64,000 nt of DNA, taken from the NCBI GenBank assembly GCA_030141605.1, contig JAQGDQ010000019.1, positions 434,001 through 498,000 of the forward strand, read 5' to 3'. The notes under the pieces are model-generated. The model did no database searches. It saw only the letters and a list, made by a program, of their open reading frames with translations, and was not told where the DNA came from. This DNA comes from Tubiluchus corallicola (taxonomy: Eukaryota; Animalia; Priapulida). Numbering within the stretch: the first letter of the stretch is position 1; every line of letters begins with the position of its first letter. Shown here in pieces: positions 1 to 64,000 of this stretch. The translations under genes and the position numbers were made by a program.

Positions 1-610
1 CTGGCGATTTCTGTCGAGAATCGATAATTTTGACATAATAAAACATAAAACTGAATTTGTTTTAGAAAAAAGTAACTTTATAATAACGATGGATAGTTCT
101 TGACAATTTACGAATGCATTTTTTACAATAATAATCATCATCATTATTAGCTCCATTAATATCATCATAACATTAAACTAAGTATCTAGTGCTTCAAAGA
201 GAGAAACACGTAGGGCGTATAGCTCTCTCGCCTGCTTACTTAGTGGAAAACAATTATTTGATCAAGACGTAGTGAAATGTATCACCTTCACCTATCTGTG
301 AAGCGAGGCAAAATAAAAAGTGATAGTTATACCTTAAGCAAATGTTGGAATCTCCCAAAAACCGGGCTTATTTCGCTTATTGGCTCTTCTACTAGCTCAG
401 AATAAGATTCTTTTATTTTATCAGATGTATAATAGTTAATAAATTGTTCAACGTGTATTGACATTTTCAATTATTATTATTAAATAAACAAGGAGAACGT
501 ACGTTACCAGTACGATTAACCACTCAATTCGTGTACGACTCGTCCGACTTAGGCTAGCCTATGTACGCCAATTGTCCTACTTCGCCTAGTGTCCTGTTCC
601 GCTCCCAACG
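1..610. mobile_element. Non-autonomous DNA transposon, right part (cut by window start); same family as 38316-40008
   Basis: 1-480 is colinear with 38422-38780 plus 39734-39860 (e.g. GCGATTT.TGTC.AGAATCGATAATT, CTCAGAATAA.ATTC). It ends in the TIR-like TGTCCTACTTCGCCTAGTGTCCTGTTCCGCTCCCAACG. Confidence 0.85.
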
Positions 611-2020
611 ATCATTATGCCCGTGACAAAACAAATCAGCATTCTGTGAGTTGCGATTTCACATTTTTGTTTTTACTTGTGGTACTAAATTCCATTGTTA
701 ACATGGAGTGATATTTAAATGCCAAATTTGGCTCATTGCATTAGCTAGTTCTAAGGTATTTGGAAAAATATGGAAGCTTTTTATCCTTGAATAATTATAA
801 GGTTTATTAATCCTTGTCGACCAAAAATAAGACTTTGTTATGGAAAAATTATGACTGGTGGGGGACTTTGAGAAGATAAGATATTATAAGACGCATTTAT
901 TTCACACATGTGATAGAATACAAATTAGCCACTAATGAAACTATTTTTATAGAAGAAATGTGTGAGGGCAGTGTACAACTATAGGAGTCCTAAAAACACT
1001 GCCCTTATATATTGTTCATTTACAGAATTTATTTTTGGTAGCTTGGCTCAGCGTAAAACAGTTCATCATTAGAAAAATAATATTAGTATATTTTTTATAG
1101 GCCTGTTATATATTTCAAATGCATGTTAATCGATATGAATAATTTTTGGAATAAGATGGATGATAATGATGGGCAAGTAAAATTATGTTTCGAGATCAGT
1201 AAACTCATCCACAAAGGTGTCACAAAAACTAAAGTATAAGAAAAAGCTAATCTTCAATGTGTAATTGCTCGAAATAAATGGTTCAGTTAAAAACAAGAAG
1301 TTCTGTTTAATTTTGAGTATTGATGAGAATGAAATGTAATTAATAGTCATTTGCATTATATCAAGTTTTTATCACTTTTGTAAGTTTTATCACTGAACTT
1401 ACCTCCTTGATTTTGCATTTCCACATGTAATGTTGTTTTAAATGTTGCCTTATTTATGCAACCATGCTTCAGTTTTTAGTTTGAACTCTTCAGCTGTTTC
1501 ATTGGTTTTTGTTTTACCAATTATTTTCATCCCTTGCAGCTGTTCTATTTCCTTATCAAATGTCATACTTTATCATTATTATTTTAATCTCTTCATATCA
1601 ACATTTTTCATAATTTTACTTTTTGTGCTCCATTAAAACTTTTCTTGTCATTCTCCTACCATCAGAATTTGTAAAGTAGTGTAAGAACATTAATTTCCTA
1701 TATTCAACTGTGTTTATCAGGGTTCATGTTCATGTTTTTCCCGTCGTACCCCCATATTGTGTTGTTTTCTTTTGGTCTAACCACTAAATTATTAAGCACA
1801 GCTGGAATACCATTGATTCATGTATTAATAATCTCACTTCCAGTGAGTTATAACCCATATTTCTTCCTTTCCTATAATTAAAGTGTCGATGATCACTCCT
1901 TTCATTCATGACACGTAGACTCCTGGTAAAAAAAATCACAGACTCAACAAGACATCGATGAGTTCATCTAAACTGAGTGCTTACATTAAATGCTCATTCA
2001 TTTTCACAAGTGGTTCACAA

Positions 2021-2447
2021 AATTGTTTGTAGATCTCTATTTCAATAATTATTATATTACTACTGTATAACTATTCTAGAAGAGGGCTTCTGCTGTTCTG
2101 GTGGAGGGCTTGTCATCTTTACAACAGTTACCTTATGTAGTGGTCCCAAACATAACTTTGGCAGTTTCTGTCATTGCGAAAATTAAATACAAGGATAAAT
2201 AACAATGTGCTGACAAAATGAATTTTCTGTTGACAGAATTGTTTGTAGATCTCTACTGCAATAATTATTATTATATCACTACTGTATAAATATTTTAGAG
2301 GAGGGCTTCTGCTGTTCTGGTAGAGGGCTTGTCATCTTTACAACAGTTACCTTATGTAGTGGTACCAAACATAACTTTAGCAGTTTCTGTCAATCCGCGA
2401 ATTAAATACAGGGATAAATAACTATGTGCTGACAAAATGAATTTCCT
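2021..2447. repeat. Direct tandem duplication, two ~217-bp units
   Basis: AATTGTTTGTAGATCTCTA...GAGGGCTTCTGCTGTTCTGGT...GTGCTGACAAAATGAATTT occurs at 2021-2229 and again at 2238-2447 with few substitutions. Confidence 0.95.
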
Positions 2448-2664
2448 GGCAAATATAATGATGCCACAAAAACGTATCCAACAGTTGTTTTTCGTATGAA
2501 GTAATGGCAGAAATACACAGCAAACCGTCGACACTGGGCAATTGACGTCTAACATAATGTCAATCATTTTTGTTGACTGCCCAATCAGAATTGCTGTAAT
2601 AGCTTTTATTTCTTTAACAAATATTTTGTCTGTTCATTCTCTAGTATACTTGTAACAAACTGGC

Positions 2665-3666
2665 ATGGCTGGGACTGTATTACGAAGAAGCAGCATAAAG
2701 CTAAAAGCACTTAGTGCTGGAAATCCAGATTTGAGCATGATATTATCCCAAATAAAAGAAACTCGACAGGTAACAAAATCTTTTGTTAGTGCCCAAGAGT
2801 CAATGTTCAGCGATATTTTAAAGTGGTCTACAAATGAAACTAGCAAAGCAGTAAAGGACATTGCATCACAGCTGGTTGCCCTAAATTCTCTGTGGTGCGA
2901 TTCTCAGAAGCAGTTGTGTGATTCACTAAAGGAATATCAGCAGTCATTTAAAAAGATACTCGAAGCAGAGAAAGAGCTTAGTCAAGCAAAAATAAGAGTT
3001 AACACATGTGAAAAGCAAGAAATTGCAATAAAGAAACAGTTGAAGAAAATGTCCAATTCTAGAAGAACAACTGCAGAAGAACTGCACAATCTAAATGAAA
3101 AACTTGTGGAAGCAGAGAGGTTGAAACATTTGTCCAAAGCTGAACTGGCTGAAAGAGAAAATCAAACAGAAGAGACAAAACTTATCCAGTTTCGCAAAGG
3201 ACTTCTGCAGTTATCAGAAAGCTATGTAGAATTTGGAAATAAGTGTGCGATAGTTTTTACTTCTCAAGGAGATATGTCTTTGCACATTCCTGAGTGCCGC
3301 ACATGTGAGTACAATGGCTTCCATGTAACTCAATCTCTCGTACAGGAAGCAAAGTTAAAAATATCAGAATACAGAAATCCACGAGCAGCAGAACAGAGCA
3401 GAAATGTACCTTCTTCTCCACCACCTCCTTACAATCCAGAGTTTTCTCCAATTCAACGCACTATGTCATTACCGAGGCCAAGATCTCGTAGGAATCACAA
3501 CACACAAGAAATTGCAAGCCACGGACATTACCTTGAACAAGCTCAACAGTCTTATTATTGCCAGTGTCAACGGAATTCGATTCATCAGTATTCCACTAGA
3601 AATAGGAGACATCCTCGAGATAGTAGCTGGGAAAATTGTCACTATAGCCACGCTACCGGTACCTAA
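2665..3666 (+). CDS. BAR-domain protein resembling eisosome Pil1/Lsp1, with a disordered tail carrying a PPxY motif (333 aa, single coding exon)
   Basis: Long ORF with a good start context (GGCATGG). The N-terminal ~210 aa are helical/coiled-coil, with LKWS..VKDIASQL..LKEYQQSFKKILEAEKEL..LNEKLVEAER..YVEFGNKCAIV in the same order and spacing as Pil1/Lsp1 blocks. The tail contains SSPPPPYNP. The gene call is firm; the family call is moderate. Confidence 0.75.
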   Translation: MAGTVLRRSSIKLKALSAGNPDLSMILSQIKETRQVTKSFVSAQESMFSDILKWSTNETSKAVKDIASQLVALNSLWCDSQKQLCDSLKEYQQSFKKILEAEKELSQAKIRVNTCEKQEIAIKKQLKKMSNSRRTTAEELHNLNEKLVEAERLKHLSKAELAERENQTEETKLIQFRKGLLQLSESYVEFGNKCAIVFTSQGDMSLHIPECRTCEYNGFHVTQSLVQEAKLKISEYRNPRAAEQSRNVPSSPPPPYNPEFSPIQRTMSLPRPRSRRNHNTQEIASHGHYLEQAQQSYYCQCQRNSIHQYSTRNRRHPRDSSWENCHYSHATGT

Positions 3667-6511
3667 GCATCTTGCGATGGGTGCTGTGATGTTATTTTTG
3701 CCTGAGCTGCAAGTTACATGTTTAAGCGAGTACTTGGTAATGAGTGTAACTACAGATAATGCAACTAATGTTACATGATCTTTAAAGTGGAACCGAAATC
3801 CTAAAAGTGAAATTGACTGCTGACTCTGTGAAAACGTGGAGTATGGACTATTTGTAGTCAATTAAGTTCTAGTGGCTCGAGTGACTGTGAAGTAATAACT
3901 GTTATCTCATAAACACACCAAACTAAAAATAACTTGATTTTGTTTTATCTTGTAAAAAACTAACGAAGCTAATACTAGATGTCTATTTGCACCAAGCAAG
4001 TGGCTATATAAGGAAGACTTCAGTTGCTGCGGTATTGCCATAATGGTGCAATTACGTATTGTGATAGCTGTACAGAGTCTGTTTTTATGACATTTGTGCA
4101 TCGTGAAAATAAATTTATATATAGCTTTAACTTGCTTTTGCAAATTAACTGAACTGATTATAATAGATTCATACTTACAGCATTGTTTAAATATTTTTAT
4201 TTGCACAATTTTAACTTTGCAACTTCCTTATAGTTTATTCATTTCTACATATGTTTTATTGTGTTTTGTAATGAGCTGTGTTAGCATGCTTGGTACTTGA
4301 AGCAATTTCTTTTTACATATTAGTAGTATATGTATGCGCCACTGTAATAAGACGTTAAACTAGTAAGTGTATTATTATTATTAATGGCTTATTTTGCGTT
4401 TATGTAACATACGTTGAACTCATCAATTATGCAACGCAATTGTCTCGAAGAATTAAATGAATTGAAATTATTAGAAATTTTTTTAAACATTTGTAATATC
4501 TTGTCTGTTGGTATAGAAAATGTACAAAAATATCTAGGTTTTGATATTTTACGTCTAGTCAGAAATTAAACGAACCTTGTAAATTTCAATATAATGGAAT
4601 GATTTGCCTTTTTCTTTTGTCTTTATTTTAAATCGATATTATATAACTAAAAGCATATTATTTTAGCAATACTGACATAGAACCTGTACTCGGCACACAA
4701 AGTATGCCAAATGCTAAAGGAAAACCAGACACCATCTTAAACTATAACTCAAATTAAACTACCCTGTAAAATATTAAAAGAGAACATACTATTTTACAAG
4801 AATGACATACGTGAAAGAATTATCAGTACAGAATGGTAATTTTGCATTCACGTGGTTAGTTCTTCACTGTTACGTGCTTTTTGCTTTTCCCTAATTAGAT
4901 GGGCACTAGCGACTGCATCTCGGAAACAGATGCTGTACTTCCCAGTTCAGTTGTGATATAGTGTTCGCGTTCAAGAGCTCATGCATGGACAAAGTAGTAA
5001 ACTTTAAATCTGAATTTTAAATTCAGAAATTGCGCAGTTTTTGTGTATCACACCAAATGTTGTTCGGTAACACTGTATTTCGATTTTTGCTTTCACCAAC
5101 ACGTGCTGCATGCTCGTGGAATGCTTGTGTTGTTAAAAATTATGTTCTGTTGTGATGTCATCACTTGTTGGGTGTGTCTGCCTTCAAAATGGTGTAGGAT
5201 ATGAAAAATTATCCTGTTTTCTTTTAATAATCCTGAAATGCTTACGAACTTAATAAAATAATAGCAATGTTAATTCAGGTTTTTTAAAAGAGACTTTGAA
5301 CTACACTCATTAGCTGCAAGCTATCAATCATATTTGAATATAATTCATCTTGTGCATAATCTATTCAAGCCAAAATACAAATAACATAATATCCACTCGT
5401 TTAGATTTTTGCATCATTCACTCACTAAAAAGTGCCAAAATTGGCTGAACAATTAAGGCTAAACAATTTTTTATTAAATAAATACTATAAAACTGCAAAC
5501 CTAGGATAAAAGACGGAGTTTCATTTACACATTATGGTAAATAAAAAATCATTGCCTTGCCATTGGCAAGAAAATACAATAGTCAACTTGTTCTAGTGTC
5601 AAATGATAAGCACCACACACGTGTAAAAGCATAATTACTTTACAATGGTTTAATACCTAAAAATCATTAACAAAACATTTATCAAACTTTCTCACTTGAC
5701 TAAATGTACCCTGCAACAGCATAGGCTTATGCCAATCACTTAAGTTCATTTCATTTATGTCGGTCACTTTTGAACTATTTTTCGTATTTAGCTAATCACA
5801 ACCATACATGACTAGTTAGCTAATACAACAAACTGTTGTATAGCACATAATATGGCAAGTTTTCAGTCAAATTAGCAATACTAAAATAGACAAAATAATA
5901 ACAAATAAAAATTACATAACTAGAAATATCACACACTGCAATGTGATGATATTCCAAATATAACAAAACATGTCTTAAGAACTTACAATATATATTTCAC
6001 TGTCTACCTAAAGTTTTCCTGTGCAGAGCAAAAAGAAAAAAAATACCAAAGTGGAAAAACAAAATGATCATTTCTTTAAAAATTAACAAACAAATTAAAC
6101 ATGTATAATAAAAATCAAACTAATAAGCTGAGACCAAATTTCTCTACTGTCATACATTTCATTGTGAAACTAATCTAAACATTTATACATAGCTATAAAC
6201 TGCTACAAACATTGAGAAACCTTCTTCAAGCATGGTATAATCATAATTATCAAAATAGGACTATTCCAAGATCATTCTAAAATAACATTATAATAAAATA
6301 CCTCCCATCTGAAATGTGAAGGTCTAACCTAGCATCCTGTTTACAATAAACTGTTCATGCTTTAGAAAGCTTTAGAAAGAAACTACAAGGACATATATTT
6401 GAGTATAAAATATTATCCATTTTCAATTTATATCAGTTATAAAATTCCTTACAATTCTAACAAAACACACTATTGTACAGACTGACTGGTGACTAGTGAT
6501 CATGCTGTTAC

Positions 6512-8125
6512 CTAGAAAATAGGTAAAGTAGCCTCAATTTTCTTCACTAATACGGCACAACGATCTGACTTAGTACAGTGAGGTTTCAAGTTTACACCGA
6601 CTGATACAACAATACCAGGCATTTCCCTGCTCATGTGAAAAAAACCAACAAGAGCAGCCAAAGCATAATATGCAGTCTGCTCAGGAAGTTCAGAATTAAG
6701 TGTTTGTAGCAGAGCAAATGATAACTCAACAACAATGTCCTCATAGTATGACATCTGATATCTAGAAATATGCAAGGCTAAGTTAGCAGAAGCCTCCACC
6801 AGTGGCTCATAGTCTGCCAGAAGACTAGTGACAACAGCTTTAATGACCAGCTGACTGTTGGTAACTTGCCTAGATCCCAAATCCCAGTCAATGATTGACA
6901 TCAGCCAGTTCACTCCAGACTTACAGTTGCACATATTACACATCATTTTTATAACCTCCACTTGGATTTCTTTATCTAATTTTTCGAAATCGAACACAAA
7001 GGCCATGAAAGCTTTGTTCTTGTCACCCTTCAACATGAGCACTATATCAAGATTCATTACGGCAGGCTGCAAAAGCTTGATTAGATCAATGTGAACAGCT
7101 GGAGGAAGTTCAGAATGAAGAATTTTTCCTATAAGTTGCATGTGTTCATTTGTGACTGACCAAATGCAATCTTCAGTGGACAAAAACTCATGCAACTCAT
7201 CTAATAAATGCAACTCTTCTTCTGTAAATATCTTCATAGCACCATTCTTCACAGCACAATAATGCTGTGTCACATTTATGTCGGTATAGAATATGGCTTC
7301 ACCATACAATGGTTCGTACATGGCATCAACAGGTAATGGACCTATGGGAGAAACTCTGCCCGACGGATCTGGTACAGGCTTGGGTTGCTGTGGGGCAGTA
7401 GACCCAACGGCAGCAGATGATTGCACGACAGACGGCTGTGAAGCATTGCTTGATGAAACTTCCTCGCTTATACCACCTTCAGTAACTGGCGGTGTATCTG
7501 ATTCACTCTGAGCTGTGGCTTCAGGCTCTCTTTCTGATAAAGATGGCTGCTGCTCCTCTTCCCTAGACAGATTTCCTGTGTCCTTGACACCTTTACTCGC
7601 AGATGTTTGTCTCTGAAGATTTGGTGGTGGAGAAGGAGAATTAGATGCTCTGGTCGGAGATGATGGTTCCGCCATTTTTGACAGCGAATCGATAATGGGT
7701 CCTACCATCGCTCCAAAAGGAGTATCTAAAACTTCCCCAGGTAGATCTAGAATATAGCTAGGTACTGCTTGGCCAGTGAGAAACTGAGCAACTTCGTTAG
7801 TGAACTGATTACAATTATGACTCAATAAGTTATAATTCTTCCCATTGTAAGATTCATCAGCCAGTCCATCTAAGTATTCAGCAAATAAATCCCAAGGAAG
7901 GTCAGTAGTCCCCAAATCGTGTACCGTGTCCGGTGCTCCTAAGATTGTTGTTCCAGGAGCACAGCTTTGTATACCTGCTCCTCCGTAGAAAAACTCCTTG
8001 CCATAAACGACGATTCCCGTATGCCAAATACCATCCAACTGCTTACCCAAGAATGCCTGGGACATTGACTTCGCAAGTCCTCTGGACAAATCATAGATAT
8101 GTAGTTTCACACCTACACACGACAT
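6512..8125 (-). CDS. DESI1: DeSI-1-like (PPPDE) desumoylating/deubiquitinating peptidase with an S/P/E-rich linker and a PUL-like helical C-terminal domain (537 aa, intronless)
   Basis: VKLHIYDLSRGLA..GKQLDGIWHTGIVVYGKEFFYG..YNLLSHNCNQF gives the PPPDE catalytic His and Cys. The first ATG is at 8125; the ORF track starts at a TTG three codons upstream. The C-terminal ~260 aa have an ARM-like helical pattern (MMCNMC, ASANLALHI). Confidence 0.9.
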   Translation of the reverse strand: MSCVGVKLHIYDLSRGLAKSMSQAFLGKQLDGIWHTGIVVYGKEFFYGGAGIQSCAPGTTILGAPDTVHDLGTTDLPWDLFAEYLDGLADESYNGKNYNLLSHNCNQFTNEVAQFLTGQAVPSYILDLPGEVLDTPFGAMVGPIIDSLSKMAEPSSPTRASNSPSPPPNLQRQTSASKGVKDTGNLSREEEQQPSLSEREPEATAQSESDTPPVTEGGISEEVSSSNASQPSVVQSSAAVGSTAPQQPKPVPDPSGRVSPIGPLPVDAMYEPLYGEAIFYTDINVTQHYCAVKNGAMKIFTEEELHLLDELHEFLSTEDCIWSVTNEHMQLIGKILHSELPPAVHIDLIKLLQPAVMNLDIVLMLKGDKNKAFMAFVFDFEKLDKEIQVEVIKMMCNMCNCKSGVNWLMSIIDWDLGSRQVTNSQLVIKAVVTSLLADYEPLVEASANLALHISRYQMSYYEDIVVELSFALLQTLNSELPEQTAYYALAALVGFFHMSREMPGIVVSVGVNLKPHCTKSDRCAVLVKKIEATLPIF

Positions 8126-8229
8126 TTCTTGCAACTTATTTCCAATAAACGTACACTACAATATTATATAAAAACTATCAAATAAAATACTATTATACAG
8201 CAGCTTAAAAAAGTGAAATCCAATCCCAC

Positions 8230-8390
8230 ATGCCAGCTTCTGCGGCTTCGCCGAACTACATAATGTCGACTAAGTCGGTAGGGTTGCCAAGCAAGAATAA
8301 CTAGAATACCACTGGGCACTGGCATCAAATGTACCTAAGCTGAGTTTCACCGGTATCGATAATTCACGCAAAAACTACAATTATGTTACA
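8230..8390 (-). promoter_or_regulatory. Probable DeSI promoter region
   Basis: CpG-containing patch directly upstream of the ATG with two AACTACA motifs (about 8254 and 8373), resembling ZNF143/THAP11-type promoter elements. Confidence 0.3.
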
Positions 8391-8989
8391 ATGTTGTGCT
8401 TCTCCGAACTCCAGTACATGCAAGCAATATTATGTAGCTTAGCCAATTTCACGCCACAAATAATTCACGGTAAATATTTCTATACTGAATTCCGATAACA
8501 CACCACAAGTTGTTTCATTCTGAAACATTTTTGCTTACTGCACCACAAACAGCACCAATGTTAACATTATGTATTACCATAAATTCCAAAAAGTAATTTA
8601 TTGAGCTGTGTCTATTTAAATTACTTTCAATTTTCTTTTAAAGGTCGTATTTTAATCTATGCATGCAGTCATAGTCTCTTTATCCTTCATTGTAAAGTTA
8701 TGTATAATAGAAATGGTTTATTGACTAACTCAGTCTAAATTAGTCCTAATTTCATTATGTCTTGTTACATTAATATATAGATAATAGTTACATAATTCTT
8801 CTACAGAGGCCCCATGAACTTATTGTACCTTCTAATATGTAAGGGGAGTGTGTAAATGGCCACTTTATCCTACACTCCTCTCACACAAACTAAATTTGCT
8901 CATTGATAATTACTTTTGTAACTGTGTTTTAGTTTTGCGTGTGAAATAAAATATGATAGTTCATAGTTCTGCTATATTAACAGTACTTT

Positions 8990-9400
8990 ACTATGACTGG
9001 CTCAGGTTATTTCATCCTATCTTGTCCTGTCCTTATTTATCTGTCTTGCAATGCCCTATGCAGCCTGTCTTGCCCCATTCTCGTGGCACCTTGTTCTGTC
9101 CTATAGCTACCCTGCTGGTGTGCCCTGTCCTATTGTGTGCCGCTAGCCTGCAGGACATGCAAACAGCACTTTTTTGCCTTGTCTCATCCTTTGGTATGTA
9201 TTTTCTAAACTGTGCATTATGTTTTGTCCAGTCCAGTCCAATCATGTCATGTCCAGGATATGTCTTGCCCTGCCTCCTGTTGTGGCCTGTTGTTTTCCTG
9301 CACATCATGTGCTGTGCTCACATGCTGTTTGGTTTGTATCCTGCACTCTGTTCCATCCTGTTTGTTTTGCCCGTTTTGCTTTTGTATTGTATGTCTTAAT
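8990..9400. repeat. Degenerate low-complexity (TGTCC/TCCTG-like) tract
   Basis: Repeated TGTCC, CCTGT and TGTCT words; these explain the overlapping Cys/Leu/Pro-rich ORFs. Confidence 0.55.
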
Positions 9401-11829
9401 CTGGCACTTGCCCCATCAGTATGCAGGTTGTAAAGTACAACCTTTTCCTAGGGAGATTCAGAAACAACGAGTACAATTTATGGCACTAAAATATCAGTTC
9501 TTTGAATCTTTTATGCCCTCAAACTATAATTAGAGTGAAACAACACTAAATAGTGTGGGCATGATTGTGATTTTCAACTGGCTGAGCAGTACTTTGGTGC
9601 AACAAATGATTACTGTTTCGTGCTATTACGAGTTCCTTCTAGCAAATTAACTTTGTACTTCCGTAGGAAAAGATTGTTACACTATGCGTCCAAGCTTGTA
9701 TGTCCTATCTAACTGGTTACTGCCAGTCATAATAGTAATTATTTTCCAGTCATTTCGTTCCTGTTCCATCTCTGATCTTTTCTCTGATCTTTGCTTGTGT
9801 TTGTCTGTCTTAATGTTCTCTTCCATTATTCAGTTCAGTTCTACGTTGGCGTCTCTTAACTTTTCCTAACCTAGCTACCCTGTTCCATTCTGTATGTTTT
9901 TTCACTACTCTGATACATCAAATATATTTTGTTTGTACGCCATTGTAACTGCCACTTTATAGTATACTCTATAGTATACAGTTTTTTCTACACCAGTTTC
10001 TTTAGAGTATACCCTGTCCCAACTTGCAAAGCACATATATCTTGTCCTTGTTTGTCATATAGTGTAGTCTAGTGTTTTCCATCCTGTCTAAGCATTTTTA
10101 TAGCCGTTCTTCCTGTTCTTAAACTACCTTGCTTGACGACCATCCCAAGTTGCGTGTAACGTCTTGCATTGTTTTTTCACGCCTCAACCAAACCTCAAGG
10201 ATATTACATACCTTGTCTTACGTTATGTTCTGTACTGTTCCTTTTGATCCATTCTACTAGCAGATTATTTTGCACTGCTTCCTGGTTTACTAGTTATATA
10301 ACGCATTCTATTCAAGGCCGTATTTTATTCAGTGCAAACTGAACTAACCTAATATATGAGCCTGTCAGGTACCATTGTTTGGGACACTGATGTGTCTAGA
10401 TCTCTAATTTACGTCATGTTCTTGCAAGCTTGTGGGCCTAGTGTTGCCTTATCTTATCCCATCCTGTCTTAATTCGGTATGTATTAGGTGTATACAATAT
10501 ACATTGCCGTTTCTTGGCTGCATGGGGGAGCTGTCCTGTACTAGCCGTCATCCAATACTGCGAGAATGGCATACATGGTAACCCTGCAGCGTGTGCTGCC
10601 ACTGATATCACTCCGCAAGCAAATTGAAGGCCCCGTCGCACACATCGGTGATTGGGCAAAATAATACCTAACTAGAAAATTTTAAAAAAAGCTAGCGCAC
10701 CGCAATTTTCATGTATTGCCGATAAACGTTTTGGTCGGGCTTGTTTTGTTTTTGTAATATCTGCAGTTTAACAAAACATTTTTCATTGCAGAACTATATC
10801 TTCAAAATTGGCAAGTGTGTGATTTGGTCATCATTTCCTGTGTGTAGTGGAGTGAAATTGTTTAATGTTTTTGAGTGTTACGTTGTTTTTTGTGATGTTA
10901 TTGGAACGAATATGCGATTTTTTCTCAATAGCAGTTTTTATTATTAGACCTAATGCTAAGTACTGAAGATTTTTGTATTATGTTTAACTGAGTCATTATG
11001 CGTATGGATAAACCTGGATAACACGAAGCAGTAAGCCCAACAGTAACCCTGCTGCTGTAGCATTTCAGTCAGTAACAGTACGTAATTGATTTTGAATTGA
11101 TTTACAATAGGAAATTAACAGTTTGTTTTTACATTTTATGTCCTAGTAATCCTACTAATGAATAAAAAGCAACTTATGATGTCTGCTGATATGCCTGACT
11201 AAGTAAGCAAAATCATTGTTGTATGTATATTTATGTAAGAAATAACGGCGCACTTGCAGTTTAGGTGGTTCTCCTCATACCTTACTACTTTTCTATATGC
11301 CGACACTCCACCTCCTCCCACTCCAAGCTGTCCAACCCAACCTGCCATACTGCAGACTCGTCAAAACTAACTGATTGACTAACTGACTAGCTTAGCTAAT
11401 TAACTAACTAACTAATTAACAATCTTCGTACAGTCACCTTTTTTGTACGGTATGAAGCTTCAAATGAATGTATGTTCCAATATTAATTATTTTCTTGTAT
11501 AAACCGCAATCCTGCTTTTTTGGTTGTGCCGCATTTCGAAAGAGAAAGAAAAGTTACAAAACAATGTCGGTAGAGTACGCCACGTACTGGCACACACATA
11601 TGCTGCAAAATGGCACGCATTGCGAAAACTCGCCCGAAGTTCTTTTTAACTTTTCAGTAAGTTTGCACTTTGGTTCTTTTTTGTCAAACGTTGTGAAGAG
11701 ATTTCCAAAAAAATCGCTCTCTGCTAACTTCTAAATGAAAATATTTCATGAAATCGCTCAATCTTAGTCCGTTCTCGCGACGCTTTTTTCAAAATAAGTA
11801 AATAAGTTTTTCAAAATTATTTTTTATAA

Positions 11830-11975
11830 ATGGGAGGTATGTTTCAACTTTTCTTTACATCAGTGTGCAGATAAATGATGTATCTTTCTATTGTAGCCCT
11901 GCTTTCAGCAATATTTCTGAATTAGGTGATGTGAGAGTGCCTTAAAAAACCACCTAAAGTACAATCTACCCAAAA
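11830..11975 (+). repeat. Dispersed repeat fragment; inverted copy at about 40330-40470
   Basis: TTTCTTTACATCAGTGTGCAGATAAA.GATG.ATCT...AACCACCTAAA.T.CAATCTA is shared with the reverse complement of 40330-40470. Confidence 0.75.
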
Positions 11976-14900
11976 TATCTTTAGATGCATATTCAAAAAA
12001 ATGAACATGAAAGTGGATTGGTTTGCACAACACATTCAAGTCTGCTGTTACTATGTTTTGCAATGCAATGAAAAGTACCTCATTTATCCATCCGCATTGT
12101 AGTAAGGAAAATTCAGAAAACCTTCTTTAGATCTGTCAGCATAAACATGTTGCATAACTTCATTTTCTTCTTCATCAGTGTGCACCGCAGCATGCTCTTG
12201 AAGTAAGTATGTAACGAAATTTGCACAAGTGTTGTTGGCCCTTACAAAATAATGTGCCATTATACTTTACGGGCTTGCTGTCTTGTTTGATCATCCTTAC
12301 TGGTTTCATTGGTCTGATTTTATCGTTTTTGTACATCCTTGGCACCACCTCTATGTCATATGATTGCTTCTTTTTGGTTCATTTATTTGGGTTGTCTTGC
12401 ACATGGATTTTGATTGAATTATTTGGATTTTCCATGTTTCAGTGTTGCAACATACATGTTTTACTGATTTGGACTAAACCACATGAAACAAGTTTCACAT
12501 AATCGCTTAAGGTGAATTGAACATTATTTATAATAACGTGTATGTTTATTTCTATTAACTGATGTTATTGTGTGATTGGGCAGTTTGAGATCATCTTAGC
12601 CATATCTTAGCCAGCTAAGAGTGAGTTTCATTAAACAGTTAAGAGGCAGTCGACCAAGGTGCTTCGTTGCAAAAATTGGACAGAAGCTTTGGCTATGCTT
12701 TTAGGGTGTTTATTATTAACGTAAGAAAAATTAGCAGTAGTTTACAGTTATTTTGACCTTTCTTATGACTGGTACCTGTAAGCTGGAAATCCTCCCTCTT
12801 ACCAATTAATCTTTTGTATGTGATAATTTCAAATTTTTGTGACGTAGCAAATACGTGAATATCATTACATATTATTTAACCCAGTTTTCAGATAAGAGTT
12901 ATAATTGAGTAGATCTGTTAAATACAGCTTAAATTACTCAGATAGATCTTTATTGTGCCAATGCACATTACATCAAATCACAACTGGTACCTTGACTGAT
13001 TTAGTTTCATAATTGACACTACACATATCAGATACTGTAAATATCAAATGCTATGTGACTAAAGTTCGATTGACAAAAAGAGTAAAACTTGTGTAGGTTG
13101 CAGGACACAGGCACAAGCTATAGGTACCAGTATATTAAATCTTTATGCTTTACAATGCTTTCAACTAAAATTTTCCTACCTTACTGTTTGCAGTAAGTGC
13201 AAGTAAGTGCAAGCAAACTTTTGAATTTTTTGCTGTCTTTGCACACAACTAATTCGCTATCCTAATGCTTCTAGTAGTATTTTTACTTTTATGTTTTTTA
13301 TGCTTCTATATATTCATCTTTCATTGCAACTTTAACCAGTGCTTTCACGATCAGCACCAGTCGGTTGTCTGAAAATCTGAAAATTGGGTGTAGGCTGACA
13401 CTGACCTGCTAAAACAGCTACTCTAATGCCTAAAATTGCTCTCTGAAATCGGACCAAATCTGCAGCATGACATTTAACGAAATTACCAAGCAAAGCCTTG
13501 CCAAATAATGTCCGGAAATGGTAATTACTACATCCAGTAAATTTCTGCTTTCTGTGGTACTCTAAAATTAATAAGTTTGGCAGCACAATTGTTCCATCAT
13601 ATATACTGTAGTCAGTCTAAACATACTCTGAGGGGTGCTTTCTGAGTTTCACACATGTCATCTATAAAGGAGATTGTTGGTACCTCTTGTGTACGCATAT
13701 TTCATTTCTCCATTATTAGACATTAAGCAGTTTTTCTTCCGGTTATTCTGCTGGAGTAACACAGCTAGTTGTAAGCTCACTAAAAATTTTGGGTTCAATT
13801 TCTATAGGCAATCGTAGTCGTATCAGAGACATTAAAAATGGTAGTCCATGTACTTCTATTTAAAAACTGGTACTAAGCAGTTATTACGAATCAGGATGAA
13901 GTCAGGATAATGGAGGAAAAATCACTGCTTGTACAGTATACACACACAAAAAGAAAGTGTGTAAAAACAGCTTTTCAAGAAAGTTGAGCTTAAAATTTCC
14001 TATTAACCATTTTTGTACAATGTGTTACATATTTTAAACTTTTTATAGTTGTTTTTTTTAGTTAGTGCTATTAGGCTTTTTATTTAAATAATAGCTGTTT
14101 TTGTTGAAATTACGTACTGGACCGTAATAAATCAGAAGAATTGAATACACCAAAGAATACTTTAAATGTATATTTAGTGTTTTACTATGCTTATTCAAGA
14201 AAATTCATTTAAGTTTGTTCATTACTCGCAGCGTGTTTTCAAATGACCACATTTAAATAACATTTATTTGAGAATTTAATATTATTACTATTATTTTTTA
14301 TTGAAAATTCGAAATGTAATTACATTTGTCAGTTGTATTATTTTAATTTACAATGTACTATAAATAATGAAATAAAGATCATGTTAGCGTGATTTATTTA
14401 AGGAAACTAGACGATCAATAAGTGCTAATTCTGTCCAAGAATTAGGACGTTAAGGAAAACGCCAACTGCTGTAGAATGCATTTGTCAAAATTTGATGCTG
14501 TTTTATGTGATATATTAAATTAGGATTATAAAGATATTATTTTATTTGATTGTTAAAAGTGTTACAGGCTCAGAATATGTTTCATGATCAAACTTTTAGT
14601 AATTTCGTTTACTTTCACCTTGTATTTGGTTCATGGAAATTTGATTTCAGGTAATTTAAAAAAGAATGAGAAAAATTTAAACTTGAGAAATTAGAAAATA
14701 TGTTATTTGTTTTAGTTAGGATTAGACTACACAGTTTTTCTTGGTATCTTGAGTTCACAACTCAGATGTTAAAAGTGTAACTGTTGTAACTACTGTTAGC
14801 TGTCTTTTCTGAGCAAATAACCTCAGTGCATGTATATGATTTATTATGCAGAAAGTTTACATTTTTGCATGAAGGCATCTAAATTTCCTCTTGTCGTCAA

Positions 14901-16499
14901 GTGGTACATAGTGATTGAGGTGTGGACAGTATTTAAAACTACATTTTACTGATTTTTAGGAATTTTAAGTGTTCGGCCGATATTCATTGAGAACAACAAT
15001 TATTCTAGAATGCGGTTTTGGTTGTTTGTCTGGCAGTTTCCGGCGGATTACGAGCACTAAGCGTGGCCGATGTTAGCCTGGGGTACATTCCCTTGCCGAA
15101 TCAGAGCTGGCATTTCATGCGTGGGCGTCCAACCAGACAGTCACGTCGAAGTTTCATACAGCGTGTATTCTTGTTAAAGGAAATAAATGGACCGAGAATA
15201 TAGTAGTACAAGAACAGCTTTTATGACCTTGAATCTGTGATTGAAAAAACAGTGTGTAGCTTGTTATCGTGCCATTTAAGCCTGACTGTATCTGAACTGT
15301 GTGTATCTTTGCTGTGCTAAAACAAGTAACAACAGCAGTGAGAAAAATCTGAATAGACTGATTAAGGTATTCGATTTCTTAATTCGTTTTATATTGGTAA
15401 GAGAAAGTAACTGTAGTTTACCACTGCCTCGCTTCACATTGTGTGAAATTTGGTGTGTGTAGTATATGGAATGTGGTTCAGCTTGATCGGTTAAGTGCGT
15501 CCGGTCTCATTGAGAATTTTGCGGATTGCGCTTAGAGGGTCGTTAATTTGACGTGGCGCAGCTTGTGTACTGTACAGTGTACACAGTGTAAAGCATGTTC
15601 TAACTTCAAGGCGGTACTTGTTAGTTCTGAATAGTCTAAACTAAAGTTTAATCGCTTTTCGCTGCTGTAAGATGTCTGTAACAGCTATTGCTGGTGCTTT
15701 CGAGTCGCGAAGTTCTCTGAGTTTATAAACTAAAAATCTGAATATGTAGTACGTATGAGCATAACGTACACCAATCTTCAGAAACAAAAATATCATCAAT
15801 TTGATTCTGCTGCAGTGACTGTAGGGCTTGTTTTTTCCGCTGTATTGTGGAAAAAACAGATACGGTACTTCGCGATTACTAGTACGCAAATTAGACTATA
15901 AAATACATAGATCGCAAAGCATCAATCAACCAGCGGGGGTCCCCTCGTGGCGACCAATTAGTTCCCCCTTTGTCTTGCCTCCTCTCTCGTCTGAGTTGCA
16001 CAACAAAAGCGGATCACAAACTCGTGCAGAAAGTGCATTGAAATATACGGCAAGAGTTAAGATCATGTGGGTATTATTATTACTTTTATTTTCTCCAGCC
16101 ATACAAGAGTTCTGCAACTAAAATTTGTCTAGCAGTAGTAGAGAGAAATTATAGTGGTGAAACATTATGCTTGGATAATAGTTATGTAGACGTATAGTGC
16201 CTGGAAAGATTCGAAACAGTCAGATTTTTCAGTTTCTCCAAGCCAAACGACTCAAACAAATCTACCGCCGAAAAAATCTCTCCCAGGCAGGTAGATAACA
16301 TGAGCTGAGCTGTCAAATTAGTAAGTTGAACATCCACTATTTGGCAGACTTCTGATTTGTTATTCATAGTTTATCTGGGGTAATTAACTTATGTTGTTTA
16401 AAGCCTAATATTGCTTGTATAAGTCTTTATAACTGACCACTCGTAATGCGTAATATGATCTTAAACGTAGGATCATTTTGTAGATTTTATAAAAGATAC

Positions 16500-16800
16500 T
16501 TTCCTTGTATCATATTTTTTCTGTACTATATTTTCCTAGTACCAGTTAAACTTTTTTTAGCACCAAACTTGTTCCGTACCATTTTTACCTTGTACCAAAA
16601 ATGCTTGCCAACCTTTGCCATTACTGTATTAAACCCTCCCAGTACCACATTTTCCCTGTACCCAATTTTCCTAGTGGTAAAATTTCGCTGTACTAAAAAT
16701 TCCTAGCAGTAAATTTTCCCGGTACCAAAATTTCCTCGTACCAAAATTACTAGGACCAAATTTACCTGTACGCCCCAAACCTTCTAGTGCCAAATTTTTC
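16500..16800. repeat. Degenerate minisatellite, ~17-bp unit (ACCAAATTTTCCCTGT-like)
   Basis: Recurrent (GT)ACCA(A)ATTTT(CC) words throughout. Confidence 0.75.
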
Positions 16801-19800
16801 CATGTTTTCATTTATTTACATACTGTAAGCCCTTACAGCCACGGAGTTTGTGAGAATGTATGTTACGTCATCTAGTTGGGCGAGGCTAAACGCGACTTGC
16901 GACCTATCTACTGGTTGTACTGTATAAATAAGTGAAAAAGCGTCAGCATGACGGTTCCTAAGTCTTGTAAAATTAATGTCCAATTAATCAATAAATAAGC
17001 GTCATCTGGTAGCTATCTTTTATAAATAGCAGATTAAGAAAGAGGTAGGAAATAGTAAGTAACTGTGTGGGGCAGTTTACTATGTTTGATTCATAGTTAG
17101 GATAAGCAAACCTCAGTGATTTCGGAAATGAAGTGTAATGCATTTGTTTTTACTTCTTAAATGTATATGTGCTTTACTTATTCATTTAGTTTTTCTTCTG
17201 CCAGATTCATTATAATTGTGTCAGGTTGGTCTAACAAAACTTGCTGATTAGAATTAGCGAAACGGAATTGGAGAATTGTGATGAAAATGTTTTCAGTAAA
17301 ATTTTTACGCAATTGTCGAAACTTTGTCTTTAATTCTGGTAAATTTCTGCTGTAAAAATGTAAGATAGCATGTGTACAATAATTTTCCAAGCCCCCTAGA
17401 GTAGGATAGTTTATCTTGCACGCAGTCTGCGATGGCCTATTTTTGTCTGCCAGAACAAACACTGCCACTCCAAACACCGGAAGTTGAAAATAGATAAGAC
17501 TGAGTAAAATAAACACAATGCTCATCTCTTAACCACAAACTGACTAGCAGCTGCCGTACAGCTACGTTTATACCATGCGCAGAAATCGTGCGATTGGAAA
17601 ATTGTACTAAGTATTTTCGTAATTATGATTACGGTACTACAAATTTTTCAAGTGAAGAAACAACATTTGTCGATGTCTTTCTAGATAGTCAATTCAAAAC
17701 GCGTGGATAGCAGGGTCTATAATAACTAGTATGTGTGCAAAAATTATACACGTTGCTTACAAAAAAGCATAATATAGCCACCAACACCTTTTAGGTTCCC
17801 ACAAATGAATAAAAACGCGTAAAATGCTGATGGGTATGATATTGTGCCAATTTCACAGCATGAAAAGCTCGAAAAAGGTGTTTCGTAAGAAAATTTTAGG
17901 ACCATAAAACTCAAGTTTTCGCATTTCTAAATAAATATAATTTGTGGTTCGCTTAGCCATATCAAAGAACAATATTTTGAAGAACATGCCGTTATGGTAT
18001 TTCATGTAGTCGTTACTAGTAGTCGACACCATATTGTAGAATGCTTGCAAAAAGCAAAACACAACTTTGTACGCTGTCCACGTTTACACATGGCCTGAAT
18101 GTGATAATAATTGTTTTATTTGAATCTCCGGCTTTTTTATTACCGGCGCGAAACATTTCCATGCTATATCCCTTGAACATGCTGTAAACTAGTAACACTT
18201 GTTACACCTTTGGGTGAGCCAGTCAGCTATCTTATTGTGCTAGCTTCCGGTCATCGAATGCAGCTCTATTACATATGTACGCAAGGCCTTTCACTTCTAT
18301 TGTCAATATTTTTACAACGTGGGTGGATGATGTAGAGCTCTTTCAAAATAGCTTTAAACAAGTCCATTCATGGTAACACTACAAAAATGTCTTTGATAAA
18401 AATATATTTACATTTGCTTATAAGAATCGGATAGGATTTCAAAGAAGAGAGATGGAAGATTTAGGCTTTGTCAGGGTAAGTAGCCTTGTTTTTGTTCATT
18501 AAATGAATGTAATTAAGAGTATTTTGTCTAGGGCGAACCAGACAGTCATCTCCGTCTTATTTTGTGTAGACTCATTCAATTTTCAGTCATTCTTGCTCCG
18601 TGCTGCAAGAGAACATTGCCAACTTGAAAAATATTTATGCATGTATTTATTTACTCATTATTTATTCATTCATTCATTGAATATAATTACATAGCTAAGT
18701 TGTACACGCTTTGATGTTGACTTAGAGTAGTAATAAAAAATCTTTCTAATTGGGCAGTTTTTTGACGAGTATTATAACCATGACTGAAAAATAACAACAT
18801 ACCAGTAACGCAATGTACGTCCAGAAGTCACAGACATTGTCCTTTGGTTGCTCAAAACCAAAGCCGGTCGGTTTTTACTTTTCCAAAAAATGTTATAACC
18901 GAAACAATGAGTCGAGTTGTAGAGAACTTTATACCACATTATCTCTATTTTTCTGTGTTAAAATTGTGTTTACTGCTCGCAGTGGAGATACGGGGTTTTA
19001 TGTTGCGGAAATTGCGCGGTATGTCAGTCATACCTCGCGGGATCAACTTGGACTTGAGCCAAAAAAGCATTGAGAACTGTCCTCACGGTAACCTCATGTT
19101 CTGACTGGCTGATAAAGTCTCTTGAGAGACACACCTTTCTCTGTTGATGTAGTGCGCTTATGAATTGTCAGTAGCTTAATATCTAATATTCTGTCGAACA
19201 AAATGAGCTTTGAAGCTTCGAGACTAGTGGGATCAGATGTAACTGAGCGTGCTTAGACAGAACTAGTGTTCATTCATTCATTCGCTGAAAGCAATCTAAT
19301 GCATGTGTGTTCTGCTGAATGTATCGTTACATGCTGTGTTGACTCTCTACACTGGAGGTGCCAAAGTCTACAGTGTACCTACCTTGTAACTTTCACGGCA
19401 GAATTATGAATGAAAAGATTGACCAGGTACGTTGCGTGTGCAATAGTTGAACATTTTTGTGATGGTTAGAGTTCGTGGAAATCCTGTGGCTCACACAAAC
19501 GGTTTTATAATTTTGTAAGTTAACGGCCGTTTCATACTGTCGGAACCTTATGATAGATGAAGCATTAAACTATAAAATTACAGGCGGAAAGTTTTAATAT
19601 TACTATGCACAACTTTATTTTCTACGCTGCTCTTCCATTCTATTCTGGTTTGTTCTAGTCTGTTTGTTTTCTAATTTCGCTAGCTGTTAACTCTCGTGCA
19701 CATATGTAACTTTATAATAACTTTTTTTCGTAAGGGCATTTTCGCGTACAGGGCCGTTCACGTGATTCATATAATAAGTGTCTCATATGCTGCAATAGTG

Positions 19801-22800
19801 TCCCGAAAATTATGTTCACACATAACTGAAGGCAAGCTTATAACCTTGCTTGTTGTAATATGCCTTGCGTGAGTACAACGTGGATAGTCTTTTTAGGGTG
19901 ATTTTATTCGCCATTCTGGTCCTAGATGTTTTCCTCGTAGAGATGGATGTGTGCATTTCGGAACGTGGCCGAGACCTCTTCCAGTTCACTGTCTAATTAT
20001 TATAGGGTTTGCACTTGATTTCCTAGACTTCGATCACGCCATGAACACCGGGTTGAGTCGTTGAATTCTGGTTTCGTACCAGCAGTGTGCTGAAGTGTAG
20101 GTTAATTAGGACATGTACACTGATTATAAATCTTGTTACGAATGAAGCTTGAACTGTTTTTTTTATTTTGTTGGCTTCGCGATTAGTTCGGCAACGAAAC
20201 CTCTCTAAAGTTGTTGTCCACTCTCCATTAATTTTTCTAACTAGACTCGACTTTGCTTAACTGCAATTGCTAAGCACCCATCTTGACTATTTGCTTATTA
20301 CCCTCATCCAGTGTCAGATGTAAATGGCCAACACTTAACTATTTTTATGAATTGTTCGTGTGTGCTAAGAGCTATTTTTATGTATTGTTCATGTATAGTA
20401 ATGAGTGCACTGCATTGTGTCAGATTGCCGTATGTATGTGAATTGCAGCTATCACATAACTTCATTTTGTGGACGAATACCTTGTAGTAAGTGCTGTGAG
20501 TTTATCCAGAATGAGATAGAACTGATAATTTCGGCAATGTTTTTAATGTTAGGTTTTTGGTGTTTATCGTATAAGTTCATGTTAGTGGTTAACAGACAGT
20601 TAACAAGTTGACTATGATAAATAGTGTAGTGGTAAATGGTGTTTATCATTGTCTCTGTCACTATCATAGTCAACTAAGTGATATAGTATTTCATTCACAG
20701 CTCTGGTATCACTATCGTAGTCAATGAAAAGTTGACTATGATAATTATCGTAAATGGTGATGCAGTTGATTTTCAATGTGTACATTTTCGATGTCTCAGT
20801 CAGTTTGCTCGAGTGTGATTAATGCGGACAATGTACATATTTGTAAAGATCAGTGAAATTGATTTGAATTCGTGTGCTAGTAACGATATTGAAACTATTG
20901 CAAAAAGGGATTGGAAAAATGCTAGAAAACTCAAGATAGGTTTTTTATTGTGCTGTGTTAAACACTGTCACTGGAACATTACGTAGAAACGTGCAGATAG
21001 CTTCAAGGCTCATTTTATTGCATTTATATGTTTTATATGTATGTTTACTCCAAGTCGTCGTTAACTCGTCAACTTGTGACTTTATGAATGCGCAGACTGC
21101 TTAGTGAGTTATGATAATTAAACGATTTACTCGCTGTCGAAATTGTCGACTGCTCTCTTGGTAATTGCTACAAAGTGCTAAAAAAGGAAGTGCTTTTATT
21201 TTTATTACCGACTTTTTTAGAAAATCAAATTAGGTTTTTTAAATTGACCTGCAGCTGTACTTGATAGATTATCCACTAAGAGTCAGAAATCAACTCTGGT
21301 TACCATGCTGCTATAAGAGTGATGTAAGGTTCTTTGATTAAAATATGCCGTGCACACGTTTTTAAGACGCTTGACCATGTGTCGACTGTGCCTCTTATTT
21401 TAATAAGTTTACGCAGGTTACTAGTAGTAGAACTAAAAGTTAAATGATTTCGTACACGTCGTGTCCTTTCTCACATTTTAGGTTTTTTAGCATTTTCAAT
21501 TGAATACGTTTTTTTTACTTTTCGTGTGAGTGGTTGACTGGTTGACAACAGCATATTGATAAGAAGATGAAAGGGGAGAAATTCTAGAATGCTGCACATT
21601 TCCCAACTGACCTCATCCGAATTGCTCATCAATGAAACCAGAACGTACAGCAAGTGTGCAAGTGAGCGCTGGCTTCCTGCATCGATTCTCAATGCTTGTG
21701 TATTGATTGTAACCGCCGCAAGACGCCCACGCCCCTCAACGTACGCTCTAACCTTTGCACACAAAAAATCGTTAGCAAACAATTTTTTTCCCAACTGGTT
21801 TTCAAATCGACATTTGTTCTGGCCGTGAACCATAGAGCTCTTTGTATGTGGAATTTGGCAAGCGGTAAGTGTCGAGTTATGGCATTTTCCCCACAACTGA
21901 AATGGAATAGACTAAGAGTCATAGACTATCATCATCCGGTCTATGGAATATACCTACATTGTGCTGGGTCTATGAATAAATTTCATAGCATAGCGCACTC
22001 AAAAACTCCATGTATACTACTAGATATGTAGTCTATCATATTAAGGCTACGATACTCGGCAAAACTAATGAAGGAATGATAAAAAGATTCGGTTGAGCAA
22101 TTACTAGGATTTCAATCAGAGATAAGCGGTGCGGGGCAGTGGCTACCGTGCTCGTTGAACTGGGCTTCTGCGGAACTTAAGTGGTAATATTTGCACAGTT
22201 AACCTCAGTTTTACACGTATTCTAGTTTATTCATTTCGAAGTTGAATATTTTGTTCATTAGGTTACGCGCAAAATCCAAGCTGACATGGGTTTATCTGTA
22301 TGTTATAATATTTTTACATAGGTGCTTTCATAATCATAAACTTATTTGTTCTCTGTAGTTTTCTCTCTATCTCTCTCTCTCTCTTTCACCCTCTCTCGCC
22401 CTCTTTCTCTGCCCCCTCCAACTTCCCCTCCCTCCCCCTCCTTACCTTGTCCTCTTCTCCCTCCCTCTCCCTTTCTTCCTCTCTTCCTTTCACTCTCTTT
22501 CTCTCTCAAAAAAACTGAAAAGCATTCATTATTTGAATTTGATGACTTGTACTATGATGTCCTCAAAACTGCAACTGGTTCATCCTTTAAACCTTGCAGG
22601 GTATTGTTAGAAATTTTATGTGGTTTGCCTCTTCTAGAAATCGAAATGAAAGCTAATAATTCCTAAGTAAAATATTGCGGTGTGGCGATGATGATTTAGT
22701 TAAGAAAGAAATTTTGCATAATCGCACAACTCAAACCCTTTAATTTATCAATTTCACCTACAGATAGAGAGTTGGAATCCTTTGCTCTCATTTTTATTCA

Positions 22801-23227
22801 TGGACAAGGACTTTTTAAACATTTTTTATTCCGATTAGAACTCGCACCTAACAATTCTTGTTTATGTGGTTTATCTACTTTTCGACTGCCCTTTCGTAAA
22901 CTTACAAAAGCGTATGTTTTTTAAGAATAACAATAACATCACTAACATTGCTTAGTTAATTCAAAAACAAAATGACAGCAACACAATGAGATCATTTGTT
23001 GAAAAATTAAGGATGGCTTCATCAAACAGCAAATATCAGGAATATCATGATACGTGTTATTAAATTAGCGGTTATACTTTTGCAATCTTTGTAATTTTAA
23101 TTTGCAATTTATACTATGTTTAGAGCCATTTTATTTTATTATTTTATTAGAAAATTTGTAAAATGTATTCTGACTTATGCTAATGTTGTACTTGCAAATG
23201 GGGGTTTTTATTAATAAAGATTTTAAA

Positions 23228-23296
<69 letters not shown>
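23228..23296. repeat. (CT)n microsatellite
   Basis: Directly visible. Related pyrimidine- and purine-rich tracts lie at 22360-22507 and 23815-24040. Confidence 0.95.
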
Positions 23297-23298
<2 letters not shown>

Positions 23299-26047
23299 AG
23301 CAAAAAAGTGGAAAAAGCAGAATACCTTTGAGCTGTTTATGAAACTGTGGTTTTATTTTGAATATTAGCTTGTTCTTAGTTACTGAATTAACATTGCATT
23401 TTTTTTATCCTGAATACTGAAATTCTGGAATTGGTTAATTTTTTGGTGCAAGAAATAATAAACCCAAAAGAGCAAATAGCAAACTATTTTATTACTAAGC
23501 TAGACTTCTTTTCTCCTAACTGAGATGCAATTTTATACATTACACCTGTTTTCAAAATTGTACATAAAAATTTAGTTTAATTTACTAACATTAACTTTAT
23601 TTCCAACCATCTTCTAGTATCTATCGTTTTGAACGCAAAAAGTGAATACAGGCGTAAGCTAAGGTTCGCAGTCTTTCTTTATACTAGTGGCACATGGCAA
23701 CAACTAATATCCGATTGACACCATCCGATAAAATCAAATTTCGGATGAAGTTGGACAAAGTCGGATGAATCGTTTACACGACCAAAATCGGATGAACTGT
23801 ATGAAGGCCGGCTGGGGAGAGATGCGAAGGGGGAAAGACAGGAAAGAGGGTGAGGAACAGAGAATGAGTGAAAGGAAGGTGTGAGAGGAGAGGGGCGGGC
23901 ATTTAACAAATAATGAAGTGGAAAAGGGGACAGAGAGGAAAGAGAGAGAAAGAGTGTGAGAGGGGAGAGATGTAAACGGAGAGAGAAAGAGGGAGAGACA
24001 GACTGGAAAGAGGGGAAGGACAGAGGTGTGAGGGGCGAACATTTAACAAGTAATAACCTAAAGATTTAATACCCAAGAGTCAATGTTTGCAAAGATAAAT
24101 ACTTGTAAACTGGCTATCAAATGAATAAATTCAATGAAAAGGTATGCGATTTCACTTTTACTGTAAGAGCATTAATTTAAACCTTACTTTACAAAATGCT
24201 TCTATTCCCCTTTAGAACGCAACAGAACTGGCTGAATACTATCAAGTGAATGACACATTACAAAAATTTTTGGTACCTTACTCTTCTGCGATTTAAATCA
24301 ATTTAAAATTAATTATTTAACCATCTCTAACTAATTAATAGTTAACGAGTTGCTGCAAATATTTTTTTGTTTTAAACCAAGAGGTTCCTAGCTAATCTTT
24401 TTCTCAAATTTCAACATGATGGTAGCATGTGATTTTTTATCAAATTAAAATGAATTAATTAGACAGCTATAATTAATTAATTAAATAACAAGTTGCTTCA
24501 CATTTATTATCTTGATCTAAGGACATTCTATCAAATCATAACACCAAATTTCAACTCAATTGGGTAAATACTTTTAGAGTTATTTCGATTCACTCGGAGT
24601 TGAAAAGTTGTGTAAAAAAGTGTAATGGACAGAGTGAATGAATGAATCTGTGACTGAATAACTAACTAGATTTTTTTCTAATGCGCTAGCTAACGCTTGG
24701 GAATTAACTCAACAATTAGATTATTGTATCATTTGGAAATCTTTGCAAACCAAATATAATAAACGCAACATTCAAGCAGTACTAATTTATAAGACGTTAA
24801 AATTCCTGTGCAAATTGAAGCTATTGGGTGGACTTTCCCGACCTTGTCGACAAAGTTTGATACAAGTCTGATCGTATAAACGTAATATCCAACGTTCCTC
24901 CATCCCCGACCGGACCGTATCCAGTAACATGCATTGAAAATGGAATCGCCTAACGCCGATTTCCAAGGGCTTAAGGTCACCCATCCTATTCTGTCCACCA
25001 CACACTAACAAACCACACCTGGAGTCATCATGAGAAACCTGTCCAGTAGTCGAATTTCGATCGCTTTCCTCACTTTTCAAGAACTGAAACGTGCACGCTG
25101 TACACATCAATTTTTGTATGAATCAACTTCTGAAGGTCCTGCAAACATTAGGTGATAGAGTGACTGCTTTTTATTGTTCTGATATGATTTTGTACGATGC
25201 ACATAGTTGAATGGGCTGAGCAGGTTGAGCTTCTGTGCCACAGAAATTCAAGCAGGTTTAATAAAAAAATCTGTGTGCGGCAAAGTTGGAAAAGCAGCGT
25301 TTATAGGGCGCGATACGAAAAAAATCTGTTTCGTGAATATGAGTTATTGCATACAGATTTTTCCTTGTGCGCGATGGGTATTAAATGTACTTGCTTAGGA
25401 GAGCTTCTTTGAGACTATCCAAAAATGGAGTACTACTACTGAGGCCTTAAAGATAAAATGTATGCATTCTGTAATTTGACTGCCAATAGGTAGACTTTTA
25501 TACAGGTGAATATACCTGACATGAGTACAGCTTACATTTAGATGTATCACACCGTTTTACTTAATGTGTCTAGGTTTGTGTAATCATGATAATTGTGCAT
25601 GGACGTGGATGTGTGGTCTTGTTTTCTTGTGTAGATGTGAACAACGTTTGTAGTTTTAGGTTACAGTGAGCCTTACACATATTCTTCGGCATGTAATTCT
25701 GAGTTTGCTTCAACGTATATGCTGCATCCGGATTGTGCTTATATTATGCTTAAATGTTGCACTCCATGAAACATTCAGTATTACTAAATGAGGTAGCTTT
25801 AGTTTTAATTTGTCACTTGTTTTGAAAAGGTGTGTCATTTCACAGCTTCTGTATAACATTTTAGTATGTTTCATTGTTGGATGTTTATTGCTTGAAGTAC
25901 TGCATGTGGATTTTTATTTCAGGTTACATGTCGTCTTGTGCTTGACATTGAGAAGCTGGTGGCGCGTGGATAGAAGTCACAGAAGAAAGGATCATTTTAT
26001 GATGCACACACTTATAAACACAGTAATGTGAAGTTGACAAATAAGGA

Positions 26048-26055
26048 ATGAACAA
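26048..26055 (+). CDS. SPRED: SPRED first coding micro-segment (ATG AAC AA), at the end of an exon that probably starts at 25923
   Basis: ATGAACAA|GTAAGT is a phase-2 donor that joins the next exon to read [15 protein letters not shown]. An upstream acceptor TTTTATTTCAG ends at 25922. Confidence 0.65.
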
Positions 26056-26295
26056 GTAAGTGTAAAATCACTGGCTTGTAATTCTCGTTATTTTCTTATA
26101 TGTGTTTGTGACATTTAGAAATGGGTTGTTTGTTAAGCAGGAAACTTAATGGAATGTCATCGAATGAATTGGTTCGCAGCTTTTTGGTTCATTTTGAATT
26201 TGCGGTTGACCGCTGCTATTTAGAATAACTTGATTTTCAGTCAAACATCTCTGTTACTACAATATTAATCATAGCCTATTCTTCTTATTCTACAG

Positions 26296-26482
26296 TGATA
26301 ATTTCGTCGTTCGTGTGAAGGCGCAGGTGATGACAAGAGATGATTCGACGGGAGGATGGGTTCCTATGGGAGGTGGTGGACTCAGCATTGTTGGCCTCCG
26401 CAAGATGACCACTGCGGTCAACGGCAACAAAGAAACACGGATCCAGTATCATATCTTTGGAAAAAAAATAGTAGACGAATCG
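26296..26482 (+). CDS. SPRED: SPRED exon, EVH1 domain N-terminal half
   Basis: TCTACAG acceptor; encodes [26 protein letters not shown]; ends TCG|GTAAGT. Confidence 0.95.
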
Positions 26483-27106
26483 GTAAGTATTAGTCTAGAG
26501 ATTCTGGTTTTTGTTGTTGTAGTTTTATGTAATTAATAACAGTGATTATATATTTGTCAAATGATACATGTTCGTATTAGTAGTAAAAATACAAAATTAT
26601 ACAAATTTCAATTAAAATTTTCTGTAATTTTTTTGCGTGTTCATTTCCCAAAAATGTCAGACTTCATTTAAAACTGAGATTACTCAATACCTATTGGAAG
26701 TAAAATTTCCCTTTCTGCTGTGATTGCATTATCTATGTTTGTTGAAAATAGGGTATAGAGGTTGTTTCAATGGATGCATTTATTCCAAATATGGCCTCTT
26801 CAAGTCAGATGCCATTACTAGTAAATTTGGTAAAATAGGTATGTTCTGTAAGTGGCCTCAGAATACCAAAAGGCCATTTTATTAGCCAAAAAGTTGTGAG
26901 CTAAGTTGAAATCGTTGTTAGTAACCAGTTACTTTTGGTGGTGTGGTAAAAGGACTTGTTTACTTAAATCATTTTTATATCTTCATCATGTGGAATTGTG
27001 TATGGTTGTATTACTTTGAGTATTATATTATCAAATAACATTGTGACACAAAATAATTGATAATTAGCTGATGGTAATAATTTCACTTGAATGCTCTGTT
27101 ATGCAG

Positions 27107-27272
27107 GTTGTTTTGGACTGCGTGCTTAAGAAAGATGTTGAGTATAACAATACGCCAACGTTCCATCATTGGAAAACTGAAAATAAACGATTTGGGCTTA
27201 CGTTCCAGAGTGCTGCTGATGCACGGGCTTTTCTGCGTGGCGTCAAACAAGCATTGGAAGACCTCACTAAAG
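27107..27272 (+). CDS. SPRED: SPRED exon, EVH1 domain C-terminal half
   Basis: ATGCAG acceptor; encodes [31 protein letters not shown]; ends G|GTAAAG (phase 1). Confidence 0.95.
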
Positions 27273-29279
27273 GTAAAGTACATGTGTATTTTTGGGTCTG
27301 AGAACACTTGTGATATGGTATATGATGTCTTACTTATGTACCTGGCTATATAATCTATAAATCAGTGTAATCAGATTAGCTGGCTTTACAATACATGGCA
27401 TTAAATAAATTTTGTGTATAGTGCTAGTTATGGTTACATTGCTCTAGTGTACTTTACACACCAACACATTAAAATTAACACCATTATATAAATTAAAGAA
27501 AAAAGCAAATTACTTTAATTTAGATTAAAAATTGCTTAAAAAGATGTGTTTTCAAACGTAGTTACTAAATTCGTAGTTTGTAGTTACTAAATATGTGAGT
27601 GCGACACTAAATATGTAAGTGCGACTATTTCGAGAATGCCGATCAAGATTATAATTATTTGTTCTAACTATAAAAACTGACCAGCTAAAGTTCTGTATTT
27701 GCTATTCAGATCGACTTACATGACATGTTGCAGCCTTGCATTTCAATCTATAAGATTATAATTGCATTCAAGCAGTGGTTTAGGGATCGACTTGCTGTTT
27801 GCGGGCAGCTTGCAGCAACGTTCAGTAATTCTAGCCGAGCGAGGGACATGTGCAGTTCATATGTTGCACAGCTACAGCTAGCATAGTGACTCATTACATC
27901 GCTGTGGTTTATAATTATTTTTATCAGCACCACGTTTTGGCCCGTCATTGTACAGCATGCGGTATACCTCAGCTGTCAAACGTGGTTCTTGCCATCTCTT
28001 GCGCCCACACATTTCATACTACTGTTTACAAAAATATGTGATCAGGTGAAACCATATTTGTCAAACACGCTGTAAATCCTAAGAGTTTGTAACATTTTCT
28101 TTTCAATTAACGCTTTAAACTTTATTTCCTGGGAAGACAAAAATGTAGACTAAGTTACCATATTCAAGGGGCTGTAGCTGCATTTAACCATCTGACTTAA
28201 CCATCCGGGGGTGGGTATACTAATTTTAACTGTAAATGAGATTTGATTTTGTTTTCGGAAAAGGAAGCTATCATGAGAATATATCTGAACAGAACCTAAA
28301 CTGTTTTCATTAGTAATGGTTTTTGGTATATTTTACCTTCATAACTTTGATGTAAGAGTCGAGGAAGACTGCCTGCGTTCGCAACAGAAAGTTCTGGCTC
28401 GTTTCTGACTGAACATTCATACACTTCAATTAAGTTTATTGCAGTTTGTGCTGGTGCTTTAGTAGCTGTAACAGCTTATGTTTAAAGTTATTTTTTGCCA
28501 TGCTACAAAGGAAACAGAAATAACCCCAGACACTTTTGGTAGGTTTATATTATTATGAGTGAAAATGTAATTCAGACTATGCGAAAACACTGGCCTAGCT
28601 TGTGGGCTAAAAGGAAAATATGTGGAAAGTTTTTAAACGTTTTTTTTGAAAAATAAGAAAGTTAATAATAATAATAAAATAATAAAAAAGTTAATTTCGA
28701 TGTGGATGAACTGCTGTAGCCAGGTCATTTCTAGGAAACCGAATCATTCATCTCTAATGGTTGCTGCAGTTCGTATTAAGGTCCTAACTGCTTTTGATTG
28801 TTGTTGGTAACTGACACAATTATTTATTAGGAATCAATCAATCAATCAGCTAGCGCTTTAACACGAGCAATTTTCTCCGACGCCACAGTGAAAGATTATT
28901 ACCTTAATGGTGCTAGCTGCATTTTTCATGGCGGCCGCCGCGCCGCCTGTAATATTTGTTATGAATGACTTATGCGGGGGCGGTAGGCGTAGCTAGTTGG
29001 GATCATCGATCAGTCAATTTTGGACTGGTGCTGCCATCTTTCATAGTAAACTTAGTACATGATATGGATTGCTATTGTGCAAACTGAATATTAGCATACA
29101 TATATTTAAACATTAGAATGCAATTGAAATTTAAATTTTAACGCTCTAACAATTCATATCTTAACGTTATTAATAATCAGAAACTATTGCTGTCTGAGTG
29201 TGTCTTTGAAAAGTCTTTCAACGGCTTTAAGGCATGTGCATTCCTTACATTGAACTGAGTTGTTCTCACTTTTCAGGAG

Positions 29280-29280
<1 letters not shown>

Positions 29281-29324
<44 letters not shown>

Positions 29325-29332
29325 ATGTGTGT
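29281..29332. repeat. (AT)n(GT)n compound microsatellite
   Basis: Directly visible. Confidence 0.95.
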
Positions 29333-29753
29333 GGTATGCAGAATTTGTATCGTCGACTTTTATACAATTTGCTAATGTGTGGCAATTTGTTGATATCAAA
29401 CAACCCTAACAGATCTAACCATCATTAATTATCACTTTTAAACAACGTATTACATAAATAAAAGCCTGGGAGATTTATTTTCGCATTGTTAACCCCACAG
29501 TCCCCTGCACAGTTTTCTAATGAAATGCCGTTTCATTGCTAATTGATTTTGCTGCTTACATTTTGTTTTAGCCACTACAGAACCAACGTTGAACTTAATC
29601 TAGCCTTAAAAAAGAAATTTGTAACACTTGTTATTCTTGCTGCTGTTCTTATGTTTTTTTGTCAAAGCTGCTTTTCAATTCTTATTTCTTGGAATTACTA
29701 TTATATTTGCTCTTGTATATTTTATTACATATGATTTTATTTTGACGTTTCAG

Positions 29754-29803
29754 CATCTTACTGTGATCTCGACCAAGGTGATGACAACCATGATGTTTTT
29801 ATG
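29754..29803 (+). CDS. SPRED: SPRED small internal exon (ASYCDLDQGDDNHDVFM)
   Basis: TTTCAG acceptor and ATG|GTAAGT donor. It converts phase 1 to phase 0 exactly as the flanking exons require. Confidence 0.85.
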
Positions 29804-31028
29804 GTAAGTTTGCCAAAAGAGTCATACTATTTGATAAAATTGTGATTTATGTTGATGCAGCATTAATCATTCTGCCTGTACAGAATATATTTATTAAACT
29901 ATGCAGTAAGTACATTAATGTAATTACCAATGTGCACTGACATACCTATTAATGTAATTAGACCTTGAAATTTAATGTAAAATGAACTTATGAAAGTACA
30001 GTAATGCAAATATATATGTTATCACAACAATAATACAGGACTGGTTTAGCCAGCAAACATCATGATCAGTGACGTTGTTGTAGTCATCATCCTAGCCATC
30101 GTTATCACCATTATTTTTGCATGATTATCTTTTGCTTAATAAAGGTTAAATTGGAATTCTGCTTTTGATGTCGTGGCCTTGGTATGTCAGTTAAATTTTC
30201 AAAGAATCCAGTGGATGGCTTCATGAAAATGCCAAAAAAGCTGTAGACCTTCTAGAAAATCTATCTTTGCGTTCTATACTCACCATTGAACAGACTATCA
30301 AGCTCTTACAGGGTTGACTCCAGACACATGCCATTCTCACAAAATAAGTTAAATGTCAGTTTTGTGGAAAATAGATGGAAAGAATTTTTTCCACCCAGTG
30401 ATCCTGATTTGAAAAAAAAATATCTCCTAAATAAACCATAGGCCAAAATACTCCCTTTGGTGTATTAATTATTAAAAATAGTAAATCCACTGGTGAAAAA
30501 TCGAAAATATCAACATTGTGATGTAATAATAAAAAACGATCACCAAACTGTCCACAATTCCCTAAAACTTTGGGCGTGACTGTTTGAAGTCTGGTAATTT
30601 TCTTTTGCATGCTCACTTTCTTGTAGTTCTGTTTGCATTTTATTGCATTGTTCTAAACAATTTCTTGTGGTTGTCTCACTTGTCTATAGTCTTTTAATTT
30701 GCATTTGCAATGCCATTTTCTATTAAGCCATTGCTGTGAAGAGTTTTCTTGTTTTTTATTCTGATCCGCCAGACATAAAAAAGTGCACCAATTGCTCCAA
30801 ACTGGAACTTGCACCTAATGGGTTTTCCAGTAATGTAATCTACTGTGCAACTATGTTCATTGAATCTCTGAATTTGAAATTAGCAGACTGCAACAAAAAA
30901 AAACACTAGAAGCATAACCTTTTCATAAATTGACTTATTTATAAGTGTCAAGTTATTTTTCGAAATCCAAAAATTTTTAACAAGCCAACAGTTTATTTAA
31001 TGCTCATAAACTTGTAGTAATAGACTTT

Positions 31029-31506
31029 GCATTTTTTGTACAAAGATGCTGATTTACGGACTGCTGCTCACAGCACAAGAATGTTTCCTATGGTGTCATT
31101 AGAGCATTATGGATTATGGGCAAAGTAGGAACCACTATATAAGTACAAAAGTGGCCAGGGTCTAATGTTAGACAGTCAGATGAGCATATCCAATTCATAT
31201 TTATACGTGTAATTACAGCAAAAAATTTCTTTGCATGAGTATTCATGCCCAAGTGTTGATATGAAGGCTAATTCTGCTGGGTCACTTGCCAAGCCATCAG
31301 ATGGTGTAATAACAAGCCAGCCACTTTCATTGCCAACAAAAGGTAAAAAGCAAAAACAGAACAAAGCAAAGCACTGCCATCATCTCATTGTAGGCCACTG
31401 CAGTGCTGTCGGCATTGCAGTTGTACAATCCAGAAGAGAATACTCATTGCACTTGTTTGTAAGTGCCCGACTGTTGTGACTGTGGTGTTAATGCTGGGTC
31501 ATGCAT
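31029..31506 (+). pseudogene. Decayed partial duplicate of the SPRED terminal exon (copy of about 31953-32429) inside the last intron
   Basis: Colinear with the real exon. It has in-frame stops TAG 31126-31128 (from CAG) and TAA 31210-31212 (from CAA), a 2-nt insertion near 31372 and CpG decay. Confidence 0.92.
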
Positions 31507-31791
31507 TTTTTAAGGTTTGCAAATTACCCACAAAGATGTATTCAACATCAAATGTGTGATCAACAAAGTTCCAAATTTCTTGTGTTCTGTAGTTTTATTG
31601 TCATTTCCGTTTTAGTTTACACGCACAATCTCACAAGCAAGAGACCTTCTCATTGTCACCAAATGATTTTGTCCTCATTTACACCTTCTTAAACTATGCT
31701 AATTAATTAGTACATTTCACCGTTATACATGTACAAGTAATAATATTAAAGTTCCTTGCATTTCTTATTCATGTTTTTCTAATGCTTTCAG

Positions 31792-32661
31792 GCTATAACT
31801 CTGCCCCTGGAGAGGGAACTATCAAGCTCTGGTTCCAGTCATTCTGGAGGTACCTTAGGTGTTGTGCCACCTTCAAGACCTCATTCTTCCAGCCCCAGCC
31901 ACACTGGTGATTGCTGTGGTGATTTTATAAGCATAGGCCACAATGGACATCAGCATTTTTCGTACAAAAATGCTCGTTTACGGACTGCTGATCACAGCAC
32001 AAGAGTGCTTCCCAAGGTGCCATCAGAACAAGAAATCTGGGTAAAACAGGAAGCACTAGATAAGTACAAAAGTGATCAGGGTCTAACGTTAGACAGTCAG
32101 ATGAACATATCCGATTCATACTCATACGTGCAATTACAGCAAAAAGCTTCTTTGCATGAATATTCATACCCAAGTATTGATATGAAGGCTAATTCTGCTG
32201 GGTCACTCGTCAAACCATCAGATGATGTAATAACAACCCAGCCACCTTTATTGCCAACAAAAGGTAAAAAGCAGAAGCAGGACAAAGGAAAGCTGCCATC
32301 ATCTCGCCGCAGGCCACCGCAGCGATGCCGGCATTGTAATCAGATGTACAATCCTGAAGAGAATACTCATGGCGCTTGTTCGGAAGCACCTGACTGTTGT
32401 GACGATTGCGTTAATGCTGTGTCGTGCATGGTGTGTGGTCGATGTATGGTGTATCACTGCATATCTGAACAAGACGATGACCCCATAGAACCGTGTTCAT
32501 GTGGTACAGTTGACTCACAGTGCTGCAAGAGATGGGCAGCACTGACTGTGCTTTCTCTCATTGTTCCTTGCTTATGGTGCTATTTGCCATTGTCGGCATG
32601 TCGGAAATGCGTTATGCATTGTGGTTTCTGTGGAGGTCAACACAAAGCTGTATATACATAG
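31792..32661 (+). CDS. SPRED: SPRED terminal exon, linker plus Cys-rich Sprouty (SPR) domain
   Basis: GCTTTCAG acceptor in frame with the 31864 ORF; encodes RCRHCNQMYNPEENTHGACSEAPD..VSCMVC..YHC..EPCSC..RWAALTVLSLIVPCLWCYLPL..CGGQHKA; TAG stop. Confidence 0.96.
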   Translation, partial: AITLPLERELSSSGSSHSGGTLGVVPPSRPHSSSPSHTGDCCGDFISIGHNGHQHFSYKNARLRTADHSTRVLPKVPSEQEIWVKQEALDKYKSDQGLTLDSQMNISDSYSYVQLQQKASLHEYSYPSIDMKANSAGSLVKPSDDVITTQPPLLPTKGKKQKQDKGKLPSSRRRPPQRCRHCNQMYNPEENTHGACSEAPDCCDDCVNAVSCMVCGRCMVYHCISEQDDDPIEPCSCGTVDSQCCKRWAALTVLSLIVPCLWCYLPLSACRKCVMHCGFCGGQHKAVYT

Positions 32662-33112
32662 TAGTCAGCTTACAAGTTTATGTGGTGCTTTTCAGTCATT
32701 ACATGCATAAAGAAAGTGTTTACACTAGCAATTTTTATATTTCCTACAATGGTGTGGTTAGAAATACTAGTCTGACTCAATTAGCAACCATTTGAATTAT
32801 GCAGTAGTTGGCTGTACTGCTATGCATGTACTGCTTCCATATAGGATTAGTCTGTATTTGTAAACACATTGGGAAGAACTTGTCTCTGTGCACAATACTG
32901 TTATGTATGAATTCGCTTCTAAACAATGATATAAAGTTTCCCGGTGAATGAGCTTCCGTAAATGGTTGCTGCAACGTTGTTAAATTATGGCAGAGGTCTG
33001 TTGAGTAAACTGTTTTTGGTTCTTCCTGAGTCCACTTTGTTTTGCAAGAGGTTATTATTACTTTATTAGGAATCTCACTTAAATCTGTAATTGAACATTG
33101 AAACTAGTTGGC

Positions 33113-33300
33113 ACACAATACAAAGTTTAATGGTGAAATGGGTATTGCTAGCTAATTGACTGATTCTGTAATTTTTCGAGTAGAAATATTTAAGCTTAAA
33201 GACACAAAATACTGAGTTGAATGGTGAAATAGGTATTGCTCAGCTAATTGACTGATTCTCTAATTTTTTGAGTAGAAATATGTAAGCTTAACAACACAAA
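33113..33300. repeat. Tandem duplication, two ~90-bp units, in the presumed SPRED 3' UTR
   Basis: AATGGTGAAAT.GGTATTGCT..GCTAATTGACTGATTCT..TAATTTTT.GAGTAGAAATAT.TAAGCTTAA occurs twice. Confidence 0.93.
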
Positions 33301-36300
33301 CATAAGTTTTTAAGGCCATACGACTTCGAGTTATTTTATTCTAGAAAGAATGGTTAGGGCAGATGATAAATTTGTTAGACTTTCACAGCTGTCAACAACA
33401 AAGGTTTCCTTCTTATTCCCTTACTGAGAAATACAGGATCCTGTGGTAGTGTGGCTTTATTCTTATTGTATTTTTCTACCATTTTGAAGCAGAGTTGTTA
33501 TTTTAAAGATTGTGAATTTGTAGGTTGTGTGCAGGTTATTATATTGAGACATTTGTCTGCATACTTTTGCAGGCATTGTGTTTCACATATTCTTTTGCAA
33601 ATTTGCCAGTATAATGTGAACTTTTGGATAGCTCCTCTTACTCTGATTTGTAGTGTGATTTTGTAATTATAATAATGCCTACTTTTAAAACAACCATTCT
33701 AAAGCTTAGATACAACCATTCTATAGATACCTTGTAGTCTGTGGGTTGTATAGTTTTTTGTGTACTCATTGCTAGTTAAGGGCATTTGCGCTGTTTCTAA
33801 AGGCATGGTAGTAATTTTGTCATGTCAATTGACTGCTTCTTTTGCCATTAGGGCTGTAGAAGACTAGTAGAAAATCTCATTTCTATGTACAGCTTAAAAT
33901 GGTGAATATTTTTTGTTTAAACAAAAGTTGCTTGGTGGCAGTAATTAGCCATTTCTGAGGTAATGCTTTTAATATTCATCAGTGTAAATGTATTGGAATG
34001 TGTGAACAACTTAAGATTTGCCAAAATCTCAAGGATGATTATACTTGTTCAACTTTAAAAGATCGTTATATTCATTTTTTGTCGTTGAAGCACCATACAT
34101 TGAGACATTTATACAAAAAAATGAGGATCGGGCTGTTGCAATTCTTTTGAAAAGAGAAGTAAAAAACGAAGCTCTGTTGTAATCTTTTTTAGTTCTCTAT
34201 AACCTAGTTCCTGACATACTTTGACAACTTCTGCAAGACAGTCACTGTTTATTTGGGTGCGATTTAATTTATTGCATACGTAGTCTTTTAGTCAAGAGTA
34301 TTTTTATGAAAGGTGTTTGCGTGCACAGTTTCAGTAGTTGCTTTTTCGGTCTTGAGACTGCAGCAGCATTCTGTAGGTGTGCTTAGTACTCTCAGCTTTA
34401 ATCCCCTCAGACTTGAAAATTGTGGTTTACCTGTTTTGTTTGCTGCAAATCTTGTTCAGTAGATGGTATTGACATAAGTGCAAATGCTGTGGAGCAAGGT
34501 ATAGATGTAGTGCTCATTATTCAATAATAATTTGTGTACTAATAACCCAAGTTTAACAAATCTAATGGTTTTTCTTGATATACAAATTTTTATGGCTCAT
34601 CAGTGTTACTAGAATTGAATTGACTAGAGGAGAATCTTTACTAGTACATGTATAGCAACATTTGCATCTTAAGACTGGAACTGAACATGTGTTATTACCT
34701 TTTACTTGACATTTTAAGTAGCGCATACATACATTACAATAGACGTGAAATACATGTTTATTATGTTTCATGCCTCACAAAGCTGTTCTGTGTATTATTG
34801 TACATAATATGTACTAACAGGATGACACAAAATTAACTAGTACATCTGCCACATTCATTCATCTTCCCATGGTGTTATTATGTAGTAGTATCACGCTATG
34901 TTATGTAAGAATTGTGTATTTTATTAATAGAGTATTATAATGTATAGTAATTGCATAAACTTTTATTGTTTATGCATGTTGCACATATGCAGCTTCTTGC
35001 TGTATAGCAATTATTCTTGTTTTTCATTGAAGTGCTCATTATTGCTTTAAAGTTATATTTCTTACATAGGCTATTTTTGTAGTGACTAAATAATTAGCAC
35101 AATCTTTTTAAATACATTTATAAGTGTTGGTGCTTCGTAGATGCTGCAACCTTATTTTCCACATTATGTGTGGTATAATTTCATGTGTGTAAACGAGCAT
35201 CGTAGTATTAACTCTAGCCATTATTATTTATCATAAAGACCGGGTAAATCAGATGAGTATTACCACCCAAAATTAGCAGTCGTTTTCAATATAATGTAAA
35301 ACAAGTGTAGTAGAAGTTGTCTGTACGGATGTAAATACTAAGTAGCTTCTAATTAACATAATATTTGTTCATGTGATTCTGCAGATTTCTTGGATTGTCT
35401 GCTAAAATTACTTTCTTTTGCTAAGAATTGAATGAGACATTTGTCTATAATCTTATTAAATTTGTTTTAAACTCTGGGGTTTTCAACATATTATTTTTCA
35501 GGCCCAAACAGGTTCTGCGCCAAATAAGTTATTCCGTAATTTTCTGTTATTAATCAGTTTGAAAAATGCAAGGGAAATAACAAACCATGATTGCTTATAC
35601 AGTTTTTAACATCATGATTACTTCCCGGAATCCCGACCAATCCAGACTTTTACTACTTAGTCTGACCTGAGCCAGCAAAATAATAGTTTTCTGCTGTGGT
35701 CATAACTTGTCATTGGTAGACAAATAGTCATTATGTGCATTAAAACTGATGTTGTGCAAAATTAATACACATACCTGTGAGTACAAAGTACAACATATAT
35801 CCCTTCACTTAAATTAATTATGTGCAAAAGCACCAAAGAATATTTTTGTAACTTCGGTTGTAATTGTACAGTATGTGTTTGCAGTGTAGATAATTATAGT
35901 CTGAAGCACTGAACATGTACATCGTAGTATCAGTAGTTTGAGCATGTGAAAGTCAGTGAAAGTTTTGCTTTAGTATTTTTATTACTATTTCTCATGATTA
36001 TTGTATTGGTGATTTATAGATCACATTAAATTTTTATGTTGCAATCATTCTTTACCAATAAATTTATAAGTTTATCAGAATTAACATTCATGTCATCCAT
36101 TGTTTGCGTGCGTATGTGCGTGTGTGCATAGATTTTTATAGTGTGTGCTTTTTACAAACTTGTTTCATTTGACATGATTATGGGAAACCATATCTTCTTC
36201 TTATGTGTGAAATTTGTGAGCAATGAAATGAAAATATGTAACCAGTACTAAGCTTTGTGCAAGACACCGAAAAAAATGATTTCAAAAAGTTAATCTAATG

Positions 36301-37624
36301 TTCGCGCATGACTGTAATTTTTAAATAAACTTATGTTAATAATCTTTTTCATAGAGCAAAGGTAGGTTTGATTCGTGATGCACAGTAATACGGTAATTAA
36401 AGTAACACTACTTTTTATTAAATTAAATTTTGTTACCTGCATCTGGCTTTGCTTTGTTCAAACTTACTCTCACTTCTTCTTTTTAGACTACACATTTTAA
36501 ATTCCCAATTTTTCAGAAACCTCCGTTTGGTTACTTTAATTGAGCAATCTTGTTTTTTTTATTTCCTTCTGCAAGTATATTCCTATTTTAAACGTAATAT
36601 CTCTCTTCCACGATGATTTTGTCATCGTTGTCACTTTTTTATTTCAAGTTCTAGTTTATGCTTATTTGCAATCTTTGTCACTTCCTGATGCCAACTTTAC
36701 TTGAATGGATATTGTATTTGTTCATTTATTATTTCTTTTACTAATCTTGTTTTAGATTGTGGAATCATTATGCACCTATATAGTGTAGTACAATCATTTT
36801 TGATAATCTACTTTTCGTTACAATGGCCACAATTTTAACTAACGTGCCCCATTAAGAAATAGAGTTACTAAGATTTAACACAAATTCCTTAATGAGTAGG
36901 GTCTAGTGCCTAATATCTGACCATACTTTCTTTAGAATTATAATATAATAATACGTATAATAGCAACACAACATTTATAGTGCTTTCGATCATGCCCACT
37001 TTAAATCTGTCCAGTAAAAATTTTAATTTTTATGCTTTTCCCTTATACGGTGTTATACTTGTTATTACATTCATTCAGTCAAGTATTTGCCTATGCTTCC
37101 ACTTTTCACCTTCTCTTCAATTATTTTGGAAGGAAGTATTTTCTTTTTAGTTGTTTTAGTGTTGGTATATTCTGTCTAGATCACATTCAAATTTAAATTC
37201 TTATTTACTTCCAGATCTCATCTTCAACCATCATTTCAATTATTTCAATACATCACACAATAGAAGCTACTCTAAAATATAACTACAGATTTCATTTCTT
37301 TTTTTTCCCATTATTACATTACAGGTGCAGTCCCCATGAACAATGTTTGTACAGTTTACAATACATAGAAGTAAAAAATATAAAACAATTAATATAAAAA
37401 ATTAAGAACATCCTAATTAATATTACAAAAAAGCATGGTTGTAAAACTTGTTTGCAGTTCAAAGAAAATAAAATACATGGATCGTAACTAACGACTATTT
37501 ATAAGTAATTCCCTGAGTTTCTTTTTAAATAATTAATTCAAACTGTAATTTTATTTAATTCGGTTTTGATTGCATATTGATTGTAATATTTGCTTGCCCT
37601 GACTATGAACCGTCTTGTGCTAGA

Positions 37625-38100
37625 AAATGGGTTGTCATTTTGTGAAATGCCAGATTCATACTTATAATATCCAATGATCGAAAATTATGTTGTGACGGTG
37701 ATGAGGCAATTATGATTTATAGGCATTTTTGAGAGCACCTTAAATTGGAGTGTCTTTTCTGAAAGCCTTGCTCCCATTACAAACAGGTAGTCATTTGTGG
37801 AATACCAAACTCATACTTAAGATATGCTCTATTATGCAGTGGCCGAAAATTATGTTCCCAATGACAAGCTTATAATGCGCCTTAACTTTTGGGTGTCTAT
37901 TTTAGACCCCCTGGAAGTCCCACTCCCATTACAAGCAGGTTGGTCATTTGGGAAATGTCAAACTCAAACATACTGTATACAGCGGTCGAAAACCATGTTC
38001 TTAATGACTAGGTTATAATGCATTTTTGGAAGGTATACGTATTTTGGGGTGGTTGGCTTCCATTACCAACGAACAATCAGTTATTGTGGTATTCCAGACC
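37625..38100. repeat. Degenerate ~150-bp tandem array (about 3.3 units)
   Basis: CCATTACAA..AGGT.GTCATTTG.G.AAT..CA.ACTCA...CGAAAA..ATGTT recurs at about 37625, 37775, 37927 and partially at 38060. Confidence 0.7.
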
Positions 38101-38814
38101 TGGACCTACGAAGTGAAGTTATCGGAAGTCGTGTTCCTGGTGATGAAGTTACTTCATCACGGGTTCTGTTTTGACTATAATACTCAAATGATAGTAAAAT
38201 TATATTATAGTAATAATCAAAAAGAATATAAAAATAAGCGCTTGTAAAAAAAGCGACATGAGTTAACTGCATTGTATTTTCGAAAAGGTTTCTGTTGTCG
38301 AGAAGTAGAAAGTTATGTAGGGCGCCGAGTAATCCACTAGCCGAAGTAGGACACTTCCGGTAAAACGCATGTTCTAAATTTGCGGAAAAGCAGTGCGTAC
38401 ATGGACAGCCCAAGTGAGGCACTAGCGATTTTTGTCAAGAATCGATAATTATGACATAATAAAACGTAAAATTAAATTTGTTTTAGAAAAAAGTAACTTT
38501 ATAAAATGATGGATGGTCCTTGACAATTTACTTTTTACAACAATATCATCATTATTATTAGCTCCATTAATAATTATCATCATAACATTAAACTAAGTAT
38601 CTAATGCTTTAAAGAGAGAAACTACGTAGGGCACATAACTCGCTAACCCGTTTACTTAGTAGAAAATAATTATTGGTCCAAGAGGGAGTGAAAAGAATCA
38701 CCTGTCTGTGAAGCAAGACAAAATAAAAAATAATATACCTTAAGCAGATGTTGAAATCACCTAAACAGTGAGCTTATTTCACTTCAAAGAACACTAACAT
38801 TGGCAAATTATACT

Positions 38815-39728
38815 TGTTGGGAGCCGTTTGGACCACTGCGCCAAGTAGACCACTTGATGCGCTAAAAGTAGTGGCCTACATGGGCAGCCCAAGTAGGACA
38901 CTAGCGATTTTTGTCGAGAAACTTGCTCTGGCAAAACTTGTTTCCAGTTTATATTACCATTGTTTATAAGTATTGTTATGACATAATAAAGCATAAAACA
39001 AAATTTCTTTTAGAAATGGATATTCCTTGGCAATTTACAAATGCATTTCTTACAATAATTTCATCATTATGATTAACTCCATTAATATATCATAACATTA
39101 AACCTAGTATCTAATGCTTTAAAGAGAGAAATTCTGCACACAGTTATTACAGAAATAATTGCAAATTTAAAAATGAGACAGATGCTGCTAAGCCTTCACA
39201 ACACCGAAAAGTAATTTTTAACATTTAAGAAAAGCAAGGATAATTAGTTTTAATATTATCAGTAGTATTGTAACATGTAGGGCACTGTCCTACATGGCTC
39301 GCTAGCCCATGTAGAACACATAGATTGCTAGAACGTTTACTTACAAGAAAACAATTATTTGCCCAAGAGGTAGTGAAACGGATCACCTGTTTGTGAAGTG
39401 AGACAAAATCAAAAATGATATACCTTAAACAAATGTTGAATTCGCAAAAAAGTGGGGTTTTTTCACTTCAACAACATTAATATCGAAACCAAATTTAATA
39501 TTGTCCGTTCTACCAGCTCAGAATAAAATTCTTTTATTTTATTAGATGTATAATAAATTATTCAACGTGTGTTAACGTTTTTAATTATTATTATTACATA
39601 AACAAGCACAACGGACGGTGTCAGTACACTTAACGACTGAATTCACGACCTGTCTCTAGTGTCCTACTTGGGCAGCCCAGGTAGACCAATTGGTCTACTT
39701 GGCGCAGTGGTCCAAACGGCTCCCAACA
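38815..39728. mobile_element. Nested copy of a related subfamily, perfect TIRs, 5-bp TSD ATACT
   Basis: Left TGTTGGGAGCCGTTTGGACCACTGCGCCAAGTAGACCA; right TGGTCTACTTGGCGCAGTGGTCCAAACGGCTCCCAACA. ATACT sits at 38810-38814 and 39729-39733. The interior is homologous to the host element. Confidence 0.95.
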
Positions 39729-39881
39729 ATACTAACTCAGAATAAAATTCGTTTATTTTATCAGATGTATAATAAATTATTCAACGTGTATTGACATGTT
39801 TAATTATTCTTATTACATAAACAAGGACAACGGACGGTGCCAGTACGCTTAACGATTCAATTCGCGACCTCTCTCTAGTGT

Positions 39882-39965
39882 CCTATTTGGGCTAGCGCGT
39901 GTACGACGCGACCTACTTGGGCTAGCGCGTGTACGACGCGACCTACTTGGGCTAGCCCGTGTACG
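39882..39965. repeat. Subterminal 30-bp tandem repeat (about 3 units) of the outer transposon
   Basis: CCTACTTGGGCTAGCGCGTGTACGACGCGA repeated head to tail. Confidence 0.92.
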
Positions 39966-42932
39966 TCAATTGTCCTACTTTGGCTAGTGGATTACTCGGC
40001 GCCCAACAAGTTAGTTAACAAATCTATGAAGTGAAATGTGATTTTATTCTGCAACCGGTTCTACACTAAGTTACAGGATTTCCATTATTATGTCTCGCCC
40101 AACGAAACGACACGATGAAAAGTTTAAGGCCCTTAGTTATTAGCTTCCAAAATGACGATAATTCACAGTTTTAAGTTATTTTAAAAATTACGTTTCCTTC
40201 TGCCGACTTGAGTTATATGTTTCAGCAAACATGTCACATGACTTGACACAGTACGTCCAGGAGCTAGAGCAGGTTGTGATTCCGAACTTATTTTCCTTTT
40301 TTGTTGTAACGTGTTGGGGCCCTGGGGGCTAGATTGCAATTTAGGTGGTTCTTTTTTAATGCATTCCCAGATTGCCCAAATCAAAAATATAGCCGAAAAC
40401 AGTAGTCCGGCAGACAGATGCATCCTTTATCTGCACACTGATGTAAAGAAAATAACGATCTACCTCATACATGAAAATAAATTTTTAAAAAGTTGGCACC
40501 AGTGTTGTGACGATGAACTAAGATCAGGCGTTTACCAAATACTTTTATTTTCGAGTATGCAGAAAGTGATTATTTTTATATACCACTGTGTGCCACAGCA
40601 TAAAAAACATACTACTAGTATAAGAAAAAAAATAAAAAGGGAACTTACCGGAAAAGACAATTGACAACTCCTTTGAACCTCTGCCATTTTGCAGATTCTG
40701 TGTTTTCTATTAGAGGGCTTATTGTTTAGTCTTTCCTGGTATCCGCTAGCAATTCAGTGTGTAGAGAATGCCCTGAATCAATGTCGGACTCAGTACTAGG
40801 GGCATGCATGATGTCCTGTCCTGAAATCCACCAGAAGAGGCAATTATTCATATTTGTAGTCATATGAAAATTCCGACATAACTAAATCAATTTAAGATGA
40901 AATTTGCAAATTTCTAGCAATTTCCATGGCAAAGGAATCTATTGCTACTAGGAAATGAGAGCACTAGTCACAGAAAATGCAGGTTAAATGTGGCTAAATG
41001 TCTACTGTCATATACGACCTGAGCCAAGTATGTCTGCTTTTCACACATGGACGGAATTACTATGGAAAGTAAAAAAGTGTGTTGATAAGGCTATTTTTTC
41101 TAACAGTGCCCCTCTATATAATGTCATTCATGATATTATCTCAGCTCGTGCGTTTTCATGAAATTTAGAATACAGATTTGTCACTTATAATCCAGCATAT
41201 AGATAGAAAAAATATTGAAAAACTACAAAAAAAGCGAATTTTGCTGATTTTTGTAAAATTTTAAAGTGCCAGTACTAAATACTCAAACAGGCTCCAGCGA
41301 ATTTTCTTTTTTATATTATTAGTGAGGATGACAGTCAACACATACATGAAAACCGGAAGTTCTGTAGCCCCGCAGTGGGCAAGTTATGAGCCTTACAACT
41401 TAACCTCTCCCGGGACTCTTAACAAAGAGCCGAATTTGAAAAATCCCGTTCTCTGATACTATTAATAGTATGTCAGAAAAAGTTAGGATATCAGAAGACA
41501 ATGTCTGGGTCTATGTACCAGCCAACTTACATCGACCCATCTATAATAGTTTATACAGGAGAAAAAGTTAAAATAACCCCCAAAATAGCGATTTTTTGCC
41601 TCTTTCGGGGTCAATTTCTTGATGTGGTCATTTCTCTGCCAATAGTAGCTCGATCGATTTGATATCTTGGTTACATGGTTTTGGGGGGTCGCCCTTCATG
41701 TTGGAAAAAAATGATATAAATTCGTCACCCCTCATGTGCCACCCCCTGCATGGTGCTCTCGCGGACTCGTTCTTAATCACTTGTTTAGCGGTTTGCTTGT
41801 GAAGCTCTGGCAGTCTTTACCAGAAAGTTTAATCAGTTAGATGTTGCTGTTATGCCAGGGACACAGGTACAGTACAGTAAGTACGTCGCAATTATAGCAA
41901 GCAGGAGCTTAGGCAAAGCTACAGACGAAACTGCGGGGAGAGGAAGCTGCGGGCACCACCAGCAGTTTAAGCACGCCAAGCACAAAGCATTTTACGAGAA
42001 TTTGTGCATCATGCAACAACAGATTTTTAATGTTTTTATCATTTTGAGAACTTTGTGGGTCAACTTCTTCGTGATAAAATGAAGCAGCCAACTTTGAAGG
42101 AATTTTTGTAATTTTTGCAAATAAATAGACTTGTTTGATTTAAAAAACTATACTTTTTAATTTATTGCTAATTCACTTATATAAATTAATATTTTAAAAT
42201 ATTTTTTTGTAATTTTTAACTGTACAAAGGAACTTAGGCTGTACTTCATTTCTAAAATTCATTAAAAACCTTTGCAGTCCATAGTAAGCTGGTGAGTTTA
42301 TTAAGCGGCACCTACTGTATATATTTTTGATTTGATTATATATATATCCTGCAATAAACAGTGAACCACCTAAACTGCAAGTGCACCCATCTGGAGTTAT
42401 TTCTTATTGATAAATTGAATTTTTTTGTCTTATATAACAGTAAGACTGATCTTACAGTCTTAGTGTTGTAGAAATTTCATTCAGTGTTCACTTATTGTTA
42501 AGTGTTTGTGTCTAGTGGCAGTAATGCTACCATCACCACGTTAAATTACCTTCTTTAACTTAATTATAATGGAGAGTCTGATGTAGTTCGTGTGTTAATC
42601 TGCAAAAACCACTTAAAGAGCAATTCTACGCAGGTTATTATTGTTATTATTATTGTTGTTGTTGTTGTTATTGTTATTATTATTATTAATTAATTGGTAC
42701 TAATAATACAGTGTATGTATAGTAAACATATAGTAGCTGTACATGATGCACATACAAGTTATTATAATTTTACTAATCAGTACAGGTATTATCCAGAAGT
42801 AATTGACTTGATAGATTGAGATGAGATGATGAGATGAGAAGAGAAGATTATCATTCTGTTAGTACTATTCCTCCAGGGTTGCCAGTAGTAATATTTGAGC
42901 TGTAAGAAATCACTTTACCTTGTTTTTTACAG

Positions 42933-43037
42933 GATGAATATGATCCTAAAGAATTTGTTGAAAGGACTGCCTGGAGAACACTGAGGGGAACATCTGGTGA
43001 CAACTTTGATCCTGAGGCTTTGCATACCACTTTTCAG
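42933..43037 (+). CDS. EXOC5: Exocyst component 5 (Sec10), first resolved exon; the ATG exon lies upstream and was not identified
   Basis: TTTTACAG acceptor; encodes DEYDPKEFVERTAWRT..FDPEAL; ends CAG|GTGTGA. Confidence 0.88.
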
Positions 43038-43199
43038 GTGTGATGGATGTTCTTCTTAAAACAGAGCAATGCTGAGTTTTAAAACCATAATTAATGTCAC
43101 TAATAATCTCTGAAGATTGGAATATAACATGGGGCTTTTATGAAATTGTTTATATAATATCAGGTTTTTTAATATAAAGTAACCAACAACACTTTGTTT

Positions 43200-45090
43200 C
43201 TAAACCATTGGATTACTTTCATTCATATTTCAATTTAAATAAGTCATGGCTCAGTAATAGGGAGTAATGGTTTTGAACAGTTTGCAAGATGCAAACTAAC
43301 CAGTAAACCCACAGTATTTTTGATATCCATAATTCAACCTAACTTCAAAAAAGTCATCAAAATTTATAACGTATCATAAGAGAATATCAATGAATGGCAA
43401 GAAATTTCATCCTATGCTGAAATACTAAAAATACCGAATGTACAACCTAGAAAAACGTAGCCCTAACTCAGTAAATAATAGAAAGAAGACCAAGAAACAA
43501 GTTTGGTTTGATGAATGTGCATTAGAATGTGTGTAAACCTACATTCACTGTTCTGACCTCATTACCTGCAAATAAAACAGTCTACAGTGTAGCGACCCCA
43601 AAAAAATTTATAAGCCTTTAACAAAGAAAATACAGATGTTTTAAAAGCAAATTTACAGAAAAACTTATAAACTATATGGACACTAACAGCATTCTTTTCT
43701 GAAACAAGCAAGCCGTGTCAGATGTCGGTCCTACCACAATGTTTAACCAGTACATACAATTACTAGCATCTGGCTAATCTGAATATAACCAGCAAAAAAC
43801 CCAAACAACCACTTTCAATGAAATGAAATTCACAATAAATGAAAAGAAAAGGCACACTATGCATTTGTTACACACGAGGGGTCCGTAAGAGGTAAAACTC
43901 TAATGATCATTTATTAACGTATATACAGCATAGCTATGTACTTAGTAAAAGTGCCAAATGGTTGTACAGATAATCTTCTGAGTATTTCTAGGGTAAATGC
44001 AAGAAAATTAAAGTAGTCATCAACACAAATACTGTGGAATAAGGTTTTACAACTACGGACCCTTTAAACAATCAATATTAGAATGAAAAGACGAAGGCTT
44101 AAAATCTTTAAATATACTAAGAGCTGAACTAACAAGTTATAACTTACCACCTAAAATAACTATAATTTTATTTAGTTCCATGCTAAAACATGTATCACTT
44201 TATGGCAGTGGAATTTGGGGACCATATAGTGCAAATTTGAACATGCATTATAATCTACCCTCTTTAAACGTATTATGACAAAATAAGTACTGAAAACGTA
44301 TTTGTAAATTGTGTAAATACATACATTAAAATCAGTAAATAACATAGTACCAGCTAAACTTGGACAGTACCCTTTAGGAATAGACATAAAAAAACATGAC
44401 GTGATAAGTTACTGGCTACAGATAATTAACAATCCTAACACGTCACTAATCAAAGATCTATTCATAGTCTTTGTATCAATCAGACAGTAATATATTCAAC
44501 TGAGCAAAATTTGTAAAAGGCATTTTAGGCTTAACAATTTTCAAACATGTATGAGAACACCAAGAAACTGTAAACAACAAATGCTTACTATATTGTGCCA
44601 AACAGAAATTCCAAAGTATCTATCTCGAAAATTTGAGAAAAAAATTAACAGAATGCACAGCACTGACAATAATAACGGAAACAAATCAAGAACTTATTGC
44701 AAAGTCAAGGAAAACTTCCAATCAGAAAATTATTTGCAAATTAATAATAATTCACAAAGTTGCGTATAAGCTCGCACTCGCAATAGAAACAGATAGGTAT
44801 CATAAACCTAATAAAATCCCAACCATCAAAAGATATTGTACACAACGTACTCACACAAACAAGAAATAGAAGGCCTAATTCACAACCTCCTACGCTGCAC
44901 TAGATATGAACTGCTCGGAAACACCCTTTATACCGAAATTAGTACTGTATAACCCAAGTTTGTTTATTTATCACGTGATAGCAAACTATTATTATCAAGC
45001 ATAACAAAATATTATTAGGCTCAAATAAGTGCAAGCTAGTAAAGAGTAATGAATTAAATAAAAAGTCAGTAATAATAATAAAAAAAGAAA
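43200..45090 (+). mobile_element. Heavily degenerate non-LTR retrotransposon (CR1/L2-like ORF2 relic) in an EXOC5 intron
   Basis: Fragmentary motifs in the expected order: VWFDEC (43501), YGS-IWG (44201), LGQYPL..YW (44359), LAIETDRY..IP..RYC..EIE..H.LL.C..Y..L (44775-44918); AAT/A-rich tail at about 45070-45090. Confidence 0.7.
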
Positions 45091-45234
45091 TCTACTGTAA
45101 ACCAGAATCTTAATAAAAAAATGCAAACGGGTATTTTGTCTAATATTGGTAAACAAGTTTGACAGGCACTGTTGGTCAAGGGACTTATGGAAATGCTGAC
45201 CAATTGTGAATTGGTTGAACTTGGGAATTTTTTG

Positions 45235-46140
45235 TGATGTTATCGTTGCTATCCTGATTTTAAAATAGCGAAACGGAAATCCAATTTTAGCAATGTATGC
45301 AGAATTCATCCTAGTATATTCCTATAAAGCTTCATAGTGATCCTTTACGAATCGGCGGAGCCTTTGTCCTCTTTGGAACATGATGTTATTGCTGCCATCT
45401 TGAAATCAAAATCGCACGTTGAAAATCTTATTCTATCAGTCAATAGAGAATTCATTCTAGTTTATTACTAAGAGGCTTTATGACAATAGATTTAAAATGA
45501 TGTTATTGCCACCGTCTTGAATTCAGTATGGTGAATTGGAAATCTAATTCTATTAATTGGTGCAGAATTCAGCCTAGTATATTTTTAGAAAACTTTATAA
45601 TAACGATCCATTGCGAATTGGTGGAACTTTACGCTGTTTTTGAAAATGATGTTCTCGTCAAAATTTTGAATTCAAGATGTTAGTTCAAAATTCCCACTCT
45701 GTCAATCGATGTTCTAATATATTCCTCTAAAGTTTCCTGACAATCCTTTTCCAATTAACGGTGTCTTGGGCTTTTTTGGAAAATAATGTTATTGCCGCTG
45801 TCAGGAACTAAAAAAGGCAGACTGAAAATCCAACTCTTGTCAATCGATGCAGATGTTGTTCTAGTATATTGTTATAAAACTTCATTACAATCCATTGTGG
45901 ATTTGCCTCTTGAGCCAGAGCCATATTTGTTGTGTAGCTAGGTGCATAACTGAATATTGGATATTTGCTTGTGGGAAGATTTTTCACTAGAGGACAAAAA
46001 CCAAAAGTGTTAAGCTCTCTTCTAATATGATGTTGTTGCCACTATCTTGAATTCAAAATCGAAAATCCGACTCAGTCAGTCGATGCAGAATAGTTTCCAG
46101 AATATTCATATTTACTTTCATGACGATACGTTACAAAGTC
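45235..46140. repeat. Degenerate ~120-150-bp tandem satellite (about 6 units); one more unit at about 51510-51635
   Basis: TGATGTTATTGC..CC.TCTTGAATTCAA...AAATC..A.TCT.TCA.TCGATGCAGAATTC.TC.TAGTATATT starts at about 45235, 45381, 45498, 45646, 45784 and 46028. Confidence 0.8.
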
Positions 46141-46449
46141 ACTGAGTCTCTTAGGCTTTTTACAAAGTCAGTCTCTTGACAACAACAATATCCAAATGCG
46201 CAAGCGATTTGGGTCGATGAATCTTCCAAGCTTTCTTGATCAAAAATTAAAAAAGTTCCTCATGGGTTAGCATTTCTCACTTTTCGCCATGTTTCTGCTT
46301 CTCCCCTTGACTGTCTTGAGTAATTTCATCATTTTGACCAAAGTTAGAAATGATTGGCATTGTTTTGTAAAAACCTTGCTATGTAGTTTTTGTAGCTTTA
46401 TTTTCCTGAAGAGTCATTTATCTTATAGGCTATTCATTTCAAAACTTAA

Positions 46450-47166
46450 CTCCTTCAGGACAGTAAAAGTTTGCTGTATTTTGACTGGATTCATGAAAAA
46501 CTGCCCTCACTAAGCAATGATAACATTATATCTGATAATTTTTGCAGGTTCTACTCCTCACGCAATGGGCTTTCATGCAAATTATACTTCAAATGTAGTT
46601 GCTTATCATAGACAAATTAAGCATCGACTTTTGACATAAAAATTGGAAAAAATTTTCAGTAACTACAATGTTTGTACTTTAAGAATGTACAGAATCACCT
46701 GTGTGAAATTATGCAAGAAATTTCAGTTATCCAGACACAACACTCTCATACACTTTGGCCTCAGGTCTATAAGTCGACTGTATTTTTAAGGAGAACTTCC
46801 TGTTAAAAGAAAAGACGACTTTAATTTGTCCTTGGCTGATGGTTGGTTTTTCCTGAAATTCTGTACGGCATACAGTTCTCTTGGGCTTTAGCAAGCGGGT
46901 GATCAATAAAGTAGTGTGCATGATTTCACAAATGTACACCAGACTAAGCTACTCGATAGGCTAAGTTGGAGCGGCTGAAAAGGGCATGTTTTTTTTTAAT
47001 TTTACCCAATTAAATAACTTACAGATGCTCAAACAAATTGCATGATTTGATAGCCAAGTTTCTCCTGATCAGAACAGTTCCTAATTTGAAATCATTTAGT
47101 TATGCCTGTAGCAGAAAAGTTATAGGTCTTATATGACCTATTTTGAGTGATGCAGACCTAAAGGAG
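46450..47166. mobile_element. TTAA-flanked MITE (piggyBac-like)
   Basis: TTAA|CTCCTTCAGG at the left end and CCTAAAGGAG|TTAA at the right end form an inverted pair; no ORF. Confidence 0.65.
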
Positions 47167-47389
47167 TTAATGGTTTTTCTATACTGTCTACCATTTGCAT
47201 AATATTATGCTATTTTAATGTATTTCTGTCTTTCTTAATCGTTGTCTTAATCTGTACAAAGCCCTAAAGAGTGGAGACTTTCAAAAAAGCATTCAACCTT
47301 TTGAAGTTTTGCAGAATTTCTGTTTTCTGTTTACTGTACACACAAGGAGTGTAATTTCATATATGCTTTAAAACACTTTTTTTGAGTAG

Positions 47390-47518
47390 GAAGTCATTTA
47401 TGAACTTCAAGCCATGTATGAAAACTACGAGTTGAAAGTGAAAAGAGCTCAAAGTCAGTGCACTGAAGAAGAAGCTGAGCACAAGGCTAGATTAGTTGAG
47501 CATCTTCGGACACATCGG
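47390..47518 (+). CDS. EXOC5: EXOC5 exon
   Basis: Encodes EVIYELQAMYENYELKVKRAQSQCTEEEAEHK; AG/GT boundaries, phase 0/0. Confidence 0.88.
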
Positions 47519-47824
47519 GTTAGTCTGCTTGTTAGTTATATTGACAAGTTGGTAACTCGTTAGTTTTTTTATCAAATTAGATAATACAGAATTACTCATT
47601 TAAGGGGTTTGAAGTGCAAATCTATGACCTAAAGGTAAAACAATTAATTCTGAGCAAGTTAAATTTCAGCAGTTAGATTTCATCATTACCAAGGCATTTT
47701 GTTTAATGGTATTTTAAATTAGACTAGGCCCAAACTTAAACCAAACTAATATTGACCTATTATTATTAATTAAAAATAAGTAATGTATGTTTATTTGAGG
47801 AAGTTTTTTTAAATATTTTTCCAG

Positions 47825-48087
47825 GCTGCTGTTGGACACTTCAGTGAACTGGACAGCCACATTAACTTTGTTGCCACTAAAATCTTACATCTTGGTGATC
47901 AACTGGAAAGCGTGAACATACCACGAGCCCGTGGAGTCGAAGCTCAAAAACTCATGAATTATTTTGCAGAATTTCTGCAAGAGGGAGCGTTGACATCTGC
48001 CGTGTTCACTGATCCATTCCGACTTGACGAAGCTGCTGATGTGATACAAAAATTGAATTTAATTGCACAGGAATTACCATCTGAAAA
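47825..48087 (+). CDS. EXOC5: EXOC5 exon
   Basis: Encodes HFSELDSHINFVATKILHLGDQLESVNIPRARGVEAQKLMNYFAEFL..EAADVIQKLNLIAQELP; phase 0/2. Confidence 0.96.
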
Positions 48088-48119
48088 GTAATGATTTTCA
48101 AAAATAGTGACATATTTAT

Positions 48120-48757
48120 TAGGCCTGTAATAATACATCGATGCATCGTGATATCTTTTATTACGATATGCATATCGCCAAAATGCAAATTTATCGTGAT
48201 AATCTGAGTCAATGATATTTAGCAAATTAGCATGCGCTTCACCCTATGCTGATAAAAACGATGTGAAGTAATTCAAGCTACAGCTAAAGAGTGCACTGTA
48301 AATACATAAAAGTCAGTGCATTGAACAGTAGTTGACTTAACAAAGTCACTGCTAGCAGCCAAAGTGGTTGAAAATGCAAGGTGTTTAATCTGTAGTAGGC
48401 TAATTACGTCGGTTGCATATAAACTTGTAAAATGGCAAAAGTGAATCAGAAAATGCACAAACATTTGTTAAACTTAAAGTATTGATAAGTTTTATTTTTC
48501 TAGGGGTTACAATGCAAATAATAGCTTACACGTTGCACAAATAAAAATCAAATCAGTTTGTCGAGTTATTTTAGTATTTAGCAATCCTAAAACTGTTGAT
48601 TGATAAAATATGTTTAGCATTTATTATCAATGGCTTCATCTAGTTTTTTCATAAACCTGCAAACGTTAACCCATGTGTATTGTGATACATATCGTATCTT
48701 GAGGTTTGTATCGTGATATGTATCATATCGTGACCCAGGTGCATTGTTACAACCCTA
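48120..48757. mobile_element. hAT-type MITE
   Basis: TIRs TAGGCCTGTAATAAT and ATTGTTACAACCCTA; 8-bp TSD ATATTTAT/ATGTTTAT (7 of 8 match); subterminal GATA/TATCG repeats. Confidence 0.8.
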
Positions 48758-48996
48758 ATGTTTATTGTTTAACAGTTTTACTTCTGTTGTACTTACATCT
48801 TGCTTGTAGATTCTTTTTTAAAAATTCTTGTAAAAAAGCAGGAATAAATGCTTTTTTAAATTTTTGGTACAACAGAATAATCACTTATATGTATGAACTG
48901 ATCAGTATTTAATTATTTTATAATTATTTATTATAATGTTCTTATGATAACTTTTGTATGCCATGTTTTCGTTCTGTGAAGATTTTCGTATTATAG

Positions 48997-49135
48997 ATTT
49001 CAAGCTGTTAGAAAAAGAATCTCTGAAAAGTATGATGACATTGAAAAGTCTTTAATCGAAGAGTTTGTTGTTGCTCATAAAAGTCGTGATAAAATACGGA
49101 TGAAGGAACTGGCAACCATTTTATCACATTTTAAG
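48997..49135 (+). CDS. EXOC5: EXOC5 exon
   Basis: Encodes FQAVRKRISEKYDDIEKSLIEEF..RMKELATILSHFK; phase 2/0. Confidence 0.95.
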
Positions 49136-49380
49136 GTGTAGTATTTACTCTCATTTAGTACTACTAATGTAGCACTTGCTAGTGATTCCTTTTGAAGTAT
49201 GCTAACTCTTGCAGCCATATTCCATGATGTGTAAGCTAGGACCCACAAAGAATTTCCTTGTTGCAGCTTAGATATGTGCAATTTCTAATGTGCAATAGTT
49301 ACTGTCGACTATTGAACTGCACCAGCTAAGTGAATAGTTAATTAATTAGTTTCACAATACACCTTCCTTTTTCATTTTAG

Positions 49381-49649
49381 GGCTATTCTCAGTGCATTGA
49401 TGCATTTATTGATGAAAGTCAAAAAGCTATTTCAAAACGTGGTAAAGGAGACGTGTTCATTATTATTAAACCTTTGTGTGAGGAGACGAATAACTTAGTG
49501 CAAGAAATATTCACCACACCTGAAAGTGTGATAGCCAAATTTGTACTGAATATATTTCATGGCAAGCTGCAAGAGTATATTCAAGCTACGCTAGAAGATA
49601 AGAGAAATCCTGAGCGTTACTTGCGAAACCTGTACGACTTTTATTCCAA
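49381..49649 (+). CDS. EXOC5: EXOC5 exon
   Basis: Encodes GYSQCIDAFIDESQK..IFTTPESVIAKFVLNIFHGKLQ..YLRNLYDFYS; phase 0/2. Confidence 0.95.
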
Positions 49650-50808
49650 GTTGGTATACTTTTAAATTGACATGTTTTTTAGTAGTAGAGAGTTTGACTT
49701 TTAAATTTGTTATTACTGTAATTACTAAATGTGGGGATGATGATGGTGGTACTGGTGATGACCGTCATCATCATCATCATCATTTACCAATGGTAGAATT
49801 TATTGTAGTATTAACTAGAATTGCGAAAATGTGACTAAAATTTCCCTTTTTCAATCTCGTCATCAATTGTTTTGTATCTGTTGGACCTCGATAGATTCCA
49901 CCATCTAGTTTTTCTACCATAATGGACTGACTGTTCAGTGAACTCGCACTTCTGCAGTATAGGTTTTTATAGTATCCAATAATTCAGTTATTTTGTATAG
50001 TTACTTTTGTTTATTGTATTGTTTCTCCACCTATCGATATACCCGTTGCATGTATTGTTTTTTTAAGTGGTGCTAAATGTAATCACCTATTGTATTATCT
50101 AATTAGAAAGTAGACTGTCTGAATTGATCTAGAGATGTTTTGCAAGTCTTTGTCTGGCAATTTCCTAGGAATATGATGACATGTGTATTACAGCATCATT
50201 ATAATAAAAAATATGTCAAAAACAATTATTTGCATTAAATATGAAATGAACCGCAATTTTTAAATCTTCACAATCAATTAGACAGCAAAAAGAAAATAAA
50301 AAGTTTAGGCAGAGCCTGGATTTAGACTACCGACCTTTGGATTACATGAGAGTTCGATATTTGAGTCCATTAGATCATGCTGGATCACATTGGACATGAT
50401 CAAACATTAGCATCTAAGCTAACATTTCCAAGTTGTCACTTTTCTCTGATTAACTAATAACTAATTTGGTGATTTTTGTAATTAAAATTATGGTCAAAAT
50501 AGTTAGTGGACAATTAATTAGTCATTTATTATTTTAATTTCAAAATTTGTTTTTTGTGATGAACAAGAAAATGTAAAAACGTGCACTGAGTTCATGGATT
50601 ATGATTAGATGAGCTGCAATATTGGTGTTTAATAGACTTGTCTAAATTATAAGCAGTTCAGATCAAAACTGAATACCGACTTCTTCATATTTTTTTCTGT
50701 CAAGTTTCGTTTTTGTAATTTATTAATTGCAGGTTTATTCTGTCATTAATTATTTTTTTATTTGCAATAATTGTAAAATATGAAATTTAAATGTTTACTT
50801 TTTGGCAG

Positions 50809-50919
50809 AACAGTGAAGCTGTCTAGTGAGTTATCTAACATTAAAATGGGTAACGATTCCACGTTCCTTCCAAAACTTACTAAACATATCTTCAGCCGAC
50901 ATCTTGAAAATTATATTAG
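50809..50919 (+). CDS. EXOC5: EXOC5 exon
   Basis: Encodes TVKLSSELSNIKMGNDSTFLPKLTKHIFSRHLENYI; phase 2/2. Confidence 0.93.
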
Positions 50920-51358
50920 GTTAGTGTGCTTTCTATTGTTCTTATTCTTGTAAACGGCATGTTTGAGGATTCAGTATTTAATATTTAATGTAGGTAGAAC
51001 CACATGTTTCACCAGGAGGAAAAAGAATTAATTCTGAGATATTTTTCTTTAGTTCAGATAAAAAAAGCAATGTTAGAGGTCAGTGTACATGTTTAGCTTT
51101 CCTTAACTGAAAATTTGTTAAATTTGCTTACCTCTCTTAGTTCAGTAAATGCATGTTAGAAGTTTTAGTCTTAGTACCATATTTCGGAACTAATCTTTTC
51201 TCATTGAACACAGGAAAGTAGTTTTTTGCTTTTTCTATATGTTGTAAAGCATTTTTCTCTAATTGTGAAGTACCAATGGCTACGTTTGCTGTTTGAATTT
51301 AATGAGGAGTCCTATTACCATTTACTTGTTGTGCTATTTATTGTTTTCTTTTTTGTAG

Positions 51359-51454
51359 TGTCGAGACATACTTCTTGAAGGAAAAATGTGCATTAATCTT
51401 ACAGCGGTATTATGAGTCTCGAAATCATCAGAAAAAGACCATTCAGTCAGGCGG
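51359..51454 (+). CDS. EXOC5: EXOC5 exon
   Basis: Encodes VETYFLKEKCALILQRYYESRNHQKKTIQSG; phase 2/2. Confidence 0.95.
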
Positions 51455-53113
51455 GTGAGCAATTACCTTGAGGCATCTTATTGTCTAATAAATTATATTG
51501 ATGATTTCTTTTCTTGAATTCAAAAGGGCAAATAAAAATCCCACTCTGTCAGTTGATGCGGAACTTGTGATACATTTCTATTAAGTTTTATATTGATCCA
51601 TTTCGAATTAGGGGAGCCTTGGGCATTTTTAAAAACAGTCATCCCCAACAACAGCATCCTGACGGGTAGCGGTTTGAGTCCAGTCCCTTGACCAAATCCC
51701 ACAATAAAAAAGACATGACTAACATAGTATATAGTGTTGGGTGGAAATATTGTGTCGTGTTTATTGCGTGCTTTTTTTGTTAAATATTGAAGTACAATGC
51801 AAGCAAATTAGAGCATTAATTTCTGTATATTGTCAAATATAGTTTCAGTACTGATTTTTTTGTTATTGAGATGGAAACTGATGTCACCCTAGGTAGTTTA
51901 TTTTACTTGCCATTTACTTTTCATCAGGTATGTTTGTTTATTTGTGTATTGTCTTATTTTGTTGCGCAGGAACTTCTTAACTGCCATTTGAATTAATTTC
52001 CCATTGCTGCTTCTCCTTTGCCATGATAACACCTTAGTTTGTTATGAGGATAATAATTTGCCTTGCATACTGGTACAGCAAGCAATATGTTGAGTTCACT
52101 CTGGCTTCCGCTTGTTTATTTATCATTACTTCTTCACATTGTCTACATTTTCCTCACACACTTTGAGAATCAAAAATCTGATGCCTTTCTTAGTTTTTAG
52201 CTCTCAAAATTTGCAAAACTTTTTTATGTAGGCAGAGGGAATGGTCGATAGTCGCAAAAGTGTCATTTGTGAATAAGCTATTTTGCAAACGTTGATGCTC
52301 TGCTGTAAAATAAGTTAGCAACATTTTGCCTGAATCTATAAAAAGTTGACAATGAAAGTTATAAAAAAGAAAGATGGAATTCTGGACTTCAGTCTTGTCC
52401 TTACAAGGGTCATTTTGCTAAATTTCTCTCGTCTGGTTTTATAAGAAATATAGAAATTCTCATGTTCAGACAATTCCTATTTTTAGCATTGCTCAGATAA
52501 TTCTCTATGCAATTAGAAATTGTCGAAATGATATCAAGTATCAAATGAAAATACTAGATGAGCTTAATCAATAAGTGAAATTATAGAGGCTGTAGGATAA
52601 TGGTTCTAAAGCTCAACGTAATAAAGACCAAGTTAATGTAATCAAGTTACCTCATTTTGACATCAAAAGCTACCAGTTGGCTTATGCAGCTGAAAGTTCT
52701 CCGGAAAGTGTAAACTAGCACAACAGCCATATTGGCTAGCAAAATAACAAATTAAATGAACGATTATAATTTTATTAGCAGCATTAACAAAATCTATGTA
52801 GTGAATGATGTTTGCTGCTGTTTTGCAATTACATGGCAAAAACAACGAAATGTTAGTTACTTTACTGCAATCATGTTGAGAATGCTGAAAAGTCATCTGT
52901 GATGTGTGAACAGCGTGGTGCTACTGTGTGCTGCTGCAGCCCCATAGCTGTCCCATAGCTGATGAAGCAAAATAACCAACATTTTTGTTAAATGTGTTGA
53001 AAGTATGCACTCAGTAATAAACAAAGTTCGTGATTTACAGCTGTTATAATATTACCAATGTTTATTATTGTCTAGTTCTCAAATAATAAATCATATTTTG
53101 GTTGTACTTGCAG

Positions 53114-53249
53114 ATTTTCTGACCTAAGACGAGATCTGCAGCGCCACATAGGGGGCCTCGACAATTATGGTGGCGAAACTTTTCTTTCCGAAGAAGTATC
53201 AATAAATTTACTGCAAGAGTGTAAAGTGGCTTTCAGACGATGCCAGACA
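53114..53249 (+). CDS. EXOC5: EXOC5 exon
   Basis: Encodes FSDLRRDLQ..YGGETFLSEEVSINLLQECKVAFRRCQT; phase 2/0. Confidence 0.95.
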
Positions 53250-53490
53250 GTAAGTAATTTAACATACGATTTTTTTGGTTAGGAAGAAAATTGATAACAC
53301 TAAAGTTACAAAACCACGATTACTTTGAATTTTTTTTTCATTTACCAAAATAGCTTTGCAGCAGTAACATAATCACGCAACACTTAAAGAGATTAGATAC
53401 ATCGATGTTGCTCTATGGAATTTAGACATACAAGATGATAACACATCCTGTTTATTAGTTTTCACTCTTGTTGTTCCTCTTGTATTGCAG

Positions 53491-53599
53491 CTTTCCAGTC
53501 AATCTGATTTACCCCGTAATGCCGTGAAGATCCTAGAAATTTTAGAAAACCACTTATGTTGGGAACACATGGACTACGCAATAGAATTAGCTTTGCAAA
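53491..53599 (+). CDS. EXOC5: EXOC5 exon
   Basis: Encodes LSSQSDLPRNAVKILEIL..EHMDYAIELALQ; phase 0/1. Confidence 0.95.
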
Positions 53600-53753
53600 G
53601 TAAGGAGAATGTCTTTAGTGTTTAATATTTTTGTGTAAAATCTTGTTGCAACTTTTCTAGTTGCTGTTCTTATCCAAGTTATTAGTAATATGTCATCTTT
53701 TAGGTTATTGTTGTTTGTTGAGATATTTTTGCATTCTATGCTGTTTCTTACAG

Positions 53754-53964
53754 ATTTACCACCTTCAGAACCTAAACAAGAGCCGGATGTTTGCTTCTTT
53801 GATGTTGTACGGCAGTGTAATGCTATTTTTCATTTATTTGAGAAACTGTTCAGTGATAGTTTAGTACCGCTGGTGAACTCAACACCGTGGCACAGTGAAT
53901 GCTTACAGAGGAAGAAAAATGCCATGGAACAGATTGAAATAAAACTAGATTCTGGTTTGGACAG
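53754..53964 (+). CDS. EXOC5: EXOC5 exon
   Basis: Encodes FFDVVRQCNAIFHLFEKLFSDSLVPLV..ECLQRKK..EQIEIKLDSGLD; phase 1/2. Confidence 0.96.
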
Positions 53965-55645
53965 GTATCTAGCAATAGATGATATTTGCTTTTCAAATTG
54001 TTGCAATGCACGCAAATGTATGTAAAGCAAAAGGTGTCCAATAATTATATAGCAGTTCAAACGATAGTTGTGGTTTAATTTTGTACGTCACAAACATAAA
54101 TTATTCCACTAAACATATGTTACATTGTAGTGGTTGTGAAATAAGTTTGTAGCAAAAATAGCCCTGTTTCACTTCAGTATTCATTGTTAGTGAAGTATAA
54201 GAGCAGGTATGGATATGTAATGAAGTGTTTATGCAGTTATAATTGTCAGCATCCATTCACAGTCACACTGTGGTTACATTTTAGTTTTGTATTAATATGA
54301 ACATCTTAGAACATCATTTCATATTAAAAATAAACCAAAATAACCTTTTTCGCAAACATTCTCAGGAGCAAGATCAGGCATTTCTTAAAATAAAGTAAGA
54401 TTTGCTAATATTTACATTTTGTGAAAATGTATAGCATGGAATATTATGTCAAAAACTTATGTCAAAAACTTATGTGTCATTACTATAATTGTGCTACCAC
54501 TGTGCTAAGTTTAAAACATCAACAAGAGGATCGAGATTTTTTAACATCAGTGATACGCATCTGTGCCTAGGGCTAGCTTCGTGTGATTGCTTTATACTTG
54601 TTGACAATCTGAATTCAGGCGCAGCCAGTTCGTGAACTCAGTGGAAATACTTGCGCTATAATGCTGATACAGTTATATGAATTGTGTAAAATCGGGAAAC
54701 ACCAGAGAAATGTTTAACTAAGTAAATTTTCCAACTGCCGATTGTCAGTGATTCTTTAGGTTTTTAATGAAAATGATTATCACATATTGTTCCAGACAGG
54801 ATAGACCATAGTAGTTAGTATAGTACGTGATTATGTTTAACCACTAGTACTGTATTTTACTTTTATTTCATCACCAAACCTTTTAAATCTTGTACTCAAA
54901 ATCTGTGTTTTCTTTTAGTTCTTAGCGTCAAATATATGTAAAATATAGCAAGTTGGTATGTCAACAATAATTGCCTGTGCAGTGTACACAGCTGCCATAC
55001 TGATCTGACTTTTACAAGAAATGCACTATTTGGCACCCAGCATCGGCATAATGGGAGTATTACCTCTGATCAACTATCCCAGACGCCATTAATCTCTGAT
55101 TATAATGGTTTTTGAAGAATAATAAGGAAATACTACTATCCTGATGCATCCATTACGCTCCAACACCCATGTGGACCTAGCCATTAACAGAATGTGGTGA
55201 AAGGCATCTACTGTTTGTGTGTAATGCGTATTCTATTCCAGAATGAAATAAGCATGCATTTGTAATGATTAGAGTTGTGACCTTTTTGCAGTCTCACATT
55301 TATGCATCACCATATAATGAGCAGTGTAGTATGCATGTTTAGTTTTCCTCTAGTTTAGCATACTATGGGAGGGCCTACTTAATGTAGATATGGTGGGACC
55401 TAAAGAATTATCGAGGTCAATTAGCTGAAATAAGTTAATGAACTGGCGGAGATACTGTAGCCACATATAGGTGCATATACAAAATACATCTTCCTCAATG
55501 AGAAAAATTGCAGATATAGCTTGACATGTGAAGCCACCAGAACTAGTTTGTTCCACAGTTGCCCATTTATTCGTAACTAGACTCAGCAATGACAGCTTAA
55601 CAATTTTCTATGCTGACTTAAGTTAACTATTCGATAACTTTTCAG

Positions 55646-55754
55646 ATCCATTATGGCTGTGGTTGGATGGGTGCGCTATCTGTTGTCCACAGAACAGAGA
55701 AAAACTGACTTTAAACCAGAGTATGAAACAACTCAGCTCGCAAACTGTACACCT
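55646..55754 (+). CDS. EXOC5: EXOC5 exon
   Basis: Encodes SIMAVVGWVRYLLSTEQRKTDFKPE..CTP; phase 2/0. Confidence 0.95.
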
Positions 55755-55987
55755 GTAAGTTCAGATAATAGTGTTTCATATTATCATAATAGTGTTACAA
55801 AAAAACTAAATTTGCTGCTGATGGCCTTTCTGTAATTAAAAACACTAAACAAAATTTCTAATTCCAAACATTCCCCATTTTGCAGTAGAGATTCTGTCTT
55901 ATTATAGTAAGTGCATCTGGACATCATCAATTAAATGCATAGAACTGAAAAATAACTGAACATTACTCCTGCTATTATTATTATCAG

Positions 55988-56144
55988 GCATGTAGCAAAG
56001 TTATTAAATTCATGGATCGTCAGATTGAAAACATCAAAGACAGTTTAGATGGCAAAAATGTTGAGGCTGTTTTGATGGAACTAGGAATACGATTCCATCG
56101 TGTAGTATACGATCATTTGCAGCAGTATCAGTATAATACTGTTG
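55988..56144 (+). CDS. EXOC5: EXOC5 exon
   Basis: Encodes ACSKVIKFM..IKDSLDGKNVEAVLMELGIRFHRVVYDHLQQYQY; phase 0/1. Confidence 0.96.
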
Positions 56145-56525
56145 GTAAGTAAATGGTTAGCATGTTGTGGTGAGTAAATGGTTATATAAATTGCATTTTC
56201 CTGTATTTAGATGTTTCACGTTTCTTCCAGTGCCTTATGCGATATTAATTGTTTTAAGATTACGTATCACAATTGCAAACAATCTTAGATGCAAATCAAT
56301 TTTTTTTGTGTGTATGAAAAAAGATATGCACATTCAGGCTCTTGTTTATGCACAGAATAACAAATAAATTTTTGGTTTCTAAATGAAGATTATTGTCAAT
56401 ATCTGTTGGGAAACCATTTCAAGTAGAGCCTACATACCTTAAATTGTTATGTTATAGGATTTCTTGTGGATATTGTGACTGATTTCATAGTTTTATTTTT
56501 TGTTACCTTTTTGTAAGACTAAAGC

Positions 56526-57319
56526 TATGACTCCATGTGCACATAATGCATGATGCGCAATCCGTAATGCATGATCCGTATTAATTGCTTTACTTTTTGT
56601 ATGTAAATAATATCCATGCTTTTTTGTTGTTGTCAGTGTTTTAATATTTGTTTTACTTTTGCTACTAGTCTACTAATTTCTTTTAATTGAACCAACTTGA
56701 CTGCACGTGTTGAAAATACATCGTGTTAATAAGAATTCTCTCGAACAGGATCGGTATCGTCGGAATACATCATGCAGATGGGAAACTGCTGTTACCCAAG
56801 TTATTTAGCACGTTTGCAAGTTTCCGTAACAATTTTTGTTGGTTGGAAATTCTGGTTAGGGGACTTTTGGTAACTTCACGACCTATACACAAATTTATTT
56901 AATTTTCTTCTATATGCATTTTTGAGAGCTGGAAGAAGTGAATAATTGTATGATATGCATCTAATTGCAGCTTTTTCACTAAATGATGATGTGTGCTGTA
57001 TAGTTCCCTTCCCTGCAAAATTTTCTGTACCCAGATCTGTGCTACCTTTGCCTTTGTCTAATAGTACAATAATATTAGACATTATTGTCTAATAGTACAA
57101 TAATAAGCTGATGCCACTGCCGTAAATTTTGACAGCGGAATGGCTTTCAAAAATTATTACTTCCAATTTTCACTAACAGGCAACCAAAAATAGCGGAAAG
57201 AGCAACCGTCGGCTTTGTTAATACGAATAGCATTCACGGGCACATGGAAACAGTCAATGTGCATCACGCATTGCGGATTACAGATCACACATTACGCATT
57301 ACGCGCATGTGAAGCCCTA
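56526..57319. mobile_element. Degenerate hAT-like MITE
   Basis: Left TATGACTCCATGTGCACATAATGCATGATGCGCAATCCGTAATGC is an imperfect inverse of right GCATTGCGGATTAC..CATTACGCATTACGCGCATGTGAAGCCCTA; no clear TSD. Confidence 0.55.
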
Positions 57320-57903
57320 TATTAAGTGTTTTATACCAACAAGAGTTGTGTAAGGTTCTGTTTTATATGTACTTATTCAATTGATTAAATAAAAAGGAAA
57401 AAGTCTCAAATAATGTTTAGTGCATTTTAATGTGTAATTAAAAATATTGAAATTACCAATTAGCACAAAAATGGTTGCTAAAAAAATCCTAGCTACAAGT
57501 GTTTCTCTGGTTCACTGTACAGCAAAATGCCCTTAGCTGCTTAAGTACTTCACATAATTATGTTACATATTTGTGCTTAATTTAGCACAATAAGATAAGC
57601 TTGCAATTTTACAAATGTGGTATGTACTGGAGCGGTTACTTTAGTTTTTACTGTTGAATTTAAATAATCAGTGTATATTAACTTTGCCTAAGTTCATTAA
57701 AGTTTTTAGTGTGACTGTCAGTAACTGTTTTTTGTTAGACAGCGAAATTTATCATAAAGCAGTAAATGTTATTTTTTATTGCTTTAAAACAATAAACAGA
57801 GGCATAAGAGGAGAGAAAACTATGAACAAAAATTTATATATTGATAATGTAAATATCAGTAGAATTAATAATGGTAAAATGATGTGTTAAAACATTTTTT
57901 CAG

Positions 57904-58064
57904 GGGCGATGATAGCAATTTGTGATATAAACGAGTATCGGAAGTGTGTGAAACAGCTAAAGCTTCAGCAAGTGAGCTTGTTGTTTGAAACACTGCATGC
58001 CTTGTGCAATCTTCTTCTTGTAGTTCCAGCAAATATAAAACAAGTTTGCTCCGGTGAACAACTG
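57904..58064 (+). CDS. EXOC5: EXOC5 exon
   Basis: Encodes AMIAICDINEYRKC..LFETLHALCNLLLVVPANIKQVCSGEQL; phase 1/0. Confidence 0.96.
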
Positions 58065-59208
58065 GTAAGTTCAAGCAAATGTTTGTTACACGATTATTAC
58101 ATTTCAGGTCATAGATATGCTTAGTGATCAAACTCTTTGTTGTTCCATCCTGCTAACTTTCACTGTTAGGATATATGCACGTTATTCGCTCAGCGTATGT
58201 GGCACCTTCATCTGTACTGTTATAATTATGTACCTTATAAGCAAATGTTTTTTGTGTTTACCTCGATATCCAATCTTTTTTGGTAGGCTGTACTGGCATA
58301 GACTTGGACCTACTGGTCCAGAAGGAAAGGCTTGTTTTATTTTTTCTGTCAGATATCTGGTCTTCTGTCTCATCCAAGTGTAGCTGTCAGATTGGTGGGT
58401 CTTTTCGGCTTTTATGTAAAAAGGTTATACTGCCCAGGATATTTTGGGCATTAGCCAAAGGTGCATTGTAACTCGGCATTGATTTTTCATTTGTGACAGT
58501 TTATTAGGCATATTTGCAGGCAGCCAGGTATTTGTAACAACTTAAGCAATTAAAGTGTCGTTATCAGATCTATTTGCTTTACCAATCTTTTTTTAAGCTT
58601 GAAGTGTCTAACTGTGAGTTGGTCTCAAGGTTAGAGAAACGTCTCTTACCTTGCAAATGTAATGTGGAAGCGACTGTTCATTTCCTTATGGTGGACTCAT
58701 ATGAGGCTATAACCTACTGCAACTTTGCATTGATTTTCTGAATTTGAAACGCTTCACATTAAATAAATCTTTCCGATTTGGAAAGCTCCTGACCTGATTT
58801 TCTAGACAATCATTCATTTCGGTTTTCCTGAAAAATCATGTTTCTTTCCCACAGTGCCTTCTAATACATATCACTAAATTCTTGTCAGTTTCTGTTGATA
58901 TATTTCATTCAGTAAGTAGATTTTCTTTTACATATATATTGCTTTCCTGACATCACATGCCAGGAAGTGTGTGCACTCACAAATTTCTGCCTTTTTTGTT
59001 TTCTCATATTTTGAAGAATGTAACATCTGATGTTACTCATTTAGGTAAATCTTGCAAGCAAAATGGGTAAATCTTGCAATCTTGGAAGCGCCAAAGAGAA
59101 TGCCGTGCTATCTGACAGTTACTGACTATGTGTGTGTGTGTGTGTGCCTCTATTCAAAATTTATTAGTGTTTAAAGAATTAGTGATGGCCTATGTTCTTT
59201 TGTTTCAG

Positions 59209-59295
59209 GCAATTCTGGATCGCAATGTATTGTCGTCATTTCTACAACTTAGATCGGATTATAAATCATCAAAGATAGCAAATCAGTTCAAATAA
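59209..59295 (+). CDS. EXOC5: EXOC5 terminal exon
   Basis: TTTCAG acceptor; encodes AILDRNVLSSFLQLRSDYKSSKIANQFK then TAA. The 14 exons total 2082 nt in one open frame. Confidence 0.95.
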   Translation, partial: AILDRNVLSSFLQLRSDYKSSKIANQFK

Positions 59296-62200
59296 TAAAA
59301 AAGTTAACAACAGTTGGGTAATGTAATGATGACACAAGAGAGGTGAAGTTAGGCTGCATGTAATTAAGTTTATAATACTGGATAGTGCTATGACTGCTGT
59401 TTGCAAAATCATTAATGGAAGCTAGTGTTAACTTCAGACTATTTTAGTTGCATAATGATTAAACTTTCTTTTTAGCAATAACAGTATGTAACTGTAGTAT
59501 TCCCGATTTAATATATGTATTGAAAATAATTGAATTATTTATGGGTAAATAAAACTGGAATTATTTAATGGACTTGATACCACACAATCATTTTTCCATT
59601 GTCTGCTCTTGCACAGAATGCCGAATATAAATGTGATGATGTGTGGGACCTGCAGGTTTTGATGCATTAGTTTTATGTTGCCAGTTCAGCCAATCAAAAG
59701 TTCAAAATTAGCATGTATTTTCCACCACAACGTTGACGGTTTAACTCCATGATTAGCTATACTTGTCCAAGTAAATTAGTGTTACTTTTCCACACTGATT
59801 GGCTTGAGTAACTGCAATGAGTTCTCACAAACTTTGTTGTAAGCATTGAAGTTCAGAAATTACCACACAATTTATAGCCTTTAAGCCCATCTCACTGGTG
59901 AAAGACAAAAGAGAAACACTCAACAAAATATTTTCTTAAAAATTGGGATACTTTTTATGTTTGTAAAGATAAGTAAAAAATCTATTGTCACACATACACA
60001 GATATAAAGACTACGTTAAATGATTACGAGTCTTGAGATTATATTGGGACAAGAAAATAAATTATCGGGAATGCATTAAAAGATTTTAGTGTAATTGGAT
60101 GTTTGCCAGTTTATTAGTTATGTTTTCTAATAAGTTCCAAAAAAATCACAATTACGCCTGCACAACAATTACAAATTTTACATTACAGTTAAGATGATTT
60201 CTTTAAATTGTTATTGATATGACTATATTTTATCAGCAGTCGGCAAACAATTTCCAAAATTAAAGATAGGCCCTTTAAGAAACACGTGAAAAGTAGTTCA
60301 TGAAAACGAGCCCCAAACGAATGCTTTGCTTTGCTTTGCTTTCAGCATTACTGACTGACAGAAATGATTTTTCTGATACACATTTCAGGAATAACTTTTC
60401 AATGACGTTATTAATGTACTTTTGTTAATATTCATAAATTTTAAAACAAGTAATCTTGTCTTATAAAGTGATAAATTTATAGCCACACCACTAGATGGCT
60501 AGCAAAATGAATATTAAATTTTTGACACAGACAGGAAATTTCCTAATAACACTACAAAATTTAAAAGCTACATACACAATCAATGAAATGAACAAATAAT
60601 TACAATAGTAAAGATGATATTGTGCTTATCTAAAATTATGTATGCAGTATAGTAATCATGCACACAGACACCCTAAAACAAAGGCAGACCAGTAGAGGGT
60701 TAATTATGACATAACGTAATGTGATATGCATTGTCAGATCAGTTAGCACCCCTGAGAAAAGTGGTAAGACAAGAACACAACATTTTGATTAACATTATAG
60801 TAAAATGTTAGTGGTGCTACTTAGGTGTGCCACAAATGTTGAGGTCACCAATTCAAACTACATGAACGGGCACAGTTTTTGGGCATTTTGGGAGAAACTG
60901 AATATTTATCAAGTCGCATAGCTGCAGAAAAACTAGTTGCAACCCCTATTATTCAGCACAATTGACTTGAAGCACCCATCCTCATAGAAAAGTTGAACCT
61001 ATTTTAAATAAGCATACAAAAATCAGTGTACATCCACATCTCTGTTTTCTACCAAAAAATGGAGAGGTTCAATCATCAACAAAACTACTCTAGCAAATAG
61101 AACACTGCTGGTACACAGTTGCAAATCGTTTACCCATTGCACCAACAGTAATGTAATATTTAAGCAGATATTGCGTGCTGTGCAGTCAGAACACTGACTG
61201 TTATGGCAATGTTACCACAGTCAAAATTCAATTTTAGTATATTGCTGAGGACAAGGATGCACCGTGTCCAGAATGTGTTTGCACAATAAAAAATGTTAAG
61301 CTGCACTACAAGAAAAGACAGCTATAGTGCAATAACTTTTTTACAAGAACACACAAAAAACATTTAACCCCAAAACAAAACATTAGATATTCTGCTAAAG
61401 AACTACCTGTACAATAAATACCCTTGTCGTAAGGGTTAACGTATACAGTAGCACACAAGTGCTTACAATAATTGTCCCATTGGAATAACTTGATTTCTCA
61501 TACTTTACAACAACAATTGATAGCAAGACAATGATGAGATCTATAATTATGGAACGTGCATTGCCAACAAAAAGATTTTTATAATTCAATTAATTTAGAA
61601 ACAGTAATTAATATTTATGATATTATAAATGCCAAACAATTGGCTGCTTCCAGAAATACCACATTTGTTAGTTATGGTGTGAAACTGTGAACGCTGTAAA
61701 TTTGCAGCAAGTTGAGATATCATGTGTCATAAATCACTAAAACACTTTTGCCAAATTCTATAGGTAAAATTATAATATGCACAATGATCATGCACAACTG
61801 TCAGTAAACTGCAATTAACTAGTTACATTTCTAAATTTGTTTGGTAGTCTGTTTTACGAAATCTTGCATACTTGCACATCCAAATAAAGGAAAACACAGA
61901 AAGGGTCTGTGTCACAAGCCTTATGCCGTGCAGTAACATAAAAAGCTTGAGAAACTTTGTGATGCACACAAAGTTTGTAATAGAAAGTGAAATTACAATT
62001 AATTTTAGTAATGATCCCTAATGTTACCTCGCCACTCACACACTGTAACAATTTTAACTTTTACCAAACTGATACACAGTTCTAAGGCTTCAGCAAAAGG
62101 GTCAACTGCAGTAATGCTACGCAAACCTGCCAACTATTTTATGCTACCATTCTGTTGATAAGATATGCTGATAATAAAAAAAGTAATGGATCAGAATTCA

Positions 62201-63297
62201 AAATGCCTGTTCATGTATGTGTGCTTCACTGACAATGCAATTTCAGCAAACCACAAACCATTTGCATTAATATCAAGCAAACCAATTTAATTACACTAAT
62301 AAATAAACTTCTAGCAACACTGACAAAACAGAATGAAAGAATTAACAAATCACAAGTTTGGTGAAAACACTTAAGCAATAAATATCTCCATGAGATGTGC
62401 CTCACTTTTAAGACAAAACATTCAACCATGATTTTAAATAATATTAAATTTCACGACAATTTTGATGCCCTTTGAAAAGATAATTAATAATTATTAAATA
62501 CAACAACTCTATGTACAGTGTGCTTGTGCACCTCAAATTGATTCTATATAAATGTTTCATTCAAGATGACCCTATTCTGCCTAGAAAAAGCTTCAGCAAT
62601 TATAAAACACGTACATGATTTATCCTACAAAACAGCTGTTTTGGTATTTCAATACACAGACAATAAATTAAGATTAAATAATGTTTGACAATTTCAGATT
62701 CTGAAAATGGCAAAAGTTCTAATTACCTGAGAAACACAGGAATGTGCGACTGACATGCGTCATGTCACAGAAAAGGAAATGTAAAACTTGCACACAATTG
62801 AATCCAGATTTAGATGTTCATCCTTTATATTTCTGAACGTTGTCAAATTAGTGCAACAAGGCTACGTTTGATGTTAAAAAATCTAGCAATTGAAACTGGG
62901 CGATGGAGTCAACTACCTAGAGACTAACACTTGGGCCTGTGCGCAGAAATACAAACTGAAAATCATGTGATATGCGAAGGTCCTCAAACTGCTCATATTC
63001 GTCAAAACAAACCAGAAATAGACTTTACCAGTGCATTCTTTTTTTAAAGCTAATTATAAATCAGTGTGTTACGTGACGCAAGGGTGTAATTTTTGTTACA
63101 TGTTGGTTGTGTTTATATTTATGTGTCTCTTTATAACATTTGGTATTTAAGCCAAGATGATTTTTTGGATTGATTTTGCAATTTCAGGTTTCATTAATAT
63201 TTAGCAGGTTAAACAACAACTCAGATTAATTATTGAAGGAATGTACATAAGAGTAACTTAAATCAGATGAAAATGACCAAAGGGGTACTGAATGTTG

Positions 63298-63999
63298 TCA
63301 TACTAAAGGATCAGCTTGCAACACATTAAGAACATCGGATGATCTCCTTAACCAAACATCCTCAACTTCTTCTTCTTTGCTGTAAGGTGACGTGGATAAT
63401 TCACGTTCTTCATCAGCAAACAATAGTGTTGAGCTCGTGGGCACAGATGAACTTGCTGATGTTTCTTTATGGTGCAAAACCACCCCGGAATAACGAGGTT
63501 TGTAGCGATGGTGGTAGTGGTGATGGTGATGATGGTGGTGGTGGTGATGGTAGTGGTAGTGTGGTGATAAGCTCCTTTTTGACACATTCAGGGGTTCTAA
63601 TTCATGACTCTCGCTGCTCAGCGTTGTCACATGACTAGGGTTACCACCTAAAGCACAACTTGATGAACTTAAAGTTGATTCAGAAAAAGCTGCAGCATGA
63701 TAAACGGTTTTGTCAATGTGCCGAGGTGGAGTAGAACAGCACTCTAACTTAGGCCAATAAAATTGCAAAAAATCATTTTCTGGTCCTGCTAAAACCAAAA
63801 TTGATTGGAAAAGAAATGTTGCAAAAAGCCAACTAGCTGCCATAATAATGATGAGAAACAGTCCTAGCTGTTTGTAACCAAGAACGTTAGCTGGCAATAA
63901 AAATATTCCTGCCACAAAGGTGGTGAATGCAGCCAAGGCAACAGGGCTACCAATGCGACTAAGCGAAAATTTAACACAAGCTCTGCGATCATCTTTATC
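63298..63999 (-). CDS. DISP: Dispatched (Hedgehog-releasing RND/SSD transporter), 3' end; the frame is open to the window edge
   Basis: SLSRIGSPVALAAFTTFVAGIFLLPANVLGYKQLGLFLIIIMAASWLFATFLFQSILVLAGP matches the last two TM helices of Dispatched; a Ser/His-rich tail follows. Confidence 0.88.
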   Translation of the reverse strand, partial: DKDDRRACVKFSLSRIGSPVALAAFTTFVAGIFLLPANVLGYKQLGLFLIIIMAASWLFATFLFQSILVLAGPENDFLQFYWPKLECCSTPPRHIDKTVYHAAAFSESTLSSSSCALGGNPSHVTTLSSESHELEPLNVSKRSLSPHYHYHHHHHHHHHHHYHHRYKPRYSGVVLHHKETSASSSVPTSSTLLFADEERELSTSPYSKEEEVEDVWLRRSSDVLNVLQADPLV

Positions 64000-64000
64000 T

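Follow-up and report, generated by a model that had tools for sequence, protein, structure and literature searches.

The window, i.e. the whole stretch of 64,000 nt of Tubiluchus corallicola DNA that was analysed, carries on its forward strand an uninterrupted ATG-to-stop open reading frame (ORF; 2665-3666) coding for 333 amino acids; the coordinates of this gene and of its features are collected in Table 1. An intact, single-exon ORF had been called here in the original prediction. Its intactness stood, but not its span: positions 2665-3300 correspond to the first 212 codons only of the full frame. An in-frame stop is found three codons 5' of the ATG (the stop-to-stop frame starts at 2656) and, as judged from the alignment, the start site is common to the protein and its relatives; the N-terminus of the 333-amino-acid protein is therefore complete.

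Table 1. Features of the BAR protein gene and of its product (positions are those of the window)
Feature	Position	Strand	Basis
Candidate 3' splice acceptor (pyrimidine tract and AG), 20 nt 5' of the ATG	2620..2644	+	Sequence only
Single-exon CDS, 333 aa, holozoan Pil1/Lsp1-like BAR protein	2665..3666	+	Contigs of runs X1, X2 and X3 each span it without frameshift
N-terminal basic helix (residues 3-17), predicted as likely membrane-inserting, at the place of the Pil1 amphipathic helix 39-48	2671..2715	+	Models; alignment to Lsp1 from residue 37
Predicted Pil1-type BAR domain (residues 21-234): three long helices, loop, fourth helix	2725..3366	+	AlphaFold2 model
Helix 2: insertion of seven residues compared with fungal Pil1 (about residues 111-117); forms a pair with that of helix 3	2995..3015	+	Alignment gaps; similar gaps in Capsaspora
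Helix 3: insertion of seven residues compared with fungal Pil1 (about residues 168-174); contains the near-invariant K172	3166..3186	+	Alignment gaps
PPxY motif (residues 253-256), predicted WW-domain docking site	3421..3432	+	Sequence motif
C-terminal tail (residues 260-333), likely disordered, fast-evolving	3442..3663	+	pLDDT 43-58
Candidate polyadenylation signal, the sole AATAAA within 3661-4600	4108..4113	+	Sequence motif only

A single contig runs through the ORF into its 3' flank, at the depth of the neighbouring gene (14.9 in run X1, which may be the source of the 64-kb window), and a run from a second study holds positions 2618-3728 with two differences in 1111 nt and no frameshift. 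The GC3 value of the gene is 0.32, versus 0.30-0.39 in three neighbours. The neighbours named in the original prediction proved to be genuine animal genes: SPRED (its EVH1 exon matches SPRED2 at E = 1.6e-11 and the Sprouty domain was also found), EXOC5 (match to the Sec10_HB domain) and Dispatched (E = 6e-21). Since contig depth, second study, GC3 and animal neighbours agree, we concluded that ORF 2665-3666 is a resident animal gene and not a contamination.

The surroundings of the gene show a few other features. The last Dispatched exon (63301-63999, reverse strand) encodes a long histidine run in the cytoplasmic tail. Convergent with the BAR gene is an intronless gene of 537 amino acids (6512-8125, reverse strand) specifying a PPPDE/DeSI peptidase (Pfam Peptidase_C97, E = 2e-44) with a weak PUL domain (E = 1e-4); the two are adjacent intronless genes among otherwise spliced ones. 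At 2044-2448, 200 nt upstream of the ATG, about 219 bp are duplicated in tandem (two 186-nt copies, 92% identical), and a short element of very high copy number, at which the genomic contigs show many loose ends, occupies 2540-2588 just 5' of the BAR gene. Other high-copy stretches are found near 1-600, 860-1370 and 4500-5400.

The acceptor-like sequence in front of the ATG suggests the existence of an intron in the 5' UTR; no spliced contig or splice joint for the BAR gene was found among the sequencing-run contigs examined. Within the coding region, the matches given by the truncated gene calls of relatives stop in clusters near residues 80-89 and 210-219. This is a hint that most holozoan relatives are spliced, whereas the Tubiluchus copy is single-exon, and for that reason its single-exon state looks derived; it may have arisen by intron loss or by retroposition. 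There is no second copy of the gene in the 64-kb window, nor any second full-length copy, at a level of at least 80%, in the contigs of run X2. Run X6, which bears the same species label but comes from a diverged relative, and which we guess to be RNA, gave two short contigs in the ORF (2993-3146 and 3534-3667) and none in its flanks. The first of them has a 3-nt in-frame insertion, and four of its seven listed differences are synonymous; the second has a 7-nt insertion in the tail. The confinement of these contigs to the ORF is a weak hint of expression.

The likeness to the Pil1 and Lsp1 proteins of yeast had been proposed from five colinear blocks aligned by eye. All five were found in register with the profile alignments to the solved Lsp1 and Pil1 structures and with the fungal profile-profile alignment: W54, D65 and E102 of the query, for instance, correspond to W89, D99 and E136 of Pil1. 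Pfam Pil1 (PF13805) was the best of the six families listed for the query, with 21.5 bits (E = 1.9e-4), a value below the 27-bit gathering cut-off; FAM92 (PF06730) gave no Pfam match at E ≤ 10. No Pil1 or Lsp1 chain came up at E ≤ 10 in a phmmer search of the PDB with the query, and word-indexed protein searches yielded one match for the query protein and four for the alignment. Identity to a Pil1-like fungal protein amounted to 33 of 229 aligned positions (about 14%). The fungal set was drawn from metagenome loci, 24 of 118 having a long enough open frame (23 distinct sequences); the query scored 6.5 bits against the profile of these 23, the best of 500 heptad-block shuffles reaching 6.0. Taken alone, the pairwise likeness of the query to Pil1/Lsp1 is weak and marginal; its significance comes from the family and from the fold.

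An exhaustive search with residues 1-245 retrieved 191 representatives at E ≤ 1e-3, 87 of them at 1e-10 (150 of the 191 are listed). With so many relatives, the idea that the Tubiluchus lineage is special had to be abandoned. In a 65-row alignment of the family, Pfam Pil1 is matched by 26 members at E ≤ 0.01; no other Pfam family is matched by more than one of the 65, and FAM92 is matched by none at that threshold. Six of the 25 members that were scored, and two more in another scan, reach at least 27 bits on Pfam Pil1. Against solved structures, the family profile found Lsp1 (E = 5.9e-12 and 1.3e-11) and Pil1 (E = 4e-8 and 1.2e-7); the next of the 12 chains listed was a coiled coil at E = 0.11, and no other BAR protein appeared at E ≤ 10. 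The Capsaspora owczarzaki protein CAOG_01508 (P0055) acts as a bridge: it matches the query at E = 2.2e-18 and yeast Pil1 at E = 1.4e-14, and scores 84.9 bits on Pfam Pil1. A profile made of the 39 top-ranked rows, without any Capsaspora, sponge or choanoflagellate row, recovered 21 of the 23 fungal proteins at E < 1e-3, with none of the 23 reversed controls listed; aligned to the fungal profile with hhalign, it gave a probability of 94.5 (E = 8.1e-8, 204 columns). In the ESM Atlas, to be taken as a source of leads only, a mostly arthropod cluster came first (0.93), then Pil1 clusters (0.89 and 0.88), and the look-alikes included FAM92-bearing clusters at 0.80-0.84. One of the 25 members, the hemichordate paralogue P0113, has FAM92 as its best Pfam match (E = 2.6e-4, under the cut-off). 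One oddity is the ostracod record P0016, in which a family member is fused to a mitochondrial ribosomal mS25 domain, probably through an artefact of gene modelling.

The BAR domain was modelled with AlphaFold2, without templates, at a mean pLDDT of 95. A Foldseek search with the model ranked Lsp1/Pil1 first (E = 7e-8 to 4e-7), ahead of the next family (9.4e-4) and of FAM92A (4.6e-3, rank 31). Similarly, VIA-align gave a Z value of 18.1 with Lsp1 (3PLT; rmsd 2.2, 208 aligned), versus 13.6 with arfaptin (rmsd 2.8, 184 aligned) and 12.4 with FAM92A1 (rmsd 3.6, 179 aligned), the lead of Lsp1 over the latter being 5.7 Z units. Model residues 1-241 align to Lsp1 37-266, and among the BAR rows Lsp1 alone covers both the N-terminal and the fourth helices. 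FAM92/CIBAR, arfaptin, SNX-BAR, APPL and amphiphysin N-BAR share the BAR fold (Z of 12-14) and, according to the accessible text of PMC11324527, N-BAR proteins also have an N-terminal amphipathic helix. These families, however, align to model residues 15/16-215 or less, are without a matched fourth helix and gave no sequence-profile match with the query or with the 65-row alignment. Comparison with FAM92/CIBAR and the other BAR families, which had been suggested as a check of the original prediction, thus left Pil1/Lsp1 as the best profile match and Lsp1 as the closest structural match of the predicted fold. That the 333-amino-acid protein is a Pil1/Lsp1 homologue over about its first 240 residues can be regarded as nearly certain.

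An antiparallel homodimer, symmetric about residue 191, was predicted with a score of 0.81, the best of three controls being at 0.00; the dimer runs agree in at least 95% of contacts, with pLDDT of at least 84. The mark set for a dimer was attained in 21 of 30 microbial pairs, in 17 of 29 eukaryotic pairs (7 of 16 for animals) and in none of the single chains (23 microbial and 30 eukaryotic). A like dimer, that of Lsp1, is among the solved structures and the positive outcome may stem from a memory of solved BAR dimers.

The range of the family is Holozoa-wide. Thirty of the 150 listed representatives were looked up and 20 had an organism name, all of them holozoan: Capsaspora, Salpingoeca, three sponges, two corals, two hemichordates, five molluscs, Priapulus, four arthropods and one nematode. 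No vertebrate, Drosophila or Caenorhabditis member was seen among these 30 (191 representatives in all). A lobster and eight named nematodes provided further members. With a nematode member as query, 8 of 10 matches were named nematodes, the query itself counting as one of the eight, and none of the 10 was from Caenorhabditis, the search being word-limited. The members from Priapulus (LOC106820830), Littorina, Amphimedon (LOC105314343) and the amphipod Trinorchestia are all uncharacterised database records, the last one already titled 'Eisosome component PIL1/LSP1'. Among the named relatives, Priapulus comes nearest (43% over the domain).

The tree was computed under LG+G4 from 38 rows (30 holozoan and 8 fungal) of a 91-row alignment, from which 14 partial or exon-skipping gene calls had been dropped beforehand; it includes no outgroup family and is unrooted. 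P0142, P0144 and P0145 (corals and one other) were under the coverage filter and are in no tree. The query groups with an 81%-identical relative and with Priapulus (100/100), inside a clade of arthropods, molluscs and priapulids (100/100), and Capsaspora adjoins the fungi. Forcing a query-plus-fungi clade costs 33 log-likelihood units (AU p = 0.000256); a quick 78-row tree placed the query in the same way. Because the query nests among animals and its union with fungi is rejected, a recent fungal transfer is rejected as well and vertical inheritance is the simplest explanation. Of the two origins initially considered, horizontal acquisition by this lineage is thereby left unsupported and retention from an opisthokont ancestor fits both the range and the tree. 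On the sequence data, vertical inheritance of the gene is likely; a much older transfer, dating from the base of Holozoa, is possible.

The tree has an unresolved animal group that leaves out the hemichordate rows and takes in choanoflagellate ones, a pattern suggestive of either two subfamilies or long-branch effects. The hemichordate and coral members P0075, P0113, P0142 and P0145 have the appearance of a second subfamily; the two hemichordate rows lie beyond the main animal group, and the long tail of P0113 has no PPxY. P0071, P0115 and P0187-P0195 constitute a fast-evolving nematode branch with PPxY tails.

Compared with Pil1/Lsp1 of Saccharomyces cerevisiae (PF13805; PDB 3PLT, 8QB7, 8QB8 and 8QB9), the query has the BAR domain over its whole length, the preceding helix, the loop and the fourth helix, as well as conserved equivalents of L58, K66, W89, D99 and E136. 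The functional sites were mapped through a fungal protein (L079), with the numbering of yeast Pil1. The accessible text of PMC11324527 describes in Pil1 a PI(4,5)P2 pocket (R126/K130/R133), a phosphatidylserine site (R43/K66/R70), an amphipathic helix (39-48) and three lattice contacts: residues 1-8, residues 171-186 with 145, and Y155/Y158 at the tip. At the PI(4,5)P2 triad the query has Q92, K96 and L99, i.e. one basic residue out of three. The triad is entirely basic in 23 of 23 fungal rows versus 1 of 68 holozoan rows, that of Capsaspora, a family member with no PPxY tail in the alignment. In the holozoan rows, the K130 position is a glutamate in 42 and the R133 position a leucine in 49; the equivalents of K66, R126 and K148 are basic in 47, 45 and 55 of the 68, respectively. 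At the phosphatidylserine site, K66 is kept as K31, and R70 is replaced by Q35, with a conserved R34 one residue earlier (basic in 78%); the R43 equivalent is not alignable by sequence. The N-terminal lattice segment is absent, the L58 equivalent being preceded by 22 residues versus 40-60 in most fungal rows. The tip tyrosines are without counterpart and the 171-186 stretch of helix 3 is only partly alike. The proposal of an eisosome-like scaffold is therefore partly weakened, two of the three pocket residues and the N-terminal lattice contact being missing. We file the protein as a divergent holozoan branch of Pil1/Lsp1, and not as an eisosome core protein, because it scores under the Pfam cut-off and because two functional membership tests gave a negative outcome.

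Other parts of the protein are conserved in the family. The putative membrane-inserting helix was modelled at pLDDT 54-73; residues 1-20 have a net charge of +4, and R7 and R8 are basic in 74 and 79% of the 68 rows. Its hydrophobic moment (0.42 versus 0.40 in a fungal Pil1-like helix) makes it only modestly amphipathic. It contains a conserved Arg-Arg-Ser (2683-2694, residues 7-10), which we take to resemble a basophilic kinase site. Yeast Pil1 is regulated by phosphorylation and, by analogy, phosphorylation at residues 7-10 could switch membrane binding. In helices 2 and 3 the query exceeds its fungal counterparts by about seven residues each, and the arms would therefore be longer by one heptad. 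Conserved basic positions are K124 (94%), K128 (91%), K172 (99%) and R177 (94%), and the net charge of residues 1-240 is +7. The best-conserved residues include positions of the predicted dimer interface (L23, W54, E169, K172 and P209).

Another difference from the fungal proteins is the tail, which in the model has no helix beyond residue 245. It is identical to that of the nearest relative at 52 of 75 positions, versus 218 of 258 upstream. PPxY motifs are docking sites of WW-domain proteins. One is present in 56 of the 61 tails of at least 30 residues found in the 68 rows, versus a mean of 6.1 and a maximum of 13 in 200 shuffles, and in 1 of 23 fungal proteins. Adaptors of the Nedd4/Rsp5 HECT ligases, such as the arrestin-related trafficking adaptors and Ndfip, similarly display PPxY in a disordered tail beside a membrane-associated domain; here, in contrast, the predicted motif is joined to a Pil1-type BAR domain.

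The explanation that we favour, with moderate confidence, is that of an intact animal gene, likely inherited vertically, for a distant Pil1/Lsp1 homologue which would form a membrane-curving dimer and whose PPxY tail is predicted to recruit Nedd4-type ligases. The basic N-terminal helix would insert into the inner leaflet like the amphipathic helix of Pil1 and, together with K31 and the lysine-rich tip of helix 2, would bind anionic lipid, presumably with less specificity than the fungal pocket. The dimers would induce or stabilise membrane curvature, at the plasma membrane or on endosomes, in assemblies that may be smaller or differently packed than the fungal lattice. PPxY would then bring a WW-domain HECT ligase to that membrane, where it could control the turnover of the scaffold or of nearby transporters. 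A true animal eisosome, in which a Pil1-like lattice supports stable furrows of the plasma membrane as a buffer against tension, under a cuticle for instance, appears rather unlikely. It would account for the structural match over the whole length, including the N-terminal and fourth helices, for the frequently basic equivalents of K66, R126 and K148 and for the full triad of Capsaspora; moreover, nematodes have members as well as PIP2-rich epidermal folds whose scaffold is unknown (accessible text of PMC10010689). The glutamate and leucine that prevail at the K130 and R133 positions speak against it, as do the failing conservation of two out of three lattice contacts known from the accessible part of PMC11324527 and the lack of a Caenorhabditis member among the 10 matches of the word-limited search.

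Alternatively, the Pil1-derived domain could have become a soluble dimeric adaptor that presents PPxY to WW-domain proteins without shaping membranes. The loss of most of the lipid pocket, the strong conservation of PPxY and the place of the dimer-interface positions among the best-conserved residues would all suit such an adaptor, but the basic N-terminal helix, the conserved K124, K128, K172 and R177 and the positive charge of the domain would not, and we give this possibility only a slight chance. As to a fungal origin, by transfer into the lineage or by contamination of the assembly, its one attraction is an intronless CDS when relatives seem spliced; the neighbouring DeSI-PUL gene is intronless too, and the protein is far nearer to animal than to fungal proteins, with its union with fungi rejected in the tree and its gene on a continuous contig, at single-copy depth, beside animal neighbours and present in a second study. 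It is practically negligible. Hardly more credible is that the protein is no relative of Pil1, being a FAM92/CIBAR-type or generic BAR or coiled-coil protein grown similar to Lsp1 by convergence. A pairwise score near chance, the preference of P0113 for FAM92 and the FAM92-bearing clusters of the ESM Atlas would point that way; they are opposed by the failure of FAM92 to match any of the 65 members or the query at the thresholds given above, by the lead of Lsp1 over FAM92A1 in the structural comparison and by the direct sequence match of the Capsaspora member to Pil1. Even when transfer, contamination and convergence are put together, their combined probability is very small.

The evolution of eisosomes was reportedly surveyed by Lee et al. 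in 2015. In the accessible texts, matches to the eisosome core are said to be 'restricted to fungi' (PMC3128537), furrows are extended to microalgae and lichens (PMC6723945), and a 2023 paper, which reports eisosome-like, PIP2-rich folds in C. elegans, states that animals are without direct orthologues of Pil1 or Lsp1 (PMC10010689). The accessible parts of PMC13312728 and of bioRxiv 10.64898/2026.07.03.736083 mention no animal Pil1, and no description of an animal Pil1/Lsp1 family was found in the literature searched, a search out of whose reach most subscription papers lay. As far as sequence goes, the animal variant of Pil1/Lsp1 is real and undescribed, though one amphipod record already bears the name; its function is predicted. 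A family that extends from Capsaspora to arthropods, molluscs and nematodes overturns the statement that animals have no orthologues: a scaffold that animals were said to be without likely has descendants among their proteins, with a changed lipid binding.

To conclude, the Tubiluchus gene is an ordinary, rather divergent member, and the interest lies in the family. It adds a BAR family to the membrane-shaping toolkit of animals and a named candidate for those invertebrate membrane folds for which the scaffold is unknown. It also offers a graded series, from fungi to Capsaspora with its full lipid pocket and to animals that are without the pocket but have a PPxY tail, which lets one ask how a wall-associated tension buffer changed in animals. 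A bolder reading, which we consider unlikely and put forward as a speculation, is that of an animal eisosome-derived domain: from unicellular holozoans to most invertebrate phyla, a Pil1-family scaffold would coat membrane folds under cuticles or stiff matrices and buffer tension, its PPxY tail merging into one protein a scaffold and a ubiquitin-ligase adaptor that are separate proteins in yeast. If this is true, the missing meisosome scaffold would have its candidates in the nematode members of the family.
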